Virus record (IMG/VR): IMGVR_UViG_3300020045_009645
Location: 1-37,589 of that record
Length of the DNA stretch: 37,589 nt
From: a virus
Taxonomy: Duplodnaviria; Caudoviricetes
Direction: 5' to 3' (one strand)
Part shown: piece by piece, positions 1 through 37,589 of the stretch
How positions within the stretch are numbered: the stretch's first letter is position 1
Layout of the letters: every line of letters starts with the position of its first letter
Position numbers and translations under genes: made by a program
The notes under the pieces: generated by a model
Told to the model about the DNA's origin: nothing
Databases searched by the model: none
Seen by the model: the letters and a program-made list of their open reading frames with translations, nothing else

Positions 1-55
1 ACAACGCTTATTCTAATAATGTATTACGTTTTAAAACTTTAACATAATTTTAACA

Positions 56-1981
56 CTAAACAGATTTTTTAAGTATTTCAGATAATTCCGTTATTTTAAC
101 TGATTTTTTAATTTTTACATCTGGATTGTTCATTATTTCATCTATTAAAGTACCTACTTCATTTAATGCACGAACATAGTAACCACGGCATTTAATATAT
201 GCTGGTTTTTCGATGTGTTCCATGTGTTCTAAATCTAAACGGTTTAAAAGAACGTTTTCTTGTGACGGCATTGTGTAATTTGAATTTGCACCCGTATTCA
301 CAATTTTTGTTTTTTCAACAGTTTGAGGTGTTACAGAATTCATGTTTGCAGGCACTTGCACCGTTGTGCCTTCTGGGGCAGTTCCTGTCTTAGCAAATTC
401 GATTTTAACTTCTGCAGGTTCAATTTCCGTATTACTCACTTCATTAAATGCTCCCAAAGCGGCTAATTGAGCCTCTAATTTTTTTATCTTAGCGTCTTTT
501 TCGCTTTCAACTAACGCTTGAGCATCTAAAGCCGTTTTGATCGCTTTTCCATTTTCAACAATAATTTTGAAATCTTCATCGCTGGCAGATTCGATTTGAG
601 ACGGCAAACAATAAATCGTTCCAATGCTGTAAACCGAACCGTTAAAAGTAAATGGAACTGCAAATAATTCATCGGTACGAAGTTTTATTTTAGCCAATTT
701 AGCACGTTGTTCTGCTTGTTCACGTAATATTTCAGCATTTTCCCATGTTGAAATAATTGTTTTTTGCTCGTCATAAGGATCACGAGTTAATTTTGCTATT
801 ATTCCTGTCTCGGAAGAAAACATTTTCTTGAATGCATTTATACATCGAACTCCTAAAGCGTCAACACCGTCTTTGCCGTCTATTGCTGTTGATGCCTTCA
901 AAAGTGTAGCTGCTGTTTTTTTTGCTTTTTCGTAACTTGTTTTATCGGTAATTTTAACAACAGGATTTGCTTTTACAATTTCGAGTTGTTTTTCCTTAAG
1001 CCCTACGAGTTCCGAAATACGTTCTGGAGTAAAATTTTCAAACACTTGAACCGAAACTGGTTTTTTTACAGGAACACTTGAAATTGGAGTGTTATCAGAA
1101 GCCGGAATAATTTCAGCAGTTACAGTTGGAGTAACTTTATTTTTTGATTTTTCTTGAGTGATTTTATTAATTAAAATATTCCAGTCATCTTCTGAATCAT
1201 CTGAAACGCTGTTTTGAGTAATGAAAAACCCAAGCCCGTTAAATGATCCGTTTGAAATATCAAACTTAAGTCCTAATGTTACCAACTGACTTATTCTAGT
1301 GTCAATATAATCTTCAATTGTGGTTGCTGGTAATGTAATTTTATCAACAGGAATACACAGCTGATTATTTTCCGTTATTTCTAATTCTGTAATCGTTTCA
1401 GTTTTACCAGCTTCGGTAAACTGCTCTCTTAATGTTTTTTCTTTCATTTCTTCTTCTTTTAATCCTTGTTCTAATGTTCTGTTAGATGCTTTTAGCATAT
1501 GCGCTTTTCTTTCTTTCGCTGCAGATATCCATCCATCAATTGATAGATATTGCTGATCAATAGCTCTAAGCGTCATTCTTAGAGTGAATTTACCGGAGTA
1601 ACCTCCCTGCGTTTTTTCGTATTCATCTAACTTTGAAATCTTGTAATAATCGTGTTTCGGAAATTGTTTTTCCAAATCTACAAAATCCTGATGCTTTAAT
1701 GAATAATCAGTTTTTATTTCCTCAGAAACAATTCCTAGATCAACTAAAGATAATTTCATCACTTCAACGAACTGTTTAAATGAATGCAGGTCTGAATTAT
1801 CAGCTCCTAAATCCAAAGAGTTGATCTCATGCCATTTGTCGGTATAAGCAACAAGAATAATTGTTTGGTTCATTATTCCAGACTTTAACAGGTTTGCACA
1901 TTCGCAAATCGTGCCTTTAAAATTGACTTCTAAAGTTTCGTTGGAAACTGAAAAAGATTTTGGTTTTGATAGTTTGTTCAT
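56..1981 (-). CDS. Large hypothetical phage protein with central coiled-coil region
   Basis: 641-aa ORF in the operon direction; E/K/A-rich helical stretches; no catalytic motif recognised. Confidence 0.7.
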   Translation of the reverse strand: MNKLSKPKSFSVSNETLEVNFKGTICECANLLKSGIMNQTIILVAYTDKWHEINSLDLGADNSDLHSFKQFVEVMKLSLVDLGIVSEEIKTDYSLKHQDFVDLEKQFPKHDYYKISKLDEYEKTQGGYSGKFTLRMTLRAIDQQYLSIDGWISAAKERKAHMLKASNRTLEQGLKEEEMKEKTLREQFTEAGKTETITELEITENNQLCIPVDKITLPATTIEDYIDTRISQLVTLGLKFDISNGSFNGLGFFITQNSVSDDSEDDWNILINKITQEKSKNKVTPTVTAEIIPASDNTPISSVPVKKPVSVQVFENFTPERISELVGLKEKQLEIVKANPVVKITDKTSYEKAKKTAATLLKASTAIDGKDGVDALGVRCINAFKKMFSSETGIIAKLTRDPYDEQKTIISTWENAEILREQAEQRAKLAKIKLRTDELFAVPFTFNGSVYSIGTIYCLPSQIESASDEDFKIIVENGKAIKTALDAQALVESEKDAKIKKLEAQLAALGAFNEVSNTEIEPAEVKIEFAKTGTAPEGTTVQVPANMNSVTPQTVEKTKIVNTGANSNYTMPSQENVLLNRLDLEHMEHIEKPAYIKCRGYYVRALNEVGTLIDEIMNNPDVKIKKSVKITELSEILKKSV

Positions 1982-2083
1982 TTTTTTACTGGTTTTAAAT
2001 ATTGAAGTTTAATTTTTAATCCGTGTTGGATGATTTTAGTGTCACGTGCAATAATTGCCTGTGTAATTTTTTTCTGCCATGGT

Positions 2084-2302
2084 TTAATTTATTTGTATTT
2101 GGTCTTGTACAATTATTTTACAACGAAATTCTAACATGTTTTCTAAATCAGTTTCGGTAAAGTTTACCAATTCTTCTAAATTTTCAATAGGAATATTTCT
2201 CAAAAAATCCAAAATAAAAATCCTTTTAGCTACATCTTTACACACATATCCGTCAAAATCATTTTTAAACACTTTTTCTACGCTTTGAAGAATTGTACTC
2301 AT
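2084..2302 (-). CDS. Hypothetical protein (72 aa, MSTILQSVEK...)
   Basis: ATG at 2302 preferred, because the longer TTG start (2332) lies inside the upstream promoter box. Confidence 0.65.
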   Translation of the reverse strand: MSTILQSVEKVFKNDFDGYVCKDVAKRIFILDFLRNIPIENLEELVNFTETDLENMLEFRCKIIVQDQIQIN

Positions 2303-2317
2303 ATTTAATGTTTTTAA

Positions 2318-2357
2318 ATTAATAATAAGCAAATTTAAACATTATTTTTAAATAAAC
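2318..2357 (-). promoter_or_regulatory. Promoter/operator element, copy 1 of an exact 40-bp repeat
   Basis: Plus strand attaataataagcaaatttaaacattatttttaaataaac is identical to 24976-25015; minus strand contains TAAATTTG (Bacteroidota TAnnTTTG -7 box) preceded by AATGTT. Confidence 0.75.
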
Positions 2358-5155
2358 TAATAATTTTTAAATTTTATTTCAGATTGTTTGTATTCTGGCT
2401 TTTCTATTGGTTTTTCTTGAATAGGTTCTTCTTTGATTGCTTCTCCAAATATCAAACGAGTATCTATTTTAACCGCATTTGACTTTATATGGCTTCCAAA
2501 AGTGGTATTATTAATTTTTTCAGAGCTTTCGACACGTCTTAAAATCGTATGATAATTTCTTGAATACGATGTATTTTCTAAAAACTTACGTATTTTTTCT
2601 GAATTGTCCGAAATTATCAAATAAACACCGCTGTTTTTCATCCCCAGACGCTTTAATGTCGAATTAGCCAAATCGGCACTTATACGGCTTGATTCTTCAT
2701 CAGATATAAAATCTCCTCTCCCTATTATTACAAGTTCTCCTATGGTGCGTTTTACCTTTCCGTAAGGTGTTTCTACTTCGGTATCGCAACCCATTAAGTG
2801 ATTAATTAATTTAATTTCGTCACGGGATTCATTAGCTAGTTTTTCCTCTGATAAATCCTGTTCAATCATCCATTTTGTTGCACTTTCTAACGATATTTCG
2901 CTTTCAGAAGTAAGGCTGTAATATGCGGCTAAAATTATTCCCAACTGATCGCCTGTACGCTGGTTATTCAAGACTATTGAAGCAGCGTTTGAAAACACCT
3001 TTGCATTCCTTAGAATTGTAGGTAACAGCCAGACGGAACGGCTTTGAAATCCTTCAATATATTCATCGGTCACCGTTTCGTAGTACATCTTTAATGTTTC
3101 AGTCCAACGTTCTTTTTTATCATCCGATAAGTCTGGAAGTATTTCTAAAACAGTTATTCTTGATTGATCCGAACGCTGGTGAATAGCTGAAGCAATACTT
3201 GAAAAAGCAAAACACGAACGTATATTAAATTCGGCCGCTACACCTCCGGAGCTACCTTTGATAATTTTACCGCCATCACTTGTGGAACTGGCCCGCATGA
3301 TATTCAAAACCGCCTGCATTCTTTCGGCTGATTTTTTGTCCTCGCTTTCGGCTTCATCGAATACAACTGGCAAAGCATCGGCTTTTAAAAATTGTCTTAT
3401 TCCTGCTTCTGTTGTTTCAGATTGTGCATCAACAAACATTTCACGCATGAAGTTTTTTACAAACATTTTTATAATTTCTGATTTTCCAGAACCTGAAGCA
3501 CCTGTAAGCCATAAATGAGGTCTCCAATTCAATGCTCCGCATAGTGGCGCAATAACTATCCAGCCAGCAAGTAACTTCGCTTCTAAAGGACGTGACCAGT
3601 TTAAACGGCTTAACAACTGAACTAATTTATAAGCTTCGTGTTTTTTTAATGGAGTTGTGAGGTTAAAACCAAGTTCTTTTCCTGCTTCATATATAAAATT
3701 AGACTTATAGTCTGAAAATCTTTTTGCAACCCCGTTAACAATTAAATGACTTCCGCAATGAATCACAGGAACTTTTTTGTCAATCCATGCTCCACGTCCA
3801 CGAATCATATTATTGTCGAAAATACCGAGTTTTGAACAGATTGAAATCAAATTATCTGTGATTCTGGCAATATCATATTTCACACCCGAACGCCCATCTT
3901 TGCCATAATTCCCCTCCCAATAGTTCAATGGAGCTAATTGTAAAATCGTGGAACCTGAAAAACTTGACGAAGTATAACGAAGTACTGAATTGGTACGATA
4001 ATTAAAAAAAACGTAAATAGTGCCTCCATTGTTTTCGTGACCAAGACATTTGAAATATGGATTTTTCGGTACATTTTCTACTTCTTCTACTTCTGGAGTA
4101 ACTGGTTTGAAAACTGGCGGTATAATTTCGGCAGGAGCTTCGAAAACTGGCTTCACAACCTCCATTATTGCAGGTTCTGGAATCTCATTTGGTGCATGTT
4201 CCGATACTATCGGAACGTCTGATTTATTCGCCTGCAAATATTCAAGGGCTTCTTCTGGTGTCCAAACAGCGTCTGCAACGTCCCATTTTTTAGGAAACTC
4301 AGGACTGTTCTTTATTTGCTTAAAACTAGCTTCGAATAGTTCAGAAATACCTTTTACACGTCGGTATTTTTCGGTTTTCTCATTATATGACCACCCGCCA
4401 AACATAGCGTGAAGTCCAGGAACATCATTATCAGCCCAAAGAAATATTTTACGTCCGTGCAACGGTGTCCAATCAGCATTTTTAACCCCATCAGCCCCAC
4501 CTATCCATGTTGTAACAACGTATTTCGGAAATAATAACTTTGCTGCATCGGCTGTTTTTTCACCTTCAACTAACAGAGCGATTGCGTTATGACGTGATTT
4601 TAATTCGTGCAGATTATATAGTAAACGAGGTGTATCAAGTCCACGCCAAGCCCATTGAGTTTTTTTGCCGTTTGATTTATAACTGTATGGAATAACGTCT
4701 TTTTTACCGTCTGACAAGTCGAAACGACAAACGAACGAAATAACATTTCCGTTCATATCATGGTAAGCCCAAGCATTAGAAGGATTACCGTAATCTTTGA
4801 AAGTGAGTTTTAACGGGTCAGGCAAATTATTTTGGTCAGGAATAGCATTTATCCAAACTGGTTCTTTTATTTTAGGCTCGTGTGAAGCAATAGAAACAAT
4901 AGAATTGTTTTGAATCAACTTCATCGATTCTGGTTTCGTATATCCTTGCAATTCAAAAAAATCAACAACATCACCACCAGCACCGCAAGCAAAGCACTTG
5001 AATTTTTGCTTAACGGGATTTACTTTCAAAGAGGCGTGATCGTCTGCGTGAAAAATACAGTTTCCAACCATTTCTGGACCTTGTTTTTTCAACTGAATAT
5101 GCTGACTTATTACCTCTTCAATTCGATAGTTTGATTTAATTTCTTGGATAGTCAT
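2357..5155 (-). CDS. DNA primase-helicase (CHC2 zinc finger + TOPRIM + P-loop ATPase)
   Basis: CIFHADDHAS...CFACGAGG zinc finger; LLVEGEKTADA and WADND TOPRIM motifs; LTGASGSGKS Walker A; VVFDEAE Walker B. Confidence 0.9.
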   Translation of the reverse strand: MTIQEIKSNYRIEEVISQHIQLKKQGPEMVGNCIFHADDHASLKVNPVKQKFKCFACGAGGDVVDFFELQGYTKPESMKLIQNNSIVSIASHEPKIKEPVWINAIPDQNNLPDPLKLTFKDYGNPSNAWAYHDMNGNVISFVCRFDLSDGKKDVIPYSYKSNGKKTQWAWRGLDTPRLLYNLHELKSRHNAIALLVEGEKTADAAKLLFPKYVVTTWIGGADGVKNADWTPLHGRKIFLWADNDVPGLHAMFGGWSYNEKTEKYRRVKGISELFEASFKQIKNSPEFPKKWDVADAVWTPEEALEYLQANKSDVPIVSEHAPNEIPEPAIMEVVKPVFEAPAEIIPPVFKPVTPEVEEVENVPKNPYFKCLGHENNGGTIYVFFNYRTNSVLRYTSSSFSGSTILQLAPLNYWEGNYGKDGRSGVKYDIARITDNLISICSKLGIFDNNMIRGRGAWIDKKVPVIHCGSHLIVNGVAKRFSDYKSNFIYEAGKELGFNLTTPLKKHEAYKLVQLLSRLNWSRPLEAKLLAGWIVIAPLCGALNWRPHLWLTGASGSGKSEIIKMFVKNFMREMFVDAQSETTEAGIRQFLKADALPVVFDEAESEDKKSAERMQAVLNIMRASSTSDGGKIIKGSSGGVAAEFNIRSCFAFSSIASAIHQRSDQSRITVLEILPDLSDDKKERWTETLKMYYETVTDEYIEGFQSRSVWLLPTILRNAKVFSNAASIVLNNQRTGDQLGIILAAYYSLTSESEISLESATKWMIEQDLSEEKLANESRDEIKLINHLMGCDTEVETPYGKVKRTIGELVIIGRGDFISDEESSRISADLANSTLKRLGMKNSGVYLIISDNSEKIRKFLENTSYSRNYHTILRRVESSEKINNTTFGSHIKSNAVKIDTRLIFGEAIKEEPIQEKPIEKPEYKQSEIKFKNY

Positions 5156-5202
5156 TTGATAGCTTTTTGATAGGAGGGGTAAATTTAGGTTATTTTTATT
5201 AT

Positions 5203-5607
5203 TTATAGCAGGATATTATTTTCATCCCTACATATAATTCCTTTACCTCCTAATTTTTTTACCATATCCAAGAAATTAATTTGATTTTCCTGAACACGTC
5301 CTGAAGGTAATTTAACTTCGATTGCTACAAAGCAGGCTACTTCAGTCCCTACCATTTCAGGGGTTATTTTTATCGCCTTCAAGCCGATAAGGTCGGAACT
5401 TCCGGGACATAAACCAGCATCGAAATAGCGGGCTTGTTGTACTAAAACGTCGCCAGCTTTTACGTTCACCGTTTGCGGGCTGTTAAACATTTTAGAAGCT
5501 CCAATCCAGCATTTGCCAGAATTATTTCTAAATATCCTAATTTTTGGGTCTGCACCTAGTTTTAGCATTATTTTGCGGACTAGGTTTGTTTCTTGGCTAT
5601 TGCTCAT
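5203..5607 (-). CDS. VRR-NUC family nuclease
   Basis: N-terminal ETNLVRKI, GSSDLIG and AIEVK...Q..F motifs of VRR-NUC PD-(D/E)XK nucleases. Confidence 0.85.
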   Translation of the reverse strand: MSNSQETNLVRKIMLKLGADPKIRIFRNNSGKCWIGASKMFNSPQTVNVKAGDVLVQQARYFDAGLCPGSSDLIGLKAIKITPEMVGTEVACFVAIEVKLPSGRVQENQINFLDMVKKLGGKGIICRDENNILL

Positions 5608-5800
5608 TGCTTTCTGAATTTGGTAATTCTAACAATCCTCTAAACGTATCGTGTCCGCATTTAGGACAGGTTAATACACTTTCATTTGACGAAATTCTTT
5701 TCGAAACCTGTTGTTCTGTAGTGCCTTGCCATTTGCATTTTATAGAATCGCATTCGTAGGCTTTTGGCTCTTCTCTGAATTTTGTATATTTTCTTTTCAT
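5597..5800 (-). CDS. Small zinc-ribbon protein
   Basis: CDSIKC...CPKC; overlaps the downstream gene start. Confidence 0.65.
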   Translation of the reverse strand: MKRKYTKFREEPKAYECDSIKCKWQGTTEQQVSKRISSNESVLTCPKCGHDTFRGLLELPNSESNEQ

Positions 5801-5812
5801 GTGAAAATTTTT

Positions 5813-6001
5813 TTATTGAATATTATAAATTGAAGGCAATTGAAAAATTTCTTCTGGAGTTTCGGTAACGAAAACATCATTTTTATCCGAGAATCGTATA
5901 ACAGTCACATTTCCTCTTGAAGACTGCCAAATGCTTGTGGCTAAATCTAAATTTACATAAATAGACTTGCCGTCCTTGCTAGTTAGTTTCTTTGTATTCA
6001 T
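5813..6001 (-). CDS. Small hypothetical protein (loosely FlbD-like beta fold)
   Basis: 62 aa with IYVN...TVIRF...VFVTETPEEI pattern; ATGA overlap with the upstream ORF. Confidence 0.6.
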   Translation of the reverse strand: MNTKKLTSKDGKSIYVNLDLATSIWQSSRGNVTVIRFSDKNDVFVTETPEEIFQLPSIYNIQ

Positions 6002-6162
6002 TTGATAAATTTTTTATTGATTATTAAATAGATTAAAATTCCTGCCATTATTGCAATTATCCAAACAGGATTATCAATTGATACGCTGTCAATTATATCG
6101 TTGCAATGCGGGTTTCTTGGAGGGCATGGTGCGTTTGGGTTTCTCGTAAAAATCATAATCAT
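5998..6162 (-). CDS. 54-aa single-pass membrane peptide, not in ORF track (MIMIFTRNPNAPCPPRNPHCNDIIDSVSIDNPVWIIAIMAGILIYLIINKKFIK)
   Basis: Hand-translated; fills the gap between neighbours, TGA overlaps the next ATG; hydrophobic helix followed by a basic tail. Confidence 0.7.
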   Translation of the reverse strand: MIMIFTRNPNAPCPPRNPHCNDIIDSVSIDNPVWIIAIMAGILIYLIINKKFIK

Positions 6163-6166
6163 TTAT

Positions 6167-6607
6167 TTAAAACGGACAATGTTCTTCGTGATCTGGCGGT
6201 AATTCTGTAACATGTTTATCATGGTCGTGATACTTTCGGATATTAGCCATATTTGTGATAAGTTGGATATTTCCAATGTGGTACCCTTCCCAGTTTCGTA
6301 TTCTGTCAACTGTGCAATTTTTTCCACGGTAACCACGTTTAATGATATATCCTTTTTCTTGGCACCATTCCCGAAACTGCTCCAGCGTGATGGTGAAATT
6401 TTTGCAACGTCTTAATGCATTGCCTCTAAAATTCACATATCTATCATAAACAGGATCAATAATGCGCCTGTGAATGTGATAATGTTTGTGACATAATCCA
6501 CGCTTTTTAGCACATGGTTTTGATTTGCAATGATAAGCGCAACAATAACGACCTTCTATTTTCTTAGCTTCTGAAATTTTGAATTCCAGTTTTTTAGGAG
6601 TGAACAT
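6167..6607 (-). CDS. Putative HNH/His-Me-finger endonuclease with Cys/His-rich N-terminus
   Basis: CCAYHC...LCHKHY metal-binding motif; TVDRIRNWEGYHIGNIQLITNMAN matches the DRIxxxxGYxxGN pattern. Confidence 0.65.
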   Translation of the reverse strand: MFTPKKLEFKISEAKKIEGRYCCAYHCKSKPCAKKRGLCHKHYHIHRRIIDPVYDRYVNFRGNALRRCKNFTITLEQFREWCQEKGYIIKRGYRGKNCTVDRIRNWEGYHIGNIQLITNMANIRKYHDHDKHVTELPPDHEEHCPF

Positions 6608-6609
6608 GA

Positions 6610-7167
6610 TTACAGTTTAAAAACTCCTAGTTGATATAATTTATAAACCAAATCGGCTTCATAAAATGCGTCATCAGCTCCACGGTGTTGCTCTACATAT
6701 CCAGTTTCTCCAAAAAAATGTTTATGAGCTTCTTCAAAGTTGGGCCATTTATAACCAGCGTATCCGTTACGATTTGGAATTTTGCAAATGTCAGTAGATA
6801 GCTTCATTGGGCAGGCTAATTTTTTTGGAAAAATAAAACCTCTGTCTTCCATAAAACCGAAATCAAATGCGTTGTTATACGCGGTTGCTCCTGCTGGATA
6901 TTTATCCAAAACCGCTTGAATTGTAGGTTTTAAATGAATTAACTGTTTTGATTTTTGAATTGCCTCCAATGTTATTGTTGAATTTTTCACAATCCAAGAA
7001 TCTTCAACTTCTTTTCGTGTTATCGGTCTTTCGTGACACAATTCATTGAAGAGTATTTTTTTTGCACCTGTTTCCAAGTTCAAGCCAACAATACCGACTT
7101 CGATTATTTTTCCACCGCTTTGAAGGAAGCCTGTTGTTTCTAAATCTATTACTAAAATTCTGCTCAT
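6610..7167 (-). CDS. DEDDh 3'-5' exonuclease (DnaQ-like)
   Basis: ExoI DLETTG, ExoII YNNAFD, ExoIII HRGADDA. Confidence 0.9.
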   Translation of the reverse strand: MSRILVIDLETTGFLQSGGKIIEVGIVGLNLETGAKKILFNELCHERPITRKEVEDSWIVKNSTITLEAIQKSKQLIHLKPTIQAVLDKYPAGATAYNNAFDFGFMEDRGFIFPKKLACPMKLSTDICKIPNRNGYAGYKWPNFEEAHKHFFGETGYVEQHRGADDAFYEADLVYKLYQLGVFKL

Positions 7168-7169
7168 AA

Positions 7170-7331
7170 CTATTTTTTAATTAAATTTTCTCTAATAAAA
7201 TTCACTTCGTCTAGATGAAGTTTTTTGTCGCATCGAATTAATTCACCTACTATTTTAAATTCAACTTCCCATCCGTTATCACGGAATATGAAGTATGTGT
7301 CTTGGAAATCTATTTTTGCAGTGTAAATCAC
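7170..7331 (-). CDS. 53-aa hypothetical protein, not in ORF track (MIYTAKIDFQDTYFIFRDNGWEVEFKIV...)
   Basis: Hand-translated GTG-start ORF just below a promoter box; TAG ends 2 nt before the exonuclease ATG. Confidence 0.55.
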   Translation of the reverse strand: MIYTAKIDFQDTYFIFRDNGWEVEFKIVGELIRCDKKLHLDEVNFIRENLIKK

Positions 7332-7346
7332 AACATTTAATTTTAA

Positions 7347-7369
7347 GCAAATATAAACATTAAATTTAA
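7347..7369 (-). promoter_or_regulatory. Promoter/operator element (23-bp repeat)
   Basis: gcaaatataaacattaaatttaa is identical to 9669-9691; minus strand AATGTT followed by TATATTTG. Confidence 0.7.
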
Positions 7370-7395
7370 ATATTTACTATAATTTAAATTTATTT

Positions 7396-8985
7396 TTAAA
7401 AATCTAAATCTTCATCAAATTCTCCTGCTGGAACTTCTTCAAATTGAATTTCTTGCTCTTGTTGTATTCTCAGTTTTTCCAGTCGCTCATTTTCTATTCT
7501 AATACGTTCCAATTCCAACTTTTCAGCTTTCTTTTCACGGGAGGTAAAAATAGCGTTTGCCCAACCTGGTTTATAACCTCTTTCGGCAGCTAATTTTTTT
7601 AAGTCTTCCAACGTTTCGGTTTTACCCTGTTCCTTACGTTTTTCTTTACGAATTAAAGTTTCTGCCGTAATCTCTTGCAGGTCGCCATCAATTTGTTTAG
7701 GAGTAGTATCACGTTTTTTATTCACGTGTCCGCACATTGGACAAACTGGAGCCGGTTCGTAAACAGCAAAACAACTTTCACACATATCGACTTTAACGGC
7801 GATTTCTTGGTTTTTCTTGCCTCGTTTTTTTGTTTCACCTTCTAATGTCCATTCCTGTACATCGTATGGCAAGCCATGGCGTTCTGTGTTTCCTACGTGG
7901 TCTAGAATGAATGCGTATGGCTTTTCACTTGCTGCAATAGATGCTAAACGCCCTTCTTTGGTTTCAAGATCAAAACCAGGTGCGTAAACAGGACGTAACA
8001 CACGACCTCGCTGTTGAAAATTCAATCCCTTACTTTGGGTTGGACGTAATTCGATTGCTGTTGTAGCTCTTGGAATATCCGTTCCTTCGCCGATAAGGTC
8101 ACATGAAGTCAATCCGTCAACTGATCCGTTAGTAAGTCCGTCAATAAGTTGTTTTCGCAAAACATCATCGGTATTGCCGTCAATGGAGTAAAAACGATAG
8201 CCAAAATTTCTAAACTCCTGTGCTACGTGTTCAGCATGAGCTACGGACACACAAAAAACTATTGCAGGTGCGTTTGGACATAATTTACGATAATGAGCAA
8301 CAGCTGAACCAATAATTTTTGGCTTATCGACTAAATTCGATAAATCGTTTTTATTAAAATCCCCCATGCTTGTGTGAACATCTGATAAATCAAGTTTATC
8401 AGGAGTTCCAAAAATACGAGGTCTGACTAAAAATCCTTCGTCCATTAGCCATGGCATATTTTGTCCTTCAATCAATTCGTCAAATAATCCACCGCATTTT
8501 CTGCCTAATCCCTGACCGTCTGAACGAATTGGAGTAGCCGTAACTCCAAGCGAATAAGCCTCCGGAAAATATTCAATAATTTTCCTCCAGCTTCCAGCCG
8601 TGGCGTGGTGAGCCTCGTCAATTATTATTGTATCTGGTTCCCAATTAACAGCAGTCAGATAGTGCAGTCGTTTAATTATTGTCTGCACGCTTGCTACTTG
8701 TACATTTGCGTTAAAGTTTGGTGTATAAGCGGGGTTTATCATTCCGTGTTCAACGTCAAACCGATTTAAAGCTGCCGATGTTTGGCGCAATAATTCAACA
8801 CGATGTACAAGTATTAACACTCGTTTTTTTTTAAGTGACGATTGTTGCGCTATGTAAGTGAATATTACAGTTTTTCCTTACCCACCGCCCGTCGGAAGTA
8901 CTAATAAGACGGATTTAATCGTTTTAAAAGCATTCCTAAGGGCGGCGACAGCTGTTTTTTGATAGTTTCTTAGATTTAACGACAT
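7396..8985 (-). CDS. SF2 DEAH-box DNA helicase with an in-frame TAA at 8878-8880 inside Walker A (about 527 aa if two codons are bypassed)
   Basis: From ATG 8985: MSLNLRNYQKTAV (Q motif)...LLVLPTGGG*GKTVIFTYIAQQSSLKKKRVLILVHR, in frame with the 474-aa ORF; DEAH, TATP, EGTDIP, QQRGRVLR and a C-terminal CxxC-CxxC are all intact. Confidence 0.85.
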
Positions 8986-9410
8986 AATTTATCTCTCATG
9001 TGTTTTATGTTATAAATTGTCGTTTTATCCCTGTTTTTATAGATGCCGTTATCAAAAGCATGATTCATGTTTTCGGTATTAGTCATCCATTCCAAATTAG
9101 ATGGCTTATTGTCTGTTTTTATACAATTTTTATGATTTACTGTTTCTTTGTTTTCCGGATTTTCTACGAAAGTTTTAGCAATAAGTACATGCAATCGTTT
9201 AGTATATTTCTTTGACTTAACAGATAAATATACTTTGAAGTACCCTTTCTTATCTATAGAATGTTTAAGTATGGTTTGCGAAAAATAAGCAACACGACCA
9301 TCTTTATAAATTGTAGGCGATAGTTTTCTTCTAATCCTTCCTAAATCCGAAACTTCATAGTTATTCTCGAACCCGAAGCACGGGAACCAATTTTCTTCTT
9401 CTTTTTGCAT
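8976..9410 (-). CDS. NUMOD4-HNH homing endonuclease (free-standing)
   Basis: ENWFPCFGFENNYEVSDLGRIR (NUMOD4); LHVLIAKTF...VNHKNCIKTDNKPSNLEWMTNTENMNHA (HNH). Confidence 0.9.
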   Translation of the reverse strand: MQKEEENWFPCFGFENNYEVSDLGRIRRKLSPTIYKDGRVAYFSQTILKHSIDKKGYFKVYLSVKSKKYTKRLHVLIAKTFVENPENKETVNHKNCIKTDNKPSNLEWMTNTENMNHAFDNGIYKNRDKTTIYNIKHMRDKLCR

Positions 9411-9450
9411 GTTATTTAGATTGATAGGTTCTGAGTTGTAGCATATTTTT

Positions 9451-9645
9451 TTACACTGCTTGTTTTTCGCTAAGTACTTCGATAGCCAAATTTATTTTAG
9501 CTAATGTTTTGAAGGCTTTCGGGTCTTCTTTCCAGTTTTGAACAGTAGTTTGAGGCACTTTCGCCTCTCTTAGTACATCATAGATGTTTAATCCTAGATT
9601 TTCGCATTTTTCACGAATAATTTCAATCTGTGTTTTTGCTTCCAT
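9451..9645 (-). CDS. Cro/XRE-like helix-turn-helix regulator
   Basis: 64 aa with IYDVLREAKVPQTTVQNWK HTH pattern; first gene after the divergent intergenic region. Confidence 0.7.
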   Translation of the reverse strand: MEAKTQIEIIREKCENLGLNIYDVLREAKVPQTTVQNWKEDPKAFKTLAKINLAIEVLSEKQAV

Positions 9646-9668
9646 TTATATAGTGTTTTAATGTTATT

Positions 9669-9691
9669 GCAAATATAAACATTAAATTTAA
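9669..9691 (-). promoter_or_regulatory. Leftward promoter/operator of the divergent control region
   Basis: TATATTTG on the minus strand; 23-bp identity to 7347-7369. Confidence 0.7.
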
Positions 9692-9724
9692 TTAAAAAAG
9701 TTTTTTTATTCGAAAAGTTTGTTA

Positions 9725-9732
9725 TAGGTTTG
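9725..9732 (+). promoter_or_regulatory. Rightward promoter -7 box
   Basis: TAGGTTTG matches TAnnTTTG, 28 nt upstream of ATG 9761. Confidence 0.6.
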
Positions 9733-9760
9733 CAGAACATAATCATAAAAATATATCGAA

Positions 9761-10021
9761 ATGAGCGCATTTAAAGAATTTGAAGGAATGACGTTAGAAG
9801 GCTCTACTATAGAGCAACGTCACGAGATTTACAAATTGTTGTTTAAAAAAAAACTGATTTACAATCAGCAAGACATGGAAACAGAATTGCTTTGTCTAAA
9901 CAAAATGTCTTTTTACATGCTTCCTGAGAATGAAGGATTTATTCCAGATCATTTTCTTAAATCGAATGACTGCATAAACATTCCATTCGAAGAATTTAAA
10001 ACTCGTTTATCTGAATTATAA
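9761..10021 (+). CDS. Hypothetical protein
   Basis: 86-aa ORF coupled (TAATG) to the next gene. Confidence 0.7.
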   Translation: MSAFKEFEGMTLEGSTIEQRHEIYKLLFKKKLIYNQQDMETELLCLNKMSFYMLPENEGFIPDHFLKSNDCINIPFEEFKTRLSEL

Positions 10022-10821
10022 TGACTAACGAGCAATACCACTCCGATACGTCCAGTATTTCAAAATCAGGCTTAGACAAAATAGAATCTAGCCCATTAGA
10101 CTACTGGTGGCATTATTTACGTCCTGAACGTGAACTCAAAGAACCGACCAAAGCGATGTTATTTGGAACAGCTGTGCATTATGCAGTTTTAGAGCCAAAC
10201 GAATTTCAAAAAACTTATGTTCCGATGCCTGCAATTGATAAGCGTACAACTATCGGCAAGGCAGAATTCGCATCGTTAACAGCAATGTGCGAAGCGAATA
10301 ATCAGACGCTTATAGATGTAGCCGATTACGACCTCGTTAGACGTATGCGTGATGCTATTTTTAAACATCCAACGGCAAAATTATTGTTTCAAAACGGTTT
10401 AGCCGAACAAACATTTAAGTTTCAAGAACCGAATACGGGTGCGAATTGCAAAATACGTCCTGATTGGCTGGATAATAATTCAGGTTTAGTTGTGGATTTA
10501 AAAACAACCGAAGACGCAACTCCAAACGGTTTTGGAAAATCGGCTTGGGAATACAAATACTATAAACAAGACCCGTTTTACCTTGACGGTTTGGAGGCGG
10601 TTGGAAATGACCGTTCTGGATTTGTTTTCGTTAATATCGAAAAAACAGAACCTTTCAAGATCGGTATTCATTACTTGGACGGTAAAAGCCGACAATTAGG
10701 GCGTGACGAATATTTGCGTAATTGTGAAACGTACGTTAAATGTCTGGAAACTGGCATTTGGAAAGGTTACGACGAAAAAATAAGTGAAGTATCATTGCCT
10801 GCATGGGCATTTAATAGGTAG
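10021..10821 (+). CDS. RecE/exonuclease VIII-like PD-(D/E)XK exonuclease (DUF3799-type)
   Basis: MTNEQYH..ISKSGL, FGTAVHYAVLEP, KIRPDW, VDLKTT, YYKQDPFY motifs. Confidence 0.9.
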   Translation: MTNEQYHSDTSSISKSGLDKIESSPLDYWWHYLRPERELKEPTKAMLFGTAVHYAVLEPNEFQKTYVPMPAIDKRTTIGKAEFASLTAMCEANNQTLIDVADYDLVRRMRDAIFKHPTAKLLFQNGLAEQTFKFQEPNTGANCKIRPDWLDNNSGLVVDLKTTEDATPNGFGKSAWEYKYYKQDPFYLDGLEAVGNDRSGFVFVNIEKTEPFKIGIHYLDGKSRQLGRDEYLRNCETYVKCLETGIWKGYDEKISEVSLPAWAFNR

Positions 10822-10824
10822 GTT

Positions 10825-12021
10825 ATGGAGATTAAAGAAAATAATTTATCCAAGAAGCAAACTGAATTTATAGAAGCAGGATTAAATGGCGATAATATAT
10901 TTTTGACAGGAAAAGCAGGTACTGGAAAGTCGTTTGTTACCAAAGAATTAATACGATTATTGACTAAACAGCGTAAAAACGTAGTTGCCTTAGCTCCTAC
11001 AGGAATTGCAGCTAATAACGTAGGAGGCGCAACAATTCATTCAACTTTTTCATTACCTCCTTTCGGGGTGCTAACGTTTAAAGAATGTAATTTTGTCAAG
11101 CCTTCAAAAAGAAAACTATTCGATATAATTGACACCATTTTAATAGACGAGGTGTCAATGTTGCGACCTGATATTTTGGACGGCATACATTGGACTTTAA
11201 TTAAAAACGGTTGCAAAGATTTAACACAAATTCAAATTATATTTATTGGCGACATGGCGCAACTTGGAATTGTTGCCGATGATAATATGGTTTCGGTAAT
11301 GCTTAAAGAATACGGAGGCACTACATTTGATTTTGCTAATATTTATAAAAAAATAAATGTAGTTAAAATTGAACTTGACGAAGTTTTGAGACAATCTGAT
11401 AATGAATTTATTGAAAATTTAAACATTGTCAGAAACGGCAAAAAAGCGGAGTATTTCAGAAAATTTGTAAAAGATGAAGCTAACGGAATTGTACTAGCTC
11501 CGCACAACGCTACAGTTGAAAGATATAATTTTCAAGGGCTAAATTCATTAGAAGGAGAAAAACACGTTTTTACAGCTGAAATTGAAGGCAATTTAAAGAC
11601 GACTGACTTCAATCTTGATCCAGTAATAACCGTTAAGGACGGTTCAAAAATAATGTATTTGGCCAATAGTAAAAACAATCCTCTTGTAAACGGAACTCTA
11701 GGAACTTTTATAGTAAATGAAGGAAAATATTTCATCGAGGTAAAAGGCGAACATTACGCTTTAGAACAAAAAAAGTTTTCCAAAAAAGATTATGTGTTTA
11801 ATGAGGAATTAGGAATGTTGGAATTAAAAGATTTGGGGTCAATTACCCAGTATCCAATAAAACTAGCCTACGCACTTACGATTCACAAATCGCAAGGACT
11901 TACATTTGACGAAGTAACAGTTGATTTAACCTTGCCTTGTTTTGCAAAGGGACAGATGTACGTTGCTTTGAGTAGGGTAACAAAACCAGAAGGTTTAACC
12001 ATAATAACTAAAAAACAATAA
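10825..12021 (+). CDS. PIF1/RecD-like SF1B DNA helicase
   Basis: GKAGTGKS, APTGIAA, IDEVSM, GDMAQL, LAYALTIHKSQGLT, GQMYVALSR. Confidence 0.92.
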   Translation: MEIKENNLSKKQTEFIEAGLNGDNIFLTGKAGTGKSFVTKELIRLLTKQRKNVVALAPTGIAANNVGGATIHSTFSLPPFGVLTFKECNFVKPSKRKLFDIIDTILIDEVSMLRPDILDGIHWTLIKNGCKDLTQIQIIFIGDMAQLGIVADDNMVSVMLKEYGGTTFDFANIYKKINVVKIELDEVLRQSDNEFIENLNIVRNGKKAEYFRKFVKDEANGIVLAPHNATVERYNFQGLNSLEGEKHVFTAEIEGNLKTTDFNLDPVITVKDGSKIMYLANSKNNPLVNGTLGTFIVNEGKYFIEVKGEHYALEQKKFSKKDYVFNEELGMLELKDLGSITQYPIKLAYALTIHKSQGLTFDEVTVDLTLPCFAKGQMYVALSRVTKPEGLTIITKKQ

Positions 12022-12057
12022 TTTAATTTCTAACGGTGGCGACCAACGCAAAATATT

Positions 12058-12465
12058 ATGGCAGAAATAAACGTAATTGGAAAAGTGAAATTCGTAGGAC
12101 AGACAATCGATGTCGGCACGTCTGGATTTCAAAAAAGAGAATTGGTTGTTACTACAGATGAGCAGTATCCACAGCACATTTTAATCAATTTTGTGCAGGA
12201 TAAGTGTAATTTATTAGCGACAACCAAGATTGGCGACCAAGTGAATGTGTCAATTAATTTGAAAGGTCGTGAATGGGCTAATCCACAAGGCGAAACGAAA
12301 TATTTTAACGATATTCAAGGATGGAGACTATCTTTTATTCAGCAAGCACCCGTGCAACAACAGCCAGCACCAGCGCAACCAACGATGCCCGTAAATCAGT
12401 CTACGAGTAATTTTAGTCCTGCCGCTAATTTTAGCGAAGAAGAAGCTGACGATTTACCATTTTAA
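12058..12465 (+). CDS. DUF3127-family single-stranded DNA-binding protein
   Basis: FQKRELVVTTDEQYPQ...GREW...YFNDIQGWR; Q/P-rich linker; acidic DDLPF tail. Confidence 0.88.
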   Translation: MAEINVIGKVKFVGQTIDVGTSGFQKRELVVTTDEQYPQHILINFVQDKCNLLATTKIGDQVNVSINLKGREWANPQGETKYFNDIQGWRLSFIQQAPVQQQPAPAQPTMPVNQSTSNFSPAANFSEEEADDLPF

Positions 12466-12500
12466 TCAAAAACACAATTAATAATTAAAAAACTTATCAC

Positions 12501-13214
12501 ATGAGTAACGAAATGGCAGTATTAAACGAATCGCAAGGCGTTTCCGTATTTAACAGTATGGATGCTTTCCAACAGGCACAAAGAATGGTCGTCCCATTAA
12601 TGCAATCAACTATGGTTCCTGAAATTTACCGAGGCAGTGCAGCTAATTGCATGGTCGCAATGGAAATGTCGCACCGGGTTAAAATATCGGTTTTAGAGGT
12701 TATGCAAAACATGCAAATCGTAAAGGGAAATGTAGGCTGGAAATCTGAATACGTGATCAACAAAGTCAATGCATCAGGATTTTTTGAAGATGCTTTGGAA
12801 TTTGTTTTTTCCGATGATAGAGAATCATGTTATGCGATTGCTACAAGAAAATCCAACGGCAAGCAATTAAGAGGCACGATGGTAACTATGGTCATGGCTA
12901 AAGCTGAAGGATGGCTGGATAAAAACGGTTCTAAGTGGAAAACTATGCCGGAACAAATGCTTATGTACCGTGCAGCAACTTTCTTTTGTCGTGTGTTTTG
13001 CCCCGAAGTGCTTGCAGGTGTTCAAACTTCGGATGAAATCATTGACATTGGTTATGTTGAGCCTACAAGCAATTCAGCTGTAGAAAAAATCAACAATACG
13101 GTAGTAAACGAGCCGATTGTTTACGAAACTTTTTCAGAAGTAGCCGAAACTGATACAGAAGCGACTCCAGAAACTTCTAAAACAGAAATTATTGAAGACG
13201 ACGACGATTTTTAA
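12501..13214 (+). CDS. RecT/Red-beta-like single-strand annealing protein
   Basis: MVPEIYRG..ANC..A, WKTMPEQMLMYRA...R..CPEVL.G; acidic tail; same operon as the RecE-like gene. Confidence 0.8.
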   Translation: MSNEMAVLNESQGVSVFNSMDAFQQAQRMVVPLMQSTMVPEIYRGSAANCMVAMEMSHRVKISVLEVMQNMQIVKGNVGWKSEYVINKVNASGFFEDALEFVFSDDRESCYAIATRKSNGKQLRGTMVTMVMAKAEGWLDKNGSKWKTMPEQMLMYRAATFFCRVFCPEVLAGVQTSDEIIDIGYVEPTSNSAVEKINNTVVNEPIVYETFSEVAETDTEATPETSKTEIIEDDDDF

Positions 13215-13248
13215 AAATAAAAAACTTTAATCATAAAAAATACAAACG

Positions 13249-13743
13249 ATGTCAAGAATAACAAAACAGATTGCAGAAGACGTAGCGGTTAAGTTAACCG
13301 AAAAACAAGCATTAGAAATCAAAGAGCTTCAAAAGGATATGAAGCAAAAATTTACAGAAATTTATCTTAAAACAGTTCCTAAAGAGATTTTAGATTTATT
13401 TGGAAAATATCCTAAATATTTTGAAAAACGTTCTAGTTTTCAAATCTCAGGCAATGGATTTCAATACCAGCAATTGCATACAGATAAAGATTATCCGTCA
13501 AGTCAATATTCTTATTCTCTTAAAGAAAAAGATGCTTCTTTAATGCTTGGATTAATGAATACTTTGGATGATAAAAAAAATGAATTGTCTAAACTTAAAA
13601 AAGAAGTTGCTAATTTGCTTTTTAACCTCAGAACCTATTCTAAGGTAAATTCAGAATTTCCAGAGGCAAGTCCGTTTTTACCAAAATCAGTATCAACTGC
13701 TTTGATGGTAAATATTTCTGATTTGCGGGAAAAATTAAAATAA
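13249..13743 (+). CDS. Hypothetical protein, possibly Nmad5-like
   Basis: N-terminal RIT..IAE and C-terminal LRTYSKVNSEFPEA..FLP resemble the family from memory. Confidence 0.5.
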   Translation: MSRITKQIAEDVAVKLTEKQALEIKELQKDMKQKFTEIYLKTVPKEILDLFGKYPKYFEKRSSFQISGNGFQYQQLHTDKDYPSSQYSYSLKEKDASLMLGLMNTLDDKKNELSKLKKEVANLLFNLRTYSKVNSEFPEASPFLPKSVSTALMVNISDLREKLK

Positions 13744-13772
13744 AAAACCTATCTTTACAATCGATAGGTTTT
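13744..13772. terminator. Hairpin terminator after the rightward operon
   Basis: aaaacctatc-N9-gataggtttt. Confidence 0.65.
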
Positions 13773-13795
13773 GGATATTTTTTGATTATGTAATT

Positions 13796-13821
13796 AAACA
13801 CGTTTTCGGGCGTGTTTTTTT
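13796..13821 (+). terminator. Intrinsic terminator (plus strand)
   Basis: aaacacgtt-ttcg-ggcgtgttt stem with G-U pairs, followed by a T tract. Confidence 0.65.
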
Positions 13822-13827
13822 ATGCGT

Positions 13828-13854
13828 AAAAAAACCGATATTAAATATCGGTTT
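13828..13854 (-). terminator. Intrinsic terminator of the late operon, overlapping the endolysin stop
   Basis: aaaccgatat-taa-atatcggttt perfect stem with a T tract on the minus strand. Confidence 0.7.
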
Positions 13855-14368
13855 CTGAAAATTTAAAATCATCCAATCGGTTTAACCAGCCTTTTAAGAA
13901 TCGCTTTTGTTTTGGATTGTTTCTCACTACGTCGTGAAAAAACTTTTTTCTAGCTTCAAAAATTTCATTGAACAGTTTTTTTTGATCCACCAAATTAACC
14001 GCTGTCAAAGTCTGATTCCCAACTACGCCGTCTTCTTTTAATTTCAATACTCTTTGAGGTATTTTTATGCCCCAAGAGCCAGAAGTAAACACCCAATCAA
14101 CAAGTAAGTTTGCAATTGATTGATTAATAATCCTGTTAGCTTGCCAACGGTTCCAATACACTTTCAAAACACAGGCAAAATCACGTTCGTCAAGCAAACG
14201 AATGTCGGCAACATCAATATCACCGTCACCGTCTTTATCGTAACCGATTTGCTTCCATGTGCCAATGGTTATTCCCATGTTAGTAGCCCCGCCTTTGTCG
14301 GTTGGGTCGTTTACAAATCCTGCTTCCCACTTCGCCACGATAGGCGATAATTTTTCTATTTTTGCCAT
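13841..14368 (-). CDS. Endolysin, glycoside hydrolase family 108 with peptidoglycan-binding domain
   Basis: WEAGFVNDPTDKGGATNMGIT; DGVVG..TL; FLKGWLNR. Confidence 0.9.
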   Translation of the reverse strand: MAKIEKLSPIVAKWEAGFVNDPTDKGGATNMGITIGTWKQIGYDKDGDGDIDVADIRLLDERDFACVLKVYWNRWQANRIINQSIANLLVDWVFTSGSWGIKIPQRVLKLKEDGVVGNQTLTAVNLVDQKKLFNEIFEARKKFFHDVVRNNPKQKRFLKGWLNRLDDFKFSETDI

Positions 14369-14372
14369 AATA

Positions 14373-14867
14373 TTAGTCTAATGAGATTACATCGAAATGA
14401 AGTCTTAAGTTTTGAGTAGCGTTTGCCGTTTCTTCTAGTATCACGTCAAATTGAGTTCCTGATATTGGTTTAAACAGGATAGGAAGCAAACTATTGTCTG
14501 TATCAAAAGTTCCCAGACTTTGAATAGCAGGAGGCAGCACTTTGTAATTAGTATTGCCCATGTCGTTGTCCATTGTTATTCTTATTACTTCAGACATAAG
14601 AAGATCTTGTGTTATTATAGCAGCTGTAAAGTCACCGCTAACAGAATAATTATGTCCAACTGTATGGGTGTTTATATCGACTCCTGTTATGTATCCGCTG
14701 TTCTGCGGTATAGATTTTAATAACTTGTCATATAACCATTTTGTGCGATTACCAAGCAATCTGGCTTGCTCATTTGAAATACCGCCTGCGCCCGCCTCTA
14801 CAGAATCTGTAGTTTCTAATTGATAAATACCGCTTTCCCATTGTGATAATTCTGTTAAATTTGCCAT
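14373..14867 (-). CDS. Short tail-fibre-related protein (N-terminal fibre anchor)
   Basis: MANLTELSQWESGIYQLETTDSVEAGAGGISNEQARLLGNRTKWL is a typical myophage fibre N-terminus; only 164 aa. Confidence 0.7.
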   Translation of the reverse strand: MANLTELSQWESGIYQLETTDSVEAGAGGISNEQARLLGNRTKWLYDKLLKSIPQNSGYITGVDINTHTVGHNYSVSGDFTAAIITQDLLMSEVIRITMDNDMGNTNYKVLPPAIQSLGTFDTDNSLLPILFKPISGTQFDVILEETANATQNLRLHFDVISLD

Positions 14868-14871
14868 GTTT

Positions 14872-15306
14872 TTAGAATGAAATTGTCCAACTTCCGTTCA
14901 AGATTATGTCTGAATTTTTATCAATTAAAGCACGTGTTTTACGGGCGAAAAGAGTATTATCGGTACATAAGATTCCAACTTCACGAATACCCAAACCGTT
15001 GCCCTCAGAAGCTCCCAACGTCCACGCAAAACTAACACTAGAGATTGTCGGATATGTTACCGCCCCAAGTGTTTTAGTAAAAGCTCCTGTTATTGCTGTA
15101 TCGCTCCCCGCTGGTGCAGTTCCGTTTGTTCCGAATGAAATTTTTGTTAATTGCTTTCCTGAAGTTCCTGCTCCAAGTAAGTTAGTTACTGCAGTACGTC
15201 CACTATTAACGACTAAATTATTATCGGTGTAGGTTTCTAAGATTTCGCCTGTTTTGGCGCAAATTTTTTCGAGATAGAAAACGCCTTTTATTTGTAATTT
15301 TTCCAT
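14872..15306 (-). CDS. Baseplate/tail-fibre attachment protein
   Basis: NLVVNSGR, FGTNGTAP, IREVGI...LFARK pattern; lies after the gpI-like gene. Confidence 0.7.
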   Translation of the reverse strand: MEKLQIKGVFYLEKICAKTGEILETYTDNNLVVNSGRTAVTNLLGAGTSGKQLTKISFGTNGTAPAGSDTAITGAFTKTLGAVTYPTISSVSFAWTLGASEGNGLGIREVGILCTDNTLFARKTRALIDKNSDIILNGSWTISF

Positions 15307-15309
15307 AGG

Positions 15310-15981
15310 TTATGCTATATTAATAATTAATGTGTCGTTTGATTCAATGTATTTTTTCGAACCGTCATAATTGTATGTGCCATCGTAGAAAAATGATTTA
15401 TAACCCAAATCTTCTTCCATTGCAGGCGAATCATAAATTATGTTCAGTTCGTCGAATAATTGATCTAAAGTGTCAAAGATACCAATTGTATATGAAATTC
15501 CTTCAAGATAGGAACGAACATTTTTGTATTCACGAATTAACTTAGCTAAATTTGATTGTGAAACACCATCCAATCCAACTGTATCGCCTAATTCGGAATC
15601 AATAGAAAATCTAGCCCAATCGATTAATGGATTTCCCATGTCAATACCTTCATTCAAAATAGCGTCCGTGTAACCGCAAATGCGCATTGCTTCACGAATA
15701 GCATAAACAGTACCCATGTAACGTTTTAACTCAATAGCTCTTTTTATAATTTCTCTACGTTGTGCGTCATTTGTAGCTACACCGTATCCCACAAATCCTT
15801 CAACATCGAATTGACGTGCTAAAGTAGGTAATGCCGAAGCCGAAACGCTATCGATCACATAAACCAAAAGAGCTTCTAATTCAATCGAATTCATACGTGC
15901 TGCGACCATGGCGTCAAACGCTGCTAAATGCGGGACGCCTGCAATTGAATCGGCTAAAATATTTTCGTTAGTTTGGCTCAT
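15310..15981 (-). CDS. Baseplate wedge protein, P2 gpI-like
   Basis: LPTLARQFDV...RREIIKRAIELKRYMGT...EYKNVRSYL. Confidence 0.82.
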   Translation of the reverse strand: MSQTNENILADSIAGVPHLAAFDAMVAARMNSIELEALLVYVIDSVSASALPTLARQFDVEGFVGYGVATNDAQRREIIKRAIELKRYMGTVYAIREAMRICGYTDAILNEGIDMGNPLIDWARFSIDSELGDTVGLDGVSQSNLAKLIREYKNVRSYLEGISYTIGIFDTLDQLFDELNIIYDSPAMEEDLGYKSFFYDGTYNYDGSKKYIESNDTLIINIA

Positions 15982-17087
15982 TATCCTACGTTTGTTCCGG
16001 TTACGGTCACATTAATAGCTGTTATATTTGCAAATTGCGTTTCGGTTATCACCAAATCGGCTGCAGGCACGGTTACGTTTGCTTTGTAAACACCATCAAT
16101 CATACACAACGCTTTAATTTGGTCAATAACAATGTCCTGCCCAAGCAATTTTCTTCTTCCATCTCGAAACGCTTCTAAATTCGCCTGCACAATTGGTAAA
16201 ATATCGCTCTGAACTGCTCCATCATATAAAATCAATCCAACTGTTATAGCGGTATCAACTGCCGTTGGCGAAGTTGCTATAACCGTATCGGTTAACGGAC
16301 GGATTCTATCAGAATTCAATACAGTCTCTACAGCCTCCAATATTTCAATTGGCGTTGTTGCTAAATTTGCCATTAAAGGAAATATTTCAACAGTTCCAGG
16401 AATTGGATTTGTTACAGCAACATCAATTATTAGCGGCGAAGTCGATTTTGTCCAAAATTCGTATGCTTTGTAACTTCCAGCATTTGAAAATGCTGAAGGT
16501 GCTAATTTTATTCTGTCTCTTAATTGCTCATCTGTTTCTTCATCAGAACCGCCAGCAGTAACCGAAGTATTTGAAGCAGTTGCTAAATATGGTTGTGGAT
16601 CAAGAATCACTGATACTGTGCCAATAGCATAATCGTTTGATGCCTTGCCAGCCGTTTGAGCGATAAATGTTGCTGAAACCGTATCAACTCCTGTTAAAAC
16701 AGCCTTGTCTTCCACAAGCTCAAAAACAGCCCTTCCATCGGTAGAATTCACCCTTAATCCAGCAGGAATCACGACATCACCGTGTCCTGAAACCAGAGTT
16801 AATAATAATGTTGTTTGAGCCAAAGCAGCGGGTAAGCGAACTACACCTACCAAAACGCCTAAATTATCTAACATTGGAAACCTAGCGTAGTCAACAAGAT
16901 TTTGCAAAGACGCATCCTGTATCTGATTTCTAAGTAACAATTCACGATACGCAAACGCATTGATTAAGAGCGTTTCTACTTGGGCAGGCTCTAAAGTCTT
17001 CCCAGTGCGTAACTCATAATCAGCAATCATTTCATTAATGATTGTCGTTGCGTCTCTAGCTATAAAATTAGGTATCGGTAGTGCCAT
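15981..17087 (-). CDS. Baseplate J-like protein
   Basis: GGSDEETDEQLRDRI, AGSYKAYEFW, IRPLTDTV. Confidence 0.9.
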   Translation of the reverse strand: MALPIPNFIARDATTIINEMIADYELRTGKTLEPAQVETLLINAFAYRELLLRNQIQDASLQNLVDYARFPMLDNLGVLVGVVRLPAALAQTTLLLTLVSGHGDVVIPAGLRVNSTDGRAVFELVEDKAVLTGVDTVSATFIAQTAGKASNDYAIGTVSVILDPQPYLATASNTSVTAGGSDEETDEQLRDRIKLAPSAFSNAGSYKAYEFWTKSTSPLIIDVAVTNPIPGTVEIFPLMANLATTPIEILEAVETVLNSDRIRPLTDTVIATSPTAVDTAITVGLILYDGAVQSDILPIVQANLEAFRDGRRKLLGQDIVIDQIKALCMIDGVYKANVTVPAADLVITETQFANITAINVTVTGTNVG

Positions 17088-17089
17088 TT

Positions 17090-17224
17090 TTATTTTTTAT
17101 CTTTTTCGAATAGTTTGTGAAGTTTTTTCTCTCCTTGTTTTATAGACTTCATAATATTGCTTATTGTGTTTTCTAAACAATATTTTTCCTTTTTAATGTC
17201 TGTATTTAAAATAGTATCACACAT
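17090..17224 (-). CDS. 44-aa basic hypothetical protein, not in ORF track (MCDTILNTDIKKEKYC...)
   Basis: Hand-translated; starts right after the upstream TAA and ends 2 nt before the baseplate J ATG. Confidence 0.55.
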   Translation of the reverse strand: MCDTILNTDIKKEKYCLENTISNIMKSIKQGEKKLHKLFEKDKK

Positions 17225-17470
17225 TTATCTGTCTTTTTTCAACTCTATCATATTTGATACAAATTGATTATAAGAATTATTCATTTTTACAAGAACCTCA
17301 TTAGACGATTTCATGTATTCCTTAAACTCAGTATTTAATATTTTGTATTCTCTAAATAAAAAAACAATTACTGCGCTTAAAGCGATAATACCTACCAATA
17401 AAGCCCCGCTTAGAGTAGCATCATTAGAAGTTAGTATATGATTCATGTCGGGGGTCTGTAAAAATATCAT
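17225..17470 (-). CDS. Single-TM membrane protein with coiled-coil tail (holin/lysis accessory candidate)
   Basis: GALLVGIIALSAVIVFLF transmembrane helix. Confidence 0.6.
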   Translation of the reverse strand: MIFLQTPDMNHILTSNDATLSGALLVGIIALSAVIVFLFREYKILNTEFKEYMKSSNEVLVKMNNSYNQFVSNMIELKKDR

Positions 17471-17485
17471 CTATTCAATTTCTTT

Positions 17486-17779
17486 TTATAAAATTACGGA
17501 AAATATTACAACTTCATACCAAGTATTATAATATTTTGGGTAATAAAAGCCAAAGATATTCACAATGTTTGATAAAATCAATCCAAAAGGTAGTAATTTA
17601 GTAAGTAAACAGTATCTACCATACCAAAAAACATAAAGAAAAAGTATGTCTGTTGCCAAAGAATAACCGCCAATATTTCCCCAAACCACATAGTTTAAAT
17701 CAAATATAATAGACAAAAAACTTACTCCCATTAAAAATATAGGGAGTAAGTAAATTGTTTCTTTTAAAAAGAATCTCAC
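17486..17779 (-). CDS. Multi-TM membrane protein (holin candidate)
   Basis: About three hydrophobic segments in 97 aa. Confidence 0.55.
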   Translation of the reverse strand: MRFFLKETIYLLPIFLMGVSFLSIIFDLNYVVWGNIGGYSLATDILFLYVFWYGRYCLLTKLLPFGLILSNIVNIFGFYYPKYYNTWYEVVIFSVIL

Positions 17780-18030
17780 GGCTTAGGGTTTTTTATTCCG
17801 CCACCTCCTATTTTTGGTTCTAGTGGTGCTTCGGCTGATGCTTGCTTCGGCACAGGAACTAAGGATCGAGAAAAAGCATTCCAAATTAATCCCAGTATAA
17901 GCATAACTTTTGTTGCTTTTGGCGAAACACCTAATTCAGCCAATAGTCCTGAGTTTTCAGCAAAAACGCCATATAGCACATCAAAGAAAGACCCTAATGT
18001 TATAATCCATGTAATAATTCTTGTTTTCAT
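17776..18030 (-). CDS. Two-TM membrane protein (holin candidate)
   Basis: Two hydrophobic segments and a charged Pro/Gly-rich C-tail. Confidence 0.6.
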   Translation of the reverse strand: MKTRIITWIITLGSFFDVLYGVFAENSGLLAELGVSPKATKVMLILGLIWNAFSRSLVPVPKQASAEAPLEPKIGGGGIKNPKP

Positions 18031-18050
18031 TTTATATTTGTTTTAAATTG

Positions 18051-20888
18051 TTAATCTGTTAAAATCCAATCAAAAGCAACCGCTCCTGTTAATCCAGCTA
18101 AATAAACAACATCGAATGTAGTTGTAGTTTTATTGTTTATGTAAAACAAAGCGCAGGATAAAACATTTGAAGGTGTTGCGGTAACTTTATATGTGTTATT
18201 AGGTCGTGTTGATCCGATTGTTACTGTGAAAACAGTTGTTGCTGTTCCTGTAGTCGACACACTGCTTGATACTACATTTTTAATTGGACTTGTCACTCCT
18301 TTCAAATTTACTAATTCCGCTAAGCTTGGATATGTTGCGGTATCTGCCGAGATTATATTTCTAGATGCGTCGAATAAAGCAATTCGTGAAGCTGTTTGCC
18401 CTGATACGTTGAGTGCGGGAGTTGTTGCCTTTGTTGAAAAAACCGCATTTCCAGAAAAATCAAAAGAAACTACTTTTAAAGCCCCTAGTACTAGTGATAA
18501 CGAGGGGCTATTTGAAAATGCGTTAGTGCTCTCGACTATCAGCCCGCCACTCTTCAAAGACTCTGTGTTATTTGACTCATTTGATAACTTAAACATCATA
18601 CCCAGTCTCCTAAGCACCGCAGTAGCATCATTGTTGGGTGCTTTAAAAACTATTACATTCTCATAAGTTCCGTTTGTGGCTGTTATTGGAGAAAACGAGC
18701 ATACGGGTAAAACGTTGGAAAAAAAAGTAGTTCCGTTGAAAATTGAACTCCTTGCAGACGAACCGATAGACAAACCTACTTCTGGGTTTATACCTGTTTT
18801 TCTCCATTTATCAATGCCATGTCCTGTAGCTATTTTTTGCCACCCTGTGTAATCTGAAGGTAATGAGGTGTCAATGCTTATATGTCCAATTGGTAAAGCA
18901 TCCTCTGTGTCAAAATTAGAAATTCTGCCACTAATCAGGTTATCAAAACCCGATGAGCTTATTTTATTGCCTGACGAATATATTAAGTTTCCGTAAACAA
19001 ACGTAGCGGTATTTTGATTGTTGTTATTAGTCGCTGTTATACTTCCTGTACTTGTGTTGGAAATACATCTGCCAGTCGTTATGTTAAATCTGTTACCTTC
19101 GACATATACTACGGGCGAAGCTGTGTTTATATCTAAACCATAGCAAGCAGTCGAGGTGTTTTCAATAACATTATTTTTTACGTTGTAATTGCCGTTAGCG
19201 GTTACGTCAATACCTGTATCACCGCAATATATTGTGTTATTTATAATATCTTTACAATTTAAAAACCCTCTTCCTAGTGGATTAGTTATAATATTACCCG
19301 ACACTTTACCAGAAATTGCTCCGCCATAATTGAATTTACCGCTGATGTTGTTCGATTGTACAATTGTAAATCCTGAAAACCCATAATTTATATTAACACT
19401 TCCGTTATTATATATATTATTACCTAAAAGGTTTACATTTTCAGAATTAGCATTTAAAGTTGCTTTAAAAACAGTTGATGTACCCGTAGAGGTTACTTTC
19501 GCCCTAATAACATTTCCTGAAATATTAACATTTTTTACCGTGCTTATAACATCTGTGCTAACACCAACTTGAATAAGCGAATTTAGGAAATTATCAGCTA
19601 TAAAAGTATTATTTGATATATTTACGTTTTCAGTTATAGCTAAAGCACTGCTGTTTGTCTCATCTCCAAAGACAGATAGTCCAACGCTTACAGAATAATC
19701 ATCAAATTTAAAGGAGTTCGATATTACATTCACATTTGATAACTTACCTAAAGATCCCCATATAGCCACTACTTCATCGTTACATTTTTTTCTGAAATTG
19801 TTTCCAATTATATTAACCGCATAACAATCATTAGAAGCTAGTGCACCGTTAGCCGCTCTATTTCTGAGCCAAATACACCCGCCTATAGTTGTATTTGTTG
19901 TATTTTCAAATGTGTTGTTAGTAATATTCACATTATTATAACAGGCATACAAATCCAAATTATTGCCAAATATAGACCCATTTATATATGATTCACATTC
20001 GCTTATTGTTAAGTTGTTAATATTTGCAAACCCTAAAATTGTATAATTTATACTTGGTAATGTTATGGTTTGAGTAAATTTAATACCTTTTATGATAATT
20101 GACGTATCAGGATTTGAGTAAGTGGTAGAGAATTTTTCATTATAAATAGCAAATTCATTGCTTGGCGAAGTAGCTCCTTTTACAAAAGTATTATTTATTA
20201 TAATTTCAGACCCTTTAACGCCAATATAACTAGTATTGCTTTTTAATACTAATTTAGATTTTATCAAGTATCTTTTAGTAAAAACCAAATTTTTATTTGT
20301 CGCTACGGAAATAGCCGAATTAATAGCGGATGCGTCGTCTGTAACGGCATCTCCTATCGCTCCGAACCATTCTGGGTAAATATTGCCGTTAACTACTCTT
20401 TTAATTCTCTTTCCGTCAGCCGTAACCAATACAGTTCCTGTATTATCCGCGCTAGTAGTATCTGTTGCGTCATAATACCAAAAACCTTCTTGATTTATGT
20501 TGGTTGTATAAAAACTAATATTAGGTAAAATTCCCGTCAAAGCTCTTATTTGAGCAATGGTTCTTTTATAAACAGTACCTCCGCTAATAGCGTCAATTGT
20601 CGGATATTTTACGCCTGTGCCGTCTGTAACTAAAGAATCTTGTTTGTTTGCTGTGTTTTCTTTTAAATCTAAAGCTGTTTGTGTTGAGGTAGATACTGGC
20701 ATAGAAGATGCAGGACGCATTTTTACAAACAAGTCCGAACCATCGTAAACTAAAACGCTGTCCTCTACTGCTCCAGCAGGCGGGACTTTTAAAAGTTTTA
20801 CGTAATTTAAATTATTTGAAGGCGTGAATTGAGCATTTGCCGAAATACCTACAAACAATAAGGTTAAAAATAAAAATAGTTTTTTCAT
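18051..20888 (-). CDS. Tailspike/depolymerase-like parallel beta-helix protein with N-terminal signal peptide
   Basis: MKKLFLFLTLLFVGISANA|QF signal peptide; PEWFGAIGDAVTDDASAINSAI pectate-lyase-3-type start; many NVNISNN-type Asn-ladder repeats. Confidence 0.8.
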   Translation of the reverse strand: MKKLFLFLTLLFVGISANAQFTPSNNLNYVKLLKVPPAGAVEDSVLVYDGSDLFVKMRPASSMPVSTSTQTALDLKENTANKQDSLVTDGTGVKYPTIDAISGGTVYKRTIAQIRALTGILPNISFYTTNINQEGFWYYDATDTTSADNTGTVLVTADGKRIKRVVNGNIYPEWFGAIGDAVTDDASAINSAISVATNKNLVFTKRYLIKSKLVLKSNTSYIGVKGSEIIINNTFVKGATSPSNEFAIYNEKFSTTYSNPDTSIIIKGIKFTQTITLPSINYTILGFANINNLTISECESYINGSIFGNNLDLYACYNNVNITNNTFENTTNTTIGGCIWLRNRAANGALASNDCYAVNIIGNNFRKKCNDEVVAIWGSLGKLSNVNVISNSFKFDDYSVSVGLSVFGDETNSSALAITENVNISNNTFIADNFLNSLIQVGVSTDVISTVKNVNISGNVIRAKVTSTGTSTVFKATLNANSENVNLLGNNIYNNGSVNINYGFSGFTIVQSNNISGKFNYGGAISGKVSGNIITNPLGRGFLNCKDIINNTIYCGDTGIDVTANGNYNVKNNVIENTSTACYGLDINTASPVVYVEGNRFNITTGRCISNTSTGSITATNNNNQNTATFVYGNLIYSSGNKISSSGFDNLISGRISNFDTEDALPIGHISIDTSLPSDYTGWQKIATGHGIDKWRKTGINPEVGLSIGSSARSSIFNGTTFFSNVLPVCSFSPITATNGTYENVIVFKAPNNDATAVLRRLGMMFKLSNESNNTESLKSGGLIVESTNAFSNSPSLSLVLGALKVVSFDFSGNAVFSTKATTPALNVSGQTASRIALFDASRNIISADTATYPSLAELVNLKGVTSPIKNVVSSSVSTTGTATTVFTVTIGSTRPNNTYKVTATPSNVLSCALFYINNKTTTTFDVVYLAGLTGAVAFDWILTD

Positions 20889-20917
20889 AAAATGTATTAA
20901 ATTAGTTAAAAAAAAAA

Positions 20918-21397
20918 TTAAGGTATTAAAGCTATTCCATAAGATGATAATATTTCGTAATTAGCAATATCTTGATCATCTCCAAATATAATGTATCTTC
21001 CAGTTTCCATAAATTCGGTATGGTCGGCATTCCATCCTTGACAAATGTCTCCTAATTGTATTTCAATAGCCGTGTTTTTTGTTCCATTAAACCAGCCTTT
21101 GTGTTTAATGGTTATTTCATCGGCTTGTGGGCTTGATGCAGCAGTATTAAATTTTGCAAAATCTTCTTTGGATAAATAACCGTCTTGAATCTCTGTAGCT
21201 AAACTAATTGAAAATTGATTTGTAAAATTATTATACATTAATGGCAGAACAGCCGAAACGCCTGACGGCTCGGTTACAACGATAGCAACGTTTAAGGCTG
21301 TTAAAACAGTACGCATTCTATCAGGGTTAACAAACCCCGTGTTATTATCGATTATTAACGAATTTATTAAATTCTGTCTTTCCGTTGGTGTAGCCAT
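20918..21397 (-). CDS. Hypothetical (possibly virion-associated) protein
   Basis: 159-aa ORF; DGYLSKEDFAKFN resembles motifs in tail-fibre-like proteins. Confidence 0.6.
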   Translation of the reverse strand: MATPTERQNLINSLIIDNNTGFVNPDRMRTVLTALNVAIVVTEPSGVSAVLPLMYNNFTNQFSISLATEIQDGYLSKEDFAKFNTAASSPQADEITIKHKGWFNGTKNTAIEIQLGDICQGWNADHTEFMETGRYIIFGDDQDIANYEILSSYGIALIP

Positions 21398-21406
21398 ATC
21401 TATATT

Positions 21407-21841
21407 TTAAGAAAATCCGAAATCAAAACCACCGCTAAATGCCCGCCCCATAACCGAAGGATCAATCTGTTTTTGTCTATCGATGAAGAATAAAATTTGG
21501 GTAATTTCCCCGCTTTCCAATAATTCAGCAGTCAGTTCGAAATCAATTTTGCTCCCCGTAATGTTATATGTCAATTCTTTTATCCTCACTCTTGGTTCCC
21601 ACTTTCCTATTGAATCAATTACTTCAGCAGAAATATTGGCCACTGCTGTATTAACTGGATTATCAATAAATTGCCAAATATCGGAACCGAATAATAAACG
21701 CATCGGGTCGCTTCCTTTGGTAGTGGTCAAAATAGTTCCGATACATTGACGTATGTCGTCAATACCTTCGACAACTTGCCCAATCATTTGATTAGATAAT
21801 TGCCAGTTGGTTGCTTTTATGTCCTCTAATTTCGTTGCCAT
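21407..21841 (-). CDS. Baseplate wedge protein, P2 gpW/T4 gp25 family
   Basis: DIRQCIGTILTTTKGSDPMR..FGS...WEPRV. Confidence 0.9.
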   Translation of the reverse strand: MATKLEDIKATNWQLSNQMIGQVVEGIDDIRQCIGTILTTTKGSDPMRLLFGSDIWQFIDNPVNTAVANISAEVIDSIGKWEPRVRIKELTYNITGSKIDFELTAELLESGEITQILFFIDRQKQIDPSVMGRAFSGGFDFGFS

Positions 21842-22482
21842 TATGGTATTGGTGTACTCGTTGGATTTCCGTTGGTTGTACTTGTATGCCTGTGCGTTTT
21901 CAAGGAAACTGCGCCTGCTTGAACGTCTCCAGTCGCTTTTAAATCTCCTGATATTGCACCACCTCCAGGAGACGTAATAGTGCCTCCAACGGTTAACGCT
22001 CCTGAAATCGCAACTGCACCAGTTAATTGAATCGCTGGAGCTTGTATTTTTGCTAATGCTGTGGCTGTAACCGTGGCGTTCAATGCGTTTACTTTAACTT
22101 CTCCAGCAGTACTGTTAATGTTTATTTCAGTGTCAGCAGAAATGTTTATTTTTCCTTTGATATCCAACGTGTATTCGTGTGAATTTCGATCATATTCAAC
22201 AACTGAATCATCATCAAATTTTACTCTAAAAACACCGTCACCACCATTATTTGGAGGCGTTTTATCGTTGAATAACGCTCCTAAAATTACGCCCTCTTCT
22301 GAATTTTCATCCATTAAACAAGCAACTTGCTCATTTACTGAAAATGTATGCGAGAAATTATCTTTAATCGCTCCCATCGTTAGGAATTGCAACCAATCTG
22401 AAACAACACCATCATCAGTAAATGTTACACGGGCGTAACCCTTAGCGGGGTAAACTTCGGTTATGTTTCCAAATCTTAGCAT
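21841..22482 (-). CDS. Baseplate central spike, P2 gpV family
   Basis: ARVTF...SDWL...EQVACLMD...GVILG OB fold; C-terminal SLKTHRH (HxH metal tip). Confidence 0.9.
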   Translation of the reverse strand: MLRFGNITEVYPAKGYARVTFTDDGVVSDWLQFLTMGAIKDNFSHTFSVNEQVACLMDENSEEGVILGALFNDKTPPNNGGDGVFRVKFDDDSVVEYDRNSHEYTLDIKGKINISADTEININSTAGEVKVNALNATVTATALAKIQAPAIQLTGAVAISGALTVGGTITSPGGGAISGDLKATGDVQAGAVSLKTHRHTSTTNGNPTSTPIP

Positions 22483-22500
22483 TTTTCAAAGATAAATAAA

Positions 22501-23622
22501 TTATTGTATTTTAGTTGGATTTCCGTAAGGATATTTATTATCAGGAAATTTAAAATTTAGAACCGCAACATTATTCGATTGTTGTTTTTTCTTTGTCTTG
22601 GTAATTTGTTCAGATTTGGCAGGCAAATTCAAGCGTTTTATTTCTAATCCAACCGTATAGCCGCTTGATTTGTCGATTTTATGGGAACTGGATTTTATAT
22701 GGTATTTTCCCGATAATTTCCCAAGTCCTGTTAACTGAAAATTATTGCCTGCAATTGCCAAAGTCGTTCCCTGCATTTCAATGTTTCCTTCCATTTGATT
22801 TCCTGCCGAAAGATGCATTATAGCCTTGGCTTTCGCCTCTGCTTGCTGTTTATTTTCGGCTTTCGTATGCGTAACGCCTTCATCTTGATTAACAGGTGTA
22901 TCACTTGAATAACCTTGCTCTTGCTTGTATTTTTCAAAATCCAGATTAGCCACTACTGGCTCATTCTTTTTTGCTGATTTTGACTTAACCGAAGCATTTT
23001 TAATCATTCCGTCTGCCTTGTCTTTCAATGAATAACTTGAAATTCCAGATTTGTCAACTGAAAAACTAATGCTTCGTTTTTCTACATCATAAATTGAAGT
23101 GAATGTGATAACATTTTCACGCACAGCGAATAAAACACCGTACTCCTGAGAAATTCGCTTTAAAAACGCCAAATCCGTTTCTTTGTTTTGTGTAATTCTG
23201 CCAAAAGTAATATCCGGAATAGTTCCTTGAATTGTCAGATTGTTTTTTGAAGCTACTTTTTCGGCAATTTGCTTTAAAGTTTTACTTTCATGAGCATCTG
23301 ATTTTTTAGTTCTCAAAGAATTCACGATTCCAGTTGCCATGCCTCGAATAGTTACCACGTCAGGCGGACCAGAAAGCTGTATTTCGTCAATTTCGAAAAC
23401 ACCACATTTAAGATTTTCGATTGTAACGGTTAATTTTGCGCCCTTTTCTGGGTACCACGAATTTTGCCAACGCAAATCCACGTCCTCAACTTCAATTTCT
23501 ATTTCGTCACTTTCGCCCTCGGTTTTATCGTTGTACGTAAGAGAAAGCATGTGTTTAGAAATATCGGCTGTGATATTCTTATTATTGTATAAGACGGTAA
23601 ATTTCGGTATGGATACATTCAT
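22501..23622 (-). CDS. Baseplate hub, P2 gpD (late control D) family
   Basis: GESDEIEIEVED, GVFEIDEI..SGPPD, QNKETDLAFLKR. Confidence 0.88.
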   Translation of the reverse strand: MNVSIPKFTVLYNNKNITADISKHMLSLTYNDKTEGESDEIEIEVEDVDLRWQNSWYPEKGAKLTVTIENLKCGVFEIDEIQLSGPPDVVTIRGMATGIVNSLRTKKSDAHESKTLKQIAEKVASKNNLTIQGTIPDITFGRITQNKETDLAFLKRISQEYGVLFAVRENVITFTSIYDVEKRSISFSVDKSGISSYSLKDKADGMIKNASVKSKSAKKNEPVVANLDFEKYKQEQGYSSDTPVNQDEGVTHTKAENKQQAEAKAKAIMHLSAGNQMEGNIEMQGTTLAIAGNNFQLTGLGKLSGKYHIKSSSHKIDKSSGYTVGLEIKRLNLPAKSEQITKTKKKQQSNNVAVLNFKFPDNKYPYGNPTKIQ

Positions 23623-23625
23623 TTT

Positions 23626-23847
23626 TTATCGTTTCCAAGGTGGTAATAATTCGCTATCAATCTGTATATCGCCTTGCTCTAAAATTGGCACAATTACACG
23701 TGTTCCGATTTCCAGGATAGGAGAAATTACGATAGTTGGGTTTGCTTCAATTAATCCATTAATCAAAGTTGCGTCACCATAAGCCTTAAATGCTATCGTA
23801 TCCCATCTGTCGCCTTGTTTTGCCACGTATTCTACAAAATTAGCCAT
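23626..23847 (-). CDS. Tail protein X (LysM-like)
   Basis: GDRWDTIAFKAYG...LIEANP...LPPWKR. Confidence 0.88.
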   Translation of the reverse strand: MANFVEYVAKQGDRWDTIAFKAYGDATLINGLIEANPTIVISPILEIGTRVIVPILEQGDIQIDSELLPPWKR

Positions 23848-24704
23848 TATATTCTACGGATTATAGAGTTATTGGAAATATCTAAGTTTGTTGAATTCAA
23901 ATTTACAACCGACCCGTTTAATTGCTGATTCAGGATTTTGAAGCCTTCAATATCTGAAACGGGTAAAACCGCTTTCATATTTTGAACCCTTACATAAACA
24001 TCATTCAAAGCTACTGGCATATCCTCAGCTAAATCTTGCAACTGTGAAGCGTCCGACAAAATTGACTGAACTTTCGTTATACTGCCTTCAATATCAGTAA
24101 GTGATTTACTTATTTTTCCACTCCAATATTCTGAACGGATTGGAACTGCTGCTATATTTGCTGTATAAATATTCGTTACCGTTGCCGATGTTTGAATATT
24201 TGAAATCTCGGTGCTTATAGTCATTCCCTGTGATAGTTTTGGAGGCAAAACTGAACGTACATTTGAATTTCTTTGAGAAGTTGCAAATGCTAAATTAATA
24301 GCTTGCAGTTCAGCTTCTCGCAATGGGTCATCTGAAAAACTTTCCAGTAATTCAATATTCAAAGTAACTTCGATTAAATTACCCAACGGATCAGTAAACG
24401 AATTTGATTGCGAAAAATTAGGAATCACAAAAAAGCCTAAAACACGCCCGTTACCTAAAATTAAAGGTAAAATTTCCCTATTTTGCATCGCTAAACGCAA
24501 AGTTTCAATGTCGGCTTCTGGGTTAGTAAATTCGGAATGCAAATACATTCCAAACGAAATACTATCGAGATTGTCACCAACGGACTGCAAACGAGGTTTT
24601 CCATTAATTAATTCATGTTGGGCGTAGTTTACACCTCGCTCATGTGAGAAGCTGGAAAAGCCTTTCAGTCCTTCGAAACGTATATTTCCTAATTGGGCGT
24701 ACAT
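23847..24704 (-). CDS. P2 gpU-like tail tube initiator with C-terminal extension
   Basis: MYAQLGNIRF...YAQHELINGKPRLQSVG.NLD. Confidence 0.8.
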   Translation of the reverse strand: MYAQLGNIRFEGLKGFSSFSHERGVNYAQHELINGKPRLQSVGDNLDSISFGMYLHSEFTNPEADIETLRLAMQNREILPLILGNGRVLGFFVIPNFSQSNSFTDPLGNLIEVTLNIELLESFSDDPLREAELQAINLAFATSQRNSNVRSVLPPKLSQGMTISTEISNIQTSATVTNIYTANIAAVPIRSEYWSGKISKSLTDIEGSITKVQSILSDASQLQDLAEDMPVALNDVYVRVQNMKAVLPVSDIEGFKILNQQLNGSVVNLNSTNLDISNNSIIRRI

Positions 24705-24754
24705 TTAAAATATTTTTTTTGTAAATATAACTAAATTTTAAATATGATTTTAAT

Positions 24755-24780
24755 AAAAAACCTCCAATTAAGGAGGTTTT
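24755..24780 (-). terminator. Intrinsic terminator closing the moron
   Basis: aaaacctcc-aattaa-ggaggtttt perfect stem. Confidence 0.75.
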
Positions 24781-24784
24781 AAAA

Positions 24785-24958
24785 CTAGTCTTTTACTACT
24801 GTTAATCCTGTAAAAAATTTATTTCGTACAGTTTGCCAAAATCTTCTTCCTAGATTAATTTTTGGTTTTCCAAACAAATAAGGATTGTCTTTTGTAATTG
24901 GATTTACTAAAATTCCATTTTCGTACTGCTTAACGTAAGGTTTGTTGTTCTGAATCAT
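24785..24958 (-). CDS. 57-aa moron ORF, not in ORF track (MIQNNKPYVKQYENGILVNPITKDNPYLFGKPKINLGRRFWQTVRNKFFTGLTVVKD)
   Basis: Hand-translated; own promoter upstream and terminator downstream; leader TTAAAACTTATCAAAA is shared with the chaperone gene. Confidence 0.75.
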   Translation of the reverse strand: MIQNNKPYVKQYENGILVNPITKDNPYLFGKPKINLGRRFWQTVRNKFFTGLTVVKD

Positions 24959-24975
24959 TTTGATAAGTTTTAATC

Positions 24976-25015
24976 ATTAATAATAAGCAAATTTAAACAT
25001 TATTTTTAAATAAAC
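24976..25015 (-). promoter_or_regulatory. Promoter/operator element, copy 2 of the exact 40-bp repeat
   Basis: Identical to 2318-2357. Confidence 0.75.
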
Positions 25016-25020
25016 AAATT

Positions 25021-26700
25021 TTAATAAGCTAATCTTGCTTTTCTTTGCATTTGTGCCTCAATTTGTCTGATCAATTCAGGAATCAATGCTTTTACTTGTC
25101 CTGCTACATCGCCAGAACCACCGTGAATTACGGGTGCAAACGTTACTGAAACCGTTGAATTTCCACCGCCACCGCCACGGCTTGCGGTTGGTTTTATTGA
25201 AGAACCCATTCCTTTTGAAGCCCCGACAACTTTATCTTGTCCTTTTTTGATTCCGTTGTGCGCTCCTTCGGTTATATTTACGCCATAATCCATAAATACT
25301 TTTGAAGGCGAAGCGATACCAAGAACCGTTTTGAAAGCGGTTGCTATACCTTTTCCAATTCCTTTTACAAAATCAAATAATGCCATTGCTTTGGATTTTA
25401 TCCCGTTCCATAAGCCGTTGATTATATCAGCTCCAATGTTTTTAAATTTATCCGGAACCGCTTTCCAAGCCATAATTATCCAACCGATCGGGCCAAGAAA
25501 CAATAAACCCCATTTTTTAATGAAATCCAAAGCTTTAAAGAATATCGCTTTAATTCCATCCCATAATCCTGCGAAGAATTTTTTAATCGGTTCCCAATAT
25601 TTTATAATCAGGAATGCAGCCACGGCAATTGCAGCCACAACCCAAAATATAGGAGAAGTTAAAAACGCCAGGTTAGCGGCTTTTAAAGCAGCTGATAAAA
25701 TACCTATCCCGGTAGCTCCTGACATTGCGGAAAACGCCATAGCGGTTTGAACTGCTGTAACGGTAATCATTAATGCACGATAAGCATTTATTACGGCCAT
25801 ACCTGCTGAAATTACTTTAAATATTCCACCAAAAGCAAACGAGGCAGCAGCAATAGCAAAACTTAAAGCCATAGCAGCAGCAGCAGCTTTTAAAATAGTT
25901 TCTGTTAATCGTGGATTTCTACTCACCCATGCCGAAATTCTATCAACTACAGGTGTTACTTGATTCATTAATTCTTTTAGCCTCGGCAACATTGTGGTTC
26001 CGATTTTTGAAGCTGTCATAACAACGCCATCACGCAGAGTAGAAAGCATTCCTTTAACGGATTTGGATTGCGCCTCGATACCACCAGCAAATTTAACATT
26101 GCCTACAAATTTAAGATACTGTTCGATTTCTTTAGCATTTTTACCGACCGTGGTTTTTACGCCTTGAAAGGTAAACGTGACGTTATCACCTTCCGATTTG
26201 GCTTTTATTCCAAATTCTTTTAAACGCTCAAATTCACCTGTGGCAGCATCCGCAACAGCCTCAACCATATCGTTGAGAGATTTACCCATTGCTGAAGCGG
26301 TATTCCCGTATGCGGTCAAAGCTTCTTGCGACGGATCAAGCCCCATATTTTTAAGCTTGATAAATCCAGTCATTACTTCCTCCAATCCGTAAGGAGTAGC
26401 CGAAGCGAATTTATTAATTGCATCGAATGCAGCTCTAGCTTCTTTTTGATTTCCCTGAAAAGAAGTTTGTAAAGCAATATTCATGCTTTCCATATCAGCA
26501 GCAGCCTTCAAAGGTAAAGCCAAAGCAGCTCCAATACCTATACCGATAGCACCAGCGGTTCTACCTGCTGAAAATGCCCTGTCTCCACGCTCTGACATTG
26601 CCATTATTTGGCGTTGTCGTGCAGCAGCAGCAGCGATAATACGAGTTGCTTCGTCTTTGGCCGTTAAGAGTAAAGCAACCTCAAATGTTTTTTTTGCCAT
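25021..26700 (-). CDS. Tail tape measure protein
   Basis: FASATPYGLEEV..GF..L, AVADAATGEFERLKEFGI, LGIASPSKVF; Ala-rich; follows the chaperone. Confidence 0.92.
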   Translation of the reverse strand: MAKKTFEVALLLTAKDEATRIIAAAAARQRQIMAMSERGDRAFSAGRTAGAIGIGIGAALALPLKAAADMESMNIALQTSFQGNQKEARAAFDAINKFASATPYGLEEVMTGFIKLKNMGLDPSQEALTAYGNTASAMGKSLNDMVEAVADAATGEFERLKEFGIKAKSEGDNVTFTFQGVKTTVGKNAKEIEQYLKFVGNVKFAGGIEAQSKSVKGMLSTLRDGVVMTASKIGTTMLPRLKELMNQVTPVVDRISAWVSRNPRLTETILKAAAAAMALSFAIAAASFAFGGIFKVISAGMAVINAYRALMITVTAVQTAMAFSAMSGATGIGILSAALKAANLAFLTSPIFWVVAAIAVAAFLIIKYWEPIKKFFAGLWDGIKAIFFKALDFIKKWGLLFLGPIGWIIMAWKAVPDKFKNIGADIINGLWNGIKSKAMALFDFVKGIGKGIATAFKTVLGIASPSKVFMDYGVNITEGAHNGIKKGQDKVVGASKGMGSSIKPTASRGGGGGNSTVSVTFAPVIHGGSGDVAGQVKALIPELIRQIEAQMQRKARLAY

Positions 26701-26713
26701 AATTTATTTATAT

Positions 26714-26745
26714 AAAAAAACCGCAACCGATAACGGTGCGGTTTT
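26714..26745 (-). terminator. Intrinsic terminator between chaperone extension and tape measure gene
   Basis: Minus strand AAAACCGCACCG-TTAT-CGGTTGCGGTTTTTTT. Confidence 0.7.
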
Positions 26746-26748
26746 ATA

Positions 26749-26898
26749 TTAATTTTCGGGTTGTGGGTTCATTTTTTCATGCAATTTCAGTGCTTCTACA
26801 AACCAATAATGAACGTCGTTTCCATCCATTTCAAATAAAATATTTAACGGTGTTCCTGAGAAATGTGCCAGAAATATTAATTGTTCTGGCGTTACACA
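26749..26898 (-). CDS. -1 frame extension of the tail chaperone (P2 E+E'/lambda GT analogue)
   Basis: After AAG CTT TTT the -1 frame reads CVTPEQLIFLAHFSGTPLNILFEMDGNDVHYWFVEALKLHEKMNPQPEN*, an E'-like pattern. Confidence 0.75.
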   Translation of the reverse strand, partial: CVTPEQLIFLAHFSGTPLNILFEMDGNDVHYWFVEALKLHEKMNPQPEN

Positions 26899-27224
26899 AA
26901 AAGCTTGTTAATCGGTGTCATTATTTTTAAATAATCTACTCCATCCATTTCGTCAAATTCGTCTTTAAATACCGGTTTTCCGTCGATTTCTACAAGGATG
27001 GAAGCCAAGCATTCCGTCATATCTGAACCGTCTGAATTCATAAGCCTTTGAGCTTGCTGAACGTGTTTTCCCTTGAAGCGTTTTATAACGCATTTTTTAC
27101 CACTTGGTAATTCAAATTCTTGGTAAACGTTTCTTTCCTCTGCACTTATAGCGTTTGGATTTTTTGACGGTAATGTTTTTTTGTCTAAACCTCTTAGGGC
27201 TTTAATTGTTGTGTTTTCTGCCAT
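26892..27224 (-). CDS. Tail assembly chaperone (P2 gpE/Mu gp41-like)
   Basis: Between tube and tape measure genes; DEFDEMDGVDY motif. Confidence 0.82.
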   Translation of the reverse strand: MAENTTIKALRGLDKKTLPSKNPNAISAEERNVYQEFELPSGKKCVIKRFKGKHVQQAQRLMNSDGSDMTECLASILVEIDGKPVFKDEFDEMDGVDYLKIMTPINKLFV

Positions 27225-27266
27225 TTTTGATAAGTTTTAAGTTATTATTTTAAAACGTAAATATAA

Positions 27267-27297
27267 TAAAAAAACCGATACAATAACGTATCGGTTC
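27267..27297 (-). terminator. Intrinsic terminator after the tail tube gene
   Basis: Minus strand AACCGATAC-GTTATT-GTATCGGTT plus T tract. Confidence 0.72.
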
Positions 27298-27319
27298 ATT
27301 TCTCCTTTCTTTTAAATTA

Positions 27320-27841
27320 TTAACCTCCTATATTCGCTCTGTAAGTTGCAAAAATATCAACTCCATCAACTGAATAAATGTTTGCCAATGCGTCGTAATC
27401 AACAACCTCCTGACCGTCAATTTCTAGCTTATAAGCTGTACACGTAAGTTTCGAAGTCGCTTCCACGTTGTCGTGTTGCTTATAGTTTCCGGCAGGGAAA
27501 TTCTTTGTTTGAACAGTCAGATAAGCTACACAAGGAACTTCTGCAACCAAACCGTTAGAATCGTGAGTTTCTAAAGAACTACGGATTTGCAATTTCATTG
27601 CCTTTCGTGGATCAGCAAACTTTTTCAAAACATCAGCGTAAAACGCATTCCATTTTATTGTTGCCTCCAATTTGTCAATTCCGGAAAACAATTCGAATTT
27701 ACCAATCATACCAAGTGCCTTATGCTCAGAAAGCATAAATGTAATATCTGGTAAATTTACCTCTTCAGCTTTTCCAAGCTGTGACTGTCCATCAACGTAC
27801 ACGTTGGCGTTAGTCAATCTATTTACTTGTATCTGCGGCAT
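27320..27841 (-). CDS. Major tail tube protein (P2 FII family)
   Basis: LTNANVYVDG...GKAEEVNLP...GIDKLEA...YKLEIDG. Confidence 0.9.
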   Translation of the reverse strand: MPQIQVNRLTNANVYVDGQSQLGKAEEVNLPDITFMLSEHKALGMIGKFELFSGIDKLEATIKWNAFYADVLKKFADPRKAMKLQIRSSLETHDSNGLVAEVPCVAYLTVQTKNFPAGNYKQHDNVEATSKLTCTAYKLEIDGQEVVDYDALANIYSVDGVDIFATYRANIGG

Positions 27842-27843
27842 GA

Positions 27844-29259
27844 TTAAACGATTTGAGTTAATAAGTTAATATCCAAATATGATTTGAATGTAATTCTTTC
27901 GGCCGGTGTTGGTCCCATAAATACAAGATCAAAAGTTACGTGTCCGGCAGCTAATTCTTCAGCAGGATTATCAGCAGGATTGTAAACACATTTTGAACCT
28001 GATAAAACAGCGCCACGACCAATTAAAGTCCTGAAAAAACCGTTTGCTGTATCTCTGATTGCGTCTATTGTAGCTTGATTAATCGGGCGGTCAATAAATG
28101 GAAGCATAGCTTGTTCCAAAGATTCGTGAACAATATCCGCAATCCTACGAATTGGAATAAAGTTTTTGGGGTCTGTATTTGTTGGAAATGCAGCTGATCT
28201 ATTACCCCAAGTTCTTGTTCCTGTTCCGTAACCTGTGAAAGTAGTTGTGATACCTTTTTCATTCAATAAATTAGCTTCTGTAGAAGCATCATTAACCGAA
28301 GCGGTAACAATGTACTCAGTCCCTACAATCCCCTGAATGGCATGATTTGATGGTGATACCCAGTAACCTTCGTTTAAGTCTGTGTTAGCAATAACGCCAG
28401 CCATAAATTGAGAATAAGGAGCGTTAACATTCGAATCCGAATCAGCGTCATAAACTTTCAAATGAGGACAAAGCAAATAAGCTCTGTAGCTATCTGTTTT
28501 AAAATTTATTGTACTTGCTGGACCACGCCCTGCAATGGCTTGCGAAACTGTAGTTGTTACAGGCGCATCAATCAATGCAATGGCTCGGTATTTTTCAGCT
28601 AAAGCAATAAATTCAGTTGCCACGGCTACCAGTTCAATGTAAACAGGTGCGATTAATATTTTTGGAGTAAAACCAAAAGTATTAAATACCAATTCTAAAC
28701 ATTTTGATCCAGTACGGACACCAGCGGTATTTGTACCGATAATTTGAGACGAAGTAATTGTGCCTGTGTCTAAAATTTTGAAAGTGAATTTCAAAAGCAA
28801 GTTTTCAGCAGCTACAGCAGATAAGGCTGTAAAATTACCGAAAGCATCAATAGTGTAATCAACGCCTGCAACACCAGTAAATGGAGTTGTACCGTCTGTT
28901 AAAAATATACCAACCGTACCAATAGGAGCAGCAGATAATTTTAATTTACCATTAGTGATTGTTTGAGACTCCAAAGTAACTTGCTCGGTATTGGTTATGC
29001 TATCGAAAGTGTTTACAACAATTACCGTTGCTGGTCCTTGCTTAAAAATAGCGTCCAAAGCTTGTGGAATTGTAAAACCTGGCAATTGTTGTCCAAACTG
29101 GACAGCATCGTTTGGTGACAGAACCAAAATAGGTTCGTTTGCAGTTCCAATTGGAGCAAGTCCAACCAGCGCAATAACCGAGGATTTAACAACCTGAACA
29201 GGTCGTGCGCCTTGGTCAATTTCTATGGTTTCGACACCATGTAAATAGTTAGCTGCCAT
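27844..29259 (-). CDS. Contractile tail sheath protein
   Basis: YLHGVETIE, WVSPSN, RTWGNRS, PTPAERITF. Confidence 0.95.
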   Translation of the reverse strand: MAANYLHGVETIEIDQGARPVQVVKSSVIALVGLAPIGTANEPILVLSPNDAVQFGQQLPGFTIPQALDAIFKQGPATVIVVNTFDSITNTEQVTLESQTITNGKLKLSAAPIGTVGIFLTDGTTPFTGVAGVDYTIDAFGNFTALSAVAAENLLLKFTFKILDTGTITSSQIIGTNTAGVRTGSKCLELVFNTFGFTPKILIAPVYIELVAVATEFIALAEKYRAIALIDAPVTTTVSQAIAGRGPASTINFKTDSYRAYLLCPHLKVYDADSDSNVNAPYSQFMAGVIANTDLNEGYWVSPSNHAIQGIVGTEYIVTASVNDASTEANLLNEKGITTTFTGYGTGTRTWGNRSAAFPTNTDPKNFIPIRRIADIVHESLEQAMLPFIDRPINQATIDAIRDTANGFFRTLIGRGAVLSGSKCVYNPADNPAEELAAGHVTFDLVFMGPTPAERITFKSYLDINLLTQIV

Positions 29260-29293
29260 ATTTGTTTTTTAATTAATTAAATTATTTTTTTTA

Positions 29294-29809
29294 TTATTCT
29301 GGAATTTCAATAACATTGATTTCTCCATCTGGTTCGTCTATTGTGGTTATTTTTTTAAGAATCAAAGTTAAATCTTCTGTAAAATCCTCAACATGTACTG
29401 CTGTAGTTTGAAAAATTACGTTGTAATTCCACATGTTATTTATTTTTTCAGCGTTTTCACCTCCGATTGTATGATGCTTGGTAACTTGCATTCGTCTGCA
29501 TCCTTGTGGTTGAAAACCTGTAAGTGCTTTTTTCAAAACACTAGCCAAATTATAAACTCCTAAGTTTCCACGCAAAAATGTACTTTCAATTAAAACCTGT
29601 ATAAAAACCTTTTCTTCTTGTGAAATTTGAGCAGTACTTAACGGACTTGCGTATTCAGAACCTGCATAAATTACGGTGAACTTTGCTTTTGTAGGCAATG
29701 GCAATTTTCGATCAGCCTCCAATTCAGGAAGTTTTTCGACTGTGACACCAACCGTTGCAAACGGTGTTAATCTAGCCACGATTTCGTTTTCTAAAGCCTC
29801 GTAATCCAT
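29294..29809 (-). CDS. Tail completion/terminator protein (Mu gp37-like)
   Basis: Directly before the sheath gene; ENEIVARL...Y.GS...LTGFQP. Confidence 0.65.
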   Translation of the reverse strand: MDYEALENEIVARLTPFATVGVTVEKLPELEADRKLPLPTKAKFTVIYAGSEYASPLSTAQISQEEKVFIQVLIESTFLRGNLGVYNLASVLKKALTGFQPQGCRRMQVTKHHTIGGENAEKINNMWNYNVIFQTTAVHVEDFTEDLTLILKKITTIDEPDGEINVIEIPE

Positions 29810-29813
29810 TTTA

Positions 29814-30155
29814 TTAAGGTGTTGCGTGTCTCAGTCTTGCTATAAAAGTTTCACCGTCGTATTTTGTTTTAACCTCAACTACTGCAAAATATCCAATACC
29901 TTCAATTGTAACGTGTTCCAGATTTCCTGTATCAACTCTAGTTTTTAAATTTTCAAAGAATCCAGCTCGATATTCCATAAATGGTTCATCTGGATTCCAA
30001 GAGTCTATTCCTGAAAGTTCTTGTTTTTCGCTTGGATCTTTATATCCAACTCTAGCCGAAAATGCATCTGACTCACTTATCCAAGTAGCATTGTACCCCA
30101 TTGTGTCAACAACAACGTCGAAAGCCTGTTTCTTAAGCGAGTCAAATATATTCAT
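29814..30155 (-). CDS. Head-tail joining/closure protein
   Basis: Size and position between capsid accessory and tail completion genes. Confidence 0.6.
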   Translation of the reverse strand: MNIFDSLKKQAFDVVVDTMGYNATWISESDAFSARVGYKDPSEKQELSGIDSWNPDEPFMEYRAGFFENLKTRVDTGNLEHVTIEGIGYFAVVEVKTKYDGETFIARLRHATP

Positions 30156-30156
30156 T

Positions 30157-30471
30157 TTATCGTGCTAAAAGTACGTTTACAGTAGCATCACCAGTCAATG
30201 CAGACGTATGAGCGTAGCCCAAAAATACGTTTGTCGAAACAGTAGTTGTAGCAACTCCAGCAGCAACGTATAATTTAGCTCCTTGAGCAATAACAGAAGC
30301 ATCTTTTCCGACATTGTAAACGCCTTCAAGATTTACAACTACAACGTCTCCTGTTTCGTAAGTACCTGCTGAAATACCAGCAGTAGCTCCAACAGTAACA
30401 ATAGAACCAGAAGCAACTTCGTCCCCAGCAATAACTTCAATCGAGCATCCTTTTTGAATGTAATTTTTCAT
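30157..30471 (-). CDS. DUF2190-family capsid cement/decoration protein
   Basis: MKNYIQKG...V.SG...EGVY...GA.LY...LGYA; follows the capsid gene. Confidence 0.8.
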   Translation of the reverse strand: MKNYIQKGCSIEVIAGDEVASGSIVTVGATAGISAGTYETGDVVVVNLEGVYNVGKDASVIAQGAKLYVAAGVATTTVSTNVFLGYAHTSALTGDATVNVLLAR

Positions 30472-30544
30472 TTTTTATATTTTAGAAATTAATCGTTGTT
30501 TTAAAATAAGGAGGCGATAATAAAACCGCCCCGAATTTATTTCA

Positions 30545-32551
30545 CTATGCTGGTGCAGCACCTGCATTTTTGTACATTCCTCTCCAGTCGATTGCTTTAG
30601 TTCCAAAAACCATTCTAGCTTTAATTTGCAAAGCATCAACGTCAAAACCTTCTTTTTGCTCGATGAAAAGTTCTTCTTCACCGTCCAAAAACGCATATTC
30701 AACAGTATCTATCATTGCTGGATCAGCAACCAAGAACCAAGAATAATCTGTGATACGTGGTTCGACAATTACCATTAATCCAGTGATTGCGGCAACTGAA
30801 ATATCTCCTTGCTTAGTAGGTACATAATTAGTTGAAGTCAATTTTCTGGCAATCAGTTCATTTTTTGGACCAACAATTAAATGTTGAGGCGAAATGTTCA
30901 AGAAATCGCCTTCAATTGATTTTTGATTTCTGAACAATTGGAAAGCAACGTCTAAACTGGTTTCTGACAAGGCTGTACCTGTAGAAGTGTAGTTTTTGTG
31001 AGTTGCCACATTCCACAATGCGATAGTATCGCCCATTGTTGGATTTCCTGTAAGGATTCCGTAAACCAAATCAGATTGCTTTTGAGCAGCTTTCATTGCA
31101 AATGCTTGAGGAATTCTAGTGAATGCGCTCAAATCATCGTTAATAATTGCTTCCCAAGAAACGCCTACAATTTTACCAAATTTGGCAAGTTTGTATTTTT
31201 CAGAAGCTTCCGAAAGTGTACCTGCTTTGTATTCTCCTAATTCTTGAACTTCATCAAAATTTCCAATCAATCCAGATAACTGAACTCTTGTAATTTCTCT
31301 AAAATCTGGCATGGTTGAACGTCTGGCCCAAGCTTCAAATGTTCTTGGATACAATGCGTATTGCGCTCTTAATGTTCTGGTAAATGAATCTACCAATAAC
31401 AATGGAAAATCACTTGTGTGATGCGCTCCACGGACTTTTGCGCCTAAAGCACCTTTCGCAATTTCTCTTGGGGATAAACCACGAACATTTAAGCCTGATC
31501 TTACAAGGGATTCTTCAGCAAGTCTTAACAAAGACATTCCTCTAAAATCTTGTGCAGCTCTTACGTTTTCTTCGCCCATAACTTGCGCAGCGTTTGGCGT
31601 AATTCTCAACACTAATGCGTTGGTCATTGCCGAACGTGTTTTTTCCGCATCATCTTGTACTTGTTGCACAGTTGGATTTGGATTTACAGGTTGTAATTTT
31701 TCCCATTCAACTAAGGCACGTTGTCCAGCAGTTGCGAGGTCTATATTTTCTTCAATCAAAGCATCGGCAACAGATTGTGCAAGCCCTAAAGCTCTACAAT
31801 GCGAGTTGATACCTTTGATTCTAGCACGCTCACCAGCCGCAGCCTCTGAACGTGTTTGTTCCAAGTTCGGAACTTCCGCAGTCGGTGCTGGCGGTTGATT
31901 TACCTCTGGCATATCGTTCGTATTTAAATTAGTATTATTTTCTTCTTCAACTTTCTTTTCTTCAATAACAGGAATAGTTGCAGGTATTTCTTCGCTGATA
32001 ACAACCTCGTTAGTCTTTTCTTCTGAGCGTACACGGCTGTTAACATCTGCCTGTACAGGAGTGAATGAAATTTCAGTTGCTTCCCATTTTGTGGCTCTAT
32101 ATAGCGGTGTTTTTCCTTCCGCTCTAGTAACTTGATATTCGTAAACATTATATCCTACAGATACGCCTGTTACAATCTTATCACGAACTTTTTCCATTAA
32201 TCTAGTATCGCTGTCAGAGTTTCCAAAACGAATTTTTGCAACCCCAGCTCCATTTTCAAAACGAGCATCAGATGTAACTCCAACAACACATTCTTCTGTT
32301 TTGCCGTAACGATTATGATTGTCTAAAGCAGGCGCACCGTTGTTAAGCCGTTTTAAATCTCCGTTTTCTGGCATACAGATTAAAACTTCGTCAACCATTT
32401 CGTAAGCATCCCAATCAAATGTTCTCACAGCCGTTTCAGTTGCGAAAATGACCTCTACGGTTCTATCGGCTTCGTTAAAACTGTCCGCTTTAAACTCTGC
32501 ACGTGTACGCTGATTAGGCAATTGTCTAGTTTCTTTTTTAATTTCTGGCAT
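30545..32551 (-). CDS. Fused prohead protease / scaffold / major capsid protein
   Basis: N-terminal HK97-type protease (LDNH, VSVGY, EISFTP); linker with ERARI..I; capsid region HHTSDFP.LL, EAIINDDL.AF, DWRGMYKNAG. Confidence 0.9.
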   Translation of the reverse strand: MPEIKKETRQLPNQRTRAEFKADSFNEADRTVEVIFATETAVRTFDWDAYEMVDEVLICMPENGDLKRLNNGAPALDNHNRYGKTEECVVGVTSDARFENGAGVAKIRFGNSDSDTRLMEKVRDKIVTGVSVGYNVYEYQVTRAEGKTPLYRATKWEATEISFTPVQADVNSRVRSEEKTNEVVISEEIPATIPVIEEKKVEEENNTNLNTNDMPEVNQPPAPTAEVPNLEQTRSEAAAGERARIKGINSHCRALGLAQSVADALIEENIDLATAGQRALVEWEKLQPVNPNPTVQQVQDDAEKTRSAMTNALVLRITPNAAQVMGEENVRAAQDFRGMSLLRLAEESLVRSGLNVRGLSPREIAKGALGAKVRGAHHTSDFPLLLVDSFTRTLRAQYALYPRTFEAWARRSTMPDFREITRVQLSGLIGNFDEVQELGEYKAGTLSEASEKYKLAKFGKIVGVSWEAIINDDLSAFTRIPQAFAMKAAQKQSDLVYGILTGNPTMGDTIALWNVATHKNYTSTGTALSETSLDVAFQLFRNQKSIEGDFLNISPQHLIVGPKNELIARKLTSTNYVPTKQGDISVAAITGLMVIVEPRITDYSWFLVADPAMIDTVEYAFLDGEEELFIEQKEGFDVDALQIKARMVFGTKAIDWRGMYKNAGAAPA

Positions 32552-32568
32552 AATATACTATTATTTTA

Positions 32569-32576
32569 CAAATATA
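32569..32576 (-). promoter_or_regulatory. Putative -7 promoter box upstream of the capsid gene
   Basis: TATATTTG; related boxes at 34578-34586, 27257-27265, 24721-24729 (TATATTTAC), 22487-22494 (TATCTTTG) and 5179-5187 (TAAATTTAC). Confidence 0.55.
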
Positions 32577-32616
32577 TAATTTTTTTGAATTATACAACGA
32601 TTTTTACATTTATTTT

Positions 32617-34314
32617 TTAAGCCTCGAAATCCGAATTATCTTTAGCGACCGCTAATGTAATTGGTCGTCTAAATCCATTATCTTCTTTCCATGCTTGAAT
32701 AACAGATTCTGACATTTCAGGGAATGCAGCTAATGATCTGAAATATGCTTCGTCTTCATTTGTAGGCGTTATAGTTCCCGCACGAACACCGACGCCGTAA
32801 GCGTCAAGAACTCGTTTTAAATTTTCTGGATTCAGTTTTTCGGAACCGTCTGGAGTCTCCAATGTGTCAGCAACTTCTTTTTCAAGAATCCACTCAACAT
32901 TTATTCCAGCGTCTTCAAACATTTTCTTATCAACTTTCATTTGCTCCAAAAGAGTATCAGGATTATAACCTCTACGCTTGCAAGCTTCTGTCCACGAAAC
33001 CAAACCTGATTTTAATTCTAAAATTAAACCGTTCATTTCTTTAACCGGATCAATCATTTCACGTCCTTGTGGTGTCCATTCTGCACCTGCGCTTTTAGAA
33101 ACAATCATTTTTATTTTCAAACCTTCAATAAACCAACCCCAAATTTTGTCGCAAAACTGAGGGATAAACATGTTATACTGCCAGTCTTCAATCTGTCTTT
33201 GCGCTTCAATCCAACCCATACGGCCACTGGAAAAGTTAACATTTCCCATATCGCCAGTAAGTTGTTCGTACGTAATTCCGTAACCAGCAGCGTTTTCTTG
33301 TTGGTTTTTAGAAACATATTCCGAAAAACTTGAAGGCGTTGGCGGATTGTTGAAAGTTACAGTTTCGCCAGGAGCAAGTCTTTCAATTATTCCAGGTTCC
33401 ATTCTGTCAATAACTTGATTATCTACAGTTTCAAACCCGTCTGCACTTTCCTGCTTAGTGGTAAATGCCACGTGACAAGCTGCTACTTTTTGAAGCATCA
33501 ATTGAGCGTCTTTATAATCAGCAAGGTCTCGCATTGATAACATCGTAGCTGTACCAAACGGAACGCCTCGCACTTGCTCTGGAAATTCTTTGTAAAACAC
33601 ATGAATCATATCATCTGAACTAACGAACTTAGGCGCTAACTTCATTGTATATTCATTGTTAGGATTGTGATCAAAAACCCAATACCCAACACGCTTACCT
33701 TGTGAATTAAATTCAACACCCTGTACTACGTAGTTTCCAGCACGCTCAGAAATCATATACGAGTTCTTAGTATGGTCAACCATGTGAGGTGCTAACACCT
33801 GCAATTTAATAGGGTGTCTGGAGTTTGAATCCCTACGCTTCAAAATAAAAATTTCACCCTGTATAGCGATATTACGCATAGATAACGACTGCAAACCATA
33901 TTGAGTAAAAAACCCATCGAAATCGCATTCAGTTGTTTCTGCCCATGCTTTCCATTCATCCTTTATCCTTTGGATTTCATTTTTAGATAAATTAGCATCT
34001 GATTTTACAGGTGTTGGCATGATACCAGTACCAACAACATTATTTTGAATAGTACGAATAGCTTTAAAAACAGAAGCGTTATTTTTATATCCATCAACGG
34101 AACGATCACGCAATGTTTTTAATGATTTCTGAATATCGCTGTTTGCGTTTTCAGAAGTATTGTAAGATGTCCATCCGTCACCTCTACGTCCTTTGGTTGC
34201 GCCTTCATAAGAACGGATACCTGAGTTTATTGTTTTTTCAATAGCGCGAAATTTAGCACGTTCAGCACCTACTTTTGGACTTATGATTGAAATCGTCTTG
34301 TCTATTATATTCAT
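32617..34314 (-). CDS. Portal protein, lambda family
   Basis: YEGA...R..GW, LRDRS, EQVRGVP, GITYEQLTGD..VNFSSGR, IDPVKE. Confidence 0.93.
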   Translation of the reverse strand: MNIIDKTISIISPKVGAERAKFRAIEKTINSGIRSYEGATKGRRGDGWTSYNTSENANSDIQKSLKTLRDRSVDGYKNNASVFKAIRTIQNNVVGTGIMPTPVKSDANLSKNEIQRIKDEWKAWAETTECDFDGFFTQYGLQSLSMRNIAIQGEIFILKRRDSNSRHPIKLQVLAPHMVDHTKNSYMISERAGNYVVQGVEFNSQGKRVGYWVFDHNPNNEYTMKLAPKFVSSDDMIHVFYKEFPEQVRGVPFGTATMLSMRDLADYKDAQLMLQKVAACHVAFTTKQESADGFETVDNQVIDRMEPGIIERLAPGETVTFNNPPTPSSFSEYVSKNQQENAAGYGITYEQLTGDMGNVNFSSGRMGWIEAQRQIEDWQYNMFIPQFCDKIWGWFIEGLKIKMIVSKSAGAEWTPQGREMIDPVKEMNGLILELKSGLVSWTEACKRRGYNPDTLLEQMKVDKKMFEDAGINVEWILEKEVADTLETPDGSEKLNPENLKRVLDAYGVGVRAGTITPTNEDEAYFRSLAAFPEMSESVIQAWKEDNGFRRPITLAVAKDNSDFEA

Positions 34315-34339
34315 AATTTACTGGTAGTTATCATTTAAA

Positions 34340-34564
34340 TTATCGGCATCTATTAGTTCCCTTCGAAAAACTGGCAAATTTTCGACCGTTATTCGTGTTT
34401 TGTTCTGGAAATAAACAGTTTTTCATCATAGTTTGAATACGAATCATTTCATCTAATGAGCGATATTTTACAGTTTTATCTCCATACTGAACTTCTAACG
34501 CACCAGAAACTATAGCATCACTTAAAGTTTGATATTGTATTAAAGTATATTGAGTGCAAGCCAT
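34340..34564 (-). CDS. Head completion protein, lambda gpW-like (74 aa)
   Basis: AIVSGALEVQYGDKTVKYRSLDEM; between terminase and portal; start placed at MACTQY. Confidence 0.82.
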   Translation of the reverse strand: MACTQYTLIQYQTLSDAIVSGALEVQYGDKTVKYRSLDEMIRIQTMMKNCLFPEQNTNNGRKFASFSKGTNRCR

Positions 34565-34623
34565 AACGAAAATTTTTGTAAATATATAAAAAAACCTTGA
34601 TAAAATAATGTTGCTAATAAATA

Positions 34624-36534
34624 TTACCAATACCCGCTATTTTTTTTCTTTTTATTTTCAACAGGCTTTGGTTTGTCTGCAATTTTTACCACCTCAACGG
34701 TGCTTTGTGACTTTATTTTTTCCCAAGTATCATCCTTAAATCTATCGATTCCGATGATATAAGCAGCTGCACGGGCATAGTTCCTAACGTCTAACGCTTC
34801 ATTTCTTGCGCCTGATTTTTTTGTCCATTGGTATTCTGCAAACCCTTTTTTGTTGATAACCTGAACTTGCTGTTCGGCAGTAAGCATATTGAAATAATGC
34901 CTGTCATATTGTGGAAAGTGACAATAGCCCTCCGGATAAATTTCTTGCAATCCGTTTTCGCCTTCAATTTCAGTAGGTTTTAATTTTAAAAAGCCATACA
35001 ATTCGGATTTTAATAATCCTGTTCCAAGATACCAAATCTTACGGCTTTCTATTTTTTTACCACTACGTGCCACGTTATATGCTCTTGGAGGCGAAACCAT
35101 AACATCTTTTACAGAATCACGCCCCATTATTGGTACTACTTTTGAATATGGAAATTTGGAGGTAAAATCGTAAACAGTTGAGGTTTTATAGCCAGCATCA
35201 ACGCAAGTTAAGTTTATAGACATCATATTGTGTCCACACTCATACTGCTTTGTAATTTGATTTGACAACTTTTCCCAAACTTCCGCTTTTGAAGTATCAC
35301 CAACAAAAACAAAATATTCGATTGACCACGTTTCACGACCACGACCCCAGCCAACAACTTCGCCTTCGATACGGTCGCCTTGAATATCCACGCCCATAGT
35401 CAAAAAGTAAACTCCTTCCGGAATGGTTCCGATTTCGTATGACTCCCTACGGTTGTATAGATTTTCAGAATCAGGAGCATCGCCTTTAATTTTAAATGTT
35501 TCTCCTAAGACAGTGTTTACAAACGTGCGATACTTGTTTACATCGTTTTTTACTTTTAAATAATCGCGAACAACTTCTTCCCATGAATAAAAACCAGCAG
35601 GAGAATACAGACTTGAAAGGTGATAACTGTATTTTCTTGGGTTGTTTGAAACGGCTGTAGGAATCCATTCTGCAAATCCACCGTGGTTTTTTTCTGCAAG
35701 CATTGCAGTTTTGTGGCGTTCCTCATGTAAAAATCCACAATTAGGACACGCCATGCGCGTGGTTTCCGGTTTTAGTTCGTCATAAGTCAAGTATTCAAAT
35801 TTCAGTGCAAATAAATCCAAACAGCCTTGACATTGCACGTTGTAGTATCTTTGATCTCCGTCCAAAAATTCGGCCCAAATAACTGATTCGCCTTCATTAG
35901 TTGGTGTGCTGGCCAAAAATAGTTTTCGATTTTGAAACGTTCTTGCTCTGGCCCGTGCTAAATCTACAGGAGAACCTTCTTGTCCTGCCGACAATGGGTA
36001 ACGGTCAACTTCATCTAACATTATTTTTGCTGCCGGAGTACTCGACAATCCAACTGGACTATTTGCCCCAATCATTAACAATACACCGCCCGGAAACGAT
36101 TTAGATGTGATTGTATTTTCAGCATCTTTCGAACCGACTTGTTTTATTTTTGAGTTCAAAGACGGTGCGGCATCAATCATTGGCTTAATTCTGGTCCTTG
36201 AATTTTTTTTGATAGCTTCATCGGTTGGCATAACCAGTAATATAATTGACGGGTTCATATCGATTGAGTACCCAACAAAATTATTCATAGTTTCCGTTGC
36301 GCCAACCTGTGCGCCTTTTGCAAAAACAATTTCCTGAGCATGGGAAGTTTTTCCAAGGTGGTCCTGAATTTCTCTAAGAAACGGAGTTCGCTCTACTCTA
36401 TACCTTCCAGGTTCAGCAGACGAAACCGAAGTAAGAAATCTGTTTTGGTTAGCCCACTCCGACACCGTTAAGTTTGGAATTGGACGTAATCCGTTCGCGA
36501 AAGGTTTTCGAATTAAATTTTCTTCATTTATCAT
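34624..36534 (-). CDS. Terminase large subunit, lambda gpA family
   Basis: TVSEWA, KGAQVGATE, LDEVDRY, STPT, GVDIQ, CVDAGY, RNEALD. Confidence 0.95.
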   Translation of the reverse strand: MINEENLIRKPFANGLRPIPNLTVSEWANQNRFLTSVSSAEPGRYRVERTPFLREIQDHLGKTSHAQEIVFAKGAQVGATETMNNFVGYSIDMNPSIILLVMPTDEAIKKNSRTRIKPMIDAAPSLNSKIKQVGSKDAENTITSKSFPGGVLLMIGANSPVGLSSTPAAKIMLDEVDRYPLSAGQEGSPVDLARARARTFQNRKLFLASTPTNEGESVIWAEFLDGDQRYYNVQCQGCLDLFALKFEYLTYDELKPETTRMACPNCGFLHEERHKTAMLAEKNHGGFAEWIPTAVSNNPRKYSYHLSSLYSPAGFYSWEEVVRDYLKVKNDVNKYRTFVNTVLGETFKIKGDAPDSENLYNRRESYEIGTIPEGVYFLTMGVDIQGDRIEGEVVGWGRGRETWSIEYFVFVGDTSKAEVWEKLSNQITKQYECGHNMMSINLTCVDAGYKTSTVYDFTSKFPYSKVVPIMGRDSVKDVMVSPPRAYNVARSGKKIESRKIWYLGTGLLKSELYGFLKLKPTEIEGENGLQEIYPEGYCHFPQYDRHYFNMLTAEQQVQVINKKGFAEYQWTKKSGARNEALDVRNYARAAAYIIGIDRFKDDTWEKIKSQSTVEVVKIADKPKPVENKKKKNSGYW

Positions 36535-37202
36535 TTCAGATCACGGGTATTTATATCGGACAATAATTCCAAAGTACTGTGAATTTCGTCTACTAAAATT
36601 TTTCTGGCTTCATGCCGTTTTTCAGCCACGGCTAAAATTCTATCTATAATTCGGTCAGGAACACTTTCGAATGCGTTTCTGATTTCTTGTCCATATCCAA
36701 ACAAAACTGAATTTACTTTATCGATTGGAACTAATTGCCCTTGTTTTTCTTTGTAGGTAATTTGCAGAATCTTTGCCTTCAAAACAGCAGTTACACGTTC
36801 GGCTTCTGGTTTATCAATATACCCTTCGAAATCAGCTGAAACAGTTTCGTCATCCAAATCATCAGCTTTAGCACTTGGAAGTTTTTCATGCATTATTTCT
36901 TCAACAAACTCTTCGATTGTCTCAGCTTCTTTTTTTTGTTTTTTAGGAACTGGCATTGGTTTGACCGAGACTGGTTTTTTTAAGACTGGTTTTTTTACCT
37001 CAACAGGTTTTTCAAACTGATTTAAAAATTCTTTCATAATAGGCTTGCCCCATTCGTTGGAAGCTATTAATGGAAAGTATTTTCCATCAGGAGCTATGCC
37101 TTCTAAAATAGAATGCCTATCCCTTGCTTTACGTACAGCTCCTTCTGACTGCCCTGTAAGCCTTGCAAGTTCACGTCCTGAAACTGGTTTGGTTAAATCC
37201 AT
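36531..37202 (-). CDS. Terminase small subunit (Nu1-like)
   Basis: N-terminal HTH SGRELARLTGQSEGAVRKA; G.LVP..V C-terminal helical part; ATGA overlap with the large subunit. Confidence 0.8.
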   Translation of the reverse strand: MDLTKPVSGRELARLTGQSEGAVRKARDRHSILEGIAPDGKYFPLIASNEWGKPIMKEFLNQFEKPVEVKKPVLKKPVSVKPMPVPKKQKKEAETIEEFVEEIMHEKLPSAKADDLDDETVSADFEGYIDKPEAERVTAVLKAKILQITYKEKQGQLVPIDKVNSVLFGYGQEIRNAFESVPDRIIDRILAVAEKRHEARKILVDEIHSTLELLSDINTRDLK

Positions 37203-37271
37203 TATTCAGAAATACAATCAAACAGTGGCTCAAGAAACCATCTAGCGATGCAAACGCCAGTGCACCATCCA

Positions 37272-37589
37272 GAAAAAATAAAGTCACAAAGCACCGTTGA
37301 GGTGGTAAAAATTGCAGACAAACCAAAGCCTGTTGAAAATAAAAAGAAAAAAAATAGCGGGTATTGGTAATATTTATTAGCAACATTATTTTATCAAGGT
37401 TTTTTTATATATTTACAAAAATTTTCGTTATGGCTTGCACTCAATATACTTTAATACAATATCAAACTTTAAGTGATGCTATAGTTTCTGGTGCGTTAGA
37501 AGTTCAGTATGGAGATAAAACTGTAAAATATCGCTCATTAGATGAAATGATTCGTATTCAAACTATGATGAAAAACTGTTTATTTCCAG
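37272..37589 (+). repeat. 318-bp inverted copy of 34405-34722 at the window end
   Basis: Reverse complement of the terminase 3' end, the intergenic region and the gpW 5' part; both junctions checked by eye. Confidence 0.9.

Follow-up and report, generated by a model that had tools for sequence, protein, structure and literature searches.

A stop-led gap in the Walker A motif of phage helicase genes: a probable short programmed bypass carried by a homing cassette

Introduction

In the IMG/VR virus record IMGVR_UViG_3300020045_009645 (Duplodnaviria; Caudoviricetes), whose entire 37,589 nt were analysed and are here called the window, the gene for an SF2 helicase is interrupted inside its Walker A loop by six nucleotides that open with an in-frame stop codon. 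The gap is a real, conserved and mobile feature, and its sequence context makes it probable that ribosomes cross it by a short programmed bypass and that a homing cassette carries it, much as in T4 mobA/gene 60 on a smaller scale.

Natural bypassing has been described in T4 gene 60 and its homologues, in the yeast mitochondrial byps and, as a candidate, in Streptomyces phage Hau3 (cases listed in the available part of Wills et al., bioRxiv 10.1101/2024.12.09.627546); in the terminase gene of Hau3 a 10-nt bypass has been supported (Antonov et al. 2023, PMC10732093). In mobA/gene 60 an endonuclease is combined with a bypass cassette, the nick site is protected by the gap and a 5' stem-loop has a propelling role; T4-type mobA bypass cassettes insert exclusively in topoisomerase genes, according to the available part of the same account (Manning and Atkins, bioRxiv 10.1101/2022.08.31.505936). 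Low-level stop hopping takes place without stimulators (Wills et al., bioRxiv 10.1101/2024.12.09.627546), and synthetic +5 and +6 stop-hops were obtained in E. coli (Weiss et al. 1987, via Atkins et al. 2016, PMC5009743, and Wills et al. 2024); the available portion of Atkins et al. (PMC5009743) knew of no natural in-frame stop hopping as of 2016.

Results

A helicase gene with six extra nucleotides

The virus record, 37.6 kb in length, also encodes terminase, tail, primase and lysin functions (ORF list and Pfam). Its helicase frame lies on the minus strand, as do all features of the locus described below, and runs from an ATG at 8985 to a stop ending at 7396; the called ORF begins at a GTG at 8820, 55 codons 3' of that ATG. 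A first-pass annotation, made from the letters alone, had followed the frame up to 8985, through a Q motif (LRNYQ), and had read the Walker A region as CCG ACG GGC GGT GGG TAA GGA AAA ACT, or PTGGG-stop-GKT, and the sequence bears this out. Upstream of the stop lie 35 codons that lead from the Q motif to PTGGG (ORF1, 8881..8985) and end in GGG (Gly35, 8881..8883), the proposed take-off codon. The TAA occupies 8878..8880 and the proposed landing codon, GGA, 8875..8877; ORF2 (7396..8874) then continues from the Walker A Lys-Thr through 493 codons of helicase body, in which DEAH, motif VI and a four-Cys motif are intact, as the same annotation had held. Written with an X at the stop, the protein matches ResIII (E 3e-29) and Helicase_C (E 1e-12) in Pfam and PHROG 16, DNA helicase, in PHROGs. 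Q motif, Walker A, DExH and motif VI are thus all present, as in an SF2 helicase, and the record holds no second copy of the gene.

Among the 120 best protein homologues, 107 have a plain xTGxGKT loop, none has a longer one and in 13 the region is absent. The six nucleotides are therefore extra, and the earlier view that they are not a nonsense substitution stands; their removal restores the conserved helicase protein. Since TAA is the ordinary stop of this phage, closing 26 of the 31 long ORFs of the window, and a tRNA gene search of the window returned none, reassignment of the stop codon can be rejected. Assembly error, which had been listed as an alternative, is very unlikely because an independent contig, L014, carries a gap (GGG TAA GGT) at the same position, with 85% DNA identity to the window across the 105 nt before it. 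Seven sequencing runs were also aligned, none of which covered the site with the gapped allele.

Two other observations concern the window at large. Its final 318 nt (37272-37589) are an exact inverted copy of 34405-34722, which probably arose as an artefact of assembly or amplification at the end of the contig, and a 146-aa ORF at 6167-6607 (minus strand), with Cys/His clusters and DRIRN...YHIGN, is HNH-like by eye and has no Pfam match.

Occurrence in other phages

At least 71 distinct gapped helicase sites in 36 lineages were found in public viral, genome and metagenome collections, a lineage being a cluster at 80% identity over 90 residues, a rule that puts L014 together with the window. 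Pattern matches whose frame past GKT did not score on a helicase profile were discarded, and the patterns demanded glycine on both sides of the gap, so that the Gly-Gly match is built in. The genome scan gave 54 loci and from these three gapped helicases, whose MAG contigs bear the labels Opitutales, Desulfosporosinus and Flavobacterium; the metagenome scan gave 34 from 104 loci, and a scan with the AAG codon contributed at least one new lineage (L240) among the best 120 of about 260 matches. Some gapped lineages are only about 26% identical to the window, and those of full length keep motif VI in 29 of 29 cases and DExH in 28 of 29. Excluded from the counts were L286 and L295, chance matches in a different helicase with a DVGSGKT loop, and L018, which is distant and has a different loop; L643 and L698 end before the site.

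The gapped form recurs as a minority. In samples drawn without any pattern, 80 of 80, 76 of 78 readable and 17 of 18 loci are plain, the 18 being viral loci matched with the downstream protein, whose one gapped member is L014 (65% identity); in total, three of 176 readable loci (178 loci) are interrupted. Across 401 Flavobacteriaceae genomes there were 18 pattern matches, with a helicase only at the known L293 site, and 36 helicase loci from the Flavobacteriaceae search comprise 34 uninterrupted genes and two known gapped sites. In cultured phages, DNA queries made from the cassette of the window and from the L039 junction each found one weak match and no annotated gapped gene.

Several database proteins (P0006, P0010, P0012, P0014, P0016-P0018, P0022, P0031, P0085 and P0089) start just after Walker A, some of them on contigs longer than 40 kb, and some of these N-short proteins may stem from gapped genes for which a start further downstream was called. 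In the cultured Xanthomonas phage FoX3 (26875-29169) the helicase homologue was matched in two pieces (H24/H25), about 900 nt wider apart than in sister phages, a spacing that suggests another insertion in a helicase gene.

Gap length and the leading stop

Across the 34 Gly-stop-Gly lineages the gap measures 5 nt in six, 6 in eight, 7 in three, 8 in 12, 9 in three and 11 in two, and in the six with 5 nt the stop, TAG, overlaps the landing codon. The stop is TAA in 18 lineages, TGA in nine and TAG in seven; beyond this leading stop the gap sequences share nothing. When as many as 30 nt were permitted between stop and landing, the scan still turned up no helicase gap longer than 11 nt. A stop-agnostic scan of viral contigs, which allowed any insert, returned 117 loci with 30 helicases, 29 of them gapped; in all 29 an in-frame stop directly follows the take-off glycine, and none has a sense-codon insert. 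A reading of TAAGGA as a Shine-Dalgarno sequence was rejected, as it is not conserved and no start follows it.

Because the gap is out of frame in 23 of the 34 lineages, read-through cannot explain the whole gapped family; a hop is one mechanism that would restore the canonical loop at all gap lengths. A fuller version of the recoding alternative invokes hairpin-stimulated read-through for gaps of 6 and 9 nt and -1 or +1 frameshifting for those of 5, 7, 8 and 11 nt, with a P-loop two or more residues longer as its product. The gap of the window is in frame, as read-through needs, but this alternative calls for three different recoding events at one site and for a longer loop that is seen in 0 of the 107 motif-bearing homologues; the 29 gapped helicases include no sense-codon insert, and TAA is the main stop of the phage. 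We regard it as unlikely.

Removal of the gap from the RNA, be it as a micro-intron, by cutting and ligation or by a hairpin-guided polymerase skip, would cope with any gap length, and a conserved hairpin does lie beside the gap (see below). It leaves unexplained, however, that every gap opens with an in-frame stop codon, which can be any of the three, and the gap sequences are otherwise unlike one another, with no Rfam match in window positions 8600-9700; its chances appear slightly poorer still.

Another possibility is a split gene, in which ORF2 is re-initiated and works alone or with the 35-aa peptide. Two-chain function has precedent, to judge from the available text of Manning and Atkins (bioRxiv 10.1101/2022.08.31.505936), in T4 genes 39/60 and in the mobE-split nrdA, and 19 of the 23 out-of-frame lineages have, upstream and in the frame of ORF2, a codon that could serve as a start. 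Yet in the window, as in the other ten in-frame Gly-Gly lineages, the stretch from the stop to the Walker A lysine lacks ATG, GTG and TTG alike, and the break falls inside one P-loop. Re-initiation in the window is impossible without loss of GKT because the next start is at 8820. A split gene is the reading to which we give the least credence.

For a hop, the next matter is the pairing of take-off and landing codons. These are identical in 17 of the 34 lineages, readable by one tRNA in six and cross-box in 11 (e.g., GGT to GGA), where glycine at both ends is demanded by the patterns and the last two classes are told apart by general tRNA reading rules. Decoding by a single tRNA-Gly(UCC), as initially proposed, fits the GGG and GGA of the window and fails as a rule for the family, given the 11 cross-box lineages. 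Two lineages from a pattern-free sample, L633 and L704, have the stop two codons earlier, in CCT ACA TAA followed by TCT or ATT and then GGN. They are in frame, and a hop there would need a threonine take-off at ACA and an unmatched landing on TCT or ATT, which weighs against strict codon matching; read-through, needing no matched landing, fits these two equally well. Exact codon matching seems not to be required. This second gap site in Walker A (about 1980-2005 in each of L633 and L704) lies in both cases behind a hairpin of its own, and L633 also has an HNH gene and a native-start stub.

A stem-loop in the coding sequence before the gap

Immediately behind the take-off site the mRNA of the window is predicted to form a stem-loop (8882..8948) closed by a 9-bp stem (8948-8940 paired with 8890-8882) whose end falls within the take-off codon. 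Its folding energy is -31 kcal/mol (z -3.85; 0 of 200 shuffles), and the hairpin of L014 reaches -33 against about -11 for the plain genes L001 and L002 over the same 75 nt. When only 45 nt of the window are folded the hairpin looks weak (-7.5, z 0.7); the 75-nt fold recovers it. A terminal helix of at least 9 bp that ends no more than 4 nt from take-off is predicted in 35 of 36 gapped lineages against 14 of 63 plain ones, the median fold z is -4.8 against -0.5, and within the clade that carries the LLxLPTGCG peptide, 45-mers at -18 kcal/mol or lower are found in 24 of 25 gapped and one of 47 plain genes, contrasts whose significance is inflated by the non-independence of the lineages. Since plain genes with the same LLxLPTGCG peptide fold weakly, it is codon choice, not the peptide, that produces the hairpin.

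Covariation points the same way for the long-hairpin type, to which the window belongs: over 12 distinct gapped sequences, 98% of 108 cells are paired and five of nine pairs show double changes, with a covariation score higher than in any of the 500 shuffles or any slid control. Support is weaker for the short-hairpin set, in which covariation by pair type does not exceed that of shuffles (108 and 383 of 500). In L633 and L704 the end of the hairpin moves together with the earlier stop. A 5' stem-loop such as programmed bypassing employs is thus found here by prediction and covariation. There is no extra structure 3' of landing, where the median is -9.1 in 34 gapped and -9.6 in 65 plain sequences.

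Three plain helicase genes (L594, L551 and L587) have a strong hairpin that still ends at Walker A; possibly they are revertants that lost the gap, or precursors.

The adjoining endonuclease and the edges of the cassette

The gap of the window is the 3' end of a mobile cassette composed of a truncated native start, an HNH endonuclease, 35 replacement codons and the gap itself. At the left edge (9412..9444) lies a remnant of a native helicase start (MLQLRTYQSK, then a stop) with 87-97% DNA identity over 31-39 nt to the true start of the uninterrupted L001-L009, and similar native-start remnants are found in L293, L633, L489 and L053. Next comes a NUMOD4-HNH endonuclease ORF of 144 aa (8976..9410; Pfam NUMOD4 E 4e-10, HNH_3 E 1.5e-8), which overlaps the replacement ATG and has no alignment in L001-L010 or L012-L015. 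The 35 codons before the gap share 85% DNA identity with L014 and 50% with L001/L002, and in the 105 nt after the landing codon the order is reversed, at 91-93% to L001/L002 and 74% to L014; the identity jump just 3' of GGA marks the right edge. Alignments of two contigs from run X3 reach 8874, break off and resume at the native start (9414/9421), as expected of an empty allele.

An endonuclease of the HNH or GIY-YIG type lies directly upstream in 18 of the 32 gapped lineages with an upstream ORF against one of 60 plain lineages, 14 of the 18 being recognised by Pfam and four more by PHROGs, which was run on the 26 of the 60 plain lineages that had no clear Pfam match; the other 14 of the 32 have no adjoining endonuclease. 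The sole exception among the plain lineages is L669, where a NUMOD4-HNH ORF (1423-1899) stands directly upstream of an uninterrupted helicase. On a tree of ORF2, made by a quick method from 95 of 101 sequences (six short rows left out), the gap needs 20 changes, at least 13 of them forced by well-supported branches, and the window sits beside the plain L006, with which its ORF2 is 99% identical. The locus thus has the marks of a homing cassette: an endonuclease beside a converted stretch, its absence from close relatives and a patchy distribution on the tree of the host gene.

A group I or II intron or an intein at the gap was rejected, as the insert is 6 nt long, Rfam has no match in the region and the inteins of relatives are at Walker B. 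Those relatives, P0054 and P0099, show that mobile elements of more than one kind target this helicase. In L006, an ORF upstream of the plain helicase (2435-2707) opens with a helicase-like Q-motif peptide fused to a small upstream protein, possibly the scar of an older insertion.

Selective constraint

Within the 71 gapped sites ORF2 is full length (at least 420 aa) in 54, runs off the locus end in 17 and is prematurely stopped in none, an integrity that is partly ascertained, since 60 aa and an HMM match were required for inclusion. Within clusters in which every member carries the gap, Nei-Gojobori dN/dS for ORF2 is 0.058 (18 sequences, dS 0.63), 0.069 (10, dS 0.37) and 0.11 (2), and for ORF1, in the same order, 0.09, 0.29 and 0.25. 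By these ratios the downstream helicase frame is under purifying selection. The notion that the insert is peculiar to one assembly and under relaxed selection is contradicted by the 36 lineages and by the ORF2 ratios of the two larger clusters. The window itself gives an ORF2 dN/dS of 0.019 against L001 and L002, a value that mostly predates the insertion, as its ORF2 is 99% identical to that of the plain L006; for its ORF1 dN/dS is about 0.23 against L014. In the gut clusters dS is lower in ORF1 than in ORF2, which may reflect constraint from the hairpin or a recent cassette sweep.

These figures bear on a further alternative, that the helicase is simply inactivated by the cassette, or expressed by background leak alone, and that the phage tolerates this or is helped by the host or a co-infecting phage. 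It is consistent with the minority status of the gapped form (three of 176 loci), with the PIF1-like helicase that the window also encodes and with the recency of the window insertion. Nonetheless, none of the 71 gapped sites has a premature stop, dN/dS is 0.06-0.07 inside two gap-carrying clusters, and a dead gene has no need of a complete rebuilt 5' end with a Q motif and a covarying hairpin; we consider a knockout quite improbable.

Discussion

The helicase gap most likely represents programmed translational bypassing in a new, short form, a reading that draws on sequence comparison throughout. The hop suggested by the first-pass annotation is favoured by the out-of-frame gap lengths, the obligatory stop, the coupled hairpin and purifying selection; what that reading had missed is the 5' hairpin and the HNH cassette that replaced the 5' end of the gene. 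We posit that the ribosome, having translated the 35 codons, comes to a pause with UAA in its A site while peptidyl-tRNA-Gly sits on GGG. The 3' arm of the hairpin, just unwound by the ribosome, would re-zip as mRNA leaves the exit channel and so push the ribosome forward, while the tRNA would release and re-pair on the next GGN, mainly via two G-C pairs. Decoding would restart at AAA, nine bases having yielded one glycine and a normal PTGGGKT loop. The junction peptide under a hop would be SVLLVLPTGGGK followed by TVIFTY, and under read-through it would be two residues longer. As to origin, an HNH element would have inserted about ten codons past the native start and supplied a new 5' end as far as Walker A, ending in the gap. 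To judge by T4 mobA/gene 60, the gap likely disrupts the endonuclease target in the conserved Walker A DNA and leaves the protein unchanged.

By the available descriptions of T4 gene 60/mobA (as cited above), the helicase gap would work like that system without being a member of it. Both have an endonuclease, a new N-terminal segment and then a stop-led gap with glycine codons for take-off and landing (proposed in the helicase); both have a 5' stem-loop (predicted in the helicase) and repeated insertion at one conserved site; and in both the endonuclease types are swapped (HNH, GIY-YIG) and the gap outlives loss of the endonuclease. The T4 gap lies in a topoisomerase gene and spans about 50 nt, whereas that of the helicase lies in Walker A and spans 5-11 nt, too short for the T4 take-off stem-loop; the helicase cassette discards and replaces the native 5' end, which T4 keeps as a partner gene; and the helicase hairpin, unlike that of gene 60, ends at take-off and is built from coding sequence. 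In the helicase, moreover, no 3' barrier to forward slippage was detected and third-base matching is loose.

The synthetic stop-hops in E. coli, as reported in the available texts, are low-level and proceed without stimulators, whereas the helicase gaps are natural, conserved and coupled to a hairpin. The Hau3 terminase resembles the present case in having a short insert in a phage ATPase gene and a stem-loop proposed as stimulator, but its trigger is a hungry UUA sense codon and its proposed role is regulatory; the words helicase and homing are absent from the available text of that paper (PMC10732093). The Magnusiomyces mitochondrial byps are likewise mobile short inserts neutralised by bypassing, and differ in their length (27-55 nt), their mitochondrial location and their unused sense codon as trigger, according to the available part of Manning and Atkins (bioRxiv 10.1101/2022.08.31.505936). 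A literature search covering main texts, with few subscription papers, found no report of such gaps in helicase genes.

The gapped family amounts to dozens of natural minimal constructs of about 110 nt that vary in gap length, frame, stop type, codon match and hairpin size. This natural variation makes it directly testable whether re-folding of the mRNA behind the ribosome is enough for take-off and forward movement. If the proposal holds, the logic of the mobA cassette would extend to a second kind of host gene, and some phage helicases entered in databases as N-truncated may be full genes. A broader conjecture, to which we would give about even chances, is that the micro-bypass, consisting of a coding hairpin, a stop and a few bases, is a third general way, beside introns and inteins, for phage homing endonucleases to enter an essential motif at no cost; that it moves the ribosome 5-11 nt with loose or no codon matching and works in hosts of several phyla with no dedicated factor; and that it arose or moved many times and occurs in several unrelated ATPase genes. 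Were this so, short hops would be a common and overlooked form of recoding in phages, recorded by gene callers as truncated genes.

What the first reader, a model, noticed from the sequence alone, without database searches (positions are those of the whole stretch)
8875..9410. Free-standing HNH endonuclease plus 6-nt insert: candidate miniature mobile cassette
Seen: a NUMOD4-HNH gene overlaps the helicase start by 10 nt (8976-8985), and the stop-containing insert lies about 100 nt beyond its 3' end, in the most conserved motif of the neighbouring gene. Known: free-standing phage homing endonucleases usually cut conserved motifs of adjacent genes in related genomes, and their own allele must be immune. 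In T4, mobA and the gene 60 bypass sequence form such a unit. Inference: the nuclease targets the intact Walker A coding DNA, the 6-nt insert destroys the site, and recoding rescues the helicase. This would achieve intron/intein-like homing with only 6 nt inserted in the target gene.
Basis: inference. Interest (0 to 1): 0.85.

Follow-up and report, generated by a model that had tools for sequence, protein, structure and literature searches.

The report
Helicase-invading nuclease cassette with ribosome hop
A 539-base piece of DNA carrying a nuclease gene sits inside this phage's helicase gene, replacing its first part and adding six bases with a stop codon in the ATP-binding motif; the nuclease likely spreads the piece, and ribosomes, probably pushed by a conserved RNA stem, likely hop over the stop, a kind of decoding not reported for natural genes in the papers searched.

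Summary
Confirmed and extended. The SF2 helicase (7396-8985, minus) reads PTGGG*GKT (GGG TAA GGA). Against relatives with an empty site, the window carries a 539-nt cassette (8875-9413): a NUMOD4-HNH gene, a new 35-codon helicase start and the 6-nt insert. It replaces 74 nt and leaves the old first 10 codons (9412-9444) stranded upstream, the layout of T4 mobA/gene 60. Seventeen helicase lineages have a stop-led insert at this glycine (6-11 nt); 8 break the frame, which argues against readthrough. All 15 lineages tested have a strong RNA stem ending at the take-off codon (median -20 vs -10 kcal/mol in 57 plain lineages), with compensatory changes. A nuclease gene lies directly upstream in 9 of 15 insert lineages but 1 of 96 plain loci. 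Best reading: a homing cassette rescued by a short programmed ribosome hop (0.72). Hopping, cutting and immunity are inferred; no RNA or protein data were available. Six insert lineages lack the nuclease. The scan found similar hops earlier on other DNA (UvrD and SNF2 helicases, terminases). New here: the mapped homing footprint and an in-frame hop with only a 5' stem. Novelty: new variant of a known kind. Interest 0.8.

The parts
9412..9444 (-). Stranded remnant of the recipient's original helicase start (MLQLRTYQSK-stop). Its stop lies 1 nt before the HNH ATG, so it likely couples translation into the HNH.
   Evidence: 91-97% identical over 32-39 nt to the helicase start of empty-site relatives L004-L009 and L012.
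8875..9413 (-). Whole cassette, 539 nt, replacing 74 nt (recipient codons 11-35).
   Evidence: contigs of runs X1, X8 and X10 join 8874 to 9414; one search gives 74 other letters between..
8976..9410 (-). NUMOD4-HNH endonuclease gene (144 aa), I-HmuI-like.
   Evidence: Orthologues 56-68% identical sit on helicases only 29-32% identical.
8881..8985 (-). Cassette-borne helicase N-terminus, 35 codons, ending in the take-off Gly codon GGG (8881-8883).
   Evidence: 85% nt identity to insert-bearing L001, whose next 300 nt match only 74%. dN 0.28 to L004 here vs 0.016 downstream.
8882..8948 (-). Predicted 5' RNA stem-loop. The closing helix pairs 8940-8948 with 8882-8890 and ends inside the take-off codon.
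   Evidence: -30 kcal/mol, z -3.7, vs z +1.5 and +1.9 for two empty alleles. 66 of 66 cells paired and 5 pairs changed on both sides in 6 sequences.
8875..8880 (-). 6-nt coding gap: stop TAA (8878-8880) plus landing Gly codon GGA (8875-8877).
   Evidence: Absent in L004-L019. Inserts of 6-11 nt at the same site in 16 other lineages.
7396..8874 (-). Helicase body from the Walker A Lys on (492 codons). The predicted hop product is 527 aa with PTGGGKT.
   Evidence: dN/dS 0.018 vs L004 and L005.

Best explanation
A 539-nt cassette (HNH gene, new 35-codon helicase start, 6-nt stop-containing insert) sits inside the phage SF2 helicase gene in place of 74 nt; it likely spreads by homing, and the helicase is likely made by a programmed ribosome hop over the stop. 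Shown: the cassette's two ends, the stranded old start, the mosaic N-terminus, the same nuclease family on very different helicases, the insert family, the conserved stem. Inferred step 1: the HNH nicks the conserved Walker A coding DNA (LPTGxGKT) of empty alleles in mixed infection, and repair copies the cassette. Inferred step 2: the insert breaks that site and gives immunity. Inferred step 3: with peptidyl-tRNA-Gly on GGG and UAA in the A site, the stem (8948-8882) zips up as mRNA leaves the ribosome and pushes it 6 nt forward; the tRNA re-pairs on GGA and decoding resumes at AAA (Lys), giving PTGGGKT. My odds: hop 0.85, nuclease-driven spread 0.85, insert as the immunity determinant 0.55.
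For: Footprint. L227 shows a second stranded helicase start upstream of an orthologous HNH. Horizontal spread: HNH orthologues 56-68% identical on helicases 29-32% identical; on a 71-row quick tree, starred branches force at least 8 gains or losses of the insert. All 6 close HNH orthologues found lie directly before an SF2 helicase; 5 of 6 have a P-loop insert. A nuclease gene (NUMOD4-HNH, HNH_3, phrog_374 HNH or GIY-YIG) lies directly upstream in 9 of 15 insert lineages found by DNA pattern vs 1 of 96 plain loci (Fisher p 1e-6 on 9/15 vs 0/38 lineages). Frame independence: inserts of 6, 7, 8, 9 and 11 nt; 8 of 17 lineages out of frame. No helicase with a sense codon in the lengthened loop among 20 hits. 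Stem: 15 of 15 insert lineages at -14.7 to -23.5 kcal/mol vs median -10.4 in 57 plain lineages, p 3e-8; covariation; it ends 0-3 nt from the end of the take-off codon in 17 of 17. In L227, where the insert follows Thr instead, the stem moves upstream with it. Selection after the stop: 18 extra synonymous codons and 0 amino-acid changes in the 20 codons after landing among 16 distinct sequences of one family; dN/dS 0.03-0.10 in insert-bearing pairs. Precedent: bioRxiv 2022.08.31.505936 and 2024.12.09.627546.
Against: No protein, ribosome-profiling or RNA data were examined. Six of 15 insert lineages have no nuclease directly upstream, including the closest one (L001) and the largest family (19 viral contigs). 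L228 has the HNH with no insert. Take-off and landing codons fall in different Gly tRNA boxes in 5 of 17 lineages, and L227 has no matched landing codon. UAA (16 of 17) is read by both release factors (own knowledge), and no A-site stem-loop was found to block them, so efficiency may be low. Six of 57 plain lineages have an equally strong stem. In the RTLL-type hairpin only 1 pair changes on both sides, and 98 of 500 shuffles do as well. My patterns required a stop and a final Gly codon, so those two features are partly built in. Lineages are not independent, and most controls are one Firmicutes-type family. The window also encodes a PIF1-like helicase, so the SF2 enzyme might be dispensable.
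Confidence: 0.72

Rival explanations
1. The hop is real but is not the immunity device. The nuclease site lies in the replaced codons 11-35 or upstream, the new N-terminus alone gives immunity, and the hop is an older feature that nucleases picked up, perhaps one that limits helicase levels.
For: Six of 15 insert lineages lack an adjacent nuclease yet keep the insert under strong selection. At least four unrelated nuclease families sit beside inserts. The replaced tract differs strongly from recipients. Manning and Atkins raise a further function for bypassing.
Against: The same HNH family sits on helicases that share little but the Walker A codons. In T4, the homologous-region polymorphisms alone did not block MobA but the bypass insert did, and nucleases are often lost while the bypass stays (passages).
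Confidence: 0.13
2. Stop-codon readthrough: the in-frame UAA is decoded, giving PTGGG-X-GKT.
For: The window's insert keeps the frame; 9 of 17 lineages are in frame.
Against: 8 of 17 lineages are out of frame. No helicase with a sense codon there among 20 hits, nor TGG among 31. TAA is the window's main stop (27 of 32 long ORFs) and no tRNA gene is present. The stimulator is 5', not 3'.
Confidence: 0.05
3. The 6 nt are removed at the RNA level, by micro-splicing guided by the stem or by polymerase skipping.
For: This would also be frame-independent, and a conserved RNA structure abuts the insert.
Against: No Rfam match. No 6-nt excision that restores Gly-Lys has the U-before / G-end pattern of group I introns (read; rule from own knowledge). 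A stop right after the last codon and a repeated Gly codon are expected for hopping, not splicing, though my patterns selected for both.
Confidence: 0.04
4. In this phage the helicase is dead (or restarts at GTG 8820 without Walker A), and the PIF1-like helicase covers for it.
For: PIF1-like gene at 10825-12021. Only one cassette-bearing allele of this clade is known, so selection after insertion cannot be measured for the window itself.
Against: No second lesion in 492 codons. The stem keeps a compensatory change against L001. The codons between stop and GTG are conserved at the protein level in insert-bearing families.
Confidence: 0.06

Closest known systems
Phage T4 mobA / gene 60 cassette and its homologues (Bonocora et al. 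2011, not read, as cited; Manning and Atkins, bioRxiv 2022.08.31.505936: abstract, introduction and passages seen)
   Same: An HNH gene inserted inside a conserved essential ORF, deleting about 55-75 nt (here 74) and supplying its own homologous N-terminus followed by a stop-led coding gap. Gly take-off and landing codons, a 5' stem-loop, swapping of nuclease families (HNH, GIY-YIG), and loss of the nuclease with retention of the gap.
   Different: Target is an SF2 helicase Walker A, not topoisomerase. The gap is 6 nt and in frame (family 6-11 nt), not 50. The stop is UAA. No A-site/take-off stem-loop, no GAG mini-SD and no 3' barrier were found. The stem runs into the take-off codon. The upstream fragment is a 10-codon stub, not a working subunit. 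The nuclease is a 144-aa NUMOD4-HNH.
Synthetic 'stop-hops' in E. coli (Weiss et al. 1987, not read; as described in Atkins et al. 2016, PMC5009743, passages seen)
   Same: [quoted passage not shown]
   Different: Those were low-level and unprogrammed. The 2016 review states that no natural occurrences of in-frame stop hopping were known. Here the site is natural, conserved and has a selected 5' stem.
Streptomyces phage Hau3 terminase bypass (Antonov et al. 2023, PMC10732093, passages seen)
   Same: Short (7-10 nt) gaps in an essential phage gene, with 5' stem-loop signals proposed.
   Different: Triggered by a hungry UUA codon and proposed as regulatory; 'homing' does not occur in that paper's text.
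Magnusiomyces mitochondrial byps (as described; primary papers not read)
   Same: Mobile inserts neutralised by bypassing.
   Different: 27-55 nt, unused sense codon, special mitochondrial ribosomes, no nuclease.
I-HmuI-type NUMOD4-HNH homing endonucleases (PDB 1u3e; the name I-HmuI and its nicking activity are recalled)
   Same: Same domain order; alignment over residues 12-137, E 2e-9.
   Different: Not in an intron; shorter C-terminus.

Membership tests
T4 mobA/gene 60 bypass cassette | Nuclease inserted within the target ORF with an element-encoded replacement N-terminus | tested here: met
T4 mobA/gene 60 bypass cassette | Stop codon directly after the take-off codon | tested here: met
   UAA after GGG; UAG in T4.
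T4 mobA/gene 60 bypass cassette | Matched Gly take-off and landing codons | tested here: inconclusive
   Window GGG/GGA, read by the same tRNA but not identical. Same tRNA box in 12 of 17 lineages; the landing Gly was required by my patterns.
T4 mobA/gene 60 bypass cassette | 5' stem-loop upstream of take-off | tested here: met
T4 mobA/gene 60 bypass cassette | A-site/take-off stem-loop, mini-SD (GAG) 6 nt before landing, 3' barrier | tested here: not met
   3' fold z +0.3 and +0.9 in the window; z below -2 in only 2 of 17 lineages; no GAG in the sequence.
T4 mobA/gene 60 bypass cassette | About 50-nt gap in a split topoisomerase gene | tested here: not met
   6-nt gap in an SF2 helicase. It works like this family but is not a member.
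T4 mobA/gene 60 bypass cassette | Nascent-peptide signal | not tested
   No analysis made.
Programmed translational bypassing | Fusion protein lacking the gap residues, made from unspliced mRNA | not testable with these tools
   No RNA holder listed; no proteomics.
Homing endonuclease (NUMOD4-HNH) | NUMOD4 plus HNH domains with an intact-looking motif | tested here: met
Homing endonuclease (NUMOD4-HNH) | Horizontal spread with a co-conversion tract | tested here: met
Homing endonuclease (NUMOD4-HNH) | Cuts the empty allele and spares its own | not testable with these tools
   Needs an enzyme assay.
Group I intron or intein | Ribozyme core or intein domain around the nuclease | tested here: not met
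   No Rfam match at E 1 or better in 8500-9800; no intein Pfam hit; the insert is 6 nt.

The most novel reading that the evidence does not exclude
A minimal, portable recoding module (an upstream stem that zips into the take-off codon, a stop, and a second Gly codon 3-8 nt after the take-off codon) is enough for useful ribosome hopping in ordinary bacterial hosts. Several unrelated homing-nuclease families use it as a third way, beside introns and inteins, to invade the most conserved motif of essential phage NTPases. The window would then be a natural in-frame stop-hop caught soon after homing.
Probability: 0.5. Interest if true: 0.9.

Novelty: new variant of a known kind. Interest (0 to 1): 0.8.

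Why it matters
Programmed bypassing is established in very few natural genes, and a 2016 review lists no natural in-frame stop-hop. This family offers at least 17 natural variants with graded gap lengths and two or three stem layouts. That makes it possible to test whether a stem forming behind the ribosome is enough to drive a hop, a role proposed for T4's 5' stem-loop. The window also has matched empty alleles (85-91% nt identity downstream in L004-L009), so target site and immunity can be assayed on natural substrates. In practice, gene callers will annotate these helicases as truncated or dead.

Tried and rejected
No RNA holder listed, so RNA-level removal could not be tested. No laid contig spans the insert itself; one X6 contig covers 8912-9050. 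L124 and L142 (TGTG*GKT) were dropped as likely Ser-to-stop point changes in helicases whose normal motif is TGTGSGKT (motif recalled). L414 was a chance hit. Pattern hits without a downstream DExH frame were dropped as chance: 17 of 20, 8 of 31 and 105 of 116 (part of two rows was cut from view), 11 of 12, 12 of 25, 23 of 45. No cultured phage with the insert was found: 3 of 168 GenBank hits were opened, all uninterrupted, and the 2 hits were not opened. 0 of 401 genomes of the class of G002 matched the gap pattern; 3 of 401 of the genus of G001 matched, 2 real. No conserved 3' structure, no tRNA, no Rfam match. The tree is the quick IQ-TREE result with long branches, used only to show scatter. 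Only 17 of 75 control upstream ORFs went to Pfam; the others were screened by BLASTP with 11 nuclease seeds and by eye, so other nuclease families could be missed. No structure or complex prediction was run, as it would not separate hop from readthrough.

Full report
Observation. The window is a phage record with tail, capsid and terminase genes. On the minus strand a 144-aa NUMOD4-HNH gene (8976-9410) overlaps by 10 nt the start of an SF2 (ResIII/Helicase_C, phrog_16) helicase. The helicase frame reads MSLNL...LVLPTGGG*GKTVIF... and continues for 492 codons. The codons are GGT GGG TAA GGA AAA, two more than the normal PTGGGKT.

The insert is a family trait. A pattern with any codon at the stop position gave 20 viral hits; 3 were helicases, all with TAA. 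A wider pattern gave 23 helicases of 31 hits, all TAA, including a family of 19 contigs. Metagenomes gave 9 of 116 in a scan that stopped at 25 of 64 parts. GTDB gave 1 of 12, on a Flavobacterium MAG contig. Gap patterns gave 13 helicases of 25 hits and 22 of 45, the latter mostly repeats of earlier contigs. With L229 and L412 this makes 17 lineages, counting the window and L001 apart. Insert lengths are 6 nt (8 lineages), 7 (1), 8 (6), 9 (1) and 11 (1); 8 of 17 break the frame; 16 use TAA and 1 TGA. My patterns demanded a stop and a final Gly codon. Three cases found without a pattern, through the HNH search, also have a stop directly after the last codon (L227, L229, terminase L236).

The cassette. 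Of 18 loci found with the helicase body, 17 are uninterrupted and only L001 has the insert. The closest empty alleles match the window at 85-91% nt over the 300 nt after the Walker A Lys and continue to match upstream of 9451, but not in between. The window's 9414-9445 is 91-97% identical to the helicase start of those alleles and reads MLQLRTYQSK-stop, 1 nt before the HNH ATG. Contigs from three runs join 8874 to 9414, with 74 other letters between in the two runs where this was given. So 539 nt entered after codon 10 and replaced codons 11-35. The new N-terminus is foreign: dN to L004 is 0.28 there and 0.016 downstream, while to L001 it is 0.095 there and 0.29 downstream. This is the layout described for mobA, where 55-75 nt are deleted and replaced by an element-encoded homologous region followed by the bypass (bioRxiv 2022.08.31.505936, passages). 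L227 shows a second stranded start.

Nuclease link. Six orthologues (56-68% identical; L227 62%) all lie directly before an SF2 helicase. The four helicases compared are only 29-32% identical to the window's. Five of six carry a P-loop insert; L228 has STGFGKT without one. Among 15 insert lineages found by DNA pattern, 9 have a nuclease gene directly upstream, of four kinds. Among 96 plain loci with at least 700 nt upstream, only L228 does, and it was fetched with the HNH. Fisher's p is 1e-6 on 9/15 vs 0/38 lineages, with the caveats that lineages are related and controls are mostly one family. Six insert lineages lack the nuclease; loss with retention of the gap is also reported for mobA. The quick tree needs at least 8 changes of the label.

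The recoding signal. The 12 nt before the take-off codon pair with upstream coding sequence in 15 of 15 insert lineages (-14.7 to -23.5 kcal/mol; z -2.4 to -8.6 against synonymous shuffles). In 57 plain lineages the median is -10.4, and 6 reach -17.9 or lower. The window's first 105 nt fold at z -3.7, two empty alleles at +1.5 and +1.9. Over six long-range stems 66 of 66 cells pair and 5 pairs change on both sides; 0 of 500 shuffles reach this, but I chose the structure from these sequences. The short RTLL hairpin pairs in 117 of 117 cells with little covariation. The stem ends 0-3 nt from the end of the take-off codon in 17 of 17 and shifts upstream in L227, where the stop follows Thr. No conserved 3' structure exists. 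The frame after the stop is under purifying selection in insert-bearing pairs (dN/dS 0.03-0.10, with 0.34 in one recombined pair), and the first 20 codons vary only synonymously in four families.

Mechanism. A frame-independent gap, a stop after take-off, a Gly landing codon and a selected 5' stem point to bypassing. In T4 the 5' stem-loop is proposed to propel the first steps as mRNA leaves the ribosome. Here the arm that pairs is still inside the ribosome at take-off, so zipping would favour a short forward slide (inference). GGG is called cognate for the GGA-reading tRNA in bioRxiv 2024.12.09.627546. Weak points: cross-box landing in 5 of 17, an unmatched L227, UAA as the stop, no A-site hairpin, and no experimental data. 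Readthrough, RNA-level removal, a dead gene and immunity by the replaced tract are weighed under rivals.

Comparison and novelty. It works like mobA/gene 60 but fails membership on target, gap length and 3' signals. Its geometry equals the synthetic stop-hop, for which Atkins et al. 2016 knew no natural case (PMC5009743, passages). Eight literature searches listed no report of such inserts in phage helicase P-loops; the library lacks most subscription papers. Papers seen: Manning and Atkins (abstract, introduction, passages), Wills et al. (abstract, whole introduction), Atkins 2016 and Antonov 2023 (passages); Bonocora 2011 and Weiss 1987 only as cited. The scan's own notes list like elements in UvrD and SNF2 helicases and terminases of other genomes (unchecked) and none for this sequence. 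My reading was written before that look-up.

Verdict. Observation confirmed; interpretation largely right and extended. New variant of a known kind, interest 0.8.

Noticed in passing
L236, terminase gene just after a NUMOD4-HNH gene (HNH match 2501-2830): The terminase Walker A region has a 5-nt insert, GGT-TAG-GT, which fits a Gly-to-Gly hop; the frame stays open for 382 aa after it. The upstream fold is weak.
   Followed up: partly
L233, terminase gene just after a NUMOD4-HNH gene (HNH match 2501-2839): The terminase P-loop is interrupted by a longer insert with a stop and a GC-rich hairpin with a UUCG-type loop, more like T4's gap.
   Followed up: partly
L227, about 520-640: An orthologous HNH precedes a helicase with a 5-nt insert after Thr (TAG stop, no matched landing codon). 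The stem is shifted to end at that Thr codon, and a stranded helicase start lies upstream of the HNH.
   Followed up: partly
L228, about 2226-2330: An orthologous HNH sits beside an uninterrupted but substituted motif (STGFGKT), possibly immunity by substitution. L016 and L412 have ATGGGKT-type motifs.
   Followed up: no
L215 vs L222 and L274 vs L286: The first 35 codons are nearly identical (dS 0.04) while the helicase bodies are far apart (dS 0.8-1.5), which suggests recent transfer of the 5' module with no nuclease directly upstream.
   Followed up: partly
L055 and at least one other contig of the L043 family: An HNH-like gene lies just downstream of the helicase, and in L055 another lies two genes upstream, in some members only.
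   Followed up: no
L391, L325, L364, L295, L308, L301: Uninterrupted alleles that still have a strong hairpin; possible revertants or predisposed targets.
   Followed up: no
L071, L192, L227, upstream of the HNH start: A shared short motif (TTACCGTTTTACC) that the window lacks at that place; possibly an element end or promoter.
   Followed up: no
window 7336-7372 and about 9657-9694: A 37-nt AT-rich repeat (89% identical) lies on both sides of the helicase unit, possibly an operator or promoter.
   Followed up: no
window 10825-12021 (+) and 6167-6607 (-): A PIF1-like helicase whose start is matched in only some close relatives, and an endonuclease-like gene (phrog_3322) also seen near other helicases.
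   Followed up: no
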